Origin: a virus
Length of the DNA stretch: 64,000 nt
Strand: one strand, 5' to 3'
Virus record (IMG/VR): IMGVR_UViG_3300025132_000023
Location: 1 to 64,000 of that record
Below, in pieces: positions 1 through 64,000 of the stretch; within the stretch, counting starts at the first letter, position 1, and each line of letters begins with the position of its first letter. The translations under genes were made by a program, and so were the position numbers. The notes below the pieces were generated by a model. The model worked only from the letters and a program-made list of their open reading frames with translations. It was not told where the DNA came from and did not search any database.

Positions 1-3000
1 CAGTAGAAACTAAATCAATAGTTCCATCAGAATCTTGATAGGTAGCAGTAATATTAGTCTCGGTGTTACTTGAGAACATAGCACCTACTATATCTTGAAT
101 TTCTTCTGTGCTTAATCCAGCACCAGTTAATTGACTGGTTAAAGCAACAGTACCACTCGTATCGGGTAAAGTGATTGTTCTATCAGCCGTTGGGTCTGTA
201 ATAGTTAATGTAGTTTCATACGCATCAGCAGTAGCACCTTCAAATACTATTGCATTAGCAGCGTTCATTGTTACGGTATCAACAATGGTTTGTGTTCCTG
301 TAACCTCAAAATTACCATGAACTTTAACTAAATTGTCTGTAGCACTAATAGTTAGCATATCTGTATGTGTGCCGTTTTTCTGTACGCTTAGGGATAATTT
401 ACCATCTTCTGTACCATCTGATGCATCTTCTATTGATGCTTTAACTCTACCATATGTCTTTATTGCAGCACTAGTAGCATCATTATCTCCTTGAAAACTA
501 ATTTGCCCAATAATGTCATCATCCTCAGGAGAGGCTGAACCTCTGTAAATATTTAAATTAGGGCCGCCGTGTTGGTCATTATCTGTATCAGAAAGTAATA
601 GTGTTGGCCCTGTTCCACCATCATGTAATACAGTTAATTTTCCTTTGTTTGGAGCAGGAGAAGATGGGAAACTTTCATTTTCTTCTGCAATTAAAACTCC
701 TCCTGTACCATCTGGTCTTAGGATAATATCCCTATTACTGCTAGTAGTTTTAATTTCATATGTTTGAACATCTAAATGCCCACCTAATTGTGGTGAAGTA
801 TCTTCAACAATATTGCTAAGACCTGTTGTTGCTCCAACAAGGTCTATTGTTCCATCTGAATTTTGATAAGTTGCAGTAATGTTTGTTTCTGTATTACCAC
901 TAAACATAGCCCCGACAATATCTTGAACTGCTGAAGTAGATAATTGAGTATCTGTTGATACAAAGTTTAGTTTTGCGTTGGTATCATCATAAGTAACAGC
1001 AATATTAGTTTCCGTTCCACCATCAACCATTGCACCTACTATATCCTGTATTGCTTCTATTGACCTCCATGTGTCAGTATCAATATAATTACCAGAATGA
1101 ATATTAGTTGCGCCTTGGTTTGTTGTCCAATCTATTATTTCATTATCACTAATACCTAAATCGCTTCTTACTTGTGCAGCAGTTCTACCTTCAATAGATG
1201 TTCCATCAACCCTTAAGAAGTCATTATCTGCTACATTAGCATTAGCAACTAAAACATTTCCATCAGAAATACCAGATGCTAGTCCCTTTACAAATGCAAG
1301 ATTAGTTACTTCTGAATCCATTAATGCTCCTGCGGCAGTAACATTAGTAGTATCAGTTACATCAGCAGATGCTTCAATAGCGTTTAATTTAGTGTGGTCT
1401 GCATCTGTAAATACGTTTGAGTCAGTAGCAGATTCTACTAATGTCCTTATTTCTGCGGCTGTTTGGTCAGCAGTAGCACTTGCTTCTATCGCATTTAATT
1501 TAGTATGGTCTGCGTCTGTGAAAACATTTGAATCGCTTGCTGCTTCAACGGCTGTTCTAATTTCAGCGTTACTTTGGTCAGCAGTAGCATTTGCTTCAAT
1601 GCCATCTAATTTAGTAATTTGAGTTGCAGTTGCTAAACCAGTTTGTGAAGCAGTAGCATTTGGAATGGCTGATGTATATTGCACATTTGGTTTATTAAGA
1701 ATTTTTGCATCACCACTTGAAGCATTCCAATCTGCTTGGACGTTAACTTCTGCACCATCAGCAGGTAATGTATTAGCCCAAAGTTTTCCTGAACCTACTA
1801 CATTGCCCGAAGCAATTTCATTTAATATGTCTGTTACTTCTGCTCTTTTAAAGGTAGATGCGCTATTATCATAAACAATTAGTTTATCATTGGTAGAATC
1901 TGTTCCAGTTCCTAAATCAGTATAATCACCAATAGTAGGAGAAAGTTTAGCATTCCAAGTAGAAGCAGAAGAAACATAAGAATCAGCAACAGCAGTTCCT
2001 TGCCATGTACCTGTTGATATTGTGCCAACAGTAACTAGGCTTGTGTTACCAGCAGTAGGTGACTTCCCATCTATTTGTGTTTGAATAGCACTTGTTACCC
2101 CGTTTAGATATTGGAACTCAGTATTACTTATTGTTGCGTTTGCTATTTTTGTAGCAGAAATTCCCGCACCCGCTTTTATGTTTGCGTTTGCTAAATCAGT
2201 AATAGTATTGTTATCTGCATCAATAGTTTTATTAGTTAATGTTTGAGCAAGACTGTGTAATACAACGGTTCCTGTAGCATCAGGTAATGTAATTGTATTA
2301 TTTTGGTCGGGGTCTTCTATCGTTAATGTTGTAGTCGTTCCATCTACTGAAGCCCCCTCAAAAACAACAGCATTAGCGGCATTCATAGTAACAGTATTAA
2401 CTACTGTTTGAGTTCCTTGAACCGTTAGATTACCGCGAATGTCAACAGTAGTGTCGTTACCTGAATCTCCTATGTATAGTGTATCGCTAGAATCTAATGC
2501 TGCTAAGATTGCTTTAACGTTTGTTTCATCAGTTACATCTGCGCCGTCTTCTACGTTAATCATTGTTCTTAAGTTAGCAGGAGTTATTTCCTCTATGATT
2601 CCAGCACCAGATGAATCTCTTCCAAGTATTCTATTTGTTGCTGAAACATTTTGAATCTTAGCATAAGTAACTTGGTCATCAGCAATATGAGAGGTATCAA
2701 TAGAACCATCTACTAATTCTGAAGAATCAACAGAATTGGCTGCTAACATTGTTGCTGTAACTGTTGCAGAATCTCCTGTAGTTACAACATTACCTGTAGT
2801 CGCAGGGAAAGTAATTGTTTGTCCACCTTTAGTTATAGTTCCATCATCGTTTATTCTTAGGTCTTCTGTAAAGTTAGAACCAAAGAAAGACATTGATTGA
2901 GAAGCCTTACCAATACCAAGGAATTGCACTTTTCTATCAACTGCTTTAGCAGCACTACCTTTAGCAATCTGAATTATTGCTATAGGTATATCTCCGGGTT

Positions 3001-3421
3001 TAGGTGAAGCAGTTTTAGAAGTTGTAGTTCCTAAAGCAGTTGCTCCTCTAAATTTAATTGTGTTTGCACTTTCTCCACTTTGGCTACCGTCTGCTATAAC
3101 AATTGTTCCATACCAGTCATTTGCAGAGTTTACAGCCCAAGCAGGTTCTTGATTCGTAACTGCGCTTGCAGTAAGTAATTTACCATCTCTAAGATATTTA
3201 ATTTCAGTTATGTTAAAACGAGTATATGTAGAGCCACCATTATTTTGTGTTATATCTCCTCCGTGTATAACAAATGATAAACCTGTTCCAATGTTTAAAG
3301 CATTGATTACACCAGAATGGAGTTTATCTGTTCCATCCTGTATATGCTCGGTATCATTGTTTCCACTTGTTCCATCAATAGCATTTGACAGAGTGGTGAT
3401 AAACTTTGGATTTGTTGCCAT
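1..3421 (-). CDS. Tail fibre / long repetitive virion protein (3' end runs off the window)
   Basis: Not in the ORF track because it has no stop in the window. ATG at 3421 overlaps the stop of the upstream gene; it reads MATNPKFITTLSNAIDGTSG... Thr/Ala/Ser/Asp-rich, with internal repeats (DQTAAEIRTLVESATDSNVFTDADHTKLNAIEA x2; IQDIVGAM...TETNI..TY x3). I translated segments by eye rather than every codon. Confidence 0.8.
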   Translation of the reverse strand, partial: MATNPKFITTLSNAIDGTSGNNDTEHIQDGTDKLHSGVINALNIGTGLSFVIHGGDITQNNGGSTYTRFNITEIKYLRDGKLLTASAVTNQEPAWAVNSANDWYGTIVIADGSQSGESANTIKFRGATALGTTTSKTASPKPGDIPIAIIQIAKGSAAKAVDRKVQFLGIGKASQSMSFFGSNFTEDLRINDDGTITKGGQTITFPATTGNVVTTGDSATVTATMLAANSVDSSELVDGSIDTSHIADDQVTYAKIQNVSATNRILGRDSSGAGIIEEITPANLRTMINVEDGADVTDETNVKAILAALDSSDTLYIGDSGNDTTVDIRGNLTVQGTQTVVNTVTMNAANAVVFEGASVDGTTTTLTIEDPDQNNTITLPDATGTVVLHSLAQTLTNKTIDADNNTITDLANANIKAGAGISATKIANATISNTEFQYLNGVTSAIQTQIDGKSPTAGNTSLVTVGTISTGTWQGTAVADSYVSSASTWNAKLSPTIGDYTDLGTGTDSTNDKLIVYDNSASTFKRAEVTDILNEIASGNVVGSGKLWANTLPADGAEVNVQADWNASSGDAKILNKPNVQYTSAIPNATASQTGLATATQITKLDGIEANATADQSNAEIRTAVEAASDSNVFTDADHTKLNAIEASATADQTAAEIRTLVESATDSNVFTDADHTKLNAIEASADVTDTTNVTAAGALMDSEVTNLAFVKGLASGISDGNVLVANANVADNDFLRVDGTSIEGRTAAQVRSDLGISDNEIIDWTTNQGATNIHSGNYIDTDTWRSIEAIQDIVGAMVDGGTETNIAVTYDDTNAKLNFVSTDTQLSTSAVQDIVGAMFSGNTETNITATYQNSDGTIDLVGATTGLSNIVEDTSPQLGGHLDVQTYEIKTTSSNRDIILRPDGTGGVLIAEENESFPSSPAPNKGKLTVLHDGGTGPTLLLSDTDNDQHGGPNLNIYRGSASPEDDDIIGQISFQGDNDATSAAIKTYGRVKASIEDASDGTEDGKLSLSVQKNGTHTDMLTISATDNLVKVHGNFEVTGTQTIVDTVTMNAANAIVFEGATADAYETTLTITDPTADRTITLPDTSGTVALTSQLTGAGLSTEEIQDIVGAMFSSNTETNITATYQDSDGTIDLVST

Positions 3422-3777
3422 TAGACGACCTCCAACCTAAAAGTGAAACTAATCGTTTCGTCTGCTGCTAAGGGGCCGATGCTATTAAATGTAACCCGGC
3501 TTAACATATCACCACCAGTTGATGCATTAAAGATACCAAGTTCTGAAATAGTATTGCTACCTAATTCCGAACCTGTGAAATCTACAGAGTAAATCAATAT
3601 ATTGCCTACAAGTTCTGGAGTAGCAGACTTACGAGTTGTTAACACGCTATGGTCTAAGGTGGTTTGAGATATAGAAGAAGAATCTGAACCATCACCAGCG
3701 TCAATATAAGTGAAAGCATTGACACTTTCGCCTTTAATCATTTTACCCAAAGCAATGCGACCAGCGTTTATTATCAT
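3421..3777 (-). CDS. Tail-fibre collar / baseplate-associated small protein
   Basis: Pattern GRIALGKMI...YIDAGDG...ISELGIFNASTGGDMLSRVTF is typical of phage tail-collar (DUF3751-like) proteins; lies next to the fibre gene. Confidence 0.6.
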   Translation of the reverse strand: MIINAGRIALGKMIKGESVNAFTYIDAGDGSDSSSISQTTLDHSVLTTRKSATPELVGNILIYSVDFTGSELGSNTISELGIFNASTGGDMLSRVTFNSIGPLAADETISFTFRLEVV

Positions 3778-6700
3778 AGTTTTATCTCCTTTGTTATTAC
3801 TGTATCATTACCTGCGCCTATTGTTGAGATATGCCCTACTGATGTGTTCCATCCTACTAATGTTCCACCCGGAGTTGTTACTTGGTATTTCAATGAATTT
3901 TCTCTTAATAGAACTTCTTCAAATGAATAATGAACCTTAACAGCCTCACCGGAGTTTTTGCTGAATAATGTTCCAAAGCCTGTTTGTTGCTTTTGGCCTA
4001 GTTCAGATAGTCTCTCAGCGATAGTCTTATTAAAGGTTCCTACTGTAACAGTTGAAATTGCTGACATGACGTTTTCTATTTCAAACACCGTAAACTCTTC
4101 ATTCTTAATTCCATGACTTTCAAATGTTAAAGTGACCAAATCCCCTGCTTGCATCAGTTCTGTTCCCTTTCTTTCCATTTTCAATGTTATTTTCTTAGCA
4201 GGAGAGTTATGAGTTGCTAGAAGTCTTTCTGCTTTTATTTTTGCTTCTCCTAGATTCTTAATGTTAGGGTCTACAACTCTCATAGTTTTAGTATTTCCCT
4301 TTAGTATTGGCACAGCAACTTCTGCTTTAACACTATCTCCTATTACCACTATCTTATTTGCCTTATCGAAGAGAGTCGTATTGTTTTCTATTTCTAACAC
4401 AGTTCCTTCCTTATATGAAATATCAAACTTTCTTTTAGCATCATAGTTTTCTATTTGTTTTATTAACATTTTGTCATTAACAAATTGGTATTCTAATCCT
4501 TTCTTAGATGCTAATGAATTAACTGCACCGAAAACATCGTGTTCTGAAAACTTATTAGATAAAACTAGAGGTTTTCTATTATAGATTGTAATCTCATCAT
4601 TTGCAGTAGGTTTGTAATTTACATCTGCTCCTCCGCTATCTAACTCTGCGAGTGTAATTGTATTAGTAGAAGTTGATGCTACTTCTCCTATGAACTTTCC
4701 ATCTTGATTATATATGTCATCACCTGCTGTTAGATTAATAGCGTTGTTTTCTAATGTAATTGTTGTGCCTGTCGTGTTTTGAGAAACAATGTTTGTAGTA
4801 TAAACTAAATCTTTACCACTTATATCTACATCTATGTCATTCTCTTCTAAAATTTCTTCTATTGCTGTCTCTGCATCTGTGCCCATAATAAATGTAGTTC
4901 CTATGTATGCTTTCTTTGCTCTATTTAGTTTAGGTTTAACGTGAGTTGTGACTGTAAATATTTCACCAAAGGATACTATTCCTTTACCGCTTAGTGTTCC
5001 AGAATAATCAAACCTTAAAGAAGTAGTGCTTTCAAATACTGTAATTGTTTTAACATCTGAAGTAATTCCGTCTGTGATATTACATTCCATGCTTTGTGCA
5101 TTTGTGAATAGGGCTTTAGCATTAGTTAATGTTCTTCTATCTGCATATCCACTTCCGGTAATATTATCTACATCTAATAATAAATACATTGCAAATAGAC
5201 CTTCTTCATATATTAAATCATCATTGCTTACAGAAGCAGTAGAGCCGCCTGAATCAGAATCTCCTAAACTATTTTCGCTTGATTCTGCTTCTCCGGTTAT
5301 AAAATTCTGAGTAAGATATTCATATTTTAAACCAGTATCAAACATTTTATTTACTTCAAAAGAATCTGGAGTTTCTTCAAAAGTAGTTTCTGAGATTTTC
5401 ATTAGCCTAAATGTCTTACCGTGATTTGTGGTATTTAAAGTAGTGTCCATTACTATAGTGTGGACAACATATGTTCCTGTATCATTATATGTGTGTGAAG
5501 TAATCTTACTAATAAATGTAGGTTCTCCTGTCAATTTATTTGTTGTAGTAGTTTGGTCAAAAGCATCTTTATCTGGTAGTGTTATATTAGTTCCTACTAA
5601 TTTATCTGATACTAGATAATATCCTTTTAGGTTTGGAACATAGTCTATCCATGAATTAATACAAGAAGAATTTAAAGTAATAGTGAATGTTTTAGAATTT
5701 AAAGAGCCTGAACCAAAATCTATCTTGGGTTTAAACAATGCTTGTGCTTGGAATATATCTCCGTTTTTCTGGTCGTAATTACCAAGGCCAAGCGCACCGT
5801 TATAGGAGTGTCTATTTTCTCTATCTCCGTAGTTCGCAGCATCGCTTCTGCAACTGTCTTCTCCTAAGAAGTGCTTGCGTGTCTTTGTTCCTAATAGAGC
5901 CATGTCTGGGTCTGATAACTGATTGACTCTCAAAACCCTGCTATGTTGGTCTATATTCTCATTTCCTAAAGACCCCAGAGTTCCGAGGCTATCTGCCCAT
6001 GTGTGCTGCATAGAACCAGCATCAGCGTCAATGTCTATTACAGCACTTGTTGGAAGTGTAAATGCTTTATTAGCATCTCTTTGTTTAGTTACTTTTTTCA
6101 TATCTTTAAATATTACATTGCAGCCTTCATATAAATGTGTATTGTTGTGTGTTTTGTATTGTTCCCCATCTGAATTGCTACCAAAGGTTTGCCTTGTAAT
6201 AGCATTCACTACCCTAGAAGGATGATAATATACTTCGCTGTTATTACCTGTCCAATCTTTTGCTTGGTGAAATGCTGAAACTTGTCCTCTATCATCACTT
6301 GCACTCCAGTCGTTCCCACTTCCTAGTCCGTCTATTGATTCTCCAATTAAAGGAACCCATAAATTGTGTGCATCCATTGAATCACTACTACTATCTCCTT
6401 TTAGCAAATGATGTCTAATATAATCTCTTTTTAGGAAAGGTATAGCAAGATATACGTTTGGCATATATAAACCATTAGTAATTCCTAAGTCATTTAATCC
6501 CCATTCGCCTTCAGGTTCTGACATCATACTGAATACCTTTGGTCTAACAATGTATATCTTATCATTAGTAGCATCATTTTCATCGTCCCAAAACAATTTT
6601 ATGTCTTTAGTCGTGTCGCTATTATGTATTGTTAATGTAGAATCATTTGAGATTGTTTTATGTGCTATTCCTAGAACAGTTCCGTCTTTGCCTCTATAAA

Positions 6701-9700
6701 TAGTATCGCCTGCTATTAAAGAAATTGAGGTGTTTGTATCACCAGCATCGTTTCTAATTACTAGAGTTCCGTTATTTGCACTAACAACGGAGTCAAAATT
6801 CACAGATAGGTTATTATATAACATCTTCATTCTAGGATATTTTATGCTTTCTAAGACTGGTAATTTAGAAGTTGTAGGTAAAGTCTCATAATTTACAGGA
6901 TTGAAATGCCAATCGAAAGTGGCTTCTACCAAACGCATTACTCCGAATCTTTTCATATTTGCGGGAGTAATAGAAGCAGATTTAATTGTCATTGTATCGT
7001 AGTCTGAATCTCTTTGTCGGGTAGAAGGTGTTGAACCTGTATAGTTTGTATGGGAAATACTACCACCAGAAGTGCCTTCATCTTCTAACATTAAACCAAA
7101 AGACGTAAATTCATGAGCATCTGCGGCATAGGCTATATTATTATGTCGAAGTTTAGAATCAATGTGTATATCTCCAAGCCCTAGAATTTCATAGTTTTTA
7201 GCCCTATAGTCGATGTTTTCTAATTGTTCTACTAAGTGTCCACCTGATGTATGAATACCTACTCCTGTACCTGTGGGGTATTGAGTTGGAGGCTTTCTTG
7301 AAGTTGCCATTCCTAAAAAGCCACTTGTCCAAAAATTAGAACTTCTTGCTGGATACTGTGAGTTTGTTATATCATCAGCAGTTACAATCGCAGTAGGAGA
7401 ACCCGCATAATTTACCTTATATGCTGAACAATAGCCCTGTAGATTCTGTTTACTGGCTGCATCGTTATAAACGCTATCATATGTTTGGTTTATAGTTCCT
7501 GCCTTAAACTTGTTTAATGCAGTATATCTAAAAATACTGTCTCCAAAGTAATAATTAGTGTCTAATGTGCTAGATAGTTTATGTAAGAATCCTCCTTTAG
7601 GAATACTACTATTTACTAAATATATACCAGTTGTTCCTGTTCCTCCCCCTAATGCAGTATCAGAAGTATTTTCTTCTATACTACCTAATACTAATGGGAA
7701 CGTAGGTGCTAATGAAATTACGGAGTTAGATTCATCTTTAGTATTTATTCCTGTAATAGTATATGGACTAACGCTAGATGTTGTTTGCATGGGGTTGATA
7801 GTTCTACCTGCTTGAGTTTCATGTGCTAATTTAAAGGCAAAACAAGAATCTTTTCCTCTTGTTATTCCTTTAATGCTTGTAATGTCATATCCTAAACTTT
7901 CATCTGACGAGTAACTTCCAGTAGCAGAAGAATATAATAGGTCACTTTTAGTATTTGTTGTCCCAGAATAAAGATTCTTTATGCCTGTAACAAAATTACA
8001 TCCATTATTTCCTAAGTGTGCATAGTCTGTTGGATATACTGTATCTTGTATGTTAGACCCTAATGCTTTAGTCCCAGTAAGATAACCTTGTGTCCCTCCT
8101 AATCTATGAAACTTTAACGCCCTGCTGCCATTAGTAATTGTAGTTCTATTATTATGTGTAAAGACTATGACAGTAGTTCCAGAATTGTCTGTAACAGTAG
8201 ATACTTCACCAAGATACTTATTGTTATAGAATATTAAGTCATGTTTATTTAGTTCTTGTAATGAATCAAGAGAATCGCTTAATGTTATTCCATTTGTTTG
8301 AACTGAGTTAACAGTATAAGTAGCGTCTAATAAATCTGTAAAGTCTATTATAGGGTTTAAAGAAGAATATACAATATCATTCGTTCGTTCCAAATTTTTA
8401 TTAATACTATTATCTAATAGAGCAGAAATTTTATCCCTGCCTGTAATAGTATAAACTATATTACCATGTTCATTCCTTGAAGATATATCTTCTACACTCC
8501 CTATAAATGATGTTTCTTCCATAGAATAGTTGCCTTCCATATAATATAAGAAAGAAATATTATTAGAAGGAATATAAAACTTCTTGGTAGGGTTTCTTAA
8601 TTTAATGTGTCCATTAATAGAATCCCCATAGTCTACTGGTATGTTGTGTCCATAGAATTGCTTATTCAAAAACACTATCTTATTATCATATAGTCTAGTC
8701 TTTGTTTTTGTAACTGTTTTACCATTTATGGTAAGTCTTGCTAATGAATTAGAACTGTATACTCCTTCAGTATCTATTGGCATTGCTCCTGTTAAACCTC
8801 CATTCCAAGCACGAACAAATACATTCTTATTAGATACCGATGGTAATGTCCCAATGGCCTCCCATGTTCCTCCAATTAATGTTTTCTTTTTATCTACAGT
8901 AACGGCTTGAGTCCTTAAACTATCAGAAGGGGCCGCTACTGAGGCAACCCTATAGAATATATCATTAAATCTTATTATGTCACCAGCAGATAAGAAAGAA
9001 TCGTTTCTAGCATCAAATCCTTCTCTCACTTGTTGTAAAACAATAGTTTGACCAGAAGTAGTTTCTGTAGATGCTAAATATGGCAACTCATATTCAGACA
9101 AACTTCCTCTATGTAAAGATGTGCTAATAGTAAATTTATCATCTTCTTTCATTTTAAGGTGCTTTACACCAGACTCATCTACTGAGGTAACAGTTGCTGA
9201 TTGAGTTATTCTATTCTGAGGACTATTTAAACTGGTAGGGGATATAATATTAGTCACACCGTTGTTTCTGTTTTTAGAGTCTTTAAAGTATAAGTATCTA
9301 CTAGGCCCAGACAAGTCTCCTGTAATTAATTTATATGTTCCTGCTGGATTATAACTAGAATGTTCTGATGTTCTATCAGATGCGTTTCTAGTGTAGTTTC
9401 TAAAAGTATTTACCCACTCAGAAGGATTAATAGTATATGTAGTGTTTCTATCTATTTCATTCCCCGCTTCATCTTTAACTTCAGTATTATCAACTAAAAT
9501 ACCATGATGGTTTTTACTTCCTAAGTCTCTTACTCTAGCCCCATATTTCTTTTCTGTTTTAAACACGGCATGGTGTATCGTCCTGCCATAGTAAAGATAA
9601 TTAGAAGTTCCACTAATTGTACCGAAATTATATCTTATTTGGTCTAAGGTGACAGTATTGGCACTATTATCATAACTAGTAACTATTCCTCCATGATGAT

Positions 9701-10691
9701 ATTCTCCACCACCATATCCCCATAGGCTTTGTCCTATATCATTAATTGTAAAATCATAGTTGCCCAAAGTAGTTAGTGTTTTGTTTGTAGTCCAAGAAGC
9801 ATTTGCGTTTCCACTATTATATCCTTTTTCATTTGTATGATATTTAGTCCAATCTTTAAACCACCTGCAATTAGTTAATAGATATTTTGTTCCATAATCT
9901 AGTTGATTTTTAGTTTCTAATCTATCCTCATAAAAGTACCATGTTGGTTTTGAAACAGAACAGAAACCATCATACTTTTCTAGGGCTGTGTTAACTTCTG
10001 TATCTCCTCTAAGACCATATGAAACAGCAACAACATTTGTATTAGTTACTGCTGGCCCTTTGTAAACTTCAAAGTTAGTTCCTTCTGAAATAGAAGTAGG
10101 ATATTTTGGTTCAAATTCAAACCCATCCCCATATTCATCATAAGTTATTATTTGTTTAATCTTAGCAAAGTGAGGTCTAATACTAGGAGAAGTATCATCT
10201 GAAATTTCTGGGTTAATTAATACAAAGTAATCATAATTATCTAAGTCTAAACCCGATTCTGGTGCGCTACTGCCACCAACCTTTTGTCCGGTGGTGGCTT
10301 GTAGCCCATCATAGCATCTTAATTTATGCGATTGGGTATCTTGTTTATTAGTTACATAATTAGCCAAAGTATTAGGATTACTAGAAGGTAAAATCCTATT
10401 TACGATTCTATCATATTCATGATTAGAAATATCAGGTTCTGCTGTAGAACCTACATCGGTAGGAGCCTTTCTTATTTCAAAGAAATTAGCAGATGCACCT
10501 GCATACTTAGTGCCTAAAGAATGAGTAGTTCCTCCTCCGGGATTATAAGTGGCTGCTGGATTATGTAATGTAGGGTTAACTGATACATTTTTAAATGCAA
10601 AATCAGGCTTCCATCTATTAGCCCAAGTATAGTTAAAACTATGCGTATTTAATGTGCCAACATTCAAAGGGTAAATATAATTTGCTGGCAT
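3774..10691 (-). CDS. Giant tail-tip / hub-like virion protein (2305 aa)
   Basis: Beta-rich composition. C-terminal part resembles a tail hub (ANKIVVIG...DPNIKNLGEAKIKAERLL...AGDLVTL...FEIE). Lies downstream of the tape measure gene. Confidence 0.65.
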   Translation of the reverse strand: MPANYIYPLNVGTLNTHSFNYTWANRWKPDFAFKNVSVNPTLHNPAATYNPGGGTTHSLGTKYAGASANFFEIRKAPTDVGSTAEPDISNHEYDRIVNRILPSSNPNTLANYVTNKQDTQSHKLRCYDGLQATTGQKVGGSSAPESGLDLDNYDYFVLINPEISDDTSPSIRPHFAKIKQIITYDEYGDGFEFEPKYPTSISEGTNFEVYKGPAVTNTNVVAVSYGLRGDTEVNTALEKYDGFCSVSKPTWYFYEDRLETKNQLDYGTKYLLTNCRWFKDWTKYHTNEKGYNSGNANASWTTNKTLTTLGNYDFTINDIGQSLWGYGGGEYHHGGIVTSYDNSANTVTLDQIRYNFGTISGTSNYLYYGRTIHHAVFKTEKKYGARVRDLGSKNHHGILVDNTEVKDEAGNEIDRNTTYTINPSEWVNTFRNYTRNASDRTSEHSSYNPAGTYKLITGDLSGPSRYLYFKDSKNRNNGVTNIISPTSLNSPQNRITQSATVTSVDESGVKHLKMKEDDKFTISTSLHRGSLSEYELPYLASTETTSGQTIVLQQVREGFDARNDSFLSAGDIIRFNDIFYRVASVAAPSDSLRTQAVTVDKKKTLIGGTWEAIGTLPSVSNKNVFVRAWNGGLTGAMPIDTEGVYSSNSLARLTINGKTVTKTKTRLYDNKIVFLNKQFYGHNIPVDYGDSINGHIKLRNPTKKFYIPSNNISFLYYMEGNYSMEETSFIGSVEDISSRNEHGNIVYTITGRDKISALLDNSINKNLERTNDIVYSSLNPIIDFTDLLDATYTVNSVQTNGITLSDSLDSLQELNKHDLIFYNNKYLGEVSTVTDNSGTTVIVFTHNNRTTITNGSRALKFHRLGGTQGYLTGTKALGSNIQDTVYPTDYAHLGNNGCNFVTGIKNLYSGTTNTKSDLLYSSATGSYSSDESLGYDITSIKGITRGKDSCFAFKLAHETQAGRTINPMQTTSSVSPYTITGINTKDESNSVISLAPTFPLVLGSIEENTSDTALGGGTGTTGIYLVNSSIPKGGFLHKLSSTLDTNYYFGDSIFRYTALNKFKAGTINQTYDSVYNDAASKQNLQGYCSAYKVNYAGSPTAIVTADDITNSQYPARSSNFWTSGFLGMATSRKPPTQYPTGTGVGIHTSGGHLVEQLENIDYRAKNYEILGLGDIHIDSKLRHNNIAYAADAHEFTSFGLMLEDEGTSGGSISHTNYTGSTPSTRQRDSDYDTMTIKSASITPANMKRFGVMRLVEATFDWHFNPVNYETLPTTSKLPVLESIKYPRMKMLYNNLSVNFDSVVSANNGTLVIRNDAGDTNTSISLIAGDTIYRGKDGTVLGIAHKTISNDSTLTIHNSDTTKDIKLFWDDENDATNDKIYIVRPKVFSMMSEPEGEWGLNDLGITNGLYMPNVYLAIPFLKRDYIRHHLLKGDSSSDSMDAHNLWVPLIGESIDGLGSGNDWSASDDRGQVSAFHQAKDWTGNNSEVYYHPSRVVNAITRQTFGSNSDGEQYKTHNNTHLYEGCNVIFKDMKKVTKQRDANKAFTLPTSAVIDIDADAGSMQHTWADSLGTLGSLGNENIDQHSRVLRVNQLSDPDMALLGTKTRKHFLGEDSCRSDAANYGDRENRHSYNGALGLGNYDQKNGDIFQAQALFKPKIDFGSGSLNSKTFTITLNSSCINSWIDYVPNLKGYYLVSDKLVGTNITLPDKDAFDQTTTTNKLTGEPTFISKITSHTYNDTGTYVVHTIVMDTTLNTTNHGKTFRLMKISETTFEETPDSFEVNKMFDTGLKYEYLTQNFITGEAESSENSLGDSDSGGSTASVSNDDLIYEEGLFAMYLLLDVDNITGSGYADRRTLTNAKALFTNAQSMECNITDGITSDVKTITVFESTTSLRFDYSGTLSGKGIVSFGEIFTVTTHVKPKLNRAKKAYIGTTFIMGTDAETAIEEILEENDIDVDISGKDLVYTTNIVSQNTTGTTITLENNAINLTAGDDIYNQDGKFIGEVASTSTNTITLAELDSGGADVNYKPTANDEITIYNRKPLVLSNKFSEHDVFGAVNSLASKKGLEYQFVNDKMLIKQIENYDAKRKFDISYKEGTVLEIENNTTLFDKANKIVVIGDSVKAEVAVPILKGNTKTMRVVDPNIKNLGEAKIKAERLLATHNSPAKKITLKMERKGTELMQAGDLVTLTFESHGIKNEEFTVFEIENVMSAISTVTVGTFNKTIAERLSELGQKQQTGFGTLFSKNSGEAVKVHYSFEEVLLRENSLKYQVTTPGGTLVGWNTSVGHISTIGAGNDTVITKEIKL

Positions 10692-13459
10692 TATTCATCA
10701 AACCTATAATAGAAGATAATATCACTTAGTCCCGGAGATAAAGTAGTTGAAGTAATAGAAGGATTTATCCTGTTTGACATTGCTATTTCATACAATTCAC
10801 CATAAAACTGTGTAGTATTACTTGTGCTTTGCCCTATTTTACAATCTGAAGCATCAAATTCAAATTTATAATTGTTTGCATTAGCATCAAGTATAGATAC
10901 AGTTGCTGACTTTTGTAAAGAATTATTTAAAAATAGTTCTACTTTCCCTGTAGTATCATTATATGTCAAAGTAATTTTATACACCGAGTCTAAATATAAT
11001 GCCTCTCTAGGTTGTGATGCATATAATGTAGTAGTAACATTGCTTGGTTGAGAACTCATTGCTAATACATCACCTGTAATAGATGAAACAGTTCCTACTG
11101 TTTCGCCATTTGAATTATAAATTGTTTCACCAACACCAATATTAGCAGCCTCTCCGCTTTGTAACGTAATGTTAGCAGTATTCAGCGTTTGCCATGCTTG
11201 AGTTGTAAATGATTTCACACTACTTACTTGCGGCCATGTTCCTTGTAATGTGTTATTTTGTTGACTACCTGCTGCCCCAATAGTTAAAGTTCTTGTTTCA
11301 CTACTATTTACTGGGGTAACTGTAATAGAACCGTTATGTCCATCTGTTGCCAAAATAGCAGTTCTTAAATTATTCATTGTGGCTATTCTTCCTCCGCTTC
11401 CAGCAGTTGTAGATATTTGATAATGCACATATCCATTAGCAAGTTGACCATTTGAATAATTTAATCCGCCATTGGCAGTTAATTTACTTCCTTTGTATTT
11501 CTTTTCAAGTCCGTTATCATCATAAATAGAAATATATGAAGTAGTATAAACAATATTAGTTCCTCCTGTCATAGTGGTAAGAGTTAATCCACCTATTGTC
11601 CCGCTTTTAGTAGGAGTGCTATTATTACCCCCCGCCCCTACATTTGTGCAAGTTATTGGTCGAGATGCACCACTACCTGTTACTGCTAAATTTTGATTTG
11701 CTTCTATTACTGTTTCCCAATTAAGTAGTGTATTTGTTGCAGAGTTTCCTAATTTAACTAACTTATAATCTCCTAAAGTATCCCCATTACTTTTTACATC
11801 AGTTGATGTTAAAAACTTATATTTAGTAGTATTTGGTGTTCCGTTATTATCTGTTATTGAAACATATTGGTTGGGGTTGTATAAGTTTACACCACCACTA
11901 AAATCTGTTTTAGTTGCATGAGCAGTTCCACCAGAATTAATTATGCCTGAGGTAAATGATATTGCTAAGTTACCACCTGTTCCAGCAGTTTCTTGTCTTA
12001 AATTAATTACCCCATTAGTATATGATGTATTAGTATAAGCAATTGCTCCATTGTGACCATTTGCATGACTTAATGCTGTTCTAAAGTTTACAACTGTTTG
12101 ATGCTGGGATGTACCATTTTTATATAAAATAACGTTTACAGAACCACTATTTGTTGTAGCCTGTTCACCGTTGGTTGTGTTAGCGTGAGGACTTGCTTTG
12201 TATCTTCTAACAACATCTGCACCACTAGGATTATATGATGTAATTGTAATATAATCATTGATTTCTGTTCCGGGGTTTCCGCCTGATATGTTTGTTATGC
12301 TCCAAAAATTGGCAGTTGTTCCACTACCTAATGTAACATTTCCATTAAATGCAGAAGTAAAGAATGGAACAGTAGATAATGCTTTTGTGCTGGATACTGT
12401 AGTGCCATCGGCCAAATCTAATTGAGAGTGAGGACTAGCCCAACTTACGCTATTTATTGCGTCTGCTAAATTAGCCGCAGTTACGTATAATTCGTTATTA
12501 GTATCATTTGTTCCTTTTTGATAGCCCCAATCACCAGCACCAAAATTTGCTAAGTCACTTAAATCTTCAGAACTTCTTCCGCCGCTAATAGTGTCTCTTG
12601 GATAAAATTTATAGGTGTTTGTTCCATCTGTAATTTGAATATATACGTTATTTGAAGCCGTGGTTTGACCTGCTTCTTGTTTTACTATTTGAAAAGAACC
12701 AGTTCCTACTGCTTCATTTTGATTACATGGCATATTAATACTATCAAAATCAATTTGTCCTGTTGCTTTTACTCCTGTAACATATGCAGGTAAATCTGTA
12801 TTATCTGTAATATTTATGTTTCCTGATGAGGCTGTTGCTTTTTCATCATATGGAATATCAGTATGCCTATTACAAAGAATAGTAGCGGTTGGAGTAACAT
12901 TTGTTGCAGAAGTAGTTATTCTTCTTCTACTTGTAGATATGCCGTCATACCATGCAGTTTCATCATAGTATCCATGCAAAGTATTATGGCTCTTAATTAG
13001 TGTAGGTGTCTCAACGTATCTCGTTGCATTGCTTGCCTGTGGAAAATCTGCCACTATTTTCCATTCAGAAGGTTGATTTATGTTAGTAGTCGTTGTATTT
13101 TCTAAATATAAATGTAAGTTAGTATTATAGAATATTGACATTTTTTGATTATTTTGTGAAGTACCAAACCGCTTATTACTTTGATAGTGAGTTAAATTAC
13201 TTTCAGTTGCGCCTAACCTCGGTGAAGTCTTTTGTGAGTCTAACGTTCCTTGTCCAGTAGTATGACTACCATAGCCGTTTACATCGTAAGGGGTTAGGAT
13301 TGCTTCTAATGTAAAGGAATTTCTTGGTGACCAAACCCCTGCCCTTAAAGAAAGGTCAGTATCAGTAGGGTGCATTTCTGAATAATCTAAATTAATATAG
13401 CCATCGCATAGCATTGGAAACACTAGCGATTTAGTTTCACCAACATATACTCCCGGCAT
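10691..13459 (-). CDS. Tail protein with a split LamG/concanavalin-like domain and internal tandem domains
   Basis: N-terminal SFTLEAILTP and C-terminal ITLTYN...VELFLNN...KIGQ...FYGELYEIAMSN...YYRFDE resemble the two halves of a LamG fold; a Thr/Asn/Gly-rich repeat insert lies between them. Confidence 0.6.
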   Translation of the reverse strand: MPGVYVGETKSLVFPMLCDGYINLDYSEMHPTDTDLSLRAGVWSPRNSFTLEAILTPYDVNGYGSHTTGQGTLDSQKTSPRLGATESNLTHYQSNKRFGTSQNNQKMSIFYNTNLHLYLENTTTTNINQPSEWKIVADFPQASNATRYVETPTLIKSHNTLHGYYDETAWYDGISTSRRRITTSATNVTPTATILCNRHTDIPYDEKATASSGNINITDNTDLPAYVTGVKATGQIDFDSINMPCNQNEAVGTGSFQIVKQEAGQTTASNNVYIQITDGTNTYKFYPRDTISGGRSSEDLSDLANFGAGDWGYQKGTNDTNNELYVTAANLADAINSVSWASPHSQLDLADGTTVSSTKALSTVPFFTSAFNGNVTLGSGTTANFWSITNISGGNPGTEINDYITITSYNPSGADVVRRYKASPHANTTNGEQATTNSGSVNVILYKNGTSQHQTVVNFRTALSHANGHNGAIAYTNTSYTNGVINLRQETAGTGGNLAISFTSGIINSGGTAHATKTDFSGGVNLYNPNQYVSITDNNGTPNTTKYKFLTSTDVKSNGDTLGDYKLVKLGNSATNTLLNWETVIEANQNLAVTGSGASRPITCTNVGAGGNNSTPTKSGTIGGLTLTTMTGGTNIVYTTSYISIYDDNGLEKKYKGSKLTANGGLNYSNGQLANGYVHYQISTTAGSGGRIATMNNLRTAILATDGHNGSITVTPVNSSETRTLTIGAAGSQQNNTLQGTWPQVSSVKSFTTQAWQTLNTANITLQSGEAANIGVGETIYNSNGETVGTVSSITGDVLAMSSQPSNVTTTLYASQPREALYLDSVYKITLTYNDTTGKVELFLNNSLQKSATVSILDANANNYKFEFDASDCKIGQSTSNTTQFYGELYEIAMSNRINPSITSTTLSPGLSDIIFYYRFDE

Positions 13460-13468
13460 TCATATTCC

Positions 13469-14188
13469 TCAGAAAGTTGTATTAATAAAGTCAGAGATTG
13501 CTGTAGATGCTTGAACGAATGTCATATTAAAAGTTATAGTAGGCGTAGCGGCTCCTGATAAATCAGTTCCTACGTCAGTAATAAATCCTTCAATTCCTTT
13601 TATTTCATCGCTCATTGCTTCTATAGCATCAAATGTCCCTTTAGTTTCACCAACAGACCAATCAGGAACATCATACTTTCTATTTGCAAAACTAAATGGT
13701 ATTAAAGGTAATTCATCATGTGGGGTATTTTCATGCCCTGTTCTAATATCAAAGTTATCATCAACCCTGCTAGGCATTAATATAATTAATTTTGATGGAT
13801 TTTGGTCTTGCTGTAAGAAAGAAGAATCTACATAAGAATGTAATAGTTGTGCAATTTCATAACTTGTCATTTTTGCTCCTTTAGCATCTGCACTTCCAGA
13901 CCGCTTCCAAATAGTTTGGTCAGTAATAATGCCTCCTAAAGTAATTTGTTTTCTAGCCATTCCAGCATCCATAACCATAGTAGTTGATTCACCAGAAATT
14001 AGCCCAGAGAAAGGAACCTCAAATGGCATTGTTGTTTTTGCTGTGCTTATATTAAGGGTGTCACAATATAATCCTATTCTATTTGTATGGATTGTGGCCC
14101 CACTTTCCATAGGATTATTCTTTCTTCTAGCGAGTTCAAGCATAACATATACTGGGCCTTCTGACCTAATGTCTTTAATACTTACCAT
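13469..14188 (-). CDS. Distal-tail (Dit)-like protein
   Basis: Immediately after the tape measure gene; 239 aa; RKQITLGGII...EGFITD...TFNMTFV pattern. Call rests mainly on synteny. Confidence 0.45.
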   Translation of the reverse strand: MVSIKDIRSEGPVYVMLELARRKNNPMESGATIHTNRIGLYCDTLNISTAKTTMPFEVPFSGLISGESTTMVMDAGMARKQITLGGIITDQTIWKRSGSADAKGAKMTSYEIAQLLHSYVDSSFLQQDQNPSKLIILMPSRVDDNFDIRTGHENTPHDELPLIPFSFANRKYDVPDWSVGETKGTFDAIEAMSDEIKGIEGFITDVGTDLSGAATPTITFNMTFVQASTAISDFINTTF

Positions 14189-15618
14189 TATGTAAACCTC
14201 GTTGTTGTTGTGCCTGTTCTATTCATTCTAATATTAATCTCTCTTGCTACCTTTGTTGCCATATCTTTTACCTCTGCATCGGACGCACCTATGCGACCTT
14301 GAACATTTACTGTAATGTTTGTTGTATTACCCATCATTCTTTGAGAATCTGCATTAGTATGAACCCTAGACCCTCTTGGTAATGAAACTAATTCTGGGCC
14401 TTTTTCTCCAACAACTGTCATGTCTTCATTAACCGTTCCACCACCTGCTCTAAACTTAAATTTCATTGCCTTTGCAATTAATATTGCAATAACAGAACCT
14501 AAGGCATAGGCTAAAGCAGGTATCCACAATCCTGTTGTTATCAAAGTAACTGCGGCAGCAATTAAATATATTGCGGCATATATAGTAGCAACAAACCCTA
14601 TAAGTTTCTTTAACCCTCCCCAGAATTTATCTTTCATTGAAATTACATTCATAAATATTCCTCTAACAAGTAATTCTATTCCAGCAACAGCAATTGCAAC
14701 AACAATACCTAACATTCCCATAAGTCCTTGAAGTATCCCCATCACTACTTGCCCTAAGCCACCAAAGAATTTAGACCAATCTCCTTGTAATGCGCCAACT
14801 ACCATATTAAAAATGCCCCCTACAATCATTATAAGAGCATCAAAAATCATCTTAAAGTAAAACACTAACATTTTTCTAGTGCTTTGTAAGTAGGGCCAAA
14901 GTTCTTTAATAATAGTAACTATTACCAATATCCCAAATAAAATTACTGTTCCCCAAAGCATAGCACTTGCTATCATTTTTAACATTCCTTTTAGAACAGG
15001 GCCAATCAGTTTAGTAAATGCAGTTAATTTTTGACGTTGTTTAATAAAGAATTTATGAACCGGGTTTTTTGCCATTTCTAATTCTCTTTGATTTAATGAT
15101 TCTTGTAAAAGTCTATCTTCCGCTTCTTTAAGTTGTTTTTGTTGGGGTTCTAATATACCCGTAGTTTTTTTCCTCACATCTTCTTCATAGAAAGCGTCTG
15201 CATCATCAGCAGAAATTTCTCCTCTTCTAACTAACTCCTCTGTTAACATTTTTGATGCTTTCTCTATCGCACCGTATTCCTTAACAGTAGTAGCCGCAAT
15301 ATCTGCAAAGTCCTCAAAGGTAGTGTTTGAATCTAATAGTTTTGGATTTAATGTATCTAATGCATCTGCTAGTTGCACTTGTGCATTAATAGCAGCCATC
15401 ATTTGTTTATTGCCTTTTTCATGTCCTTCATAATACATTGCAAAGGCATCGGTAATAGCCCTAAATTTATTTTGAACTGCCCAGAAATTAGGTAAAATAC
15501 CCGATGCTGAACGACTAACTATTGTCCAAAATCTTGATTTGTTTAGCCCCATCATTACATCTTGTAGGCCTGTTGTTTGGGAGGAAAGGGCTTCAATAGA
15601 AGCGGATATTGAATACAT
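14188..15618 (-). CDS. Tape measure protein (short, 476 aa)
   Basis: Helical N-terminus, long hydrophobic/amphipathic middle, C-terminal RAGGGTV...VVGEKGPELVSLPRGSRVHTN motif typical of TMP ends; follows the tail chaperones. Confidence 0.8.
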   Translation of the reverse strand: MYSISASIEALSSQTTGLQDVMMGLNKSRFWTIVSRSASGILPNFWAVQNKFRAITDAFAMYYEGHEKGNKQMMAAINAQVQLADALDTLNPKLLDSNTTFEDFADIAATTVKEYGAIEKASKMLTEELVRRGEISADDADAFYEEDVRKKTTGILEPQQKQLKEAEDRLLQESLNQRELEMAKNPVHKFFIKQRQKLTAFTKLIGPVLKGMLKMIASAMLWGTVILFGILVIVTIIKELWPYLQSTRKMLVFYFKMIFDALIMIVGGIFNMVVGALQGDWSKFFGGLGQVVMGILQGLMGMLGIVVAIAVAGIELLVRGIFMNVISMKDKFWGGLKKLIGFVATIYAAIYLIAAAVTLITTGLWIPALAYALGSVIAILIAKAMKFKFRAGGGTVNEDMTVVGEKGPELVSLPRGSRVHTNADSQRMMGNTTNITVNVQGRIGASDAEVKDMATKVAREINIRMNRTGTTTTRFT

Positions 15619-15640
15619 CCTATCTTCTATTGAAATTTAA

Positions 15641-15862
15641 TCACCCTCTCCGATTTTTTGCTTTGTCTATTTCTTCGGCTTCTATTTCTTTAACTGCCCC
15701 ATGTATAGACATTAATTTATTTATAGTTCTTATTGGTGTGTTTTGTGCTTCTTCTGGTGTTACAGAAAATGTCCTACAATAACTATATAATAATATTTCT
15801 AATGCTGTTTCAGGTTCAGTATTGTTACCTCTCAAAGCGTTTTTGTAAATTTTTAGTTTCCC
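15641..15862 (-). CDS. Tail assembly chaperone C-terminal extension (gpT-like), read by -1 frameshift
   Basis: The -1 frame from GGGAAAC is open (KLKIYKNALRGNNTEP...) and continues into the 15641-15835 ORF. Confidence 0.8.
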   Translation of the reverse strand, partial: GKLKIYKNALRGNNTEPETALEILLYSYCRTFSVTPEEAQNTPIRTINKLMSIHGAVKEIEAEEIDKAKNRRG

Positions 15863-16212
15863 GTATCATCCCCTTCTAATCCCGTTAAAGGATTTGGTAG
15901 GATGTCCTTTAATTGTCCTCCTACATAGGGTGATAGACGCAAAAGTTCTATCTTTGTCAGAACGGGTTCTGTCTTTTCTACGAAGTTTTCAACCATGAAT
16001 TTATACATTGCATTCATGTCAATCTCCATACTTCCTGTTTTTGGGTCAAGTTTCATAACGCTTGACATCGCTTGCTCCACTTGGAGCCATGTGGGTTCTT
16101 TGACCCACACCTTCATATATTCATCTACATCAGGCGATACCTTGATGTGATGGCATTCCGTGTTAACTGCTGAAAACAGTTTATTCTTATCATTCACTAC
16201 TTGTTTTTCCAT
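15853..16212 (-). CDS. Tail assembly chaperone (gpG-like)
   Basis: 119 aa, between tail tube and TMP, ends in the slippery heptamer. Confidence 0.75.
   Translation of the reverse strand: MEKQVVNDKNKLFSAVNTECHHIKVSPDVDEYMKVWVKEPTWLQVEQAMSSVMKLDPKTGSMEIDMNAMYKFMVENFVEKTEPVLTKIELLRLSPYVGGQLKDILPNPLTGLEGDDTGN
15856..15862 (-). other. Programmed -1 frameshift slippery site G GGA AAC
   Basis: XXXYYYZ heptamer directly before the chaperone's TAA stop, as with lambda gpG/gpGT GGGAAAG. Confidence 0.8.
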
Positions 16213-16436
16213 AGTTTTTATCCACCTACAATATAACTAACAAACATACAAACGTATTGTTAGTGGAATATAAAATCTGATTGTATAATACTTATTAAAA
16301 GCCTCCGCAGAGAGTCATTTTTTGACCCCCTATTTTGCACGACACCCACCCTAGACGGGAAATGCCCTGCTAAAATTTACCTCCATCTCCTAGAAAAAGT
16401 TCTTTTTTCGTTTGAATATCTCTTAAGGGTTATCAA

Positions 16437-18059
16437 TCACAGTATAACCCAGTTTCCATTGTATAAGCAACCATTGTCTTCTAGGGTTCGTGCCGATACT
16501 GCGAGAGCGACTTCTAATGCTCCTTTATCATCTGGGAAAGGAATGTCTACAGAAGTAGTTAAATAGTTATTAAACTTAAACTTAATGTATTCTCCGTTTG
16601 ACTTTGTAAACTCTAACTCAATTAACTTATCAGTTGAGGAAGTATCTGTTGTTTCATCCTGATTCCTTAATTCATCCCAAATAGTCCTGTCTGTTATTAG
16701 CAGGTTAAGGTTTAAATCATAAGTTCTTTGTCCTGCAATATGAGCAGAAGTAATAGTTCTGTCATAGTTTCCTATGAATCTTTGAGCAGTTAAGTTATTA
16801 GCGATTGCTAAAGAACCTCCTTTTACTCTAGCCATTTGTTGACCGTATATCTTAATAGAGCCATCAGAAAACATAAAGGGAGTAATATCGTCTGTGTCTG
16901 TTCCTGCATAATTGATTAAGTTTGTAACACTTGGCACGGCCTTTCTTGGAGCATAATGAGTTTCAGCATCATGTGCTTTTCTTGACATAGCACTTATAGA
17001 TGCCAATACCTCTTGGCCTTCCTCAAAGTTTAATGTAAGGGAGTTAACTTGACAGCCAGTATAAATTCTACTAAACATACTTTCTTTATTGGCATCTACC
17101 TTCCAAGGGGTAACGTTATTCTTTTCTGCTGTAATTTCTAAAGCAAACGAAGGTAAATCACCTGAATCGTTTTCTTTAATATTATATAGAATATCTGGAT
17201 ATATGCCATCAGTAGTGTTTATTGCCTGATAGTTAGTTAATGTGGCTCCACCGGGATATGATGCTAAAGGAGGAAATAGCCTTTTTACTGTTTGGCTTCC
17301 GTTATAATCATCTAATACTCTATGGAATGAAGCATTTGCAGTATTGCTTGTAATATGTGAATAGAAGCGATTAGTTATTAATGTATCTCCTGCTTCATTG
17401 CTAGTTCCACCTAATGAAGATGTAGTGTAGGTCATATCTCCTAAAGCATAATATAACCAAGAACCATTATTCAAAGCCACATCAAAAGATGCTTCTCCTA
17501 GTGTTTCTGCGGCCTTGTATTGATACCCAAAGTTTCTTGTTCCACCCATAGCAAGATTTAGTTGTTTCATTTCTACATCTACAGAAGGTGGTGTAATTGT
17601 ATTAACTAATCCTAACCAATGGTCTGCTGCTAATACTATGTCAGTATCATTTGCAGCAGGTGCAGGTAGTGGCGCACCATACCCATGAATTACTATTTTA
17701 AATCTGTTGTTATTAGTGGTAGATATTTGTTGATTAAAAGTAATTGAGTTTTGACCGTTAGATTTAATCCTAAGAGTTTGAGCAGTTTTACCAGAAATAG
17801 CAACGCCGCCATCATCTCTTTCTGTAATTGTTGCTAGACAACCCTTATACAAATCAGTCACTAATTTTATTCTAGTGGTTGCAGAAATTTTAACTGAGTT
17901 AAAATCAGAACCTGTTATTGTTAATGAGGGCAATGGCCCACACGCAATCAACGTTCCGTTCTTTCCACTTTCATCTATTAACGCACCTAAATCAAATTCT
18001 AATTCAGGTATCATACTTGCAGACAACCCTGCACCTGTGTATACTTCATTGTTTACCAT
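16437..18059 (-). CDS. Major tail tube protein with inserted domains
   Basis: Tube-like motifs (WLYYALG; LPSFALE...RIYTGCQVNSLTLNFEEG; GGSLAIANNL). No sheath gene is nearby, so the tail is probably non-contractile. Confidence 0.75.
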   Translation of the reverse strand: MVNNEVYTGAGLSASMIPELEFDLGALIDESGKNGTLIACGPLPSLTITGSDFNSVKISATTRIKLVTDLYKGCLATITERDDGGVAISGKTAQTLRIKSNGQNSITFNQQISTTNNNRFKIVIHGYGAPLPAPAANDTDIVLAADHWLGLVNTITPPSVDVEMKQLNLAMGGTRNFGYQYKAAETLGEASFDVALNNGSWLYYALGDMTYTTSSLGGTSNEAGDTLITNRFYSHITSNTANASFHRVLDDYNGSQTVKRLFPPLASYPGGATLTNYQAINTTDGIYPDILYNIKENDSGDLPSFALEITAEKNNVTPWKVDANKESMFSRIYTGCQVNSLTLNFEEGQEVLASISAMSRKAHDAETHYAPRKAVPSVTNLINYAGTDTDDITPFMFSDGSIKIYGQQMARVKGGSLAIANNLTAQRFIGNYDRTITSAHIAGQRTYDLNLNLLITDRTIWDELRNQDETTDTSSTDKLIELEFTKSNGEYIKFKFNNYLTTSVDIPFPDDKGALEVALAVSARTLEDNGCLYNGNWVIL

Positions 18060-18070
18060 TTAATCACCCA

Positions 18071-18616
18071 CTAACTTACAATTGTTCTTCCAAACCTTTT
18101 CATATTAACAGTCAATTTATATCCCAACAACCGCTTATTTCTGTCATTGGCATCGCTTCTGCCTGTAATTTCTAATAACTCAGCACTATCACCAGAACTT
18201 ATTGTTGGTCTTAGCCCCTTCTTCTCTATGATGTAACGGACGATTTGATATAAACTTTGTAGTCGTGTGCTTGCAAATGTTAGGTCGGCTTGTCCTTTAG
18301 GTTGTAATGTTCTAATATGTAACGTAAATGTGTATTCTTCATTTCTAACAGACCAATCAATAGTAGGATGAGTAATGCTTGCTGAATCCTCATAAAACAA
18401 TATGATGTCTGTTGAATCTAAATCTACTCTTCTTCCTTGATTTGGAGTAAAATTTTTAATATCAATTAAAAGAGGCTTTGCTCTATGTGAAGATGTTCCC
18501 GGACAATTATCTCCAAAGGCATTAATTTCCCCATTGGCGGCATTACCGTCAACATCAACGGTTGCATTTGTCCAATTCTCATCAATAAGATTCATGATGA
18601 AAGAGAGTTCAGCCAT
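18071..18616 (-). CDS. Tail terminator / tail completion protein
   Basis: 181 aa, immediately upstream of the tail tube gene; alternating beta/alpha pattern. Synteny-based. Confidence 0.5.
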   Translation of the reverse strand: MAELSFIMNLIDENWTNATVDVDGNAANGEINAFGDNCPGTSSHRAKPLLIDIKNFTPNQGRRVDLDSTDIILFYEDSASITHPTIDWSVRNEEYTFTLHIRTLQPKGQADLTFASTRLQSLYQIVRYIIEKKGLRPTISSGDSAELLEITGRSDANDRNKRLLGYKLTVNMKRFGRTIVS

Positions 18617-18828
18617 TCTTTTTCCTCCTTACTTACTGCATATTCAAATTTTCTAAAGAAGTTATCTGCTGCATTATCTAATACCATGTCGTTATCTGCT
18701 GCTAAATCTTCTAAGCCCTGTAAAGCGAGTATCTCTTTTTCTATTTCTGCTCTTTCTTGTTCAATCTTTAATATCTTCTGAAACTCAAAAATAAGATTTT
18801 TCATTTCGCCCATATTATCACTAATCAA
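18592..18828 (-). CDS. Hypothetical protein (neck region)
   Basis: ORF fills the gap in the operon; the real start may be 18813. Confidence 0.5.
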   Translation of the reverse strand: MISDNMGEMKNLIFEFQKILKIEQERAEIEKEILALQGLEDLAADNDMVLDNAADNFFRKFEYAVSKEEKEWLNSLSS

Positions 18829-19957
18829 TTAAATGAAGTAACTGTTTCTTACCGTCTATTATCTGTTTGGCTTCTTCAACAAGTATATCATGCTTAGTCT
18901 TTAGGTCAATGTTAGCACCTGTTTCAGCAATTAATACTGTGTTATCATCGTGTAATAGCACTTCTGCTGCTACCATCTTTGTTGCTGCTTCGTGAATTGC
19001 CGCCGGAACCCTGCTTCCACCAATTTGATAAGTGACTTTTATTGCGTTGTTTTGAAGATAGGGCCAATTATTTCTAAAATAAATTCTGCCTTCTTCCTTA
19101 ATATCCCACCACTCTTCTCTTCTTCCGTAGGATTCTTTGTCTTCAAAAGAAATAGTGTTTATTTTTGTTAGAGTAGAACCTTGCCATTCCTCAATCGTGC
19201 ATATTGTTCCTGCGTCAGAAGGAAGTAGTGAAGAAATTTTAACCTTTGTTCCGTCATGGCTTGGGGAAGCATAAAAGAAATCGGAGATATTTTTGCCTGT
19301 ATGGTTTCCTCCACCATCTCCTGTATCGTTTTCTCCTGCAATAGTCTTAGGTTGGGTTTCCCCTGTGAATCCTGCGGTCTTTGTTGGGAACTTTTCATTG
19401 ATTGCATCGCATATTTGCAATACTGTTGTCTTTTGCCCTAAATGATTATAAAAACCATTAGCAACATTTCTGGGCACATTGAATCTTATTGTATTTGCTG
19501 CGCCCGGAGTTCCTACATAAAAGATATATTTATGGTTTTCAGTTGTAGTAGTTGGAGTTAATGTTGCCATAGCAGAAGCAATGTCTTGATATGAGTCACC
19601 TTTCCAAACTTCTAATCTAACTATTTTTCTAATGTTAGTAAATATTAATTGAATAAAACCAATATAATCTTTCCAATGTGATACAGGATACATAACATCT
19701 CTTGTTGCAATAAAATCATGGTGTTCTTTTTCTATAATTTCTGGTCTAAATGAAGTTTTAATACTATCATCTATTTTTCCTTCAACTCTTTTAATTATCT
19801 TTCCTACTTCTACATTTGTTGGGCTTGTCGCACCAGTAAATGTTTGACATTGTAACAATGCTGTTACATCTGAATGGGTAGTATAATACCCAAAACCAGT
19901 TCCATAATCTACCGCCTGTGATTGTGTGAAATCACTATCTGACTTTAATTTACTCAT
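18821..19957 (-). CDS. Head-tail adaptor protein with a central insertion
   Basis: N-terminal YTTHSDVTALL...IIKRVEGKID and C-terminal IKVTYQIG...VPAAIHEAATKMVA are typical of gp6/gp15-like adaptors. Confidence 0.65.
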   Translation of the reverse strand: MSKLKSDSDFTQSQAVDYGTGFGYYTTHSDVTALLQCQTFTGATSPTNVEVGKIIKRVEGKIDDSIKTSFRPEIIEKEHHDFIATRDVMYPVSHWKDYIGFIQLIFTNIRKIVRLEVWKGDSYQDIASAMATLTPTTTTENHKYIFYVGTPGAANTIRFNVPRNVANGFYNHLGQKTTVLQICDAINEKFPTKTAGFTGETQPKTIAGENDTGDGGGNHTGKNISDFFYASPSHDGTKVKISSLLPSDAGTICTIEEWQGSTLTKINTISFEDKESYGRREEWWDIKEEGRIYFRNNWPYLQNNAIKVTYQIGGSRVPAAIHEAATKMVAAEVLLHDDNTVLIAETGANIDLKTKHDILVEEAKQIIDGKKQLLHLID

Positions 19958-21057
19958 CTACTCATCCACCTTCTTATTTTTGACATTTGCCTTTTAATAT
20001 AAGAAACTATTGTTACGCTTTGGGTTCTATAAAAACGAGCCTGTCCACCTTCTTCTAATCCTTTACGGCTTCTCGGTTCTCCCCATTCTGGATTAATATC
20101 TTTGTGTCCACTTAGAACATATTTCTTTTGCCTCTTCCATTGTCTTGACTTCTCAGGAGAACGTTCTACCATGTTTCTGAAACGATATTCTTTTGTGACC
20201 TTAAAATCTATATCATTTAATCTATAGACACCAAGAGATTCAGCGAGGAAAGGATTGTTTTTGAGATATTTTGCGTCACCAAATTGAGCCTCCATCTCCA
20301 ATGTTAAAACACCTACCTTAGTAGGAATAATTGCGTTGTCTATTTCTGCTGCAATATCTTTTACTTTCATTAAATTATCCCAATCTAAATCTAATTTTGT
20401 ATCTCCAGCCTCTGGGGTTCTATTTCCAAAAAATCTTCTTTCTGGGTAAGGTGATTTTTTAGGAGCATGAACGATAGGCTTTGTGTTTCTAACTTTTTGA
20501 GACTCTCTTAATTTTTTTGAATGGCCTTTTTTACCAAAGGCTAATAGTATTTCTGATTCAAAAGCATTAGGCTTTTTCTTGTCACCCTCTACTTCAATGT
20601 GGTCAATAACAAATTTGGCTTCTGCTTCACTATATGGTTTAATGTCTGGGAATTTAAACTTAGGTTCGCCTGTGTCTGGGTCTAAAACTTTCTCTCCTTT
20701 ACTGTTAACTACACCATATACCATGTTTCTAACAGTAGTAATACTAATAACACCTGTTTGATAAGCGTATTCAATTATATCTAAATCTCTATCACTTAGT
20801 TCAACATCTCCTGCAAACCCGCCTTCTCTTTCTATTAGTTTATTAAGTGCTCTCTTAGTATTAACCTTAAGCCACATTTTTTCATCTTTGCCAGTAAAGT
20901 CTTTCCATCCTTTAGGATACCATGATGCAGAAATTGCAGTTACATCAGGTAGTTCTCTTTTATAATCTGGGTTTAGTGACCCATCATCAGGGTTTACAAC
21001 GTCCTTAAGTTCTTTTAATACTTGCATATTTAATCCCCCGTAAATAAACTTACCCAT
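19954..21057 (-). CDS. Hypothetical protein
   Basis: 367-aa ORF in the operon; the real start is probably 21027. Confidence 0.6.
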   Translation of the reverse strand: MGKFIYGGLNMQVLKELKDVVNPDDGSLNPDYKRELPDVTAISASWYPKGWKDFTGKDEKMWLKVNTKRALNKLIEREGGFAGDVELSDRDLDIIEYAYQTGVISITTVRNMVYGVVNSKGEKVLDPDTGEPKFKFPDIKPYSEAEAKFVIDHIEVEGDKKKPNAFESEILLAFGKKGHSKKLRESQKVRNTKPIVHAPKKSPYPERRFFGNRTPEAGDTKLDLDWDNLMKVKDIAAEIDNAIIPTKVGVLTLEMEAQFGDAKYLKNNPFLAESLGVYRLNDIDFKVTKEYRFRNMVERSPEKSRQWKRQKKYVLSGHKDINPEWGEPRSRKGLEEGGQARFYRTQSVTIVSYIKRQMSKIRRWMSR

Positions 21058-21995
21058 TCTTTATCTGTCATTTTCCTAGCCATAGTTTCTACTTGGTTGC
21101 CTGACGATACAATTCCTTCTTGATGTATACCTTGTTGTGACATTATATCTGCTATCACTTCATCAAAGTTAATTTTAATAACTACTTTCTGTTGAGTTAA
21201 TTTGCCGGTCTTTTTACTATTAGCAATCTCTTCTTCTGTTACATTAATATGCATATATTTATATATATTCTGTTCCTTAATTAATTTTTTAAGGTCTTCA
21301 TCATCTAGTAATTCTTCATCGCGGTCTTCTTGTTCCTCAGTTTCATTAAGTAAATGTTTCCAGCCCTTTCTTTTAAACTTCCTATGATGTATGGAACCTT
21401 TTATACCTGTGCTTTTTCTATCATCACCATCATCAATATCAAATAGAGTATCTACTTCCTTTAGTGCTTTCCTATACGGTAAGACATTTTCCCCTGCAAC
21501 ATATAATTCTGTTCCTTTTTTGCTTTTTACTTTGTGTGCAGATGATAACCACTCATAACCTATTTTCTCAAATACATCTTTCATCTGCATTGTTTTTGCT
21601 TTATCACTTAAATTTGTCATTAACGCAACATATGGGTCTTTATCACCTGTGCCACTTGCAAATCCTTTAGTGTATTTATAAAATTGTTCTGGAGTTAACT
21701 CTTCTATTTGTTTCCATGTGTCTTTAACAAATCTCTCATATTCAACAGCACTAAATTCCATATCGTTTTCGTCTTGAGCGTCTTCTAATAGAGTCCAATT
21801 TAAGAAATGTTTTAGGTTCTTAGTAATATTTGTAAAGTTCTTTGGTGAAAAAGGAGCGACTATATATTTAAGCATAAGCAAGGCTATGTCATTATCCAAT
21901 AAATCTCCAGAGAGGTCGGCAGAATCAATTACGATTGGTTCAGAACCAATTGTATATTCTGTTCCGTCATAACGGATTGTACCGGGAATCCTCAT
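21030..21995 (-). CDS. Hypothetical protein
   Basis: 321-aa ORF in the operon. Confidence 0.6.
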   Translation of the reverse strand: MRIPGTIRYDGTEYTIGSEPIVIDSADLSGDLLDNDIALLMLKYIVAPFSPKNFTNITKNLKHFLNWTLLEDAQDENDMEFSAVEYERFVKDTWKQIEELTPEQFYKYTKGFASGTGDKDPYVALMTNLSDKAKTMQMKDVFEKIGYEWLSSAHKVKSKKGTELYVAGENVLPYRKALKEVDTLFDIDDGDDRKSTGIKGSIHHRKFKRKGWKHLLNETEEQEDRDEELLDDEDLKKLIKEQNIYKYMHINVTEEEIANSKKTGKLTQQKVVIKINFDEVIADIMSQQGIHQEGIVSSGNQVETMARKMTDKEWVSLFTGD

Positions 21996-22004
21996 TTATA
22001 CCAC

Positions 22005-22709
22005 TTAAGCCAACCAAGCGGCCCAAGCAGCACCTTTAGAAATCATCTGCCCTAGACCTAAACCACTTCTAGGCGGAGTATAGGTCATTTGACCCGTATT
22101 AGGGTCTATCCAATAAGGGTTCCCCATTGTATCTGTGCCTTGTGGTGGAATAGGATAACCGGACGCGTTATTAAACGCTTGTTGTTGTGCATACATCTGT
22201 TGATTAATCTGAGTCGCCTGTCCACCCCCTTGAATCATTGATGGGTCTACGCCACCTTGAACAGGCATTCCGGCTACAGGAGCCATTGTTGGAGCCTGTG
22301 GTGCAGGGGCAGTAAAGCCCTGTGACTCTAAATACTGACTCTTTGCCATCTTTCTTTGATAAACCACTTCTGAATTAATAGCAGTAGCCAATAGTGTTTG
22401 TAAATCTAACTGTATATTAGCATCAGTAATCTGTTGATATTCTGCTATAACAGTAGGAGTAACTCCTAATTCTGTTCCTGTTCCAACAGTATCTAATCTT
22501 AGTTTCGCTAATTGTTGACTAACAACTCTTTCAACAACATCTTCCAATAACTTATCAAGTGCAGTTAAAAACTGTTCTCCGTGATATTGGAAAAATTCTT
22601 CTACATGATTTTCCTGTAGCGTTAGTAAGTTATTAGTGGCTTTAAATTGTGCTTGTGTGTTAGCATCCATTTGCCTTGCAAGGGTTTTATTTGATGTTCC
22701 AAATACCAT
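22005..22709 (-). CDS. Hypothetical Gln/Pro/Gly-rich protein with a C-terminal amphipathic helix
   Basis: Helical N-half, low-complexity QP-rich C-half, ends GLGQMISKGAAWAAWLA. Confidence 0.65.
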   Translation of the reverse strand: MVFGTSNKTLARQMDANTQAQFKATNNLLTLQENHVEEFFQYHGEQFLTALDKLLEDVVERVVSQQLAKLRLDTVGTGTELGVTPTVIAEYQQITDANIQLDLQTLLATAINSEVVYQRKMAKSQYLESQGFTAPAPQAPTMAPVAGMPVQGGVDPSMIQGGGQATQINQQMYAQQQAFNNASGYPIPPQGTDTMGNPYWIDPNTGQMTYTPPRSGLGLGQMISKGAAWAAWLA

Positions 22710-22710
22710 A

Positions 22711-23403
22711 TTATTGTGCCTCCGTAGTGTTTGATGTTGGAGTTGTTATTTCTTCCTTTGGAATAATTTTAGCACCCTTAGTCATTAACTCAATAACTCT
22801 TTTATTGATACCATTTTGTTCCATTGTTAAACGGAAAAGTTCGTCTTCTGCGTTTTCATTCTGCATAGCGGGAGGTCTAATAGTCCACCCCACTCCTGAC
22901 AAACTCTCAATATCGGATTGCCTTAATGAAGTTAGCGGTGCTGCTTGCAACATTTTAGGTACTTTAGGCATAGGTATGTATGATTCAAAAGAAAGGCCGT
23001 GTTCATCGGCTATTATCTGCTGCTCTAACATCTCATATTGTCTATGTAATTGTGAATGTTTCTCACAATAAGTGCCTCTCATTGGATAACCCTTTCTAAC
23101 TTTGTGAAGAGGTATTGTTGGTCGCATTGGGTCAGAAGCCTCCCAGACCTTATGCGTTCCACATACAACACATCTATCCTTAGTATTGAATTTATAACTG
23201 TAAGGTATCTTTAAAAATGACTTTCTTTCAGGCCAAAGAACCTTTAGCATTTCTTTAAGTTGTTTCTTTGGTTTAGAACTCTTATAATCATATTGCATTA
23301 TACCTCCTGCTGCCCTAGCAAACTTAATGGGCGGTAAGAAAGGGTTTGCTGCGGTAGCAGTAGAAGCATCTATTAAAGAAGGAGGGCTATATGTCATTGT
23401 CAT
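22711..23403 (-). CDS. Zinc-finger protein
   Basis: CVVC...YCEKH motif; GGTGA RBS upstream. Confidence 0.6.
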   Translation of the reverse strand: MTMTYSPPSLIDASTATAANPFLPPIKFARAAGGIMQYDYKSSKPKKQLKEMLKVLWPERKSFLKIPYSYKFNTKDRCVVCGTHKVWEASDPMRPTIPLHKVRKGYPMRGTYCEKHSQLHRQYEMLEQQIIADEHGLSFESYIPMPKVPKMLQAAPLTSLRQSDIESLSGVGWTIRPPAMQNENAEDELFRLTMEQNGINKRVIELMTKGAKIIPKEEITTPTSNTTEAQ

Positions 23404-23411
23404 TTTATCAC

Positions 23412-23627
23412 CTAGTTACTATAAATATATCCTTCTGCTACGTTTTTTAATCCTTCCATCATATTAGGCTTACCTTTATTTTCTTTAATGTATCTCATTA
23501 CTATTGAATCCAAAGTTGCTACTTCTCCTTGCCCTTCATAGCCCTGTGCTGCATCCCACAAATGTTGAAACTTTCTTTTAAAGTCGTTGTAAAGTTGTGC
23601 TTCATTTTTTAATATTATATCCCACAT
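23412..23627 (-). CDS. Small protein with N-terminal W-x-x-ILK tag
   Basis: Starts MWDIILKN. Confidence 0.6.
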   Translation of the reverse strand: MWDIILKNEAQLYNDFKRKFQHLWDAAQGYEGQGEVATLDSIVMRYIKENKGKPNMMEGLKNVAEGYIYSN

Positions 23628-24295
23628 TAGTAATCCTCAATCATTGTTGCTACGCCACGATAAACCATTTCTGAATCTGATTTTGCACTTACTATATATT
23701 TGTATGTTGGTATTCCTTTTTCATTTAGTTTATTCATTCCGTCTTTAAATGCGTCAAATATATGATGTTGTTGAATGTCTTTAAATTGATATGTATCTTT
23801 CCATAAGTCAAATTTGTTTGCCCATATTCCTACTGCTTTTGGATAATCTTTATCTGATTTTTTGTATTTCTTATTTACCATATCCCAATAAGGAGCGCAT
23901 ATTGTATCAACTAAAAATGTCCAGCACAATTGTTGTTCTATATCAAAGTGTTTTGTTAAATGTCTATCGTCAATCATAAAGATAATATATTCTACCTTTC
24001 TTTTTCTCATATCATATAGCCATTCATTCCAATATGTTGTTTCGCCTCCTATGTCTGATGTTTTGATTGTATGTTGGTCACCGTCAATTTTAATTGTTTT
24101 TCTCATTGCTCTTTCTCGACCAACGGTTCTTCTTTTAATTTCCGGCACATCTCCTCTTGTTCTTAATTGGTGGTGTAATGTTGTTTTTCCAACTTGTGTT
24201 GCGCCATATACTCCAACTGCGTGCGGATTTATTTTCTTCCAAAGTAGTCCTAACTGTTCTATACAGATGATTACGAATCCCGTCATTACCGACAT
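23627..24295 (-). CDS. Small Ras/Arf-like GTPase
   Basis: G1 GATQVGKT, G2 T (RRTVG), G3 DIGG, G4 NKFD, G5 SAK; hydrophobic N-terminal helix. Confidence 0.85.
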   Translation of the reverse strand: MSVMTGFVIICIEQLGLLWKKINPHAVGVYGATQVGKTTLHHQLRTRGDVPEIKRRTVGRERAMRKTIKIDGDQHTIKTSDIGGETTYWNEWLYDMRKRKVEYIIFMIDDRHLTKHFDIEQQLCWTFLVDTICAPYWDMVNKKYKKSDKDYPKAVGIWANKFDLWKDTYQFKDIQQHHIFDAFKDGMNKLNEKGIPTYKYIVSAKSDSEMVYRGVATMIEDY

Positions 24296-24303
24296 TCAAT
24301 CAC

Positions 24304-24522
24304 CTAGAAATGAAATATTGAAGTTAACCCTCCCCAAGCAGAACTAAAGATATTTATACCAAAGGAAGGCAATGCATGGCCTATGCAAAAACTACATACA
24401 GAAGCGATGAACCCCCAAAAATAAAATCTTGCTCTTAGAAACCAAACATCGGCTGAATGCGCTCTTTGCATATCGTATGCTAAAGCAGTTTCATCCATTC
24501 CAAATGCTATGGCTTCTAACAT
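24304..24522 (-). CDS. Small membrane protein
   Basis: Hydrophobic segment FYFWGFIASVCSFCIGHAL and an amphipathic tail. Confidence 0.6.
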   Translation of the reverse strand: MLEAIAFGMDETALAYDMQRAHSADVWFLRARFYFWGFIASVCSFCIGHALPSFGINIFSSAWGGLTSIFHF

Positions 24523-24526
24523 TTAA

Positions 24527-24928
24527 TCACTCAACCTGTGCTAAGAAAGAAGGAGATACCGTTTGTGGTTCCTCTGCCTTTTGTGCTAGGTTGTTTATAG
24601 GAACCCTGTTCCAAGAATTATTAAACTGTTGAAGACTTTGGCGAACCTTTTCTCTTTGCTGTTCATCCCTAGCCTTTCTGTTCCAATAAGCAGCAATTCT
24701 TCTATCTAATAGAGTCATCTCTATATAATCATTTAAGGCAAGGTCAAAGACCGCCTTCATTACAAGTATTCCACCAATAGTCATTAGCGAAAATACTACT
24801 GCGTGTGCATAGTGTGAAAAGGCAAGCAAATTGCCATATTCAGCATAAAAGAAAACATTTATGCCACTAATGCAACCAACGAATAATATCGTCATTACAA
24901 GTTTTGTGTCTTTTTCTAATGCGGGCAT
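24527..24928 (-). CDS. Two-TM membrane protein with a coiled-coil tail
   Basis: Two hydrophobic helices followed by a charged helical C-terminus. Confidence 0.65.
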   Translation of the reverse strand: MPALEKDTKLVMTILFVGCISGINVFFYAEYGNLLAFSHYAHAVVFSLMTIGGILVMKAVFDLALNDYIEMTLLDRRIAAYWNRKARDEQQREKVRQSLQQFNNSWNRVPINNLAQKAEEPQTVSPSFLAQVE

Positions 24929-24932
24929 CTAA

Positions 24933-25244
24933 TCATCTCGCTTGAGCAGAAACGATTAATTGACCAACGGTTCTACCTGTTGTAGCCGTTGCCTTTAAAT
25001 ACAGACCAATTCCCAACATTGCCCCATGATAGTCCAAATCCAGCGTAGTATTTGCAGCAACAACTATCGTTGCAAACAAGTTATCATCAGCATCACTTGT
25101 GTCATCATATAGATGAACAGTCTGTGCTACTGCATCTGAATTATGCAATTTAATAGACATAAGTTTACACCTATGTCCTATCAATTGTTTTACTTCATCG
25201 CCAGCACCAGCGTTCTTAAACACATAATTTAGTGAACCTGCCAT
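24933..25244 (-). CDS. Small beta-rich virion protein
   Basis: LMSIKLHN...VHLYD...GIGLY pattern common in capsid-associated phage proteins; downstream of the capsid genes. Confidence 0.5.
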   Translation of the reverse strand: MAGSLNYVFKNAGAGDEVKQLIGHRCKLMSIKLHNSDAVAQTVHLYDDTSDADDNLFATIVVAANTTLDLDYHGAMLGIGLYLKATATTGRTVGQLIVSAQAR

Positions 25245-25315
25245 AATCGCATCTCCTGTGAATGGTGTGAGGGTGTGCTTCCCTTATGAATGTTGTTGAA
25301 AAAATGTCGTGTGTA

Positions 25316-25350
25316 GTGACCTATGGCCCCGTTAAGGAGCCATAGGCCAC
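25316..25350 (-). terminator. Stem-loop after the capsid/decoration genes
   Basis: GTGACCTATGGC...GCCATAGGCCAC inverted repeat, with a T6 run about 12 nt downstream on the minus strand. Confidence 0.55.
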
Positions 25351-25364
25351 ATTTATTTACAATC

Positions 25365-25715
25365 TTAAAGATTGCCCCAAACTCTAACTAGAATGGTGGT
25401 AGCGGTCATAGACCCATTAGCCAGTTCCGCGTCATTCGCATTGGAGTTATCCAGCAGTATTATCGTAAAGGATGACCCAGAAGCATAAGCCCCTGCATCT
25501 GAACATTCAACCTGCGCTTCATAAAGAGCAGATTGGGAGTTCCCCGTTATGGTAACAGCATTTATGGTGTTTAGGCCCAAAGAAGCAGCCGTTACAACAT
25601 CCGTATTAGCGTATGTTGTCATAACTACTTTTGCATCCACATAATATTCATCACCTGATACTCTAGGTGTAGTCATACCTTTGTGGTCAGCCAAAACTGT
25701 TGCGGTTAATGCCAT
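25365..25715 (-). CDS. Capsid decoration / cement protein candidate
   Basis: 116-aa beta-rich protein directly after the MCP; AGGTGAT RBS. Confidence 0.55.
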   Translation of the reverse strand: MALTATVLADHKGMTTPRVSGDEYYVDAKVVMTTYANTDVVTAASLGLNTINAVTITGNSQSALYEAQVECSDAGAYASGSSFTIILLDNSNANDAELANGSMTATTILVRVWGNL

Positions 25716-25726
25716 ACTTAATCACC

Positions 25727-27151
25727 TCACGCACTACTTAGGTTGGTTATCTTACCTTGTCCCTTAAAGAAGGAACAACCAGTCTCTGCAATCGTGCGGT
25801 ACATAGCCTGATTGCCGAGTTTTGCAACACCGAATGGGTTGCCGTGGTCAATACCATCCTCAAAGTATTGGGTTGGCTTCATAACAGATAGCCACAGGTG
25901 GTCTGTGTCTAGTATAAGCATATCACTTAGGTCTGTTGCAGCAGCCGTCTTTGTGGTAGAAGGCATATCCTTGCAAGGTATGATGGGTATGTCGAAGTAA
26001 GTAGCGACCCTAAAGCCGACTTCTGACCCCTTTACACCTCTAACACCATTATGGGTAGGGATAATCTCCTTTCTGTCCATAAATCGCTCTTGGGACTGTA
26101 GTAAGTCACCAATGTGCTGAATGGTGTCATATCCTGTTAGGATAACCTTTGGGCTTCCTCCAGCCTCTCTAATGTTCCTTAACGCCTTGTTAAGGATTGT
26201 TAGAGTTAATGGCCTAGTAGCAGAGTAATCTCCACCATAGTCCACATAACTGTCAATAAAGCCACCATCACCAGAAACGGTGATTGCTCCATTAGCCCCA
26301 GAAGAAGTTCCGGGGTTTCTTGCAGTATTACCGTATAACGTGTAAACCTGTGGTTCTGCTCCTGTTGAAGCATCGGTCTTACCATCATGTAGCATATCCT
26401 CGTTATACATCTCACCAATCTCAGCCTTTGAAGAAACTATCTTCATTAAAGAAGTGTAGTTTAGTCCAACGTTTTGTTCTGCATAAGACTTTCCACCTAC
26501 GTCATACTGTTCAAGAGGCAATAGTAGCATTGCATTCTGAACTTCAGCATGGTGCTTACCCATGTCTTCACGGATTAGAGCGCGTATGTCTCCAACACCG
26601 TCATCAATCTTTGCCATCTCAAGAGCCAATTCTGAGAACTCAAACAAATGAGCCACAGTCTTTGGGCTGGTCTTAAGTTGTGCATAGGTTGGTGTAATCG
26701 CAGAAATGGTTCCGATTGTTGTGTCAGAATCAGCATTAATTGGCGCGTTTTCACCGTATGCTCCTAGCATATCTGCTCTTAGGCTATCTGCACCCTTTGC
26801 GACAGTATTGCTAGTATCAAACGCTCCTGAGTTGAACTTGTTGTTACCGCCACCGGCTGCTCTCTTCTCTAGCACTCTCCATCCAGAAGCCGTATATGGC
26901 CTCTTTGGAAGCATTGCCAAAGCATTACATTCTTGGTTTATCATTGACCATACTTTCTTACCGTATGCAATGTTATATAGGGCTGATACTGCCGTTGGGC
27001 CACCGCCGGTTAAACCGCCTAATGAACCATCGTGGGCTGAACCTAGTCCACCGACAACACCTGCTGCCTTAAGCAGCGAATTTCCCTGACCGCCCCTAAT
27101 TCCATAGGTTGCGGCTTCCAAATCTCTCATTGACTTAATATATCCACTCAT
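25727..27151 (-). CDS. Major capsid protein (HK97 fold)
   Basis: Follows the protease; YGKKVWSMINQE..., PKTVAHLFEFSE, PKVILTGYDT, VATYFDIPIIP, QGKITNL; elevated GC and strong RBS. Confidence 0.9.
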   Translation of the reverse strand: MSGYIKSMRDLEAATYGIRGGQGNSLLKAAGVVGGLGSAHDGSLGGLTGGGPTAVSALYNIAYGKKVWSMINQECNALAMLPKRPYTASGWRVLEKRAAGGGNNKFNSGAFDTSNTVAKGADSLRADMLGAYGENAPINADSDTTIGTISAITPTYAQLKTSPKTVAHLFEFSELALEMAKIDDGVGDIRALIREDMGKHHAEVQNAMLLLPLEQYDVGGKSYAEQNVGLNYTSLMKIVSSKAEIGEMYNEDMLHDGKTDASTGAEPQVYTLYGNTARNPGTSSGANGAITVSGDGGFIDSYVDYGGDYSATRPLTLTILNKALRNIREAGGSPKVILTGYDTIQHIGDLLQSQERFMDRKEIIPTHNGVRGVKGSEVGFRVATYFDIPIIPCKDMPSTTKTAAATDLSDMLILDTDHLWLSVMKPTQYFEDGIDHGNPFGVAKLGNQAMYRTIAETGCSFFKGQGKITNLSSA

Positions 27152-27162
27152 ATTTAATCACC

Positions 27163-28398
27163 TTAGTTTTCAAACTCCGAAATGAAGTTGTGAATCTCTC
27201 CCCAAGACATTTCAGAAACATCTGGAACATCAATGGTCTGGGTTTGAGCCTTAACAATCTCATCAGACTGAGCAGTTAAAGACTTTCTAAGAAGAGAGAA
27301 CTCTTCCTTAAGTGCTTCAACTTCATTCTTTGCATCATACTCGTTTCGGGCAACAGAAGCCTTTCTTACGTCTTGCTCCTTTACGAATCTCTCCTCAAAG
27401 CGGGACTTTAGAGAGTCATAAGCCATCTTCTCTAACTGTTCTGCTTTGAAAGCCTCGTATGCCTTCTCTACATTCTCGGTGCTAAGGTCTAGTGTTGAGA
27501 AGTCTTCGTTAGTCCACTCCTTGTATAACTGTCCCATTTGTGCGCCTTGTGGGTGTTTCTTTGCAGTTGAATCATGGTCAGGTAACCTGCCATCCTCAAC
27601 AAAGCCTTCAGGCCCCGTTTTGCCCTTAGCATAATTATCGAAGTCTGAGTGTTCTACGTCAGAATCCTCGGACTCGTCATCAAAGTCCGTTGCTTCCTTT
27701 TCACCGTCATACTCATCTTCGCTTCCTTCGGAGTATTCAACGTCCATAGATTCTTCGTCCATATTGACGTCATCTACAGGCATTTCTTCTCCTTCTTCCT
27801 TTTTGAGGTTGTTAACTTCTGCCATAAGGCCGTTAAGTTCCTCAAGTGCTTTTTCCAATCTCTCAGTCATGTCACTCTTCTCCTCCTTTAATATGTCAAA
27901 CTTTGCTTCTGGGTTTATTCCTTTCTCACAAATTGTTACTTCATGGAGTTCTAACTTATCTATTTCATTATACTGGCCCAAGTCTTCGCTTGTTTTTTGC
28001 CTCTTTGATAATGCTTGTCCACCTATACTGAATGAACGTAGGGTTCCTTTTCTAATCCCTCTTTGAATTTCTTTTGCTTTTTCTATGTCATCTCTTAGTT
28101 TAATAACAACATAAAAGCCTACATCGTCTACTTGTGTTTGGTGAAGATTTCCGTTTTTATCTCTATACTTCTCTATTACATCCCCGACTTGAACATTTGA
28201 ATGATTTGACATTACGTTTCTATATTTTGGGGTTGTCATATATTTGTTTACTGCTTCTTCTAATGCTTTCAATGTAATTAAATCATTTTGTTTATCTACT
28301 ATTTCTATTGAAGCGTATCCACCAATAACTAAATCATCTGATTTTAATATCCTAAAGTTTCCTTCTGTATCCGACTTAAGCAGTTGGGCTTCCGACAC
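27163..28398 (-). CDS. Prohead protease fused to an acidic coiled-coil scaffold
   Basis: IGGYASIEIVDKQNDLI, HSNVQVG, LRSFSIGG, LHEVTICEKGINPEA match HK97-type protease motifs; acidic helical C-half. Confidence 0.9.
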   Translation of the reverse strand: MSEAQLLKSDTEGNFRILKSDDLVIGGYASIEIVDKQNDLITLKALEEAVNKYMTTPKYRNVMSNHSNVQVGDVIEKYRDKNGNLHQTQVDDVGFYVVIKLRDDIEKAKEIQRGIRKGTLRSFSIGGQALSKRQKTSEDLGQYNEIDKLELHEVTICEKGINPEAKFDILKEEKSDMTERLEKALEELNGLMAEVNNLKKEEGEEMPVDDVNMDEESMDVEYSEGSEDEYDGEKEATDFDDESEDSDVEHSDFDNYAKGKTGPEGFVEDGRLPDHDSTAKKHPQGAQMGQLYKEWTNEDFSTLDLSTENVEKAYEAFKAEQLEKMAYDSLKSRFEERFVKEQDVRKASVARNEYDAKNEVEALKEEFSLLRKSLTAQSDEIVKAQTQTIDVPDVSEMSWGEIHNFISEFEN

Positions 28399-28440
28399 AT
28401 TACCACTTCCTTAATTTACTATATGAAGTCCACGATATTA

Positions 28441-30957
28441 CTAAACTTGCATGGTTAACTTTTTATGCCTGTCTTCAGTAATATCCCATATTCCTTCGTC
28501 TTTATCCTTATCTAGCATTTTCTGCTTAATGCCTGTCCAAACCACCCATGTATCTTTTTTCTTTACAGGAACTACTCTAAAGTGTAATCTAGTCTCAAAC
28601 TTATCACCATTTAATTTATATTCATGGTAACCATGCCTTTGCACTCCTAACTCAATCTCTCCAGAATCTAACAATTTATCTCTTGTTGTCTTCGTAGAAA
28701 CTTGTGCAGGAAACTTACCTGATTTTCCAAATAAGTTGTAAATATCTTCTGCATCTTCTATATCAATTGTCCATGCCATTTCTTTATCGGACGTTCTAAT
28801 AACCATTTCTAAGTTATCATCACTACCGTGGTATAATAAAAACTTACCGTTCTTTGGTGTCTTTTCTGCTTTTATTAATTTATCTCGGTTGGCAGTATAT
28901 TTATCCTTACTTACTTTAATAAAATCATCTTGGTCATTCATCCAATTAACCATTCTTTTAATTTCACCTGACCACAAATCTTCAACTAACTTAGGTATCT
29001 TCTCTTTACAGAAATTAAATATCTCATTTATATGTAATCCCTTCTCCTCTGTATCTATTTCTTGTAAATACGCTTTGATTGCTACTCTAGCATCTCCAGA
29101 CTTTGCCTTCATTAACTCTTCAATTTCATGCTTCCACATATCCATGTCGGCTAAAGCATTCTTTTCCATTAAAGAATCTCCGCTAAAACCATACACAGTA
29201 AACCCTTCAAAATCTGATTTCATTATTATATCTGCTTCACCGTGAACACCATCAGTTATTACAAACTTTGTTAATGCGTCTTTAACATCATACTTTAATG
29301 ATTTTCTACCTTCTTTAGATAATAGGTCTAATGTAATTAATTTCTCTGGAGCATCTACTTCTGGGATTTCTATTACCTTTGCAGTATATAGTTTATATCC
29401 ACCATTGTTCTTTCTAACTTCATCAACCTTAACTCTTACAATATCTCCAACATCTACCTTTTCTTTAGTATTTAATGCTTTACCAACTGCTAGATATTTT
29501 AGACCTTTTAATTCTGTACCCCCATGTTCTCTTGCTTCTTCTCCGCTAAGTGGCCCTGCTCCTAAAGTATAGGAATTAAGGTTAGACTTAGTAGATTTCT
29601 TATCTAATACAATTAAATCTAAATCTACAAACTTCTTTAATTTAATCCACTTGGGATTTTTCCTACTACCAATATAATAAGTAGACTCTATGTCTTTGAT
29701 AACAACGCCCTCAGAAGTTGGTAATTCCATAATGTCTTTTGAATATTTTTCTATTTCTGATAAAGAATCTGCTATTCTAGTATTCTTTTTATTAGGGAAT
29801 CCTAGTTCATCAGAAGAATGTTGTGCTAACTGATAGAATAGAATGTTTATCCGTTCTCTTAATGGAGTATCAGTTACATTCTTTCCTTCGTGATGTAGTA
29901 TGTCAAACACCCTAGCCTTTAATTTTGCTTCTGGATATTTTCCTTTGAATAGGTGTGCAATAGTATCTGCACGGTGTAATGGTTCATCACCATCATATAA
30001 TATAATTTCAGCATCAAAGATACTATCACCAAATCTTTTTTGGTCTAGTTTGTCAACAATATCTTTACATTTGGAAGTAATATCTTTTTCATTATATGAA
30101 TAGATTTTAACCTTGTCTTTTATTTTATGTAGTTGAACTCTAATGCCATCGTATTTTTCTTGAACTACCCACTCTCCACTAAATCCTTTAAGGTCTTTAA
30201 TATCATTGACTTCAAATATTCTATACATGGGCTTGTTTGGTACTATAAAATCTGTCTCTTCTTTTTCTTCTTCAGACTTTTCTTCTTTTGCTTTCTTTAG
30301 TCTAATTGCTATTAATGCTTCCCAATCTTCTTCTGTGTTGTCCACTAAGAAAACTTTCTTTAATAATTCTAACGCTGGCTTAAACTTGGGTTTAACCTTA
30401 GAAGTATCCTTATCATCTCCATAGTGTTCTATAATGTAAATAGGTATGTCATCTAATCTAAGGTCTAATCCCATAGCCCCCTCAGAAATGTTACCTATGT
30501 TCACATCGTTCTTCTCCCATGCCGCCGCAGATATACTGTGTGCGTGCGTCCGTAAGGCATAGTGTATGAACATAGCATATATAGAGGGTTCAGTTACAAA
30601 CGTTTCTATAACATTATCTCCCAATTGTTTAGCAAAGGGGTCATTAACTTCGTCAGAATTATAACGCATTCTTTTAATCTGAGCATATAAATCCCTTGCT
30701 TGACTAGACTCTGCATCAAGTGCATTCTTATCAAAAACAACGTCTTCATCTAAATATCTTTTCATTTCATTAGTAAAACTACTAAGTCCATCAAAATCAT
30801 CTCTTATCTTCTTAACAGACTTTCTCCAGTCTTTACCATATTCAGTAGGGTCTTCTCTCGCAGATAAATATCTATATCTTACATCTTCATAGAAGTCAAG
30901 GACACGCTTCGCAAGCCCTGCATTCTTTTTGCGAAAGAAGAGTCCAGACTGTGCCAA
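28441..30957 (-). CDS. lig: ATP-dependent DNA ligase with long N- and C-terminal extensions
   Basis: Motif I QEKYDGIRVQLHK, FDAE, VFDIL, EGVVIK, WIKLK, followed by an OB-fold-like region. Confidence 0.85.
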   Translation of the reverse strand: MAQSGLFFRKKNAGLAKRVLDFYEDVRYRYLSAREDPTEYGKDWRKSVKKIRDDFDGLSSFTNEMKRYLDEDVVFDKNALDAESSQARDLYAQIKRMRYNSDEVNDPFAKQLGDNVIETFVTEPSIYAMFIHYALRTHAHSISAAAWEKNDVNIGNISEGAMGLDLRLDDIPIYIIEHYGDDKDTSKVKPKFKPALELLKKVFLVDNTEEDWEALIAIRLKKAKEEKSEEEKEETDFIVPNKPMYRIFEVNDIKDLKGFSGEWVVQEKYDGIRVQLHKIKDKVKIYSYNEKDITSKCKDIVDKLDQKRFGDSIFDAEIILYDGDEPLHRADTIAHLFKGKYPEAKLKARVFDILHHEGKNVTDTPLRERINILFYQLAQHSSDELGFPNKKNTRIADSLSEIEKYSKDIMELPTSEGVVIKDIESTYYIGSRKNPKWIKLKKFVDLDLIVLDKKSTKSNLNSYTLGAGPLSGEEAREHGGTELKGLKYLAVGKALNTKEKVDVGDIVRVKVDEVRKNNGGYKLYTAKVIEIPEVDAPEKLITLDLLSKEGRKSLKYDVKDALTKFVITDGVHGEADIIMKSDFEGFTVYGFSGDSLMEKNALADMDMWKHEIEELMKAKSGDARVAIKAYLQEIDTEEKGLHINEIFNFCKEKIPKLVEDLWSGEIKRMVNWMNDQDDFIKVSKDKYTANRDKLIKAEKTPKNGKFLLYHGSDDNLEMVIRTSDKEMAWTIDIEDAEDIYNLFGKSGKFPAQVSTKTTRDKLLDSGEIELGVQRHGYHEYKLNGDKFETRLHFRVVPVKKKDTWVVWTGIKQKMLDKDKDEGIWDITEDRHKKLTMQV

Positions 30958-30959
30958 GA

Positions 30960-31196
30960 TTATCCCTCAAACTCAGTTACCTTTGTTTTTTGTTCATCCA
31001 TTCCTTTTACATCTGGAACAGACTCAGCCTTTGGTTTCTTAATCTTAACCGTTTCACCGTCTTGGTTCTCTATCTCGGTAACCTGAGAAGTATCGCCATA
31101 AGCAACAACAAGGTCTTTAGCCTTCTTTGCTACCTTAGTCATTAACTCTTCCAACTTTTCTTCTTTTGTTACCTTTACAGGAAGACCGTCATACAT
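30960..31196 (-). CDS. Hypothetical charged protein
   Basis: ORF in the operon, coupled to its neighbours. Confidence 0.55.
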   Translation of the reverse strand: MYDGLPVKVTKEEKLEELMTKVAKKAKDLVVAYGDTSQVTEIENQDGETVKIKKPKAESVPDVKGMDEQKTKVTEFEG

Positions 31197-31444
31197 TAGT
31201 TAGCACCTTCCATTCTTGATACCATTGCATTAATATCTGCCCAATCCATTTTGGCAATATCATCAACAGTCGTTACTCCCGAACCACTTGTAGGTACGGG
31301 GGTATTTGCGACAACATATCCTGATTTCATCAGTAGGTTATCTTTATTGTAAACGGCCTTTTCTAAGTCGTTTACCTTACTCACTAACTCCTTCATAAGA
31401 AGAAGCATTTCACTATCTGTGTTTTCTTCACTCATCTTTTTCAT
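31196..31444 (-). CDS. Small scaffold-like protein
   Basis: Coiled coil; C-terminal DDIAKMDWADINAMV resembles the protease/scaffold C-terminus DVSEMSWGEIHNFI. Confidence 0.55.
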   Translation of the reverse strand: MKKMSEENTDSEMLLLMKELVSKVNDLEKAVYNKDNLLMKSGYVVANTPVPTSGSGVTTVDDIAKMDWADINAMVSRMEGAN

Positions 31445-31763
31445 CTCCTAAATCACCTTTACTCTTTGGGTAGATTATTCCCTTTAGTTGGCGATATAGA
31501 ATCTCATAATCTTTTCTAAGTTCAGATGCAGCCGCGACCAAAGAAAGGTTTGTTTCTTCAATCTTCTCCATCTTCTTCTTATCTGACTTTTCTACATCAA
31601 GTGATTTTATTTCATCCAATAAATCACCTAATCGGGTAAAGTCTTGACCCATATATTCAGTTGGTTGAACAGACTGACAAAGTTTCTTAATTTTCTTCTT
31701 TTGTTTTTTGTCAATCTTTTCTAACAACGGACTGTCTTCTTTCAATATAACATTTTCCCACAT
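31428..31763 (-). CDS. Helical protein with N-terminal W-tag
   Basis: Starts MWENVILKE. Confidence 0.6.
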   Translation of the reverse strand: MWENVILKEDSPLLEKIDKKQKKKIKKLCQSVQPTEYMGQDFTRLGDLLDEIKSLDVEKSDKKKMEKIEETNLSLVAAASELRKDYEILYRQLKGIIYPKSKGDLGDEKDE

Positions 31764-31766
31764 AAT

Positions 31767-33830
31767 TTACTCCTCCCTCCAGTTTTCTAATAGTTTTTCT
31801 ACTTGAGGAATCCTTTCAAATGCTTGTATTTGTTGTTGATATTCTTTTTGTGATTCATATAATTTTTGCATTCTTGGTTGTTTATTAAACTTGTCAAACA
31901 AGTCGTCCATTTGCTTTTGGTATTTGAACCTTTTATCATAGAGGAACCTCTCAGTTTTCCTCTTACTGTAATATGGGTCACCCCTACCCGGATTAATTAA
32001 TCTTAACAGTTTACGATAATCAGGAGATTGTTTAAATTTGTCTGTTGTTCTCTGTATTTTATCTTCAATATTCTTTAAGTTAGTCTCTGCCCCTTTGAGA
32101 GAAGTTTGCGATACAGCATCCTTCATTGTTTCTAAACTAGCAGTTAATTTTTCTTTACCAAATCTTTTAACGCGAGACAAGTCTACATCTTCTGTCATAG
32201 TTTTAAACCCTTCTGGGCTTTCTTTATCTTTCACTCTTCTAGTTTCTGTAGGGAACATAGTCTTCTTCTTTCTTTCTTCTTCGGCTACAAGTTCTTGTGC
32301 CTTTTCTGCAAAGAACTCTTTTTCCCATTGTTTTTCTTCATCCGATTTTGGTTTAGAAGTTACTTCTCTATGTAATGTTTCTCTTTCTCTCTTAGCCTTT
32401 ATTTTCTCTTGGGCTTGTGATTGATATTGTTTATACTCAGTAATATTTTCTTGTGCGCCTTCATAAAAATCTAATATATTTTGCAGGTTTGGAAATTGGG
32501 TTAATGATTCATCTAAGTTTTTATCAGTATTATCATTTACTATCTGCTCTAACGCTTCTATAGCCTTTTTATGGTCTACTATCTTTTCATATTCTTCTTC
32601 TATCTCTTGAACAATATCAATTATTTTCTCTGCCCTAAAGTCATCAAAGTCTTTTCCTTTCTTTTCAGATTGAGTCATTTTATCATATTGGCTTCTAATA
32701 TCTGTATCTAATTCATCTATTCCCCAATCCTCTGTACCGTCTTTCTCTTCGATAAAATCGGAAAAAGCCTGATAAAATTTACCATCTCCACCAATAGACT
32801 GTTCAAACGATTTAACAAGTTTACTAAAATGCTTACCTGAATTTGCTTGAGAATATTTGTAACTATCATTATTTAGTTGTCTTATCAAATGTGGCACACT
32901 TGCTCTATCAGTTTTTTTCGCAGAGATTCTTTCTGCAACCCTTCTTAGTTTAGACGCACTAGGTAATCCCCTACCAAATTCCCCTTTCATAAATCTCTCA
33001 AACTTTTTGTATAAATCTGAGGGTTTTCTCTTTCCATCTTCCATAGTAATTAGGTTATCAATAATAACAGGGTGGACTGTCTTCTTGCCTCTCCACATTG
33101 ACTCATCTAATTTTAATAAAAATTTACTAGAATTAATTTTATTCTCTACCAGTTTTTTCTTATCTGCGTCTGTTAATCTTACGTTATCTTTTAATGCTGA
33201 TAGTATCTCATTTAATGTTCTCTCTTGAACACTCATGTTTCTAGTAGTTTCTTGTGTTTTAGGAGAAGTGCGTATAATTTTAGTAACTTTACTAATGACT
33301 TCCCATTCTTTTTCATCCATATAATCCTTTAAAGTAAATAAACTGTCTGCAATAAATTTAGCATCACTTACCTTTAATCCTCTAGGTTTATAGGGGCCGC
33401 CCCATGCGTCCTTTAATTGTTTTGAAGACCATGTTATTTTGGGCATTCTGTCAATTGGTTGTTTATCTGCTTCAGAATATGTTAAGAACTCTTTACTATG
33501 TTTTGGTTTTCCCTCAAACCGAGTTCCCCGTTTCTTAACTTTAGATATTACATTCTTAAGAACTTTTTGCACCTGTTGTAATGTTAAATTATTTTTTGCT
33601 AGAAGGGTTTTATATTGTTTTTTTGATAATAATCTGTAAAGTTCTGTTTCTGCTGTAGCACTTTTTCTTTCAGGCTTCTTAGGCGCATATTTTTGTTTGG
33701 CATGAGAACGGGCTTGTTCTGCTGAAAACCGTTGCTTTCCTGTTTTCTTATGTTTCAATGAAAGTAACCATTTAACATATTCTTGTTCAGTCATGTCTTC
33801 TTTCAACAAAATTTCGCCCATTGTTCTCAC
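31767..33830 (-). CDS. Large Lys/Glu-rich helical protein (possible internal head protein)
   Basis: 687-aa ORF between the portal and ligase genes. Confidence 0.6.
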   Translation of the reverse strand: MRTMGEILLKEDMTEQEYVKWLLSLKHKKTGKQRFSAEQARSHAKQKYAPKKPERKSATAETELYRLLSKKQYKTLLAKNNLTLQQVQKVLKNVISKVKKRGTRFEGKPKHSKEFLTYSEADKQPIDRMPKITWSSKQLKDAWGGPYKPRGLKVSDAKFIADSLFTLKDYMDEKEWEVISKVTKIIRTSPKTQETTRNMSVQERTLNEILSALKDNVRLTDADKKKLVENKINSSKFLLKLDESMWRGKKTVHPVIIDNLITMEDGKRKPSDLYKKFERFMKGEFGRGLPSASKLRRVAERISAKKTDRASVPHLIRQLNNDSYKYSQANSGKHFSKLVKSFEQSIGGDGKFYQAFSDFIEEKDGTEDWGIDELDTDIRSQYDKMTQSEKKGKDFDDFRAEKIIDIVQEIEEEYEKIVDHKKAIEALEQIVNDNTDKNLDESLTQFPNLQNILDFYEGAQENITEYKQYQSQAQEKIKAKRERETLHREVTSKPKSDEEKQWEKEFFAEKAQELVAEEERKKKTMFPTETRRVKDKESPEGFKTMTEDVDLSRVKRFGKEKLTASLETMKDAVSQTSLKGAETNLKNIEDKIQRTTDKFKQSPDYRKLLRLINPGRGDPYYSKRKTERFLYDKRFKYQKQMDDLFDKFNKQPRMQKLYESQKEYQQQIQAFERIPQVEKLLENWREE

Positions 33831-33832
33831 CC

Positions 33833-34042
33833 CTAATAGAAAGGAATATTTTCCTTCTTCTTGTTCTTTGCCTTTTGATGTGTAATCACATTAGGCACAT
33901 TATCTGGTTGCTTTCTTACCTTGGTGCTTGGGTCAGTTGCTACCATATCGTAACTCTTACTTTCAGTCACTCCTCTTTCATTGTGTAACTTGTTAATCTT
34001 CTTAACAAGTTCCTGCTTTGCTCTCTTTATTTCGTCTGTCAT
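33833..34042 (-). CDS. Hypothetical protein
   Basis: ORF in the operon. Confidence 0.5.
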   Translation of the reverse strand: MTDEIKRAKQELVKKINKLHNERGVTESKSYDMVATDPSTKVRKQPDNVPNVITHQKAKNKKKENIPFY

Positions 34043-34043
34043 T

Positions 34044-34799
34044 TTAACGCCTCTTTGGGTCAGGGTCTAAGTGAACCTTATTTTGAGTTTCTAAATATTT
34101 TACTGGAATTTTCTTCCCACTAGCAAGGAACTTTTGTAGTTGTCGCCATTGTTTAAAACTAGATTTTAGGAAAGTATATGGAGGAGAATTTTCTCCATCC
34201 CCTATTCCTTTAATTACCACATCAAATTCAAACCATCCTAGTTTTTCAAATATTTTATCAAATTCTCTTGTAACTCTTCTCTTAGAGTAATCTTGTAGTT
34301 CTTCCCACGTTTGCCATCTTCTATTAAATTCTTTACTAGGGTATGTCGATACTTCTCTTTTATAATATCTTTGATAACCATATCTGTTTGGGTCAGAAGT
34401 ATGTGGTTTGCGGTCATATCTTCTTACATCAAAGAATCTTTGTAAGAAGTGAAAGAACTGTGCGGGGCTGCTATATGGGTGGTCAGGTTTTGTAGGTTCA
34501 TGGCCCCAAGCCTTATTATTTCTAACTCGACTTGCTACTTGCCATAATGTTGTATAAGCGTTATCAATTTCTGGTTTTAATTCTGTCCACTTATTTTTAT
34601 ACATATCTAGTTCTCTACTAAAATCCTCATCTTTAGGGTCTATTCCTATATGTTCTTTTAATCGTCTGGTATTTTCATCTCGTTGTGCTGCAAAATCATC
34701 GCCGGGAAATGCCCCATATAAACCCGGATTTTCTTCCAAAAGGTCTTCCAACCATTCAGGAATTTTATCGTCTTTTTTAAGCACTAATAACCAATTCAT
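34044..34799 (-). CDS. Hypothetical protein with N-terminal W-tag
   Basis: Starts MNWLLVLKK. Confidence 0.6.
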   Translation of the reverse strand: MNWLLVLKKDDKIPEWLEDLLEENPGLYGAFPGDDFAAQRDENTRRLKEHIGIDPKDEDFSRELDMYKNKWTELKPEIDNAYTTLWQVASRVRNNKAWGHEPTKPDHPYSSPAQFFHFLQRFFDVRRYDRKPHTSDPNRYGYQRYYKREVSTYPSKEFNRRWQTWEELQDYSKRRVTREFDKIFEKLGWFEFDVVIKGIGDGENSPPYTFLKSSFKQWRQLQKFLASGKKIPVKYLETQNKVHLDPDPKRR

Positions 34800-36433
34800 C
34801 TTGTTCGCCTTTCTGTCCTACTATCTACGTTTGTATTTCCTGCTTCTCTAGGTAAGCCTGTATTTCTTTTATCTGGGCCTGTTTCAGATGAAGGTTTATT
34901 TCTTGTTGCTGGTGGGTTTTCTTGTGGTGTAGGTGCATTACCTTGTTCCATCATTTGTCCCATTTGACTTGCATCAATATTTGTTCCAGCATAGGGGTCA
35001 CGCTCAATTTGTCCCTCTTGACCTTTTGGTTGTTGTCCTCCTTCTGGTGGAGGTTTATGATATGAAAATCTTCCTTCATCGTCCATTTCAACTTCAAATC
35101 CTAAGTTCTTAATTGATGCAGCAATTTGAACTTCAAGTTCTCTTAGCCTTATCTTTGCTAATTCATCTTCCTCTTCTGAAGGAGGCAATCTTAATTCCCA
35201 ATCTGTAATGCCAAATTGTTGTGTAATAAATGGCAATACATAGTCATTCCAAATTGTTTGTGCCATTTCAACTGCACGGTTTGTAACAAGAATTTGCATA
35301 CCTTCATTGTTTAATCCACCACTAGCAGAATTGTCTGCCATGAAAATTTTAGATACCCCATAGAAAGCAGAAATCCTATCTCTTAGGTCTTCTTTAACAG
35401 CAATGTAATCCATCTCTTTTAGAGTGTTCATAAAATTAATCCACTCAATAGAACCCTTACCATTTTCTGCTTCTATTCCCATTACAGGGATAAAGTGCGG
35501 GTCTTGTTCCATCTTTTCTTTAACGCCTCTCCAGAAATTTTTCATTGAATCAATGTTTCTGGTTTGAACTGCAAGCAATCCTCTTGGCATTCTGCTCTTA
35601 GTATAAGAAGAATTTACATAATTTTCCATAGCAATTAAAGTAGTAATGTGATTCCAAAGAGTAAGGATTGGTGATAACCCATAAAGTCTGCTTGGATTAT
35701 ATTTGCTAAAGTGTAGAACTTCTCCTTTAATATAATACTGTTCTTCACCATGCGCTCTATTCACATAATGTATAGGATATGTTGGGCCACCACATTCTTC
35801 ACAAAGTTCTGTCGGGTCATCAGATTTAAATTCTCTATGTCTAAGACAAGTAAATCCTTCATTACCTTTTGCCCCTTTCTCATCAGAATAAATTGCCATA
35901 GTTACAGGGTCACCCCTATACATTTCTTTGATTCTATGCATCTTAATTTCACTATTCCCATCTAGGAAATATTCTTTTACAAGAATAACATATGCATCAT
36001 CCATAATGTTAAGGTCATCTTCCATTTCCTTAAGAACATCTATGAACATCTGTTCTGAACCATTAATATATCCTCCTAAGAATTTCTTAGCATATTTTAA
36101 TTGGTCTTTGTCCGGCTTCTTTAAATTTTGTGAACCACATTCTTGACAAACAGGAGTAGGAGATTTATGTTTCTTTCCACAATCAGCACACTTAACTACA
36201 AACTTCTCATCCCAATGATAGCCCCTTCTAAATATTTCATTCTTTAATTGATTAGTGCAAGTTCTAACTATTACACATTGTTGGGCAACGTGATAAATCA
36301 CAGGCCCGGTTATCATATACGAGGCATCTTTTTCTTGAATACCCGGATTGAATACTTTTCTATCCGCAGGTTTAGGAGTTCTTCTCCTAAACACATTACG
36401 AAGAGAAAATCTTCTTTGTTCTTCTTCTACCAT
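34796..36433 (-). CDS. Portal protein with zinc-ribbon insertions
   Basis: EVLHFSKYNPSRLYGLSPI, MPRGLL, EMDYIAVKEDLRDRISAFYGV match HK97-like portal motifs; CADC/CQEC and CLRH/CEEC inserts. Confidence 0.9.
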   Translation of the reverse strand: MVEEEQRRFSLRNVFRRRTPKPADRKVFNPGIQEKDASYMITGPVIYHVAQQCVIVRTCTNQLKNEIFRRGYHWDEKFVVKCADCGKKHKSPTPVCQECGSQNLKKPDKDQLKYAKKFLGGYINGSEQMFIDVLKEMEDDLNIMDDAYVILVKEYFLDGNSEIKMHRIKEMYRGDPVTMAIYSDEKGAKGNEGFTCLRHREFKSDDPTELCEECGGPTYPIHYVNRAHGEEQYYIKGEVLHFSKYNPSRLYGLSPILTLWNHITTLIAMENYVNSSYTKSRMPRGLLAVQTRNIDSMKNFWRGVKEKMEQDPHFIPVMGIEAENGKGSIEWINFMNTLKEMDYIAVKEDLRDRISAFYGVSKIFMADNSASGGLNNEGMQILVTNRAVEMAQTIWNDYVLPFITQQFGITDWELRLPPSEEEDELAKIRLRELEVQIAASIKNLGFEVEMDDEGRFSYHKPPPEGGQQPKGQEGQIERDPYAGTNIDASQMGQMMEQGNAPTPQENPPATRNKPSSETGPDKRNTGLPREAGNTNVDSRTERRTR

Positions 36434-36436
36434 CTA

Positions 36437-37747
36437 TTATACATCCATCTTTGAATTTTCTTCTAACTTACTAATTGAATCAATATCAATGTCCCATTCA
36501 TTCCAATTGAAATTAGTGTTGTCTTTGTGATTGTGATACTTCATTAACTTAAACAATTCATCTTTCCTTTGCTTATACCAATCTTCTTTCTTATTCTGCT
36601 TTTTAATTTTTATTAGTTCTAATAATACTTTTGCATTAGGCCCCTTCATTCTAAAGTGCGGCATACATTTTGTTAATAACTTTTTAATATCTGAGCCGGA
36701 ATAAAAGTTTAATCTATTTACAGGTCTAGTATCTTGAGGGGATTTTTGGTCTAAATGTAATCTTCCAATGCTTCCTAATGATTTATACATTTCAGTCATA
36801 AATGCTTTTCCTCTTTCTCCGGTTGCAATTAGTCCTACTCTAGGGTTATGATTTCTATCCATTGTAATATAGCCATCGGAGTCAATAAATGCTGCTGTAT
36901 ATGCCCATATATTCTTTTTGATTTCGTCATTAAATTTATAGTATGCTCCATTTACAGAAGTTATGTTTTCTTCCCTAGCAAGTTTTGCAATTACCGCAGA
37001 AGAAGTTTTATCGTATAAATTCTTATCTAACGAATCATGTATTTCTCTTGCAGAAATTCCGGGATTATCACAAACCGATTTAAGTATCTCGGCCTTCACT
37101 ACCGCCTTAGTGCTAGGGCTTATAGAGGTTTCCTTTAGAATTGCCTTAAATTCTCTTTTGGCTTTTGTTGCTTTCTTTAGATTCTCAGCATAACCCTTAC
37201 CATAATATTTACCTTTCATTTCTAGGTTTGCTTCCCAATTCTTACAAAGAGCATCAATAACATTTCGCCTAGTGTCTTCATCACTAATCTTACTTAACTT
37301 TAATAGGTGGGTTTCATTACAAGTCATACTTTGTAAAGGAGCCTTATACTTCTTAACCCAATATATTGAATCAATGCACTTATGTAAATAATCTGTGTAG
37401 CCATCAATCACATTATCTATAGCCTTAGTAAATTCTATCTTCTTTTCACCCTTAAGAGTTCTTCGATGCATTCTCATCTCTTTAATAACGTCAGGTATAG
37501 TATGTCCTTGAATTTTATATTGGTCTGGATAAACATCTAACATCTTTTTAGCATCTGTTAGGTTCATATTAAATTCTTGGGCATAATCCTTTGCTATCTC
37601 TTCATGGCTTCTAATAGGCTTATCTCCTAACCACGCCCTATTAAGTTGTTCAATTTCTTGTGTTAATTTAGACTTTTCATTTAGAAGTTTGGCTTGTTCT
37701 TCCAAAGTTTTTGCCTCTTCTTTCTCTGCTTCTGATTCTAATACCAT
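36437..37747 (-). CDS. LAGLIDADG endonuclease-domain protein with a long helical/wHTH N-terminus
   Basis: WAYTAAFIDSDGYI motif followed by a beta-saddle-like region; NPGISAREIHDSL resembles a wHTH. Confidence 0.75.
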   Translation of the reverse strand: MVLESEAEKEEAKTLEEQAKLLNEKSKLTQEIEQLNRAWLGDKPIRSHEEIAKDYAQEFNMNLTDAKKMLDVYPDQYKIQGHTIPDVIKEMRMHRRTLKGEKKIEFTKAIDNVIDGYTDYLHKCIDSIYWVKKYKAPLQSMTCNETHLLKLSKISDEDTRRNVIDALCKNWEANLEMKGKYYGKGYAENLKKATKAKREFKAILKETSISPSTKAVVKAEILKSVCDNPGISAREIHDSLDKNLYDKTSSAVIAKLAREENITSVNGAYYKFNDEIKKNIWAYTAAFIDSDGYITMDRNHNPRVGLIATGERGKAFMTEMYKSLGSIGRLHLDQKSPQDTRPVNRLNFYSGSDIKKLLTKCMPHFRMKGPNAKVLLELIKIKKQNKKEDWYKQRKDELFKLMKYHNHKDNTNFNWNEWDIDIDSISKLEENSKMDV

Positions 37748-37761
37748 AATTCATACCCGAC

Positions 37762-39201
37762 CTAAAAATTTAATCCTACCATGCTCGCGTTTTGCCCGTA
37801 TAGCGGCTCCTCAGGGGCTTCAAAGATTCCCATGTCATCAAGCAGCATAAACGCTTCTGTTGGAGTCTGTGAGGCCGCATTTGCTAATGCTAGTCCCATC
37901 ACTAAGTCGTCATGTGCGCCTACTCCCTCAAACTTCCCAGATTGGGTAATAGAAAACATAGATAACTCTTCTAATAAGGCTTGAGACATCTTTCTACTGT
38001 TATTATCACCATAAGGAAGGTGTAATTTATTGTTTTCAAAATTCATTTGAAGATTTAAGATGATTTCTTGTTTCTTTCTTCTAGTTGTGTCAAAATCTCG
38101 AACATTTAAGTCAGAAACTGCCCTTAGTTCTTGAGTAAAGGCTTTTGCAAACGTATTTGTTTCATATAGTATAACCTCAGGCTCAAATACTTGACCAATT
38201 AGCCTTAATTTATCAATATTCTCTCTAAACTGAACATTCTTGGCCCTATCCACATGAACAATGCTTTTATTTTTCTCATCATCAACTTCTAAAACCATAA
38301 TTACGTTATAATCGCCATCTGTAGAGATAGCAGGGTCAACACCAACATAATATTTGTATCCTTTATCCTTTCTGTGACCCAATTTAAGAATTAAGTCTTT
38401 ATTTTTAGCATTTTCCAAGTGTTCTTGTCCGAAAAGTGCCGTGCCTGTTGAAACAGGAATACATAAATACTCTCTTGTAAACTTTAATGAACCAATCTCT
38501 GCTTTTCTTTGCATTAGAGCATCATAGTCCCATCTTTCAGGCCATAGTGGTTCATTCATAGAATCTAAACACGGATACTTTCTAACTGTATAAGCAGCAT
38601 TCTCTTCTAACTGTGAGAAAATATCAGTATATGTGAAAGGGGTTCCTATCATTCTTAAATTAGCAGTATGATGCAGAGTTGGTATCATATCTCCGAAGAA
38701 CCAATCAGTAACTCTTTGAATACCTGTTAAACTAAACTCTTTCAAAGGGTCGTCAATAATAATTTCTTGAGGGTGAAGACCACGAATCTGTGAACCTACT
38801 GACCTTTCAAGAATAGAGTTTCCATTTGTTAATGTAATGTTTCCAATAGCCCAACCTCTTGAAGGTCTAAACTTTTTTAGTTGTGGTAGATTAAAATACC
38901 TATCAATTTCTCTCATGTGAACTAGGGTCTGCTTTTGGTTAGAGGAAATGTAAAGCATTTGGAATGGGGGTTCTTTGAATACTAAATTCCACACTACCCA
39001 AGAATGCATAAAGACAGACTTTCCGTGGTCACGACTACAAACAATAACACTTCTATCTGTGTCTTGCATAGTTTGAAGCCACTCTTGCATATATTCAGGA
39101 TACATCATTCCTAGAACATTTTGAAAGAAATATGGAAATGAATCCTTAGACATTTCCATGTCCATTCTGTGGGCAAAATTTAATTCTTCTAATTCTACCA
39201 T
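37762..39201 (-). CDS. terL: Terminase large subunit
   Basis: Walker A SRDHGKS, Walker B IIIDD, IGTP coupling motif, nuclease GVDPA...HDDLVMGLALA. Confidence 0.95.
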   Translation of the reverse strand: MVELEELNFAHRMDMEMSKDSFPYFFQNVLGMMYPEYMQEWLQTMQDTDRSVIVCSRDHGKSVFMHSWVVWNLVFKEPPFQMLYISSNQKQTLVHMREIDRYFNLPQLKKFRPSRGWAIGNITLTNGNSILERSVGSQIRGLHPQEIIIDDPLKEFSLTGIQRVTDWFFGDMIPTLHHTANLRMIGTPFTYTDIFSQLEENAAYTVRKYPCLDSMNEPLWPERWDYDALMQRKAEIGSLKFTREYLCIPVSTGTALFGQEHLENAKNKDLILKLGHRKDKGYKYYVGVDPAISTDGDYNVIMVLEVDDEKNKSIVHVDRAKNVQFRENIDKLRLIGQVFEPEVILYETNTFAKAFTQELRAVSDLNVRDFDTTRRKKQEIILNLQMNFENNKLHLPYGDNNSRKMSQALLEELSMFSITQSGKFEGVGAHDDLVMGLALANAASQTPTEAFMLLDDMGIFEAPEEPLYGQNASMVGLNF

Positions 39202-39782
39202 TATCTTTCACCTTCTGCTTCATTCCATTCTTGTGCCATTGCTGTTGGAATATAAATTACCAAATCATTATTTCTTTCTTCTGCTCTTGCTACATGGAAG
39301 TCTACAACTTTCTTTGGAATGTGTTCATAATATTTTGTTATATCTGTAGGATTAACATCAAAGAATTTTCTTCCAAAAGAATCTGCCCAATTCTTTCCTC
39401 CCAAAGACTTGTTATTTAATAAACCTATAGCGGCTTTGTGGCCCATCTTAGACATTTTCATTTTCTGTAGTTTTGCGCCAATATTTGTAAATCCTTTCTT
39501 TCCACCGTTTGCATAGTCTGGATGAACTCTTGCTCCTGCTAAGGCCCACCATTTACCGTGGTCTTCAAACCCAGAATAACCTATGATTCTATTATTATCC
39601 CAAGCAGTAAAATAGTCACCATCAAAAGTAAATGGGTTTAAACCTACAGGATTAGTTCTTCTTGCGGGTCTTGGATTATCTGGATTTGATTCAGTCCAAA
39701 CTTCAACTATTTCATCTTCTGAAAATAATCTTGCTGGAAATGTAATTCCTTTGTATGCTTTTACAATCTCAAACCAATCCAA
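39201..39782 (-). CDS. GNAT-like acetyltransferase with N-terminal W-tag
   Basis: AWDNNRIIGYSG...LAGARVHPDY...IGAKL resembles GNAT motif A; starts MDWFEIVKA. Confidence 0.55.
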   Translation of the reverse strand: MDWFEIVKAYKGITFPARLFSEDEIVEVWTESNPDNPRPARRTNPVGLNPFTFDGDYFTAWDNNRIIGYSGFEDHGKWWALAGARVHPDYANGGKKGFTNIGAKLQKMKMSKMGHKAAIGLLNNKSLGGKNWADSFGRKFFDVNPTDITKYYEHIPKKVVDFHVARAEERNNDLVIYIPTAMAQEWNEAEGER

Positions 39783-39842
39783 ATTCCCACCACCTAAATC
39801 TATTTAATTTAATTTTGCGTAAAGGCAAATTCTTTTTTCCCA

Positions 39843-40127
39843 TTAATATCCCATTTCAAATTTACTTGGACTTGTTAGTTCTCTTGCTTTTTGACAACAG
39901 AATCTAATTTTTTGAGTGGATTGTAGGAACCAAAAAGTATCTTTTTCAAGCCTAAATTGTTCTTCTAAATAATTACACAACTCTCTCCTAGTCATGGCTT
40001 CAATATCAGAATCAATTTTTAACTTAAGAATTGGCCCGGTTTCTGGTGGTAGCCTTGCATCTAACACAACATATATGTGACCCATCCAATCAATGAGTTT
40101 ACTAATTATTCTGTGTCTAAGTTTCAT
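39843..40127 (-). CDS. Hypothetical protein
   Basis: 94-aa ORF with ATGA coupling to the upstream ORF. Confidence 0.55.
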   Translation of the reverse strand: MKLRHRIISKLIDWMGHIYVVLDARLPPETGPILKLKIDSDIEAMTRRELCNYLEEQFRLEKDTFWFLQSTQKIRFCCQKARELTSPSKFEMGY

Positions 40128-40282
40128 TTCTTATCAACTACCTTATGTTCAAATAAATAATCTGAAGCATCATCAACAGATGACCAATCGTGTTCATCCA
40201 AATCATATTTATCTGCGACTTCCTCTAAATCATCTATTGCCTCATCAACAGGCTTTTTCTTTACGATGTTAAACCAGTTCAT
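40124..40282 (-). CDS. 52-aa acidic protein with W-tag (below the track cutoff)
   Basis: MNWFNIVRKKPVDEAIDDLEE...; ATGA overlaps at both ends. Confidence 0.65.
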   Translation of the reverse strand: MNWFNIVKKKPVDEAIDDLEEVADKYDLDEHDWSSVDDASDYLFEHKVVDKK

Positions 40283-42846
40283 CGGAACACCGCCTTTACA
40301 TGATAAACGACATCTTCATTAACACCAAATTTCTTTGCGATAGTGTTCATATTATCAAACTCACTAACAATACCAACAATGTCAGTTGCAGTAATTTCTA
40401 CGTTATATCGCTTCTTCACAAAGTCTATTGTATCGTTAACATTGTCAAAATCGCTGGTGTCTCCAAAGCCTAGATAAGTAGGCTTGTTTAACATCTTTCT
40501 AATTTCATCATGGGCAACTAATATAGAACGCTCTGGTATAGATAGTTTAATTTTATCTCCTCTTTCAGTATGAAGAGACATGAACTTTTCAACTTGTGCT
40601 TTCTTTGATAAATCCTTTTTAAACAATTTAGACTTAGAGGCAATAAATATTATTAAATATTTATACATTGGTGTAGGCTTACCTGCTTTCTCATATTCTC
40701 TTGCAAGTCTTTCTACACTTTGTCCTTCAATCTTTAAATCATCTAAGGAAACATTATCATTTTCTTTTGCAATCCTTTCCAATATGTGTCCAAAATACTG
40801 ATATTCTAGGGACATATTTTCAGTAAATTCTTCAAGAATAGTTAGAACGTTTTGAACAGAGGTTTCAAGATTTTGCTTAGAAGGAGAAGTAGTAGTCAAT
40901 GCTGTTCTGTATTGGTTTATCTGAAGCAAATCATTATTATCAATCAACCCAATTCCATATTCTAAGAATATAGTAAATAGATGAGAAATTAATCTGTCAG
41001 GTGCGCCTCGCGCCATAAATCGCGCTAACTCGCCCTTTCGTAAAAATTTAGGAACGTCCTTAAAAGGTTGCATTTCTCCTTGTGAAGGTTCTACATAATA
41101 GTCTTGTATTGCTTCTAATACATTTTGCATAGACTCTTCAAACTCTCCTAAATCTTCTCTAAGTGAACCTAAATGTCCTAATCTAAATCTTGAGAAAACG
41201 TTATATAATTCTCTTTGTGACGCATCTTCTTTCTCTTCTCTTCCAGCAATTCCTCCTGATGGCATATCTACTGCATCCCAAATCTCCGGCATAGAAGTTC
41301 TATCTAATGGGTCTTCTAAGAGATTACCTATTGCTTCTAATAAGTCTAAATGAAATTGTTCTAACTCATCAAAAGAAGGCAAATCCTGTTCTCCTAAATA
41401 GTCTGCATTAAATTCAAATGCAGAGCCTCTATGTCTTAGAAACTCATTAACTTCTTGTGTATAAGGAATATAATAAAATTCTCTTTTTGCATCAGAAATC
41501 ATTTCTTTTCTATTTTTATGTTCATCTAATAGTTCTTGTAAGTCCTCTGCTATACCAGCATCCATTTCGTTTTCTTCTTTAATTTCTTGTTCTAGTACCT
41601 CCAAGAATTTCTCCCATGACTTCTTATCAAAGGGGTCTTCTACAATTCCTTTCTGAGCAGCAATTGCGTAAAGAGGGTCAACATCTGTTATTCTAGTTTT
41701 ACGACCTGTTTGCTTTTTAAAGTTCTCAGCCGTTTCTTCAACTGTGCCACCACCTGTGCCAAACTCGCTGGTTGCGCCAGTATTTCCTGTAACATCTTCT
41801 TCGTTTACACCATAAAGGTCTATCATTTCTTCTTCTTCATCTATAGCGAAATCATCATCTTCTTCTTCACCAGAACGGTCATCACCTGCCTCATCAAACA
41901 ACTCTTGTATTTTTGTCATTATTGCATTGTGAACATTATCTAAAGTATCTAATTCGTCATCACTTGCAACAGGATAATGCACAGTTCTACTTTTAATAAC
42001 ATAATTCATACTATCCATTTTTTCATATAGTTTGTGTAATACCTCTAATTCCTTGTCTAAGGTATGGAAGAAAGTCTCTGATTCTTTTCTATTAGTAATT
42101 GTTGTCTTCTCACCAACCACTTCGCCCTCTTCATTTAGAAGTTCTTCGACTTCTTTTTCAAGTCCTTCCCAATTAAGTAACAATTCTTTAATTGCATTTT
42201 GCAAGACTTCATATTCATCATACACACCAGACCAGAAGTCATAGAATTTCTCTCTTGATTTAATATATTTAGGGTCAATCACTCCTATTAATTCTGAGTC
42301 ATCAAATCTTTCAATTTTTAGTTTTCTTTTCCTGTCTGTTGTTTCAAGAGCATCTGATAAAGAAGAAAGTCCTAATGCATAGTGTGACATAAACTCTTTA
42401 CCTTTTAGGGTATCCAACATATCATCTAAAAATTTCCTAGTATCTTTGTCTTTGTTTACTAAAGTAATATCATCAATGTTAAGAGCAGATTTGAGTTGGT
42501 TGGGTCTTAGTTTTCTATTGCGATATTTGAAATTAATTAATATTTCCTTTAATGATGTTTTACTTAACTTACCTGTATCGGTTCCTTTAGTAAGAAACTC
42601 AATATAGTCTTCAATATATTTATCAGAAAATCCTCTATCTTGTAGTTCTTCTGTAACATCCTTGATACTTGCATCTCTATCTTGAGATTGAGTAACTTCT
42701 ATAACATCACTTCTAGGAACATGGTCTTCTTGGAACTCTAATGTTTCTGCTTCATCCATCATATCAGCATATACCATCATGTCTTTAATATCATACTTAT
42801 CCATGTAGGCGTGTCTTGTCAAACCAATATAATCTTTAATCTCCAT
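40279..42846 (-). CDS. Large acidic protein with a C-terminal HTH-like segment
   Basis: 855 aa, very Asp/Glu-rich; ends MNTIAKKFGVNEDVVYHVK. Confidence 0.65.
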   Translation of the reverse strand: MEIKDYIGLTRHAYMDKYDIKDMMVYADMMDEAETLEFQEDHVPRSDVIEVTQSQDRDASIKDVTEELQDRGFSDKYIEDYIEFLTKGTDTGKLSKTSLKEILINFKYRNRKLRPNQLKSALNIDDITLVNKDKDTRKFLDDMLDTLKGKEFMSHYALGLSSLSDALETTDRKRKLKIERFDDSELIGVIDPKYIKSREKFYDFWSGVYDEYEVLQNAIKELLLNWEGLEKEVEELLNEEGEVVGEKTTITNRKESETFFHTLDKELEVLHKLYEKMDSMNYVIKSRTVHYPVASDDELDTLDNVHNAIMTKIQELFDEAGDDRSGEEEDDDFAIDEEEEMIDLYGVNEEDVTGNTGATSEFGTGGGTVEETAENFKKQTGRKTRITDVDPLYAIAAQKGIVEDPFDKKSWEKFLEVLEQEIKEENEMDAGIAEDLQELLDEHKNRKEMISDAKREFYYIPYTQEVNEFLRHRGSAFEFNADYLGEQDLPSFDELEQFHLDLLEAIGNLLEDPLDRTSMPEIWDAVDMPSGGIAGREEKEDASQRELYNVFSRFRLGHLGSLREDLGEFEESMQNVLEAIQDYYVEPSQGEMQPFKDVPKFLRKGELARFMARGAPDRLISHLFTIFLEYGIGLIDNNDLLQINQYRTALTTTSPSKQNLETSVQNVLTILEEFTENMSLEYQYFGHILERIAKENDNVSLDDLKIEGQSVERLAREYEKAGKPTPMYKYLIIFIASKSKLFKKDLSKKAQVEKFMSLHTERGDKIKLSIPERSILVAHDEIRKMLNKPTYLGFGDTSDFDNVNDTIDFVKKRYNVEITATDIVGIVSEFDNMNTIAKKFGVNEDVVYHVKAVFR

Positions 42847-44935
42847 CTTGTGTTACCTCCACTAAATCCTTCTTTTCAAGCCGTCCCATAAGTGTATACA
42901 TCTGGTCTTGAATAACTTCCCCTTTCTTTTCATATTCTAATAACTCTATATATACAGATGAATTATCTATAATATGTTGAACCTTTTCTTTAACTGCATC
43001 TACTAAACCTTGAACAATATCATCTTGATTTTTCTCCGCTAGTTTAATTAATTCTTTTAACATATCTAATTGTTTCTTTTCAACATCTTCATCCAATATG
43101 CGATTCTTCATGCCATTTAATTTCCTACTTCCATAATAATAATCTAACTTGATAATAGTATGCAGGATACTTGAAGGAGTAACATCGTGTAGATTTTCAT
43201 CATATTCTTCAAACTCATCTAATAGTGTATTTAATGTATTGGTTTTTGTCATTGATATGTCTATTCCATCATCAGCATCTCTAAAGTTTTTCAGTTGGCT
43301 AACAAATATTTTAGCCTTTTCCATAGACACTCCAAGATGATTAAATTTATACATATCTTTAACAGGTTTAAACATTGGCTCATCTGTTTTTCTACCTTCT
43401 AAAAGAGAAACTATTGAAATCGCCATTCTATTATTGCCTTTTCCGTAAAATTCTTTTAACTCATTATTAACAGCAGCAACATCATTTCTTGCTGTTTTAA
43501 TAATTTCAGGTAGTTTTTCAAATAAATCTACTTCTTCCTTGGTGAATAAATTTGTTCCCTGTTGTTCACCTTGGTAATATTTTTCTAAAGTTTGTAAATC
43601 ATCTACTACTGCTCTTGCTTCGTCAGAACTAGAGTTCATAACATATGTATAAAACTTAGGAAATTCTTCTCCTCTCTTTCTATAAATATTTCTTAATTCT
43701 TTAATTTTCTCAGGAGCAACACCGGAGGGGTGAGTTTTAACATAACTATCTCTTTTACCGCCTTCTCCCCTATCATAAGATTCTGCTCTATCATCTCTAG
43801 TGTAATACTCTGATTGTTTATCTTTAGCCTTTTCAAACAATGCTACCAACTGTGAAGAAACTTTTCTTTTTGTTTTTACTTCTTCTCCTGTTTCCACAAC
43901 GTTTCTTAAATTTAAAGTCCCGGATGTTAATATCGTTTCTAACGTTGCAGAAACTCCAACTTTCCCCTTAATCATTAATAACGATTGTCTTGCATTTTCA
44001 ATAGCCTTTTTGCTTTTTGTTTTAGGCGTAGGCATAAATTCTATTTTCTTTCTCCAGCCTTTGCTTCCTAATAACTTTAAGTAGTTTAATGCATCTTCTT
44101 CGCCTTCTACCTTATTAGTATAACTATTTGCATCTATGCTTTCTTTTTCTCTTTGCACCCTATCAGAAACATCTGCCTTTCCTAATAGTTTCAATAGAAC
44201 AGATTTACTAGCACCACCAGTTCTAGTAAATTTAATTTGGTTCCCTGTGCTTCTTTGTTCAAACTTATTGATAATATCTTTTACTTGCTCTAAATGGTTA
44301 GGAGTAATTACTAATGGGCCATTTTCTATTTTGGCTTTCCCTAAAGTAATCACAATTTCAGAACCTGTTTTTTCAACAGTAACATTATAGTCTTTAAAAG
44401 CCTCTTGTATTTCTTTCATTGCGCCTACTTGCTTAGTTCTATATTCTTTGTCTGTTATGTAATACAATAGTTCATCATCATCTTCATCTATCAACTCTAA
44501 TAGTTCAGCCTTGTGCCTTGATAATACATCCATCTTACGTTGTCTATTTTTACCAGCCCAACTTCTAAACCCCTTACCTACAAACTTCTGTAGGGGTTTC
44601 TTGTCACCTTCTTTAAGGGACTCTAATATCTCATCAAATTTAAATTCTGATGTAGACTTTTCTTGACGCTTTTTACTTTCTGCTGTAAGTATCTTATTTA
44701 GTCCTTCAACCACTTTCAATGCTTCTGCGGCAATAGTATCTTCTTGTTCTTTAAATTCACTAGGGATTTGTTTCTTTTGAGAAAGAGCAGTAACTTTATT
44801 TTTAACACGAATAATGTTTGTCTTATCTTCTTTCTCTGCTTCACCTAAGATATAATCTGCACCTTTATCTGTAGTTAAAAAACCCGCAACATTTGCAGGT
44901 TTTGGCAAAGCCTTTAACAAATTTTCCCAAGCCAC
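42836..44935 (-). CDS. Large helical protein with W-tag
   Basis: 699 aa; starts MAWENLLKA. Confidence 0.65.
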   Translation of the reverse strand: MAWENLLKALPKPANVAGFLTTDKGADYILGEAEKEDKTNIIRVKNKVTALSQKKQIPSEFKEQEDTIAAEALKVVEGLNKILTAESKKRQEKSTSEFKFDEILESLKEGDKKPLQKFVGKGFRSWAGKNRQRKMDVLSRHKAELLELIDEDDDELLYYITDKEYRTKQVGAMKEIQEAFKDYNVTVEKTGSEIVITLGKAKIENGPLVITPNHLEQVKDIINKFEQRSTGNQIKFTRTGGASKSVLLKLLGKADVSDRVQREKESIDANSYTNKVEGEEDALNYLKLLGSKGWRKKIEFMPTPKTKSKKAIENARQSLLMIKGKVGVSATLETILTSGTLNLRNVVETGEEVKTKRKVSSQLVALFEKAKDKQSEYYTRDDRAESYDRGEGGKRDSYVKTHPSGVAPEKIKELRNIYRKRGEEFPKFYTYVMNSSSDEARAVVDDLQTLEKYYQGEQQGTNLFTKEEVDLFEKLPEIIKTARNDVAAVNNELKEFYGKGNNRMAISIVSLLEGRKTDEPMFKPVKDMYKFNHLGVSMEKAKIFVSQLKNFRDADDGIDISMTKTNTLNTLLDEFEEYDENLHDVTPSSILHTIIKLDYYYGSRKLNGMKNRILDEDVEKKQLDMLKELIKLAEKNQDDIVQGLVDAVKEKVQHIIDNSSVYIELLEYEKKGEVIQDQMYTLMGRLEKKDLVEVTQDGD

Positions 44936-44939
44936 TCAA

Positions 44940-45797
44940 TCACGCCGTAAACCAATCATCTTCTTTTATTCCTTCTGGTATAAACAAGAAGGATTTATTT
45001 GGATTCTTTCTGACTTCTTCTTTAAAGCCAGTTACAAAATCCGGTTTGTCCATGTTTGGTGCAACGCTTCGACCCCTATTTGTTACCTCAGGGAATCCTT
45101 TTAAGTTGTCATCTTTGAGCCTTTGTCTATTTAATCGGAAAAGACCCTTCTCAACCAAACTCATTATTATTGGATTTTCCCCATGCTTTAGATTTACTAG
45201 TTTACCCAAACCAAACTGTTCCATCATGGCTCTTTGTTTTTTAAGGGCACTCTTACTATTATCATCATACCATGTTCTAATGTATAGAACTGCTGCTTCT
45301 GCATTTGTTAAAGGAACATCGTCAGGCATAAACACCATGTCAGTATCGTGTGGTAAATCTATAGTAACGCTATGGTAAGGTCTTTTAGTATCTTCCTTAA
45401 TAGTAAGCCCTATCTCATTTGATGCCAAAGACCAAACTTGTCTACCATGTGATGCTTCTCGCTCTAATGGAACCATACTTTGTCTATCCATCTTCCCCCA
45501 CTTAGCCTCATTAAACTCTACGTCCCAATCGCGTAATTCCCAAGAGTCAATGTTTACTTTACCATATATTCCTCTTTGGGAATTACTCATTAATCTTGGC
45601 CTAAATTCGTTATTCTTTCTTTTAATCCACTTAGTCATAGTTCTTTCTTGATTGAACTTATCCATCCATGTTCCTGTAGTATCAAAGACTAATGTTTTTA
45701 ATTCTGGAAACTTATCCAGAAAGAAGAAACCTTCTTTTTCTCCACCCATTGTAGTGCCCATTTTAAGCACCTTTTCCCATATCTCTCTCTTATCCAT
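44940..45797 (-). CDS. Hypothetical protein with W-tag
   Basis: Starts MDKREIWEKVLK; GGTGA RBS. Confidence 0.6.
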   Translation of the reverse strand: MDKREIWEKVLKMGTTMGGEKEGFFFLDKFPELKTLVFDTTGTWMDKFNQERTMTKWIKRKNNEFRPRLMSNSQRGIYGKVNIDSWELRDWDVEFNEAKWGKMDRQSMVPLEREASHGRQVWSLASNEIGLTIKEDTKRPYHSVTIDLPHDTDMVFMPDDVPLTNAEAAVLYIRTWYDDNSKSALKKQRAMMEQFGLGKLVNLKHGENPIIMSLVEKGLFRLNRQRLKDDNLKGFPEVTNRGRSVAPNMDKPDFVTGFKEEVRKNPNKSFLFIPEGIKEDDWFTA

Positions 45798-45805
45798 TTT
45801 ATCAC

Positions 45806-46207
45806 CTAATCTTGAACTTCATCCCTACTTCTTTTTGTTTCTCCTGACTTACAATCCCAAGGGCGAAATGCATGAACATCTTTTGCTCTTTGTCCGTTTG
45901 TTGGAGAACTAAAAGATTCTAATATTTCTTTATGTATATCACAAGATTGATGTCCACAGTTTCCGCATTTCCATGTTGCTCTCATATTACATAATGGGTT
46001 TCTGCAAACGCATTCATCTTTTGTTTGTGGTGCAACATCTGTTTCAACTTTATCATCAGGTTTAGTTAAATCTGAAGTTTTAAACTTTGTTTTACTTTTA
46101 CTCCTAGTCCTCTCAACATGGGGAGATGGTTCGCGGGTTAAAGGTTGTGGGCCGACAGGCCGAGGGCGATTGATTAGTTTGAGTATATTCGTCCATTCAT
46201 TCGCCAT
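45806..46207 (-). CDS. Zinc-finger (B-box-like) protein with W-tag
   Basis: MANEWTNILK; CVCRNPLC...CGNC...CDIH. Confidence 0.6.
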   Translation of the reverse strand: MANEWTNILKLINRPRPVGPQPLTREPSPHVERTRSKSKTKFKTSDLTKPDDKVETDVAPQTKDECVCRNPLCNMRATWKCGNCGHQSCDIHKEILESFSSPTNGQRAKDVHAFRPWDCKSGETKRSRDEVQD

Positions 46208-46376
46208 ATGAAAACCTCTCATTTAATTTCTTCTTTCTCTCATCGCAACCGCAGCCTTTGCCTCTTACTTCATTGATTGCGTAAACTGCTTTCTTAATAC
46301 CTGTAGCAGTTGTGATTCTTTCTATGGTGTCACCCAAGCCTTTGTCTTCTTTAAGTAATGCTTTCTTCCAACTCAT
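46197..46376 (-). CDS. 59-aa protein with W-tag and CGC motif (below the track cutoff)
   Basis: MSWKKALLKEDKGLGDTIERITTATGIKKAV...GCGCDERKKKLN. Confidence 0.7.
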   Translation of the reverse strand: MSWKKALLKEDKGLGDTIERITTATGIKKAVYAINEVRGKGCGCDERKKKLNERFSYGE

Positions 46377-46378
46377 AA

Positions 46379-46720
46379 TTACATATCTCCATATTGGAAT
46401 AGGGTAGGAGAACTATCTGGTTTTACTGTTCTAGTTTGTACTAATGGTCTTTTTGCATCCATCTCTTGTTGCATATTAGAATGCAATAACTCTCTTACTT
46501 CAACAAACCATTCGTCTATCTGTTTAGCGATTTCTCCTAACCTCTTATCTTCAATTTGTTTAGCAGCCTGTTGAATGTTTTTACCACCTATTGATTGTCC
46601 TTTTACCATCTTTATTTGTCTTAAGATGTTATCCACCTTATTTAAATTAAAACGAATCCTTTTGGTGTCACCTGTGGCGTGAACCATTAAGTCCTGTTTA
46701 AGTATATCTTCCCATTTCAT
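46379..46720 (-). CDS. Hypothetical protein with W-tag
   Basis: Starts MKWEDILKQ. Confidence 0.6.
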   Translation of the reverse strand: MKWEDILKQDLMVHATGDTKRIRFNLNKVDNILRQIKMVKGQSIGGKNIQQAAKQIEDKRLGEIAKQIDEWFVEVRELLHSNMQQEMDAKRPLVQTRTVKPDSSPTLFQYGDM

Positions 46721-47889
46721 ACTTCATTCCTCCTTGCGTCTAATGTTTCTTGTGTTACATCTGTTAAGTTATCCAAAGACTCTTTATGATTTTCTAATGC
46801 TTGAATCTCTTTTTGTTTATCTGCTACTGCTCCCGGCGATAATTGAATCTCTTTACTTCTTTGCCCCAACCTTTCGCTTATATCCTGAGTCCTCAATTTT
46901 TCGTCTTCTCTTTTTGTCTTGGCATTTTGAAGTTCTTGAATTAATTTATTTGTTGTGGGGTCTGATTTTGGGTCTTTCTTTAATCTTTCAAGCAAGGCAT
47001 CATTTCTTTCATTTTCTTGTTGTTTTGTTTGTTCACGCCTAACTAATCCTGCTCTTGGTGTCCATTGTGGGGTATCTGTGCCAACAGGTGGTTTATTTCC
47101 ACCATATGTTGTTTTAAGGTTCTTTCTCCAATTATCTCTTTTAGCCCTACTAAGTGGATTTAATATGTGAGACATTGTGCTTTGGCCTGTTTTACCTGAA
47201 CCCGATAACATTGATAGTCTTTCACCCATGTTAGTTTTACCATCTGGGTTACGAAGTGCTTCTTCTCTTTCTGCATCGCTTAAGTGCGTGGTTTCTCCTA
47301 TAACTTCCTCTCTTGTCTTACCACGAAGGTCGGATATTTTGTCTGCTGCTCCTGTTACTGCTTGTCCAAACTTTTTACCTGCTGCTCTCAATGGTGCAGT
47401 AAATGGGCTTTCAGTAGCATAACTTACTGCTGCATCACCTGTGCCCCTTAATGCACTTTCTGCAAGGTCTTTTGTTTTATCTTTAGCGCGAGATGCAGTA
47501 TCTTTAATCTTTTTATTTCTTTCTGTTCTTTTGGCTTCTGCTTCCTTAACTTTTTGAGAATGTTCTTTATCTGCTTGTTCTTTTGCCTTTCTTCTTGCAG
47601 CGTCTTTCTTTTTCTTTGCTTCCATTTTTTCATTGTGTCTTTTCATTCTATCAGATACAACGGGAAATTCTTCTAGTTGAGTAGTTTCTGGTGCGGTTGC
47701 TCTTTCTTGTCTTCTAGCAACTTTAGATTGAATCTCTTTTTTCTCTTTTCTTGAAACGCCTGTTTGAGTAACGGGTCTATCTTTTCTTGAACTCCTTAAA
47801 CTTTCTTCTGCTAATCCTGCTCTTGCAGGGCTATCTTTTGGCGGGGTCGCCACCTTAGCGACTTCAAACCAAGCAGCAGTTGCATTCAT
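46717..47889 (-). CDS. Basic, probably disordered protein
   Basis: 390 aa, K/R/E-rich; AAWFEVAK near the start. Confidence 0.6.
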   Translation of the reverse strand: MNATAAWFEVAKVATPPKDSPARAGLAEESLRSSRKDRPVTQTGVSRKEKKEIQSKVARRQERATAPETTQLEEFPVVSDRMKRHNEKMEAKKKKDAARRKAKEQADKEHSQKVKEAEAKRTERNKKIKDTASRAKDKTKDLAESALRGTGDAAVSYATESPFTAPLRAAGKKFGQAVTGAADKISDLRGKTREEVIGETTHLSDAEREEALRNPDGKTNMGERLSMLSGSGKTGQSTMSHILNPLSRAKRDNWRKNLKTTYGGNKPPVGTDTPQWTPRAGLVRREQTKQQENERNDALLERLKKDPKSDPTTNKLIQELQNAKTKREDEKLRTQDISERLGQRSKEIQLSPGAVADKQKEIQALENHKESLDNLTDVTQETLDARRNEV

Positions 47890-47897
47890 TAAATCAC

Positions 47898-48239
47898 CTA
47901 ATAATATGTTTCTGCTTGTCTTCTACCTTTGCGCGGCTGTGAACAAGCGGGGGCAGTTTTACTTCCTTTTTCTTCTACACAAATAGACCAAGATTGTTGA
48001 TTCCATTCTTGATATTCTTTAATATTTTGTCCACGCCTTCCTATGATTAACCCTGCTGCGCCGGGTTTTGTTATTATTCTTATCTTTTTCATCATTCTAT
48101 CTACAGTTATGCTAATTAGGTGTTTTGCCATCTTCTTTCTCTCAAAGAAACTCCACAAATTACTCCTAATCCTTTTATCTCCTGAAGGCCTATTTGACCT
48201 TGGACTTCTTGTTTTTAATAATTCAAACCATTCTTCCAT
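47898..48239 (-). CDS. KH-domain RNA-binding protein with W-tag
   Basis: IRIITKPGAAGLIIGRRGQNIKE carries the KH GxxG loop; starts MEEWFELLKT. Confidence 0.7.
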   Translation of the reverse strand: MEEWFELLKTRSPRSNRPSGDKRIRSNLWSFFERKKMAKHLISITVDRMMKKIRIITKPGAAGLIIGRRGQNIKEYQEWNQQSWSICVEEKGSKTAPACSQPRKGRRQAETYY

Positions 48240-48243
48240 TAAA

Positions 48244-48540
48244 TCACCTCTCCTCTTGTCTTAACTTATGTTGCCATGAGGAATCAAAAAATTGAGCATC
48301 TGTATCGCTCTTAGGGTCACTAACAAAACTTGGCTTTTTCATTTTAGGTAATTTATCTTGAACCATTTTAAGTCTATACAATACTACAAATCTATTACAC
48401 TCATCACAAACTCTGCCATCACATAAAGGCTTACCATTGTTCCCAAATCCCTCATAGGGTTTACCACATAAAGCACAAATCTTTTCATCTTCCATATCTT
48501 CTGGTTGTCTAACCGTCTTAAGTGCTTTATCCCAACTCAT
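48244..48540 (-). CDS. Zinc-finger protein with W-tag
   Basis: CALC...GFGNN...CDEC; starts MSWDKALKT. Confidence 0.65.
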   Translation of the reverse strand: MSWDKALKTVRQPEDMEDEKICALCGKPYEGFGNNGKPLCDGRVCDECNRFVVLYRLKMVQDKLPKMKKPSFVSDPKSDTDAQFFDSSWQHKLRQEER

Positions 48541-48541
48541 A

Positions 48542-49312
48542 TTATTCTTCCTCTAAAATGTCTCTTAATATAACTTCTGTATCTAATAGAAATTTACTGT
48601 CTTTTGGCCCAACTAATGTGCTGGCTGTAATAAAAGCAAGACCTCTAAGAACAGTATCTATATGATATTTCATTTTATCTGTTACTTTGGCATCAGCAGG
48701 TAATTTCTTTCTAGGAACCCTTGCCCATTCTTTACCGTCTTTCCTTTTATTCGCCTCTTGTTCTTTTATATATTCTGGTGTTCCCCACCTATGCTCATCA
48801 GGATGATAAAAGTATGCCATTTCATCTTCTTTGGCTAATATCTCTTCCATTGATTTCATTACTGCACCACCACGAAGTTTCTTCTGTTTAATGCGCCTAG
48901 TATCTCCTTCTTCATTTTTAACATAATCACAAATTGTATTATCATTTGTTAACTTAACCCACATTTCTGGAAAACTATCCATTTGAGTTCCATGATTTCT
49001 TAACCATACTTCTTTACAACTATCGCAAACATTCACATTTTTAGTTGCGTGCCTCCAAGAAGCAGGATGAACCTCCATGCCTTCTCTTTCTAATGCCTCT
49101 CTAGTAACTTTAGGCGCACATTCTCTACATACTCTTGGAGTTGGTTGTCCTTCTAATCCTAAGTTTTTCCACTCCCTAGCAATTTGTTGTCTTCTTTTGT
49201 ATGGGATGTTATAGATATATTCACCATTAACTTTAGGAACTTCTGCACCTACTCCTCTATATTGTCGCTTGCATTTTACGCAAGTGGCTTTTAATATGTT
49301 TTCCCAACTCAT
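48542..49312 (-). CDS. Multi-zinc-finger protein with W-tag
   Basis: Start moved to MSWENILKA (ATGA overlap); CVKC, CREC, CDSC. Confidence 0.6.
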   Translation of the reverse strand: MSWENILKATCVKCKRQYRGVGAEVPKVNGEYIYNIPYKRRQQIAREWKNLGLEGQPTPRVCRECAPKVTREALEREGMEVHPASWRHATKNVNVCDSCKEVWLRNHGTQMDSFPEMWVKLTNDNTICDYVKNEEGDTRRIKQKKLRGGAVMKSMEEILAKEDEMAYFYHPDEHRWGTPEYIKEQEANKRKDGKEWARVPRKKLPADAKVTDKMKYHIDTVLRGLAFITASTLVGPKDSKFLLDTEVILRDILEEE

Positions 49313-49965
49313 TGCATCTTCTCCTCCATCTTTTGTTTTACATCTAACCAAACTTGTGGATGATTCTGTGCTAATACTTCTTGAACAATCTGCATTTGCG
49401 CTACTATGATTGTATCCTGTCTCTTGTGAACTAACTTGCCCTTGAACTCCATTAGATACCGTAGGCTTTCCCTAATTTCTTTTGCCAACTTGGTCAAACT
49501 ATCAATATATTTTGGATGCAATTCGTCCTCTTCAAAGAGAACATCAATCTTTTGCTCCAAACGGGTTATGTTCTTCGATAGACTGTCTATCTCGTCTACC
49601 TCTTTCACGGCTATAATACTTGCCGCCGCCTTCTGAACCAATGGCTGAAGATGTTTCCTCATGTGCCTCTTTACCTGTTCTTCTGAACATTTCAAAAGCA
49701 TAGACACGCCTTTGGGTGTAACAGCACCACTATGTAATTGCTGTTCTAATTCACCCCTTAACTCATGTATGCAGAAACTACACCGAGGATTAGAAGCATC
49801 TACATAATCCCCCATATGATTTCTATGATGCCTTGCAGTTGTTCCGCTAGGCCAATCCATTCTGTTATCTAAATCATCGGCAGTAATTGCCATTGTCTCT
49901 AATTGTGCTTCTAAGTCATCACGTTCTTCGTGATTACATAATTTACATCTTCTTCGCTTTACCAT
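49309..49965 (-). CDS. Terminase small subunit candidate / duplicated Zn-HTH DNA-binding protein
   Basis: Two repeats of CxxC..H--HTH--RHxRxH followed by a coiled coil. Confidence 0.45.
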   Translation of the reverse strand: MVKRRRCKLCNHEERDDLEAQLETMAITADDLDNRMDWPSGTTARHHRNHMGDYVDASNPRCSFCIHELRGELEQQLHSGAVTPKGVSMLLKCSEEQVKRHMRKHLQPLVQKAAASIIAVKEVDEIDSLSKNITRLEQKIDVLFEEDELHPKYIDSLTKLAKEIRESLRYLMEFKGKLVHKRQDTIIVAQMQIVQEVLAQNHPQVWLDVKQKMEEKMQ

Positions 49966-51146
49966 GCTAATACACTCTCCCAACTTTTCTTTACCTTAGT
50001 GTTCTTTTTCTTAGGTGCAGACTTTTTCTTTGGAACTTCCTTTTTCTCTACCAGACCCGGCATAAATACTGTTTCTTTTCCGGGGGTTCTCTTACAATGC
50101 CCAGATAGAATCGCAAGATTTTTCATCTGCCTTCTTGTAATATTAAGTGAAATACCCTTTACCTCACCAATGAATTTATCATAGTCTGCTATTCTCTTAA
50201 CAGTCTTACTGTCCTTTAAACCTATGTCAATAAAAGTAAATGCTTTTAATCTGCCATGTGCATGAGAATCCCTAAACATACCTGTTGTTTTATTCATTCC
50301 CCAACCGGGATTATTTTTATCTCCAATCATTTCAGCAACATAGTCTTTAACTGCGTCTATTTGCATTAGTTCTGCCGCAGTAGTTCCTTTACCTGTATCT
50401 ACAATCTTAAGTTTAAGATGTTCAAAACTAACATCTTCTTCTAGTGCTTTGACTACTTCACTTAAAACATGAAGCAATCCGTTTTGGATTAACACCTTCT
50501 TGCGAATAAGCATCTTTTTAACTTCATACAAATCTCCACTACCTGCAAAGAACGCTTGCCACATTGGAGGCTCTGCTTGGTTTTCAGCAGTATTATACCA
50601 ATCTGAAGAAACTGCTTTTATAGGCTCCTCTTTACCGCCAAATATTTTAGCCTTTAGATTTCTATATTTAACATAGTCATCTGTTCTGTAATGTCCATAG
50701 ACTTCAACAACATCTTCTTCCTCATCATAGTCTGCATTACTTCTATTGACTTCAGCCCAATTAGGAATAGTAAATATAATGTTTCTAGGGTCATCTTTTG
50801 TGTCTCGCATATTTTTTAATTTTACATATACTTTAGTGACTTCCTTTTTATCTTGTTCTGTTATAGCCTCATTCATCTCTAACATATCATCTAGTAATTT
50901 AATTATGTTATGTCCACCGTCAGGTATTTCGTTTTCCTTATTCCTAGATACTTCCAACTCACCATGACTTGCAACTAAATCGAGTAATGTTTTATCAGAA
51001 GTTATACCTAAAGCATCTCCTTTCGCAGACTCACATTCAGTCTTCCAACCTTCATATGCATCTTTAAACTTAGAAGAATCAAATGTTTGGGTTCCTTGAG
51101 AGCCATCAATATTAACTACTGTTGAGGACTTCTTCTCTTTAACCAT
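49959..51146 (-). CDS. Hypothetical protein
   Basis: ~395-aa ORF with GGAGG RBS before ATG 51146; Lys-rich tail. Confidence 0.6.
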   Translation of the reverse strand: MVKEKKSSTVVNIDGSQGTQTFDSSKFKDAYEGWKTECESAKGDALGITSDKTLLDLVASHGELEVSRNKENEIPDGGHNIIKLLDDMLEMNEAITEQDKKEVTKVYVKLKNMRDTKDDPRNIIFTIPNWAEVNRSNADYDEEEDVVEVYGHYRTDDYVKYRNLKAKIFGGKEEPIKAVSSDWYNTAENQAEPPMWQAFFAGSGDLYEVKKMLIRKKVLIQNGLLHVLSEVVKALEEDVSFEHLKLKIVDTGKGTTAAELMQIDAVKDYVAEMIGDKNNPGWGMNKTTGMFRDSHAHGRLKAFTFIDIGLKDSKTVKRIADYDKFIGEVKGISLNITRRQMKNLAILSGHCKRTPGKETVFMPGLVEKKEVPKKKSAPKKKNTKVKKSWESVLAW

Positions 51147-51147
51147 A

Positions 51148-51369
51148 TTATTCCTCCTTACGATTATCCTCATGTGTTGACATTAAACCTGCCGTCCCTG
51201 CCACAGCAGCACCCGCCAACGGTATTACCTTTTCCATATCGCATTTACAATCTCCGCCGCAACTACAATCTTTCTTTTTTCCACCATAGGATATATTGAA
51301 TAAAGCATCAGTTCCTCCACCTGATGATAATATTGCTCCACCTTCTTTAATTATATTCCACCACTTCAT
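51148..51369 (-). CDS. Small protein with W-tag and Cys cluster
   Basis: MKWWNIIKE; CSCGGDCKC. Confidence 0.55.
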   Translation of the reverse strand: MKWWNIIKEGGAILSSGGGTDALFNISYGGKKKDCSCGGDCKCDMEKVIPLAGAAVAGTAGLMSTHEDNRKEE

Positions 51370-51581
51370 AATCTGTTCACTTCCGTTATTAAATCTTCAT
51401 AGTATTCGCTATCTGGATTGTGTAGTATCCAAACTTCTTTTTCCTTTTCTTTAATTAGAACTCCTAGCGGGTCGGTTCTTTGAAACCCGAATGTATTTAC
51501 AAAGTCTGTAGGAATATCGAAGTTTTTAGTAAGAGTCTGCGAGCGAATTTTATAGTCGCTTTTGAATAAATTAAACCACAT
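51366..51581 (-). CDS. Small protein with W-tag
   Basis: MWFNLFKS. Confidence 0.55.
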   Translation of the reverse strand: MWFNLFKSDYKIRSQTLTKNFDIPTDFVNTFGFQRTDPLGVLIKEKEKEVWILHNPDSEYYEDLITEVNRL

Positions 51582-51582
51582 A

Positions 51583-52242
51583 TTAATTATACTCCTTTAT
51601 TGCTGTTTTAATTTTAGAATATAATGGGTGCTTTGTATAAAAATTAATTTTATATTTATCTCCTTCTACTTCTGGGGGAATGGGTTTAAAAACGTTTTCA
51701 GGATTATCACTCTTTATTTCAATAATCATCACATTAGTAGGTTCTTGTTTTACTTCTTCTTTAAAGCCCATAGCCTCATGGTATGTTTTTATATGTTCAT
51801 CATTAAAAAATTCAAATCCATCTTTTCCTACAAAAGGTATTTTTGGCGCACCCATCCATTCTAAGTTTCTATTCATTCTTTCAACTGCATCATCCGTCAT
51901 GTCACCTCTAACCCATTGATTCATAATTCCTTCTCCCGCAGATTTACCGTGCTTTCCATGTGTCTCTAGGAAAAAAGGAATGACTTTTGGTTTGAAAAAA
52001 TCTGCCTTTATTTCTTTAGGAGAAACATCATCTTTAGTTCGTTGTAACATTTTGTCTGATAAAGTGTCAAATTTAATCCAATTAAAAAGAACCCCTCCTG
52101 CCTTCTTATCTTCCTTACTTACTGCTACAATAAATTTAGTTAAATCCCCCCAACGATTCGGCTTCCCATGTCCTCCACTAAGAAACTTATTAATTTGTTT
52201 TTTTGTGAACTCCTGTTTTTCAATTAACTCAAACCAATTCAT
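51583..52242 (-). CDS. Hypothetical protein with W-tag
   Basis: MNWFELIEKQ. Confidence 0.6.
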   Translation of the reverse strand: MNWFELIEKQEFTKKQINKFLSGGHGKPNRWGDLTKFIVAVSKEDKKAGGVLFNWIKFDTLSDKMLQRTKDDVSPKEIKADFFKPKVIPFFLETHGKHGKSAGEGIMNQWVRGDMTDDAVERMNRNLEWMGAPKIPFVGKDGFEFFNDEHIKTYHEAMGFKEEVKQEPTNVMIIEIKSDNPENVFKPIPPEVEGDKYKINFYTKHPLYSKIKTAIKEYN

Positions 52243-52959
52243 TCAATCCCATCCCCTTTTTGCTGGCTTTCTTCTGGGTATCTTTTTTCTTGGACTTACA
52301 ACAGCATCTTTCCAATCTCTATGTTCTTCCCTATACCTTTCAGAAGGTTTCATCTCTCCTTCAGTTATATGTCCTACTCCTACCTGATGTGGTTTAAGGT
52401 CGTTAGTGTCCTTTAGTGGAGAATAAAGGTCTACACAATCTTGCCATTGGTCTATAATGTCATCCATACTTAGCCTGCCACTTTCATCTTTTTGTGTCAT
52501 CGCATATAAATCAACACCGAAAAGTTTTGCACTCTTTTCTTCAAGATTTTCGCTTTCAAACAAATTACTAATGGTTACACAGTTCATGTTTCTAATAGTG
52601 TTGGTAATTTTCTTTATGTTAGCAGCAGTATTGTCAGCCATAGTAGACTCTAATACATACTCTGTTAACATTTCTTTAACCTGCTCACAACAAAACTCAT
52701 CATTTTCTGCTACCATAACATCTTCTTCCATTGTTACAGGATACACTTGGCTTATCTCGTCTTCAGCCATTCCTCCTTCTTTGGTGTATGGCTGGTCTTC
52801 ATCGTCTTCTGGTGCTGAAGGCTGACCTCCTCTATTTGGGCCACCACCGCCACCGCCTCCTCCGCGCCTATTATCTAGTTCGGTGTCCCTTTCAACCTTA
52901 GTCTTCCATTTACCATCAGGCCCCTTAGTTCTGACCTTTATTATATCTTCCCACTTCAT
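52243..52959 (-). CDS. W-tag protein with a CCE..C..W..C domain
   Basis: MKWEDIIKV; poly-Gly linker; CCEQVKE...MNC...IIDQWQDC. Confidence 0.6.
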   Translation of the reverse strand: MKWEDIIKVRTKGPDGKWKTKVERDTELDNRRGGGGGGGGPNRGGQPSAPEDDEDQPYTKEGGMAEDEISQVYPVTMEEDVMVAENDEFCCEQVKEMLTEYVLESTMADNTAANIKKITNTIRNMNCVTISNLFESENLEEKSAKLFGVDLYAMTQKDESGRLSMDDIIDQWQDCVDLYSPLKDTNDLKPHQVGVGHITEGEMKPSERYREEHRDWKDAVVSPRKKIPRRKPAKRGWD

Positions 52960-53267
52960 CTTAAATCCTCCATTCCGGTACAGTTCTCATAAATAAACAT
53001 TGTCTCATTTACAATTTTTGATAGTGAATCTAAATAAATTCTTCTGTAATTGTTTGCTTTTGGTTCTGGATTTGCGTGATTAAGTGCTTCTTGCAACTTT
53101 GAAAAGTATTTAACAAAATCTCCATCTCTTGCTTGCACATAATCAAAAACTTCTTTCTCTCTTCTAAATTCAGTATATTTTTGAAACAACGGGCCTACCT
53201 GTTTATTGAAATAATCCATTGCTGGTTTAACACATCTATCTGATTTAAGTATTGTTTCCCAGTTCAT
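52956..53267 (-). CDS. Small protein with W-tag
   Basis: MNWETILKS. Confidence 0.6.
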   Translation of the reverse strand: MNWETILKSDRCVKPAMDYFNKQVGPLFQKYTEFRREKEVFDYVQARDGDFVKYFSKLQEALNHANPEPKANNYRRIYLDSLSKIVNETMFIYENCTGMEDLR

Positions 53268-53280
53268 GTCATTTCCTCTT

Positions 53281-53520
53281 TTAGTATTTGTTGTATTCCT
53301 GTTCCTCTCTTAATATTTGTCTTATTGTTTTCTTAAACCTGTCAGACTTTACTCCACCAACTTCTAAATATGCGCTCATTAATCCCCGAATTAAATCCTT
53401 TGTTTTTGGTGAATCCTTCTCTAAATAAAACTTATAATAAAAGCGTTCTTTGTTATTAAACAATTCTGTTACTAATTTTTCTTCTACTTGTGCTGTAAGA
53501 TTTCTAAACTGTCTTGCCAT
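53281..53520 (-). CDS. Hypothetical protein
   Basis: 79-aa ORF in the operon. Confidence 0.5.
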   Translation of the reverse strand: MARQFRNLTAQVEEKLVTELFNNKERFYYKFYLEKDSPKTKDLIRGLMSAYLEVGGVKSDRFKKTIRQILREEQEYNKY

Positions 53521-53882
53521 TATATCACCCGATAAAATGTCTTTTTTCCGTTCCTCCCAACACCGCGTTCCTGCTTAGTTGTAATATCCATACTCTCTAA
53601 TCTCTTTCTAAGGAAAGAAGTTAAGTTTTCATCACTATCTTTTAGACCCGGATTCTGTTCCCTTAATGATTTAACAATGTCATCAATTGATGACCACCCT
53701 TCTGCAATGCTGAAATAACTAGTAATTTGTTTTTCTAAAGAATCGTAAAATTCATTGCTTCTCTTTCCATGTTTCTTCCTAAGATAATCTAAGTGTTTCA
53801 TATCGTTAGGCTGTGCATACTTTTCAGCAAGCATTTCAAACTCCTTCATTTCTGAAGACTTAACTAATTCAAACCAAGTCAT
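53520..53882 (-). CDS. Winged-helix-like protein with W-tag
   Basis: Start moved to MTWFELVKS; SIDDIVKSL...LRKRLESMDI...KTFYRV resembles a wHTH. Confidence 0.55.
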   Translation of the reverse strand: MTWFELVKSSEMKEFEMLAEKYAQPNDMKHLDYLRKKHGKRSNEFYDSLEKQITSYFSIAEGWSSIDDIVKSLREQNPGLKDSDENLTSFLRKRLESMDITTKQERGVGRNGKKTFYRVI

Positions 53883-54364
53883 GTTTTCTGCATCCTTTCT
53901 GCACACTCTCGACAAAACGTCAAATCAATTTGCTTACCCTTAGCACTCTTACCATAGTCAATAGTGAATCTATTACGCGCACCCAACATTCTACCACACA
54001 TAGCACATTTATTCTTAGGCATAGTTTTAGTGGCCTTTGGTTTAATCGCTTCCATTGCTCCTCCTCCACCACCCTCTAACTTTACTTCTCCTTCTTTAGC
54101 CTTTCTTGAACCTAATCTTGTTTGCATTTCAGGTGTAAAGTCTTTCTGCCTTTGAAGAACTTCTTTATGTCTGTCTGCAATTGGAGTATTTGCTCTTACT
54201 GCGTCCATCCAATTTCCTTCTTCATCTTGCATTATTCCTCTACCCATTACTCGCGTTTTTTTGTTTGGGTCAACTTCTTCTCGCTTCTCACCAGAGAATA
54301 CATTAGGAGGTTGAATCTTCTTTTTCTTCCTTGGACGATTCTTATCAATATTATACCAGTTCAT
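53879..54364 (-). CDS. Zinc-finger protein with W-tag
   Basis: Start moved to MNWYNIDK; CAMC...CREC. Confidence 0.55.
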   Translation of the reverse strand: MNWYNIDKNRPRKKKKIQPPNVFSGEKREEVDPNKKTRVMGRGIMQDEEGNWMDAVRANTPIADRHKEVLQRQKDFTPEMQTRLGSRKAKEGEVKLEGGGGGAMEAIKPKATKTMPKNKCAMCGRMLGARNRFTIDYGKSAKGKQIDLTFCRECAERMQKT

Positions 54365-54668
54365 TTGCACCACCCATTTCTGCACATTTATCCCATGCAT
54401 CTACTATTTGTTGCATTCCGGGCATTCCCATGTCAGCAAACATTTCTAGTTCTTGTCTTAAATTACTACAATTATAGTTCTTCCATTCAGAACTTTGTAA
54501 TACTCCTCTTCCAATTTCTCCATATTCTCTTAATTGGTTTTCTGCTGCTTCTCTAGCGTGTTCACAACAAAGGTCATTGTTCTCATGTGGATTATTCTTA
54601 GGTGGCCCATCTAAAATCATTCGTGCTGCTTGAGCATTATCAAGTTTTAATATTTGAATCCAAGTCAC
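54351..54668 (-). CDS. W-tag protein with a CCE..C..W..C domain
   Basis: MTWIQILKL; CCEHARE...YNC...IVDAWDKC. Confidence 0.6.
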   Translation of the reverse strand: MTWIQILKLDNAQAARMILDGPPKNNPHENNDLCCEHAREAAENQLREYGEIGRGVLQSSEWKNYNCSNLRQELEMFADMGMPGMQQIVDAWDKCAEMGGANELV

Positions 54669-55036
54669 TTCTCATCACCTTTCTTTTTTTGTTCCTCATC
54701 CCACTTTCTCTTATCTGACCTATCTAATCGCTTGCCCTTTTTACTTGGGTCTTTACCAATATACACTTGATTAGTATGTCCATCCATTCCGCTAAATCTA
54801 TGGTCATCACACCATTGTGCGCCACAAGTAACACACGCCCACTCTGCTAAATTATGACATCCTCTTCCCATAGGTTGCCAAGAAGAACAAGCGTCTTTTG
54901 GGAAACTAGAAATATCAAAATCTTTCATGGTATCTTTAGCATCTTTCTTAGAAGTAAAACCTTTAAACTTCTTTTTCTTTGGCCCATCGCCTTCTTTCTT
55001 AGGTATATTAAATTTAACTATATTTTGCCATGACAT
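54665..55036 (-). CDS. B-box-like zinc-finger protein with W-tag
   Basis: Start moved to MSWQNIVKF (GGAGG RBS); C...CHNLAEWACVTCGAQWCDDH. Confidence 0.6.
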   Translation of the reverse strand: MSWQNIVKFNIPKKEGDGPKKKKFKGFTSKKDAKDTMKDFDISSFPKDACSSWQPMGRGCHNLAEWACVTCGAQWCDDHRFSGMDGHTNQVYIGKDPSKKGKRLDRSDKRKWDEEQKKKGDEK

Positions 55037-55040
55037 AATA

Positions 55041-56102
55041 TTACCTCCAATCTGCTTCTTTATCAAACGCACTTTTTTGTGATGCTGTAAGTGTTACTCC
55101 AGTATTAATAACATAGCCAATCTTGTATATTATTTTATCCCCTTTTCTAATGTTTAGAGTATTAACATACATATGATGTTTATCATTACGAGAAGTTCTC
55201 CAAGCATAATATCTAACAATATGATACTTTTCATCAGTTGAAGATTTTGCACCTACGAACCTTTGCCTGCTTGTGCCTGTCTTTTTCTTCTTTCTTTCAT
55301 AGTCGTCTTTAATATCTCTAAGAATTTCTGCTTCCCTCTCTCTAACTAGACCTATTAATTTGTTATAATCATTATCTGCCCATCTAAATCCTTCTTTGAA
55401 ATCAAAAGGAGGTACTCCGCTCTGCCATAAAGAACGTCTTTTCCACCTGCTTTCTACAAACTTCGTAAAATCAGGGTCAGCAGAACTTGTTTCTGATACT
55501 ACGTCTTCTGCGGGCTTTAATGACCTACCCATTTCATCATCAAAAGGAGAAGGTTTAGCAGAGTCTGCTTTCCAAGGATTACCGTTTTTATCCAATGGGC
55601 CTAAAACTTCCTTTTTACCCATAGGAGTTACCTTAATCTTCCTTAATGCCATACAAGCAATCTCCTCTGGTATACTATCTGTATAAGTTCTATTAGTCAT
55701 ATACTTATTAAAGTTTGGAATATTGCTAATATTATGTTCTCTTCGCATCTCATGAAGCACTTCAGATTCTAAACTCTTTGTTTTAGTGTTTACCTTATCA
55801 AGCAAGTTCTTTAATTCGTCCCTACAAGAATCGTCCGTGTAAACATCTAATTTGTCATCAATCATAGTTTCGTCCATAACATCTCGTTGAACTTCATCAC
55901 TATCATCTAAAACATCATATTCGTGAAGTCTAGTTTTACCCCTGCCCCTGTTAACATCACTTTGATACGCAGAAGCCCTTCTATCTTCCCAACCTATACC
56001 GTGTTCTCTAGCATAGGCTTCTGTAGCGTCTTCGCGCTCCTTTCTTTGACGCGCTTCTTCAGGCGTGAGTTTACGAGCCTTTAGGATGTCTCCCCAACTC
56101 AT
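55041..56102 (-). CDS. Hypothetical protein with W-tag
   Basis: MSWGDILKA. Confidence 0.65.
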   Translation of the reverse strand: MSWGDILKARKLTPEEARQRKEREDATEAYAREHGIGWEDRRASAYQSDVNRGRGKTRLHEYDVLDDSDEVQRDVMDETMIDDKLDVYTDDSCRDELKNLLDKVNTKTKSLESEVLHEMRREHNISNIPNFNKYMTNRTYTDSIPEEIACMALRKIKVTPMGKKEVLGPLDKNGNPWKADSAKPSPFDDEMGRSLKPAEDVVSETSSADPDFTKFVESRWKRRSLWQSGVPPFDFKEGFRWADNDYNKLIGLVREREAEILRDIKDDYERKKKKTGTSRQRFVGAKSSTDEKYHIVRYYAWRTSRNDKHHMYVNTLNIRKGDKIIYKIGYVINTGVTLTASQKSAFDKEADWR

Positions 56103-56176
56103 TCTTCTGCCTCGATTAATGTCTTCATAAAGTCCTTGAAAAATTTACATTCTCCGTTTGGATGTCTTGCTGCCAT
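56099..56176 (-). CDS. 25-aa leader micro-protein, first gene of the long operon
   Basis: GGAGGAG RBS; MAARHPNGECKFFKDFMKTLIEAEE; ATGA overlap with the next gene; TTAAATAA TATA-like box near 56207-56215. Confidence 0.55.
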   Translation of the reverse strand: MAARHPNGECKFFKDFMKTLIEAEE

Positions 56177-56679
56177 AATACTCCTCCTAATTGTCGCCCG
56201 GTTTAACTTATTTAACCATTAAAACTGAAAATTTGGCCCGTCATTTATTTGCCACTTGCGATTTTTCTTTTGCTCTTTTTATCCTATTCCCAGAATAAAA
56301 ATAGTTTATTGTTTATTTAACTAGATAAAAACGTATTAATCTCTTGTATCTCTTTACGCGACCCGCGATTTATTAATAGTTAATTATGCACCTTTACCTT
56401 TAGTGCGCTCTCTCTATATGACCCATGTGCGCCTACTATTTAGAATGTGACTTGACACAATTAACATTTTAAGCCTGTTATAACTAAACAAATCATTAGA
56501 ATATTAAAAGAAAAAAATCGACCCAAAGCATATGGTCATGTAAAATACATAGACCCGTCAGGAACTTCTTCCAACAACGATAGTCGTATTCAGCGTTCAA
56601 TGGAGCATAATAGTGATAGCACTTATTATTGGCCTCATTCTCTGAATACTCATCGTTTGTTTACATCGTTCCATATGGT

Positions 56680-57616
56680 TGTCTATTAGGACGTATTACG
56701 GTATTACAAGGAGTAAACGCCAGCACTTGCGCGGTGTTAATAGAACTCTATTCATAAATAGAGCCTAAGCGGTAGTTCGTAGTTAACACAGCGGCAGGGT
56801 GCTTGGTCGTTTACTTCCTTGTAATACCCAAATGTCCATATAAGACATTGCCCGATAAATGGGGATATATGCCGTTACACTAACATGAAATGTATTCACT
56901 CCGTTGCATTGGAGAGCAAGAGTAAATTCCGGGACGTTTAGACTCTTGCTTTAGCAATCCCTGCACATTACTCTGCTCTCCAATCCTCTACGTTTACATA
57001 CATTTCATTACACTACCATATGGTTACTTAGTCATGGAGTAAGGCAAGAATGTGCGTATTCAGTCAGGCTCCTAAGAGTCTGAGTCTAAATGTGGTGAAT
57101 ACCGCATTCTTGCCTTACTCCGAGCAAGATAATCCCATATCGGGTTCTTTTGATTTATGGTCTGTCTCAAACAGTTCAGATGCTAATCATAAACTTTTAG
57201 CAGAGACAGTACCGCTTAGGCTGAGTCTTACGACTCCCTTATGCACGCTAACTACCTCCGGCTGTTATCGTACCGCTAAAAGATTATGTTAACATCATCA
57301 CAACTCACCAGACCTTTTCTTTTTTAATTAACAACCATATGGTTTAGTAAGTGGTTGGTTTAAGGCGGGAACCTATGTAGAATGTTAAACACGGCTGTTC
57401 TTAAGAACGAGCCTAAGCGGTAGTGTTGGAAATTCTACCGGGTTCCTCGCCTTAAGCACAACCCTACATAACCAGACATCGGGTAACATTCGGTTAATCC
57501 CAACATTCACTCCGTAGTATCTCCTGAACGGAACCTGTATTGACATTTAGATTAACGCTTAAGCGTTCATACTTGGTTCCCTTCAGGTTATCTCACTTCG
57601 TTCATTTAACCTCACT
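56680..57616. repeat. Three double-hairpin non-coding units (U1-U3)
   Basis: Long imperfect stems, e.g. GGTATTACAAGG 56700/CCTTGTAATACC 56817 and GGAGTAAGGCAAGAATG/CATTCTTGCCTTACTCC at about 57036-57121, each with the conserved loop motif. Confidence 0.85.
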
Positions 57617-57664
57617 ACCATATGGTAGGCTGTGCTTTGCTAACAGAATGCCCGATAACGGGAC

Positions 57665-57907
57665 TTACTTCATTGTTACGATTTTACAGCAATTACCCAT
57701 TTTTACTCTTAAATCGCCTAATTCCATTCCGCAGTTATTACATATCTCAATCATTATTTTTACATCCATTAAACCAGCACCAATAGAACGAGGAATCACA
57801 TTCTTTACAATCAGGAGGGAGAGTATCTCTCATTCCTCTCCCCCCTTTTTACCAATAGCATATATTCTACAAAACTCTGCATGAGCCTTTAACAAGTTCC
57901 AACTCAT
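57665..57907 (-). CDS. Three coupled micro-ORFs (57830-57907, 25 aa; 57747-57833, 28 aa; 57665-57754, 29 aa)
   Basis: MSWNLLKAHAEFCRIYAIGKKGGEE; MRDTLPPDCKECDSSFYWCWFNGCKNND; MIEICNNCGMELGDLRVKMGNCCKIVTMK; each start overlaps the previous stop. Confidence 0.55.
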
Positions 57908-58626
57908 TCTTCTTCCCCCATTACAAGTTTAGTTGTTTCTGGGGAGCATTGATATGAAGCCTCACTAATTATCTTCGTTTCGCAATCAACAGTATGTGTT
58001 ACTTCACAAGCACTTAATTCTGTAAGGGTACTTTCTACTGCCTTGCGTATTCTTAGCATCTCTGCCAATGGGACTTGAACAACTCTATCTTCTACTGCCT
58101 TTCTATCTGTTATTGACTCCACTTCATAAGTAATCCAAAAGGTTAGAGTGTAGGTATGACCGTAATTATCAAGTCTTGTTAACAAAGTTACGTTATCGTC
58201 ATATTTCAGCATGGCTCTACCATAAAAGGACTGTGTGCCATTAGTAGGCCCAAAGTAAATACCTAGATATGGGCCTCTTACGCGCATCCACTTATCCATA
58301 GTCTTTGTAGTCTGAACTACGGCTACATCAGTATTAATACCATAGTCTGTCAATCCCTTCTGTGCTAGTCTTGCTTGACTACTGTAATCTAACTCCATAA
58401 GGACTTGACCGTTTTCATCAGTTACTGCATAAGTAGTGGTTGTATCGTCCGTTGATTGAAAGCCGTATAATCTAGCATCATCCTCAGGATTATCATAGTT
58501 ATAGTTACTAGTCTGTGCTATGCCTCTATCATACAACATACTCTGCACCTTATTAGGGTGAAAGTTGACTTCTGACATATCTGTATCAAAGACTATTTCC
58601 ATTTTTCTCTCATAGATAGTCATCAT
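57904..58626 (-). CDS. Hypothetical protein (cassette 1)
   Basis: 240-aa ORF; AGGTGA RBS; ATGA overlap with the upstream gene. Confidence 0.7.
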   Translation of the reverse strand: MMTIYERKMEIVFDTDMSEVNFHPNKVQSMLYDRGIAQTSNYNYDNPEDDARLYGFQSTDDTTTTYAVTDENGQVLMELDYSSQARLAQKGLTDYGINTDVAVVQTTKTMDKWMRVRGPYLGIYFGPTNGTQSFYGRAMLKYDDNVTLLTRLDNYGHTYTLTFWITYEVESITDRKAVEDRVVQVPLAEMLRIRKAVESTLTELSACEVTHTVDCETKIISEASYQCSPETTKLVMGEEE

Positions 58627-58826
58627 TCATCACCTATCGCTTCAACGTAGTCTGATAGTGCAGATTGCATATCAGCCATTACTTCCTTTAGGTTATCACC
58701 AGATACTCGTAGTTTGCTAATACATAGAACAAGGGCAGACCCCGATTTCATATGCTTAACTTCTAGCACGTATTTTGGCTCAGTTATTGGTATTGTTTCA
58801 TTATTCTCGTTCATCATTTGAATCAT
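58623..58826 (-). CDS. Small hypothetical protein, probably leaderless (cassette 1)
   Basis: The track start (58880) lies inside the palindrome; ATG 58826 is about 25 nt downstream of the TGATATAT box. Confidence 0.55.
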   Translation of the reverse strand: MIQMMNENNETIPITEPKYVLEVKHMKSGSALVLCISKLRVSGDNLKEVMADMQSALSDYVEAIGDE

Positions 58827-58885
58827 TCTTATGTTGGGAGATGAATATATCAGGTGAGTGTTAGCAAAGCACACTACCATATGGT
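58824..58885 (-). promoter_or_regulatory. Cassette promoter: ACCATATGGT-n-CTTTG-n-CACCTGATATATTCA-n-CATAAGAATG
   Basis: Nearly the same element recurs at about 59979-60041; variants at about 59540-59586 (-) and 61173-61212 (+). Confidence 0.6.
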
Positions 58886-58931
58886 TTGCTTTGCGTTAAA
58901 CCGGAGAGGTGGAGAGGGGCGCAAAACCCAC

Positions 58932-59471
58932 CTATTCCTCCTCATCGCCTCCGATGAAGGATACCACAGGATAACCGTTCTCATCATAAGAACCATCCCA
59001 ATGGTATTTCTTTGACATATCTCCGTTTGCGTGTGCATTGAATGCCGCATTAAGGAACAATCGCTCCTTCTTCACGCCATCCTTAGCAAAGACAGTTTCA
59101 CCGTCTGTTAGGGTGTTGTAAAGAACTCCACCCGACTTACCGTGGGTTCTTGCCGTAGCATAAACCGCAGGATAAACCACATCGCGTAGGCTGATGTAAA
59201 GCGTATCATTAAGGTAAAGGTCGAAGGAAGACTTCGTTGCCGTATCCATAAGGGACTTTCGGCCCTGTCCAATGGGCGAATTTGCCACATCGGTGAATAC
59301 ACCTACAATGCTGTTCCAATATCTCTTACGAGTGCTTGGGTTAGCATCACCGAGAGCGAACATTGAACGCACAATCATTGCCAAATCGCTTTGGTCTGGA
59401 TTAACTGCGAACCACTCTTCAAGGTCAGTTTTCTTTGTTTCCCACTTGCTGTCATCTATTTCATTACTCAT
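58932..59471 (-). CDS. HGKS-motif protein, paralog A (cassette 2)
   Basis: 179 aa; aligns by eye with 61278-61787 (W..K, GD.N.STR...NSI, R.HGKS.G, WDGS). Confidence 0.75.
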   Translation of the reverse strand: MSNEIDDSKWETKKTDLEEWFAVNPDQSDLAMIVRSMFALGDANPSTRKRYWNSIVGVFTDVANSPIGQGRKSLMDTATKSSFDLYLNDTLYISLRDVVYPAVYATARTHGKSGGVLYNTLTDGETVFAKDGVKKERLFLNAAFNAHANGDMSKKYHWDGSYDENGYPVVSFIGGDEEE

Positions 59472-59601
59472 GTTATCAATCTCCGAAAAGGTTTGATAGG
59501 TTTGCGCCCCTAAAATTCCTCTCCATTATTATAATTCGGTATGAACATATGAGGTGTGTTTAATACAAAGTAACACACCATATGGTTTTACTTTGTGTCA
59601 A

Positions 59602-59981
59602 AAACCAGACGGGAGAATTGCTCAGATTTAAACATGGGCTAAACTACCGTGATTCCATGTCTGAGGCTTACGATTCTCCGCTAAGAGTCTGAATGGGTTT
59701 TGTTTCGTGCTTTCCTAAGGCACTCTCAGACCCGACTGAGCAAATGAAGTGGATATTGGACTCTCTTTCGATTACCAATAAAGACGCATGGGCGTTAGTT
59801 CTACATATCTTTGAGTATACAGTTCTAACCCGCGCTTACCCCGTATTACCCCGCTAAGGGTGTTGTCCTGCCTTTCCTTTGTAAGAACGACTCGGTGGCC
59901 CGCTAAGGCCCAATACGGTTGCTTTACACCCTAACGATGGTGTTATTCAGCCAATCCGTGGTGACTCGCGAAGGTCACCAT
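59602..59981 (-). ncRNA. Putative ~380-nt structured non-coding RNA (cassette 3)
   Basis: Lies behind the same promoter as cassette 1; only a 12-codon ORF follows the ATG; many GC-rich hairpins, three capped by an identical UUAGCG loop. Confidence 0.55.
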
Positions 59982-60041
59982 TCTTATGATTAAGGGTGAA
60001 TATATCAGGTGCAATTGACACAAAGTATCACACCATATGGT

Positions 60042-60950
60042 TTAGTAAGTATGCAAGTTAAACTTGCAAAGGGAGGGAGTTAAACTCAGGTGTAAGGGCC
60101 AAAGGCCTAATCTAAATGTTGCCTGAGTGGACTCCTCAGTTTGCAAGTTTAACGCCAGCATCTACATAACCAGATTTGAAAATCTGGTACTGGGTTATCT
60201 TGCATCGGCTAAAGGTAGACTATGAGCAGCACGAACACTAAGGCTCGTATTCTTAGGAACACGCCTTGCTGCTACTATTCTACCTTTAGACGCTGACTAA
60301 GTAACCTTAATACCATATGGTAGTAGAAAGGTCTTTTTAGTATATTGGTGCTATAAGAATAATATATATGTGAGTTCAAACTCAAGCCTAAGCGTTCATA
60401 TAAATTATTGTAGTTGCGTGCAACTGCCCTCTTATAGTGCGAATCTAATAAAAAGCATATAGAAGTCATCTTTTTACGCAGTAAAACGGGGCTTATTTTT
60501 GTAGGCTTTCAAGACCCCAATTTTCTCTGGTATGGTTATCTTGCTCCGAAGTGTATTCTGTTACTTGCAGCAACCACACTCAGGCTCGTAATCTTAGGAC
60601 TACGACTTGCTGCAATTAACAGCATACACTCCGTTGACTAAGTAACCTAATACCATATGGTTTGATAAAGTGGTTTGCGTTTAGACGCTAGTTTACAGAC
60701 GCAAAATCTACGGTCTGGTTTAGTAACAAGAGGTCACCAAAGTGACAATCTAAATGTCTCGCCAGTTAATCAACCAGAGCGTAGAGTTTGGGGCTTAAAG
60801 TAGCGTCTAAACGCATAACCCATATCATTCCCGATAAATAGGGTATGTATTCCACATAGCGAAAGCCGAAGGAGATAAACCTATGAACACTTAGGTTCTT
60901 GTTATGACAAGCCCTATGTTCACCTCCTTCAACCTCGCAGTTCCATCATT
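60042..60950. repeat. Three double-hairpin non-coding units (U4-U6)
   Basis: e.g. GTTAAACTTGCAAA/TTTGCAAGTTTAAC, TGCGTTTAGACGCTA/TAGCGTCTAAACGCA, GGTTATCTTGC...TGACTAAGTAACC (twice), with the same loop motif. Confidence 0.85.
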
Positions 60951-61277
60951 ACCATATGGTAGTATAATTAGAATTAGATGGGTTAATCGTATCTGTTAAA
61001 GTGTAGGATTCGGAACCCGTCCCTTGTGAATCGAATTAGCGGTCACCCGTGACCCCTGACCATTTTTCTTATTTCTCGTTTTTCCAAAACGCGATAATAA
61101 CCTTAACATCCTCGCAGAAAACGGCTTGTTTTTCCTTCTCGGCCTTTCAGACCCCTGAAAAACGCTATCATTACCATATGGTTCTGCTTTGCACGGAACC
61201 TCTTATATATCCGATGACTGTCCCAAGAATGCCCCCGAAACTTGGGCGCGAAAGAAAATACACATAGGTGATAAAAG

Positions 61278-61787
61278 ATGGAAGATATTGAGTGGGATTC
61301 AGTAAAGATAAAAGTAAGCACTATGCTTGAAGGTAACGCGGAAGTTGGAGACATTCCAGAAGACGTTGTTACTCTAGCACAGATGCTAATAACGACTGGT
61401 GACAATAACGCTTCAACGCGTGATTCGTTGACCAACAGCATTAAGGATATGCTAAAGCCCTACGCGGGTTATCCTTGGAAGAGAGGCAATCAGGGCATTC
61501 TACCTGCCGCAGCACGCGCAGTAGTGGATTCAGCAACTGATAACATCCGAGAGGCAGCAAGAGAGTTCTTTAACTCTACTTCGCAGTATTCTCAGCCCCT
61601 TCTACGAAAGCACGGAAAGAGCAAGGGTTCCCCTGTTTACTCCGATGCTGACGAGTATGCAAACGAACTTGCTTCAAAGGCTCGTAAGGCTGCAACACAA
61701 CTCTTCAAGGATGGAGAGTGGGATGGTTCGCTATCCGGTCTTGCTGCTTGTGCGGCTTATGACGACATAACCACGGAGGATGAGTAA
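61278..61787 (+). CDS. HGKS-motif protein, paralog B (cassette 4)
   Basis: 169 aa; AGGTGAT RBS; TTATATAT box near 61203. Confidence 0.8.
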   Translation: MEDIEWDSVKIKVSTMLEGNAEVGDIPEDVVTLAQMLITTGDNNASTRDSLTNSIKDMLKPYAGYPWKRGNQGILPAAARAVVDSATDNIREAAREFFNSTSQYSQPLLRKHGKSKGSPVYSDADEYANELASKARKAATQLFKDGEWDGSLSGLAACAAYDDITTEDE

Positions 61788-62124
61788 TTCTTCCTTCGTT
61801 AACCTAAGTTTCGGGGTGCAACTACCGGAGGGGGGAATAGGGCTTAAAGGCCTTATTTCCCTCTCCACTTCTTTCAGGTTTTTGCTGGAAGCAAAGCCCA
61901 GATAAAACCATATGGTAGTGTTTGGCTTCTTAACGGAGGGGGGCCGCGAGGGGTTCCGCACCGTTTATATGTTCTCACGAAAGGGTATGATTGCTTTCGG
62001 CATTAGCGTTCTATTAACGCAGAAAGAACCTAATCTGATAATTCCAGTATATGAAAGGACTCAGATTTATGGTGTAAAAAGTTACTGCCGTTAAAGAGTG
62101 GGGAAATTAATAGTGGACAATGAG

Positions 62125-62400
62125 GCTTATATGTATAATATATCCATTATGTATATACATATCCATATGCCATATCCTATATGATATGATAAGGGAGTCA
62201 ATTTCTACAACTCATCCCCCCAAAAGTAGGCATGATATGTCATGTTTCTATTATTCTAGTGGGGGTAGAATAATGAAGTGGACATGATGTGTTAGGATAT
62301 AAGTAATAAGTTAATATATTATATATTATTATATTATTATTATTATTATTATACTCTCTTACTACTCCTCCTCCTCCTCCTCCTTTCGGGGTAGGGGGGT
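62125..62400. repeat. AT-rich / simple-repeat tract
   Basis: CATAT-type repeats at about 62128-62190, (ATT)n at about 62315-62352, (CCT)n followed by a G-run at about 62364-62400. Confidence 0.7.
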
Positions 62401-62475
62401 GGAAAAACGATAAAAATAGAAAGATGCTAGAAGTGGGCATATAGTATTATCTTTACGGGAATTTGTGATGATATT

Positions 62476-63147
62476 ATGTTTCTATCGAAGGTGGAAAGAT
62501 GGGAGAAAGATGACGAGAGCAAAGTTTTAACAGGTGACAAAATGAGAACAAGTTGGACAAAAGCAGACATTAAGAAGTTGGTTCGGTTATGGAATAAAGG
62601 AACCAAGATAAAGGATATTCATAAAGAGTTTCCTAATAGAACCACAGGTTCAGTAACTAATAAGATTTATTCGTTACAACGAAGTGGTGAATTGGAGAGC
62701 CGTCATAAAGATGGCAAGAATCCACCAAAGAAAACAAAGGCTACTATTGGAGGAAGACCTTTGGATGACAAACATTACCCGTGGGAAGAAAAGGTTCCTT
62801 ATGGGAAATACCCTAAAGGATGGAAGAATCCTTGGGGTAAAACCACAGAGAATTTACAGAAGATGGCACAGGATTCAAAAAAGTGGGGCGAATCTGGGAC
62901 AGCAATCGTATCCATGATTGAAGAAATCAAGGAATTTTTGCTAACCAAGAATACGCAGTATGGAGATAGTGCGCTAAATCCAATACGAATTTTCTCAAAG
63001 GCGGATAAATCAGAACAACTTAAAGTCAGAATAGACGATAAGTTAAATAGACTCATGCAAGGTAACGCATCACTAGAGTCTGATGAAGACGTTATTAAGG
63101 ATTTAATAGGATATTTAATTCTATTACTAATCCATTTACGAGAATAA
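62476..63147 (+). CDS. Myb/GcrA-like HTH fused to an Nmad1/DUF1599-like helical nucleotide-pyrophosphatase domain
   Basis: WTKADIKKLVRLW...NRTTGSVTNKIYSL; KNTQYGDS...RIDDKLNRL...DLIGYLIL. The real start may be MRTSW at 62542. Confidence 0.65.
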   Translation: MFLSKVERWEKDDESKVLTGDKMRTSWTKADIKKLVRLWNKGTKIKDIHKEFPNRTTGSVTNKIYSLQRSGELESRHKDGKNPPKKTKATIGGRPLDDKHYPWEEKVPYGKYPKGWKNPWGKTTENLQKMAQDSKKWGESGTAIVSMIEEIKEFLLTKNTQYGDSALNPIRIFSKADKSEQLKVRIDDKLNRLMQGNASLESDEDVIKDLIGYLILLLIHLRE

Positions 63148-63720
63148 AACTACCTCTGAACCAATAGGTCAGAAGATATTTAGTAGGTTTGCAAAGTAAT
63201 AACCATGAAGTTTTTACCTCCATAAAAGCATAGTATAGTTCGTTTACTAATGGTTTCCCTACACAACAAATTCCAAGGCATGAGAATATTAAGAATGGTA
63301 TATGCCCCGTTGATTGAAACAGTATTCTAAGAGAGAGTATTTTGAACTTGAAGATTTACTGGACTGAAGCAAGCCACTTAATAAAACCTGCCGAGACTAG
63401 GGGCAAAACAGTTTCAAGACTGTAAGCGGATTATACCGCACAAACAAATAAATAAAGGAACTCAATTCTCGCGAGTTGTTTTAGTGGTTTTACTACAAGT
63501 AATAAAAGAAGAACAAAAGTCCATGCTGGGACGTTTCATTGATTCGGTGTAGTTGTTCGTTACTTCTTTTTTCCACGACCCTTTTTAGATTCCTTTTCGG
63601 AATAAGGTTTGATAAATAAAAAGAACAAACTCTGCTAGATAACATCATGGTTATTGCGATTAACCTGTTCTTCCTTACTCCGTTAGTTTCAAACTCTAGG
63701 AGTATTTAAACTCCGTAAAA

Positions 63721-63807
63721 TGCGGGATTCCCAAGTATGGTCAAAGGGGCCGGACTTAAGATTCGGTGCGTAGTGCTTCGGGGGTTCAAATCCCCCTCCC
63801 GCAACCA
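63721..63807 (+). tRNA. tRNA-Leu(TAA) with encoded CCA
   Basis: Acceptor TGCGGGA/TCCCGCA, D-arm with GG, anticodon loop CTTAAGA, long variable arm, T-arm GGGGG-TTCAAAT-CCCCC, ACCA end. Confidence 0.9.
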
Positions 63808-63825
63808 AAATTAAAAGTGATTATT

Positions 63826-64000
63826 ATGAATATATTTATATTAGATAAAGACCCAAAGATGAGTGCAAAGATGATGGTAGATAAACACATAGTTAAGATG
63901 CCATTAGAAAGTATGCAAATGATTTCAACTTGCCTACGATTACGAGGTTTTGATGCCCCGTATCGTAGTGCTTTTATGTATCATCCTTGCACTATATGGG
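63826..64000 (+). CDS. Pyrimidine-dimer DNA glycosylase (DenV-like family), partial
   Basis: MNIFILDKDP..SA....DKHIVKMPLESMQMIST...HPCTIW signature. Confidence 0.8.
   Translation, partial: MNIFILDKDPKMSAKMMVDKHIVKMPLESMQMISTCLRLRGFDAPYRSAFMYHPCTIW

Follow-up and report, generated by a model that had tools for sequence, protein, structure and literature searches.

The window, i.e. the 64,000 nucleotides of record IMGVR_UViG_3300025132_000023, is part of a genome of 96,167 bp. This genome is that of a magrovirus, an archaeal tailed virus whose host group is the marine group II archaea, and the only matches of its capsid protein are to tailed viruses of haloarchaea and other archaea. Magroviruses rank among the most abundant viruses that infect archaea in the ocean, and the magrovirus literature searchable here is silent on promoters, repeats and palindromes. 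Near the end of the window lies an array of small units joined by the 10-letter palindrome ACCATATGGT, which occurs 11 times, always within 57015-61916, and is absent elsewhere in the 96,167-bp genome. The array is family-wide among the viruses, being present in at least 119 stretches of IMG/VR; cellular genomes, 596 Gb in all, contain just 34 stretches with joints, 33 of them single sites. When compared with GenBank phages by megablast, the array had no match. The idea of a host restriction site was rejected, as CATATG shows no avoidance (48 copies vs 32 expected).

Cassette 1 has a palindrome at 57617-57626 as its left joint, followed on the plus strand by its far-side arm with the box GCTTTGC (57631-57645) and by a small hairpin, CCCGATAACGGG (57651-57662). 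All its remaining features are on the minus strand: a 240-aa ORF (57904-58626), a small ORF coding for an acidic protein of 67 aa (58623-58826), a promoter core CACCTGATATATTC composed of ACC and a TATA-like element (58843-58856), and the promoter-side arm, whose GCTTTGC box is read on that strand (58859-58873). The palindrome at 58876-58885 joins it to cassette 2, which contains a far-side arm (58886-58901, plus strand) and, on the minus strand, a 179-aa ORF (58932-59471) paralogous to the cassette 4 protein and a promoter-side arm (59558-59573) with the box ACTTTGT, after which come ACC and TATGTT (about 59543-59556). Beyond the next joint, at 59577-59586, cassette 3 has its far-side arm (59589-59601, plus strand), an A5 (59600-59604) that reads as T5 on the minus strand, which is the transcribed one, a manA-like structured RNA as cargo (59746-59980, minus), the promoter core CACCTGATATATTC once more (59998-60011, minus) and the promoter-side arm (60015-60027, minus), with the palindrome at 60032-60041 as its right joint. 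Cassette 4 is enclosed by the palindromes at 61173-61182 and 61907-61916, the latter being the last of the array, and runs in the opposite direction. Its promoter-side arm (61186-61212, plus) reads from a GCTTTGC box through AACC to a TATA-like run, with the ATG some 70 nt further on; there follow a 169-aa ORF (61278-61787, plus), a G+C hairpin (about 61830-61866) and the far-side box (61891-61897, minus), which appears as GCAAAGC on the plus strand.

The original prediction was that each of these cassettes is closed by its own private terminal inverted repeat, and the repeats themselves are all present: the two arms match at 15/15 positions in cassette 1, 13/16 in cassette 2, 13/13 in cassette 3 and 7/7 in cassette 4. 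In cassette 2 the three mismatches are all transitions, and the best ungapped segment is 11/13. With shuffled 26-nt arms the best ungapped score averages 4.4 and has a 99th percentile of 7 and a maximum of 9, and hence the repeats of cassettes 1-3 are above chance. The 7/7 pair of cassette 4, on the other hand, is not above its matches to other cassettes (L4-R1, left arm of cassette 4 with right arm of cassette 1, 8/8; L1-R4, 11/12). At the junction at 59577, the flanking arms R2 and L3, which belong to different cassettes, form a 17/21 palindrome across the joint, so that the right end of cassette 2 is about as similar to its neighbour as to its own left end.

The general anatomy of the arms was drawn from 161 non-redundant coding cassettes. 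An RCTTTGY box occurs at both ends of every promoter-bearing cassette, 2-12 nt inside the palindrome and facing outward, and is often part of a small hairpin, whose loop and closing pairs it forms. In the upstream arm, ACC(Y) and a TATA-like element come after the box; in the far-side arm, the box is followed by either a G+C hairpin or a tract of T. Judging from sequence, the upstream signal would be an archaeal-type (TATA) promoter and the far-side hairpin or T tract a 3' end. A bacterial promoter of the Bacteroidota type was also considered and dropped, since the capsid protein points to archaeal viruses. Distances between the TATA-like element and the ATG have two peaks, 25-29 nt and 65-79 nt, and transcripts may be expected to start either at the ATG itself or about 45 nt ahead of it. 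In cassette 1, the ATG of the 67-aa ORF is located 24 nt past the first T of the TATA-like element, and its mRNA is therefore predicted to be leaderless. The units of the array would be self-contained transcription cassettes of accessory genes, fenced by an invariant palindrome. It is because the two boxes face each other that they were read as a terminal inverted repeat; their CTTTG core is a family-wide signal, found at promoter and 3' hairpin alike, and what is genuinely private to a cassette is the extension beside it.

Concerning the cargo, none of the cassette proteins has a match in Pfam or PHROGs. For the 240-aa family, a profile search of solved structures returned insignificant hits only, and the predicted fold (pLDDT 80) has no Foldseek match at E <= 0.001. 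The 67-aa protein belongs to no DNA-binding family, and on this ground, together with its acidic character, a cassette-encoded regulator that binds its own arms was discarded. Cassette 3 contains no ORF; its RNA scores 46.4 bits with the manA model (Rfam RF01745), below the gathering threshold of 55.2, with E about 1e-9 and all of model positions 1-192 matched, and the RNA begins 1-2 nt downstream of the start site expected from the position of the TATA-like element. These data bear on the idea that the units are miniature transposons, whose repeats would be recognised by a transposase such as the 240-aa protein. Cassette 1 does have a suitable layout, with 1.2-1.6 kb, two ORFs and repeats that measure 15 nt in this genome and about 17 nt in the L010 orthologue. 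Nevertheless, the 240-aa protein has no family and only generic alpha/beta fold matches (Z <= 6), the 67-aa protein is acidic and outside the DNA-binding families, the repeat of cassette 3 is equally good although there is no ORF, and the units are found solely inside the array, always between palindromes. The chance that they are transposons thus seems close to negligible.

Whether the two ends of a cassette evolve together can be judged from the family as a whole. The arms of the same cassette match at 6.07 positions out of 16, compared with 5.35 for other pairs from the same genome (p=4e-8) and 5.00 for arms across one palindrome, and 0/1000 within-genome derangements reach the observed match. 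The arms belong to the cassette, not to the junction. The excess likeness is small and located in the few bases adjoining the box; in most cassettes there is little likeness outside the 7-nt box, about 3% reach 11/16, and the long private repeats are the tail of this distribution. A single long operator, made of box, palindrome and box, was likewise discarded, given that cross-joint arms are no more alike than random, that random arm pairs fold better than the joints actually observed and that the spacing ranges between 2 and 12 nt.

In the cassette-1 family the arms match at 7.71/14 positions vs 4.77 when the right arms are permuted among its members, and 0/2000 permutations reach the observed value. 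In at least six lineages of this family the arms have identical runs of 10-22 nt, counting the 5-nt box, and the sequence of these runs differs from lineage to lineage. The same permutation test yields 0/2000 for cluster 0 and 34/2000 for cluster 4; a concerted signal is absent from clusters 1, 5 and 6 (cassette 4). Between lineages, both arms evolve in concert in several cassette families. Among close relatives, cassettes 2 and 3 show changes that are one-sided and uncompensated: one position of the two arms of cassette 3 is C/C in the window, C/A in relative L005 and A/C in relative L017, and in cassette 2 the left arm is fixed as the right arm drifts. Co-evolution of the ends, as originally proposed, is consequently borne out for the cassette-1 family and two other clusters, but not for cassettes 2 and 3 among close relatives.

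It could be argued that the ends do not interact at all, and that both arms simply fit the same boundary consensus. The extra likeness would then come from exchanged cassettes that bring with them arms tuned in the donor lineage, and the long perfect repeats of the window would be the lucky tail of the distribution. The smallness of the excess and its restriction to a few bases beside the box fit this proposal, as do the family-wide core and ACC element, the one-sided changes in close relatives, and the gain, loss and replacement of cassettes between relatives. It does not account well for arms that co-vary between lineages even within single orthologous families, nor does a shared consensus predict the 10-22 nt identical stretches in at least six cassette-1 lineages. 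We give it a modest chance of being correct.

Beside the box, on the outward strand and at both ends, G.T pairs are tolerated and A.C pairs are avoided. This is a hint of a functional single-strand hairpin, and selection for pairing, rather than neutral copying, may therefore contribute to arm likeness. The repeats could also act in RNA, if the 5' and 3' ends of a read-through transcript paired as a processing stem that releases the cassette RNA in the manner of rRNA precursors; the mismatches of cassette 2 are all transitions, two of the three being G.U on the plus strand, and cassette 3 has a structured RNA as its cargo. Against this, the promoter-side arm is upstream of the predicted start site and so absent from the cassette's own transcript, which was the reason for rejecting the stem. 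Moreover, cassettes 1-3 have their genes on the minus strand, and on that strand two of the three cassette 2 mismatches are A.C. In the far arm it is the strand antisense to the gene that tolerates wobble, and there is no bulge-helix-bulge geometry. All in all, RNA processing appears very unlikely.

Comparison of relatives reveals how the units move. Between L008 and L011 three units are inverted and four moved, the inverted ones being non-coding, and further moves, replacements and inversions were seen between the window and L017 and in other pairs; cassettes are also gained, lost and replaced between relatives. Upon in-place inversion, the outer palindrome bases are altered exactly as predicted by a crossover inside CCATATGG, and a cassette of the cassette 2 type is inverted in L021 with its arms included. 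Inversion concerns mainly non-coding units. Coding cassettes are co-oriented 92:12 and rarely change order or orientation, and cassette 1 is flipped in 0/9 metagenome contigs, bearing in mind that assemblies hide minor forms. The description of the cassettes as mobile or invertible is therefore apt as far as units are moved, replaced and inverted between relatives by crossover inside the palindrome, but coding cassettes keep their orientation, and this 92:12 bias together with the unflipped cassette 1 makes recurrent inversion of the cargo cassettes unlikely. In the 96-kb genome, no match was found to Phage_integrase (PF00589, for which the controls were positive), Resolvase (PF00239), Hjc or Y1_Tnp.

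Taking these results together, we propose, with a probability of roughly 50%, that the private terminal inverted repeats are the boundary arms of transcription cassettes, kept alike by copying at the DNA level. The arms are part of the cassette and are carried along when relatives reshuffle units by crossover inside the palindrome; copying between the two inverted joints, each a palindrome plus an arm, would keep them alike. Gene conversion could do this copying, or else template switching with the identical palindromes as priming sites; both routes are inferred, no event having been seen directly. Frequent flipping is an unlikely cause of the matched arms, because coding cassettes almost always keep their orientation.

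A different origin of the matched arms would be a single-strand recombination site similar to attC, formed by the palindrome and its two arms, with an unrecognised viral or host enzyme cutting inside the palindrome. The arms of a cassette would then pair in an excised circle or looped strand, and for that reason co-evolve. In line with this, arms match within cassettes and not across joints, the crossover is located inside the palindrome, wobble tolerance is strand-specific at both ends, and the hypothetical junction of a circularised cassette folds at -9.04 kcal/mol vs -8.39 for other arm pairs (p=0.01). However, this gain in pairing is small, most cassettes share little past the 7-nt box, known recombinase families are absent from the genome, cassettes have their own promoters and, when coding, seldom change order or orientation, and the palindrome-box spacing ranges from 2 to 12 nt. 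We consider such a site doubtful, and there is similarly only a small chance that the palindrome with its twin hairpin arms is the site of a whole single-strand, site-specific cassette-exchange system of archaeal viruses, in which the arms pair across the palindrome and CCATATGG is cut internally by an enzyme outside all known families. DNA-level copying between boundary arms is the reading we prefer. The array offers a readable grammar of accessory genes (joint, box, promoter, cargo, 3' hairpin, box, joint) and shows a route for reshuffling accessory genes and structured RNAs between viruses. That the arms are cassette-borne and concerted, with strand-specific structure beside the box, narrows the possible nature of the joint.

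Among known systems, insertion sequences and MITEs share the inverted repeats, but no transposase family was found for the magrovirus units, whose copies occur only between array palindromes. Shufflons and invertible segments (Rci/sfx, Hin/Gin) resemble the array in that segments lying between short repeats become inverted by a crossover within the repeat. They differ in their serine or tyrosine recombinase (PF00239, PF00589), not found in the magrovirus genome; unlike in shufflons, the magrovirus site has no orientation, since it is a perfect palindrome, and coding units are nearly always co-oriented. As to integrons, they and the magrovirus array both consist of small mobile units, each with an imperfect inverted repeat that combines a conserved core with arms specific to the unit, and the magrovirus joints show hints of single-strand structure. 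The magrovirus genome nevertheless lacks an integrase (PF00589), and its cassettes carry their own TATA-type promoters, whereas integron cassettes are promoterless and served by one common promoter. Its repeat is split between the cassette ends around a shared palindrome, while attC sits at one end, and arm pairing is weak in most cassettes, while attC folds as a hairpin. If the joint were a true recombination site, it would represent an integron-like system in archaeal viruses operating without a known recombinase. Regarding the copying itself, a possible route is quasipalindrome correction (Ripley model), in which template switching makes imperfect inverted repeats near a perfect palindromic primer site more alike without inversion. 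In known cases the arms are separated by tens of bases, whereas the magrovirus arms are 0.4-1.6 kb apart.

The closest analogue is found in the PeSL (promoter-early stem-loop) cassettes of T4-type phages. PeSLs are composite motifs of promoter and stem-loop that bound small genes of unknown function in a hyperplastic region; recombination between these repeats leads to insertions, deletions and replacements that distinguish close relatives, and mini-circles have been shown (Arbiol et al. 2010, PMC2839356; Comeau et al. 2014, PMC4122927). The magrovirus array likewise has a repeated motif of promoter and stem-loop at small-gene borders in a variable region, and its close relatives likewise differ by recombination at the repeats. 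The PeSL promoter is of the sigma-70 type and the host bacterial, whereas here the virus is archaeal and the signal TATA-type, so the array is an analogue rather than a member of the PeSLs. It is further set apart by units that include structured RNAs and long hairpin units, by an invariant 10-bp perfect palindrome that is both joint and crossover point, and by boxes on both sides of the unit, inverted, with cassette-specific extensions that evolve in concert.

The palindrome ACCATATGGT has 11 perfect copies in the 96,167-bp genome, every one of them within 57015-61916, with a chance level of about 2 matches in shuffles when ≤1 mismatch is allowed. Of the 10 units into which these palindromes split the region, four have a promoter-like element: cassette 1 (57627-58875, minus strand; ORFs of 67 and 240 aa), cassette 2 (58886-59576, minus; a 179-aa ORF), cassette 3 (59587-60031, without ORF) and cassette 4 (61183-61906, plus; a 169-aa ORF). 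The remaining six, all non-coding, form long hairpins; those in 56680-57616 and 60042-61172 show in addition a recurring CTAARYG-like loop motif, once per strand. The array lies where both gene arms diverge and cumulative GC skew turns. The first gene to its right (62476-63147, plus), kept beside the array in 10 relatives, encodes a candidate palindrome-binding protein, whose N-terminal part is HTH-like, with weak PHROG hits to regulators and to a transposase HTH, and whose C-terminal domain (phrog_1485) is strongly conserved. A tRNA-Leu (anticodon TAA) is found at 63721-63807 (plus), shortly beyond the array on the same side. The only matches of the capsid protein are to tailed viruses that infect haloarchaea and to one of Methanofastidiosa, and the genome fits a magrovirus, in agreement with its size and marine IMG/VR relatives; array signals were hence read as archaeal. 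The six-base palindromes GATATC, CCATGG, ACATGT and GAATTC have 0 copies each in the 96 kb, where 10-32 are expected, which looks like restriction-site avoidance; CATATG is not avoided.

The four terminal inverted repeats, proposed in the original prediction to be private to their cassettes, were all verified: cassette 1, 57631-57645/58859-58873 (15/15); cassette 2, 58886-58901/59558-59573 (13/16); cassette 3, 59589-59601/60015-60027 (13/13); and cassette 4, GCTTTGC at 61186 and GCAAAGC at 61891 (7/7), while shuffled arms seldom exceed 7 matches. The cassette 4 pair is the shared core alone, matching other cassettes' arms better (8/8, 11/12), and across joint 59577 (a joint being the palindrome between two units) the flanking arms, from cassettes 2 and 3, also make a 17/21 palindrome. 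When arms are aligned at CTTTG and scored over 16 flanking positions, the two arms of the same cassette match at 6.07 of 16 (n=343), compared with 5.35 for other left-right pairs of the same genome (p=4e-8) and 5.00 for the two arms around one palindrome, and 0/1000 within-genome derangements reach the observed match. Arms thus belong to cassettes. The excess lies in the six bases beside the core, and only ~3% of cassettes match at ≥11/16, so long perfect repeats, of which cassettes 1 and 3 have examples, represent the upper tail. The cassette-specific part is the extension; the CTTTG core is family-wide.

Judging from its surroundings, this core is a putative transcription-unit boundary signal and not a private one, since the box that contains it is tied to a TATA-like element upstream and to a hairpin on the far side. 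In 161 non-redundant coding cassettes, RCTTTGY is present at both ends, 2-12 nt inside the palindrome and outward-reading, followed on the gene's upstream side by ACC(C/T) and an A/T-rich TATA-like run, and on the far side by ACCCC-gaa-GGGG-type hairpins. The spacing between TATA-like run and ATG has two sharp peaks, at 25-29 nt (leaderless) and 65-79 nt. In the window, CACCTGATATATTC lies upstream of both cassette 1 and cassette 3. In cassette 1 the 67-aa ORF has its ATG 24 nt past the first T of the run, and the cassette 3 cargo (59746-59980, minus), a manA-like RNA (RF01745) matched over the whole Rfam model (E ~1e-9, 46.4 bits vs the 55.2-bit threshold), begins 1-2 nt past the predicted start. 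Here this RNA would be a free-standing gene of an archaeal virus, with a TATA-type promoter of its own, rather than a 5' leader in front of a bacterial or cyanophage gene; cage assembly by manA RNAs is reported in a 2026 preprint. The proteins of cassettes 2 (58932-59471, minus) and 4 (61278-61787, plus) are paralogues on opposite strands, sharing an HGKSKG/HGKSGG motif, a W..DG motif and an acidic C-terminus, and are present in most relatives.

Co-evolution of the two ends, also predicted, holds for some families and not for others. If the arms drifted independently, a left arm would be expected to fit right arms of its own and of other lineages equally well, but in the cassette-1 family the own-lineage match is 7.71/14 against 4.77 permuted (0/2000 permutations reach it), with identical pairs that differ by lineage (tgtgC..Gctaaca, gtgC..Gactactacc, tatgC..Gcata, aatgC..Gcatt). 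Cassette clusters 0 (0/2000) and 4 (34/2000) are concerted too; by permutation, clusters 1, 5 and 6, the last being that of cassette 4, show no such signal. Between close relatives the pattern is reversed, with one-sided changes: in cassette 3 one arm position is C/C in the window, C/A in the related locus L005 and A/C in L017, and in cassette 2 the left arm is fixed and the right one drifts.

The bases flanking the box pair as R..Y, with A-T and G-C enriched (all arrays, 785 arms). On the outward-reading strand G-T is tolerated (96 observed vs 131 expected) and A-C avoided (21 vs 98), in promoter-side and far-side arms alike, and a hairpin closing C-TTT-G is found in about one quarter of the arms vs 6% of shuffled ones. 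This asymmetry points to structure on the single strand reading outward from the palindrome; the far arm's outward strand is antisense to the gene, and mRNA folding is therefore no explanation. Across one palindrome the two arms resemble each other less, and fold together less well, than random arm pairs do, as if long palindromes across the joint were avoided.

Concerning mobility, 13 units at 88% identity are common to the loci L008 and L011; four of these differ in position and three are true inversions (alignment scores of 100-153 inverted vs <0 in the same orientation); the moved and inverted units in relatives are of the non-coding kind found at 56680-57616 and 60042-61172. An in-place inversion turned C..G and T..T at the outer palindrome positions into C..A and C..T, exactly as predicted for a crossover inside CCATATGG, and in L021 a cassette of the cassette-2 type is inverted with both arms included. 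Unit 60032-60312 shares only its first 134 nt (97%) with the closest relative (L005, 7555-7844), the second half being replaced, so exchange occurs inside units too and not at palindromes alone. The predicted mobile or invertible cassettes are thus supported by units moved and inverted among relatives, but frequent flipping is not: coding cassettes within arrays are co-oriented 92:12, in 9/9 metagenome contigs that contain the cassette-1 arm of the window the promoter arm abuts cassette 2, and the genome encodes no integrase, resolvase, Hjc or Y1 transposase. That the joint is an attC-like single-strand recombination site appears unlikely to us. We favor instead that concerted arm evolution would proceed via DNA-level copying between two inverted joints, and not via recurrent inversion.

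A query with the array-adjacent gene retrieved 11 IMG/VR loci, 10 of them with arrays of 3-14 perfect palindrome copies, or up to 23 if the 8-bp core is counted. The box-palindrome-box pattern occurs in at least 119 IMG/VR stretches and, in 596 Gb of cellular genomes, in only 34, of which 33 are single sites. The sole multi-joint cellular match, a 14.7-kb contig with five joints (NZ_NZTP01000027.1) labelled as an Altibacter sp. MAG (bacterial), is probably a mis-binned magrovirus fragment. The palindrome array is hence family-wide and viral; the magrovirus papers searched make no mention of repeats, palindromes or promoters.

Overall, the observation that opened this analysis is confirmed and its interpretation partly supported: the repeats are boundary arms that belong to the cassette and are built around a family-wide signal, and concerted evolution accounts for the cassette-specific resemblance between them. 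Among known systems, the nearest analogue is the promoter-early stem-loop (PeSL) cassettes of T4-type phages, from which the cassettes described here differ in both promoter type and host domain.

Follow-up and report, generated by a model that had tools for sequence, protein, structure and literature searches.

A candidate stand-alone manA-type RNA gene in a group-B magrovirus of marine group II archaea

The locus and its viral genome

The window analysed here covers the opening 64 kb of a virus record in IMG/VR that is 96,167 bp long. The genome has a structural block encoding portal, terminase and tail-tube proteins, with one ATP-dependent ligase inside it, and replication genes that include a second, Lig1-type ligase, an RFC-like ATPase, a ribonucleotide reductase fragment and a family-B polymerase (PolB) split over two genes. 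A tRNA-Leu is also encoded and was the sole match when the whole window was scanned against Rfam at the gathering threshold, and the relatives of the capsid protein within the phage collection were haloarchaeal tailed viruses only. The same gene set was listed by Philosof et al. (PMC5434244) for the group-B magroviruses of marine group II archaea, the features in common being the split PolB, RFC, the two ATP-dependent ligases (one in the structural block), the tRNA-Leu and the halovirus-like capsid. Gene content places the host genome among the group-B magroviruses, which are tailed viruses infecting marine group II archaea.

The divergent structural and replication blocks are separated by a 5-kb stretch (57015-61916), which contains the minus-strand cassette studied here (Table 1). 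The original prediction had proposed an RNA of about 380 nt at this cassette, stating that it repeats the promoter of another cassette, opens on the minus strand with a particular hairpin and has no sizeable ORF. These observations were borne out: CACCTGATATATTCA with CATAAGAATG is found at 59997-60011 and at 58842-58856, the hairpin GGUGAC-cuucgcga-GUCACC is present (59979-59960), and the cassette has no sizeable or conserved ORF. A reading frame kept by the homologues had been named as the outcome that would speak against an RNA; instead, the longest stop-free frame shifts in strand and frame between relatives, and no frame is common to them. Two short frames were considered and rejected, namely a 12-codon frame from the 5' AUG, which changes in frame and length in loci L002 and L004 and has no AUG in L019 and L020, and a 36-aa frame over the near-invariant block of the 3' domain, which is without third-position variation and is broken by indels.

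PHROGs and Pfam gave no function for the neighbouring 179-aa, 169-aa, 240-aa, 85-aa and 112-aa products, and the gene context is thus uninformative as to the role of the RNA. A distant paralogy links two promoter-bearing cassette genes, 58932-59471 (minus strand) and 61278-61787 (plus strand): their products are 22% identical over 117 aa (E 2e-6) and have an HGKS motif in common, and neither matches a Pfam or PHROG family.

Table 1. Coordinates of features at and around the RNA locus (window positions unless a related locus is named)
Feature	Position	Strand	Remark
Upstream ACCATATGGT palindrome	60032-60041		followed by ACTTTGT at 60020-60026
Promoter-like core CACCTGATATATTCA	59997-60011	-	followed by conserved CATAAGA up to the predicted start site
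manA-type core, nine helices	59746-59980	-	RF01745 match; model R1, 272 bits
P1 hairpin	59960-59979	-	covarying stem
P2 closing helix	59954-59957 with 59751-59754	-
P3 hairpin	59927-59942	-
P4	59913-59918 with 59841-59846	-
P5 hairpin GGCC-UUAGCG-GGCC	59897-59910	-	loop L5 at 59901-59906
P6	about 59866-59891	-
P7 hairpin ACCC-UUAGCG-GGGU	59848-59861	-	loop L7 at 59852-59857
P8	59781-59837	-
P9	59755-59779	-
3' domain, about 140 nt	59605-59745	-	window clade only
Near-invariant block, 50 nt	59691-59740	-	hairpins, A-rich linker and ACCC
Third hairpin CUC-UUAGCG-GAG	59676-59687	-	outside the manA core
Composite terminal stem-loop	59612-59679	-	helices Hc, Hd and He
T5 run	59600-59604	-	predicted archaeal-type terminator and RNA 3' end
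Downstream ACCATATGGT palindrome	59577-59586		inside extended hairpin ACAAAGUAA...UUACUUUGU
Paralogous ORF-free unit	60170-60325	-
Paralogous ORF-free unit	60510-60665	-
Paralogous ORF-free unit	57011-57170	+
Paralogous ORF-free unit	57330-57490	+
ORF-free manA 3' flank	L019:3281-3878	-
ORF-free manA 3' flank	L020:545-901	-
ORF-free manA 3' flank	L015:1707-2173	+
ORF-free manA 3' flank	L018:2383-2600	+

Membership in the manA family

In an E-value-mode search of 2 kb, the 5' 235 nt of the predicted RNA matched Rfam manA (RF01745) over model positions 1-192 with 46.4 bits (E 3e-10). The curated gathering cut-off of RF01745 is 55.2 bits, and since the window RNA falls short of it, the gathering-threshold scan of the whole window returned no manA match. 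The Rfam/Infernal scan that the original prediction had proposed as a check thus led to a known family, below its gathering cut-off, and its statement that the RNA was not recognisable as a known family did not hold.

Related loci were gathered via the neighbouring 179-aa and 223-aa proteins. The manA match was full-length (192 of 192 model positions) in the window and in all eight related loci with such a match, where the RNA was always found at the equivalent cassette position. L020 (86.1 bits) and L019 (84.7 bits) scored above the cut-off and L015 was borderline (54.3 bits), followed by L018 (50.2 bits), L002 (46.9 bits), L014 (44.0 bits) and L004 and L005 (32 bits). Scores from 32 to 86 bits at one syntenic position thus form an unbroken series from canonical to divergent manA members. 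The conserved junction nucleotides were matched in the cmscan alignment (CUGAAUAA, GUAA, AA, GGUA, the P9 loop GGUA..UCC and the CAC tail), and continuity with accepted members is also seen in the cassette position and promoter flank, which equal those of the above-threshold manA copies.

The manA alignment published in 2010 includes the GOS scaffold JCVI_SCAF_1096626939122/184-790 with the 5' flank ACCAUAUGGU...CACCU (PMC2864571, manA.sto). This flank, with the magrovirus palindrome and promoter, carries the same ACCAUAUGGU and CACCU as L019, so that at least one member of the alignment, among the entries listed, has a magrovirus-type flank, and more may exist. A magrovirus copy was thus already in the manA family seven years before magroviruses were described.

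Taken on sequence and alignment, the RNA's 5' part of 235 nt represents a divergent homologue of manA (RF01745) and not a new class. What is particular to the locus is the host group, which is unreported for manA, the unusual stand-alone layout and the added 3' domain. A literature search found no paper linking manA or riboswitches with magroviruses.

Conservation of the core fold

The core retains all nine helices of manA along with its conserved junction nucleotides, and covariation lends the fold strong support. A covariance model, R1, was built from five window-clade sequences with the manA helices mapped onto the window. R1 found a single copy across the whole 96-kb genome, at the locus, and recovered L015 and L018 (E about 1e-11); with default filters it did not reach L019 and L020. 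In an alignment of seven sequences (A4), 94.9% of the cells held standard pairs, compared with 71% for shuffles, none of which out of 500 reached the A4 level, and 35-47% for slid controls; this alignment was fitted to the R1 model and its pair counts consequently favour structure, but the margin is large. Double-sided (compensatory) changes were present in 39 of 60 pairs, with at least one such pair in each of the 12 helices, and the comparison of homologues for covariation proposed in the original prediction therefore came out in favour of a structured RNA. The P1 stem appears in relatives as GCCAAC/GUUGGC, GCCGGG/CCCGGU and GCUGAC/GUUAGC, and covarying pairs make up three of four in the P5 stem and four of four in the P7 stem. 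The minimum free energy of the whole RNA was not better than that of shuffles (z = -0.38), so the support for the structure comes from covariation and not from folding energy.

Searches by blastn with the locus and with a canonical magrovirus manA gave no meaningful matches in the phage collection. A metagenome scan with an invariant 21-mer contributed a single new variant (L026) and a truncated copy. The pattern TGAAYAACACC..GGTGTAA was found in 32 stretches of viral contigs, where R1 matched only known contigs and gave one weak hit. More than 20 unrelated viral contigs (L029-L056), some of them 140-208 kb in size, have this P3-region pattern as well; unmatched by R1, these could represent either chance or distant manA-like RNAs of large phages.

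The 3' domain

The core is followed by a domain of about 140 nt that matched no Rfam family, the matches being at chance level when it was scanned alone as well, and whose minimum free energy was no better than random (z = +0.12). Its 50-nt block is near-identical in five of five distinct relatives, including L004, which is 69% identical elsewhere, and as this block is without third-position variation its conservation is not of the coding type. It holds the hairpins CUCAG-UCGGGU-CUGAG and GUGC-CUUAGGAAA-GCAC, and GGGU of the first loop (59730-59733) could form a pseudoknot with ACCC (59695-59698), both strands being invariant.

The helices of the composite terminal stem-loop occur in three sequence versions and are all maintained by compensatory changes. 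Hc, Hd and He read GGAGAAU/AUUCUCC, CUCAGA/UCUGAG and CAUGG/CCAUG in the window; GGAGAGA/UCUCUCC, CUUGGA/UCCAAG and CUUAG/CUAAG in L002; and UUGAAGGA/UCCUUCAA, CGAGUGA/UCACUCG and GGGG/CCCC in L004. A further helix of the minimum-free-energy fold, GGGUCUGA/UCAGACUC, was rejected, being broken in L002 and L026.

Three identical UUAGCG hairpins had been the central feature of the original prediction, and all three are present at the positions it gave. The loop of the third, however, is CUAGCG in a relative of 97% identity, CCCAAU in L002, CCAAA in L026 and different again in L004, and the GAG strand of its 3-bp stem also takes part in the 7-8-bp long-range covarying helix Hc, so that of the three identical loops two are conserved and the third is a coincidence. 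From these alignments the third hairpin is probably not a stable element. It and Hc are mutually exclusive pairings, an arrangement that would fit a switch too.

Transcription is likely to terminate in the T5 run at the end of the domain. The corresponding run is T5-T6 in L002, L003 and L026 and TTTATT in L004.

Promoter-like elements and the palindrome array

In seven of seven loci with an intact CACCT, the C of this box and the A just ahead of the RNA's first UG are 30 nt apart, and L014, where AACCT replaces CACCT, has the same 30 nt, so that the promoter spacing is fixed in eight of eight loci. No sigma-70-type promoter was found on the minus strand at the locus, and CACCTGATATATTCA resembles, and may well serve as, an archaeal BRE/TATA-like box. 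The 15-mer CACCTGATATATTCA with its following CATAAGAATG recurs at the head of a protein cassette, and a variant copy (59542-59556), which comes directly after the downstream palindrome, heads the gene for the 179-aa protein (58932-59471). In the protein cassette an in-frame ATG (58824-58826, minus strand) stands exactly at the position of the manA-RNA start, 30 nt past the C of CACCT. This placement suggests the geometry of a leaderless archaeal mRNA, and with it a product of 67 aa and not the 85-aa ORF listed from 58880.

The palindrome ACCATATGGT has 11 exact copies in the 96-kb genome, all of them inside the 5-kb stretch between the two gene blocks, and in the eight related loci each manA copy has it about 50 nt upstream. 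It delimits the cassettes and probably acts as an operator. The equivalent region of related viral contigs has 3-14 copies, and each site belongs to a longer imperfect palindrome, CAAAG..ACCATATGGT..CTTTG. The RNA cassette is bracketed by a 13/13 inverted repeat (60015-60027 with 59589-59601); such apparently private inverted repeats flanking the cassettes are explained as the facing arms of adjacent longer palindromes.

Four paralogous ORF-free units of about 140 nt, every one starting at a palindrome, share GGTTACTTAGTCA, a long stem, the tip YCCTAAGA..ACGAGYCT.AG.G and GCAAGATAACC. They matched nothing in Rfam and may constitute a second family of RNAs in the array. Read on the plus strand, the P1 hairpin together with the TCTTATGATT after it (59958-59990) scored as terminator-like, which is probably incidental.

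Independent RNA gene or 5' UTR element

The RNA cassettes contain no ORF. A T5-T6 run follows 1-6 nt past the manA core in L014, L015 and L018, and the next palindrome in L014 is 23 nt away. The core in L019 and L020 runs on into 350-590 nt of conserved ORF-free sequence, and in L004 and L005 two extra cassettes lie between the RNA and the 179-aa gene. Altogether, canonical and intermediate manA copies have a 3' flank of 200-590 nt that lacks ORFs, is conserved among relatives and may hold further 3' RNA domains; the flank in L019 has an insertion of about 250 nt.

The annotation of manA as cis-regulatory supposes a location in a 5' UTR. That is not the arrangement found here, where the RNA has a promoter-like element and a T-run of its own and the next gene is separately promoted. 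With a promoter of its own and an oligo-T end, the transcript would act as an independent RNA rather than as the 5' UTR switch of a neighbour, and the layout of the locus favours an independent RNA gene.

A cis-acting riboswitch, in which the manA core would sense a ligand and the 3' domain would control termination or read-through at the T-run into the 179-aa gene, is an unlikely account of this locus. The motif was described as a candidate riboswitch in 5' UTRs (PMC2864571), and a same-strand gene does begin about 130 nt past the T-run. The GGAG strand can pair alternatively with the strand of the third hairpin or with AUUCUCC, and both the window and L004 have a further helix, UCAGAC/GUCUGG, right next to the U-run in the manner of an intrinsic terminator. 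This outer helix is broken in L002 and L026, however, the 179-aa gene carries its own promoter copy, the synteny of RNA and gene is not conserved in L004/L005 or L014, and the other magrovirus manA copies run straight into a T-run or into ORF-free sequence. Archaeal termination, moreover, requires oligo-T alone, and no manA ligand is known to have been found since 2010.

Apical loops and RNA-RNA contacts

The motif UUAGCG occurs three times in the 380 nt, compared with 0.07 expected at the genome-wide rate, and UUAG seven times compared with 2.4 expected, a count reached by 13 of 20,000 shuffles. The two conserved copies form the loops of P5 and P7. UUAGCG is invariant in L7 across all relatives of the window clade including L014, and is kept in L5 of these, again including L014, except in L004 (UAUAGUG). 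Outside the clade, L5 is UGUGGUG in L015 and L018 and GUCGUG in L019 and L020.

The manA consensus has the loops GUGGUG (P5), GAAA (P6) and uaACCA (P7), with P5 and P7 of the window aligning to their counterparts and L6 of the window being ACAA, not a GNRA loop. In the consensus L5 and L7 are complementary (UGGU:ACCA), and UCGU:ACGA in L019 is a compensatory change. In the window, by contrast, the two loops are identical, leaving for mutual pairing only UUAG:UUAG (two Watson-Crick and two G-U pairs) or GC:GC, and each is pairable with L3 (CGUUAG) over six contiguous positions; in L014, L3 has CUAA against UUAG. The 8-nt loop L1 holds the 6-nt palindrome UCGCGA, and L1 palindromes of the relatives are GCGC, UGCA and ACGU. 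L014, L019 and L020 have no palindrome in L1, and the occurrence of palindromes of at least 4 nt in four of six distinct L1 loops is a weak statistic (chance P = 0.023).

A recent cryo-EM study found manA RNAs to build RNA-only assemblies from pentamers in vitro, namely octamers, decamers and a T=1 cage of 60 subunits (bioRxiv 10.64898/2026.07.01.735769). The pentamers of both structural groups are held by intermolecular kissing of L5 with L7', with further contacts through L8-L9' or L3-L8' kissing loops and an L6 GNRA-receptor interaction; the assemblies were obtained outside cells, from highly concentrated RNA (bioRxiv 10.64898/2026.07.01.735769). The L5/L7 numbering of the preprint appears to correspond to the Rfam P5 and P7 loops, judging only by helix order and by the GNRA loop on the sixth helix. 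By analogy with these structures, the repeated conserved loops of the window RNA are probably interaction surfaces, and the potential pairing of L5 and L7 with L3 together with a palindromic L1 is suggestive, though not decisive, of RNA-RNA contacts re-wired in this lineage.

The original prediction had taken the three loops as a sign of multivalent protein binding, and the RNA accordingly as a sponge, decoy or scaffold. Repeated UUAGCG or UUAG loops would then titrate a host or viral RNA-binding protein, and it is true that both motifs are well above chance, mostly in predicted loops, and that the RNA has the layout of a stand-alone transcription unit. The third UUAGCG is lost even at 97% identity, however, no candidate binding protein was identified, and L5 and L7, the homologues of the conserved loops, are unlike each other in canonical members and pair mutually between molecules. 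Any multivalency is more likely, on the analogy with the solved assemblies, to be between RNAs, and a protein sponge is improbable; what remains of the proposal is an ORF-free, structured minus-strand RNA gene with a promoter-like element.

A DNA-level origin of the conservation, through a mobile or recombining palindrome-bounded cassette, would suit the bracketing by ACCATATGGT sites and the 13/13 inverted repeat and the varying cassette content between relatives, but is very improbable given that compensatory changes keep helices with G-U pairs readable on the minus strand only and that the match to an RNA covariance model is full-length, cassette mobility itself being compatible with an RNA product.

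Interpretation

The locus is best explained as a stand-alone, structured manA-type RNA gene of about 380 nt in a group-B magrovirus, probably self-assembling via its apical loops, a reading that we hold at roughly 60%. Transcription would proceed from an archaeal-type promoter belonging to the RNA itself, whose CACCT/TATA-like box precedes the first base by 30 nt, giving a minus-strand RNA predicted to start near 59981 and to end near 59602 in the T5 run, after the lineage-specific 3' domain. This RNA would probably join copies of itself through apical loops in the way of the manA RNAs seen by cryo-EM, the conserved UUAGCG loops corresponding to L5 and L7, that is, to the intermolecular kissing positions of the solved pentamers, and the L1 palindrome could contribute a dimer contact.

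More tentatively, and as a possibility that we would not yet favour, magrovirus manA RNAs could be independent early genes whose products, inside the infected archaeal cell, build RNA-only oligomers or cages by self-assembly, with contacts re-wired (identical L5 and L7 pairing with L3, and a palindromic L1) and with the 3' domain displayed on or enclosed in the assembly. The manA RNA has been an orphan 'riboswitch candidate' since 2010, and the cages of the 2026 preprint come without a biological context. Assembly in the infected cell, if true, would supply a biological setting for the cages formed in vitro, and one RNA architecture would then be serving viruses of two domains of life, which would argue against the riboswitch reading. 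A unit running from promoter to terminator with no downstream ORF in viruses of archaea, if such it is, would function independently of bacterial gene-control machinery and of a given regulated gene, and this would favour a role of the RNA itself, for example in assembly, scaffolding or sequestration. The magrovirus copies also constitute a natural series of loop variants, from complementary L5 and L7 to identical loops and with some palindromic L1, which can be used directly to test which contacts matter.

Comparison with known systems

The closest known system is the manA motif itself (RF01745; Weinberg et al. 2010, PMC2864571), with which the window RNA shares the order of P1-P9, the closing helix and the junction nucleotides (CUGAAUAA, UAA after P3, AA before P7, GGUA, the P9 loop GGUA...UCC and the CAC tail). 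Both are marine and virus-borne, and syntenic relatives of the window RNA score above the family cut-off. In contrast to the described motif, the window RNA scores 46.4 against a required 55.2 bits, has UUAGCG in both L5 and L7 and no GNRA loop in L6, and is enlarged by about 35 nt in P8 and by the 140-nt 3' domain. It is found in an archaeal virus instead of a cyanophage or gamma-proteobacterium, and apparently stands alone instead of in a 5' UTR.

The manA assemblies (Ren et al. 2026, bioRxiv 10.64898/2026.07.01.735769) have the same core fold, with loops at the L5-L7', L3-L8' and L8-L9' positions. The solved RNAs have lengths below 200 nt, whereas that of the window would be about 380 nt, and the canonical loop complementarity is not kept here.

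ROOL, GOLLD and OLE are large RNAs of unknown function that form homo-oligomeric RNA-only complexes, and like the window RNA they are ORF-free and often phage-borne (Kretsch et al. 2025, PMC12286853). The magrovirus RNA is much smaller and has no Rfam match to these families.

The array as a whole is reminiscent of the PeSL (promoter-early stem-loop) cassettes of T4-type phages, in which repeated units of a stem-loop and a promoter punctuate a hyperplastic region and bracket small, exchangeable cargo. The sequence of the magrovirus units differs from that of the PeSLs, and their promoter appears to be of archaeal type.
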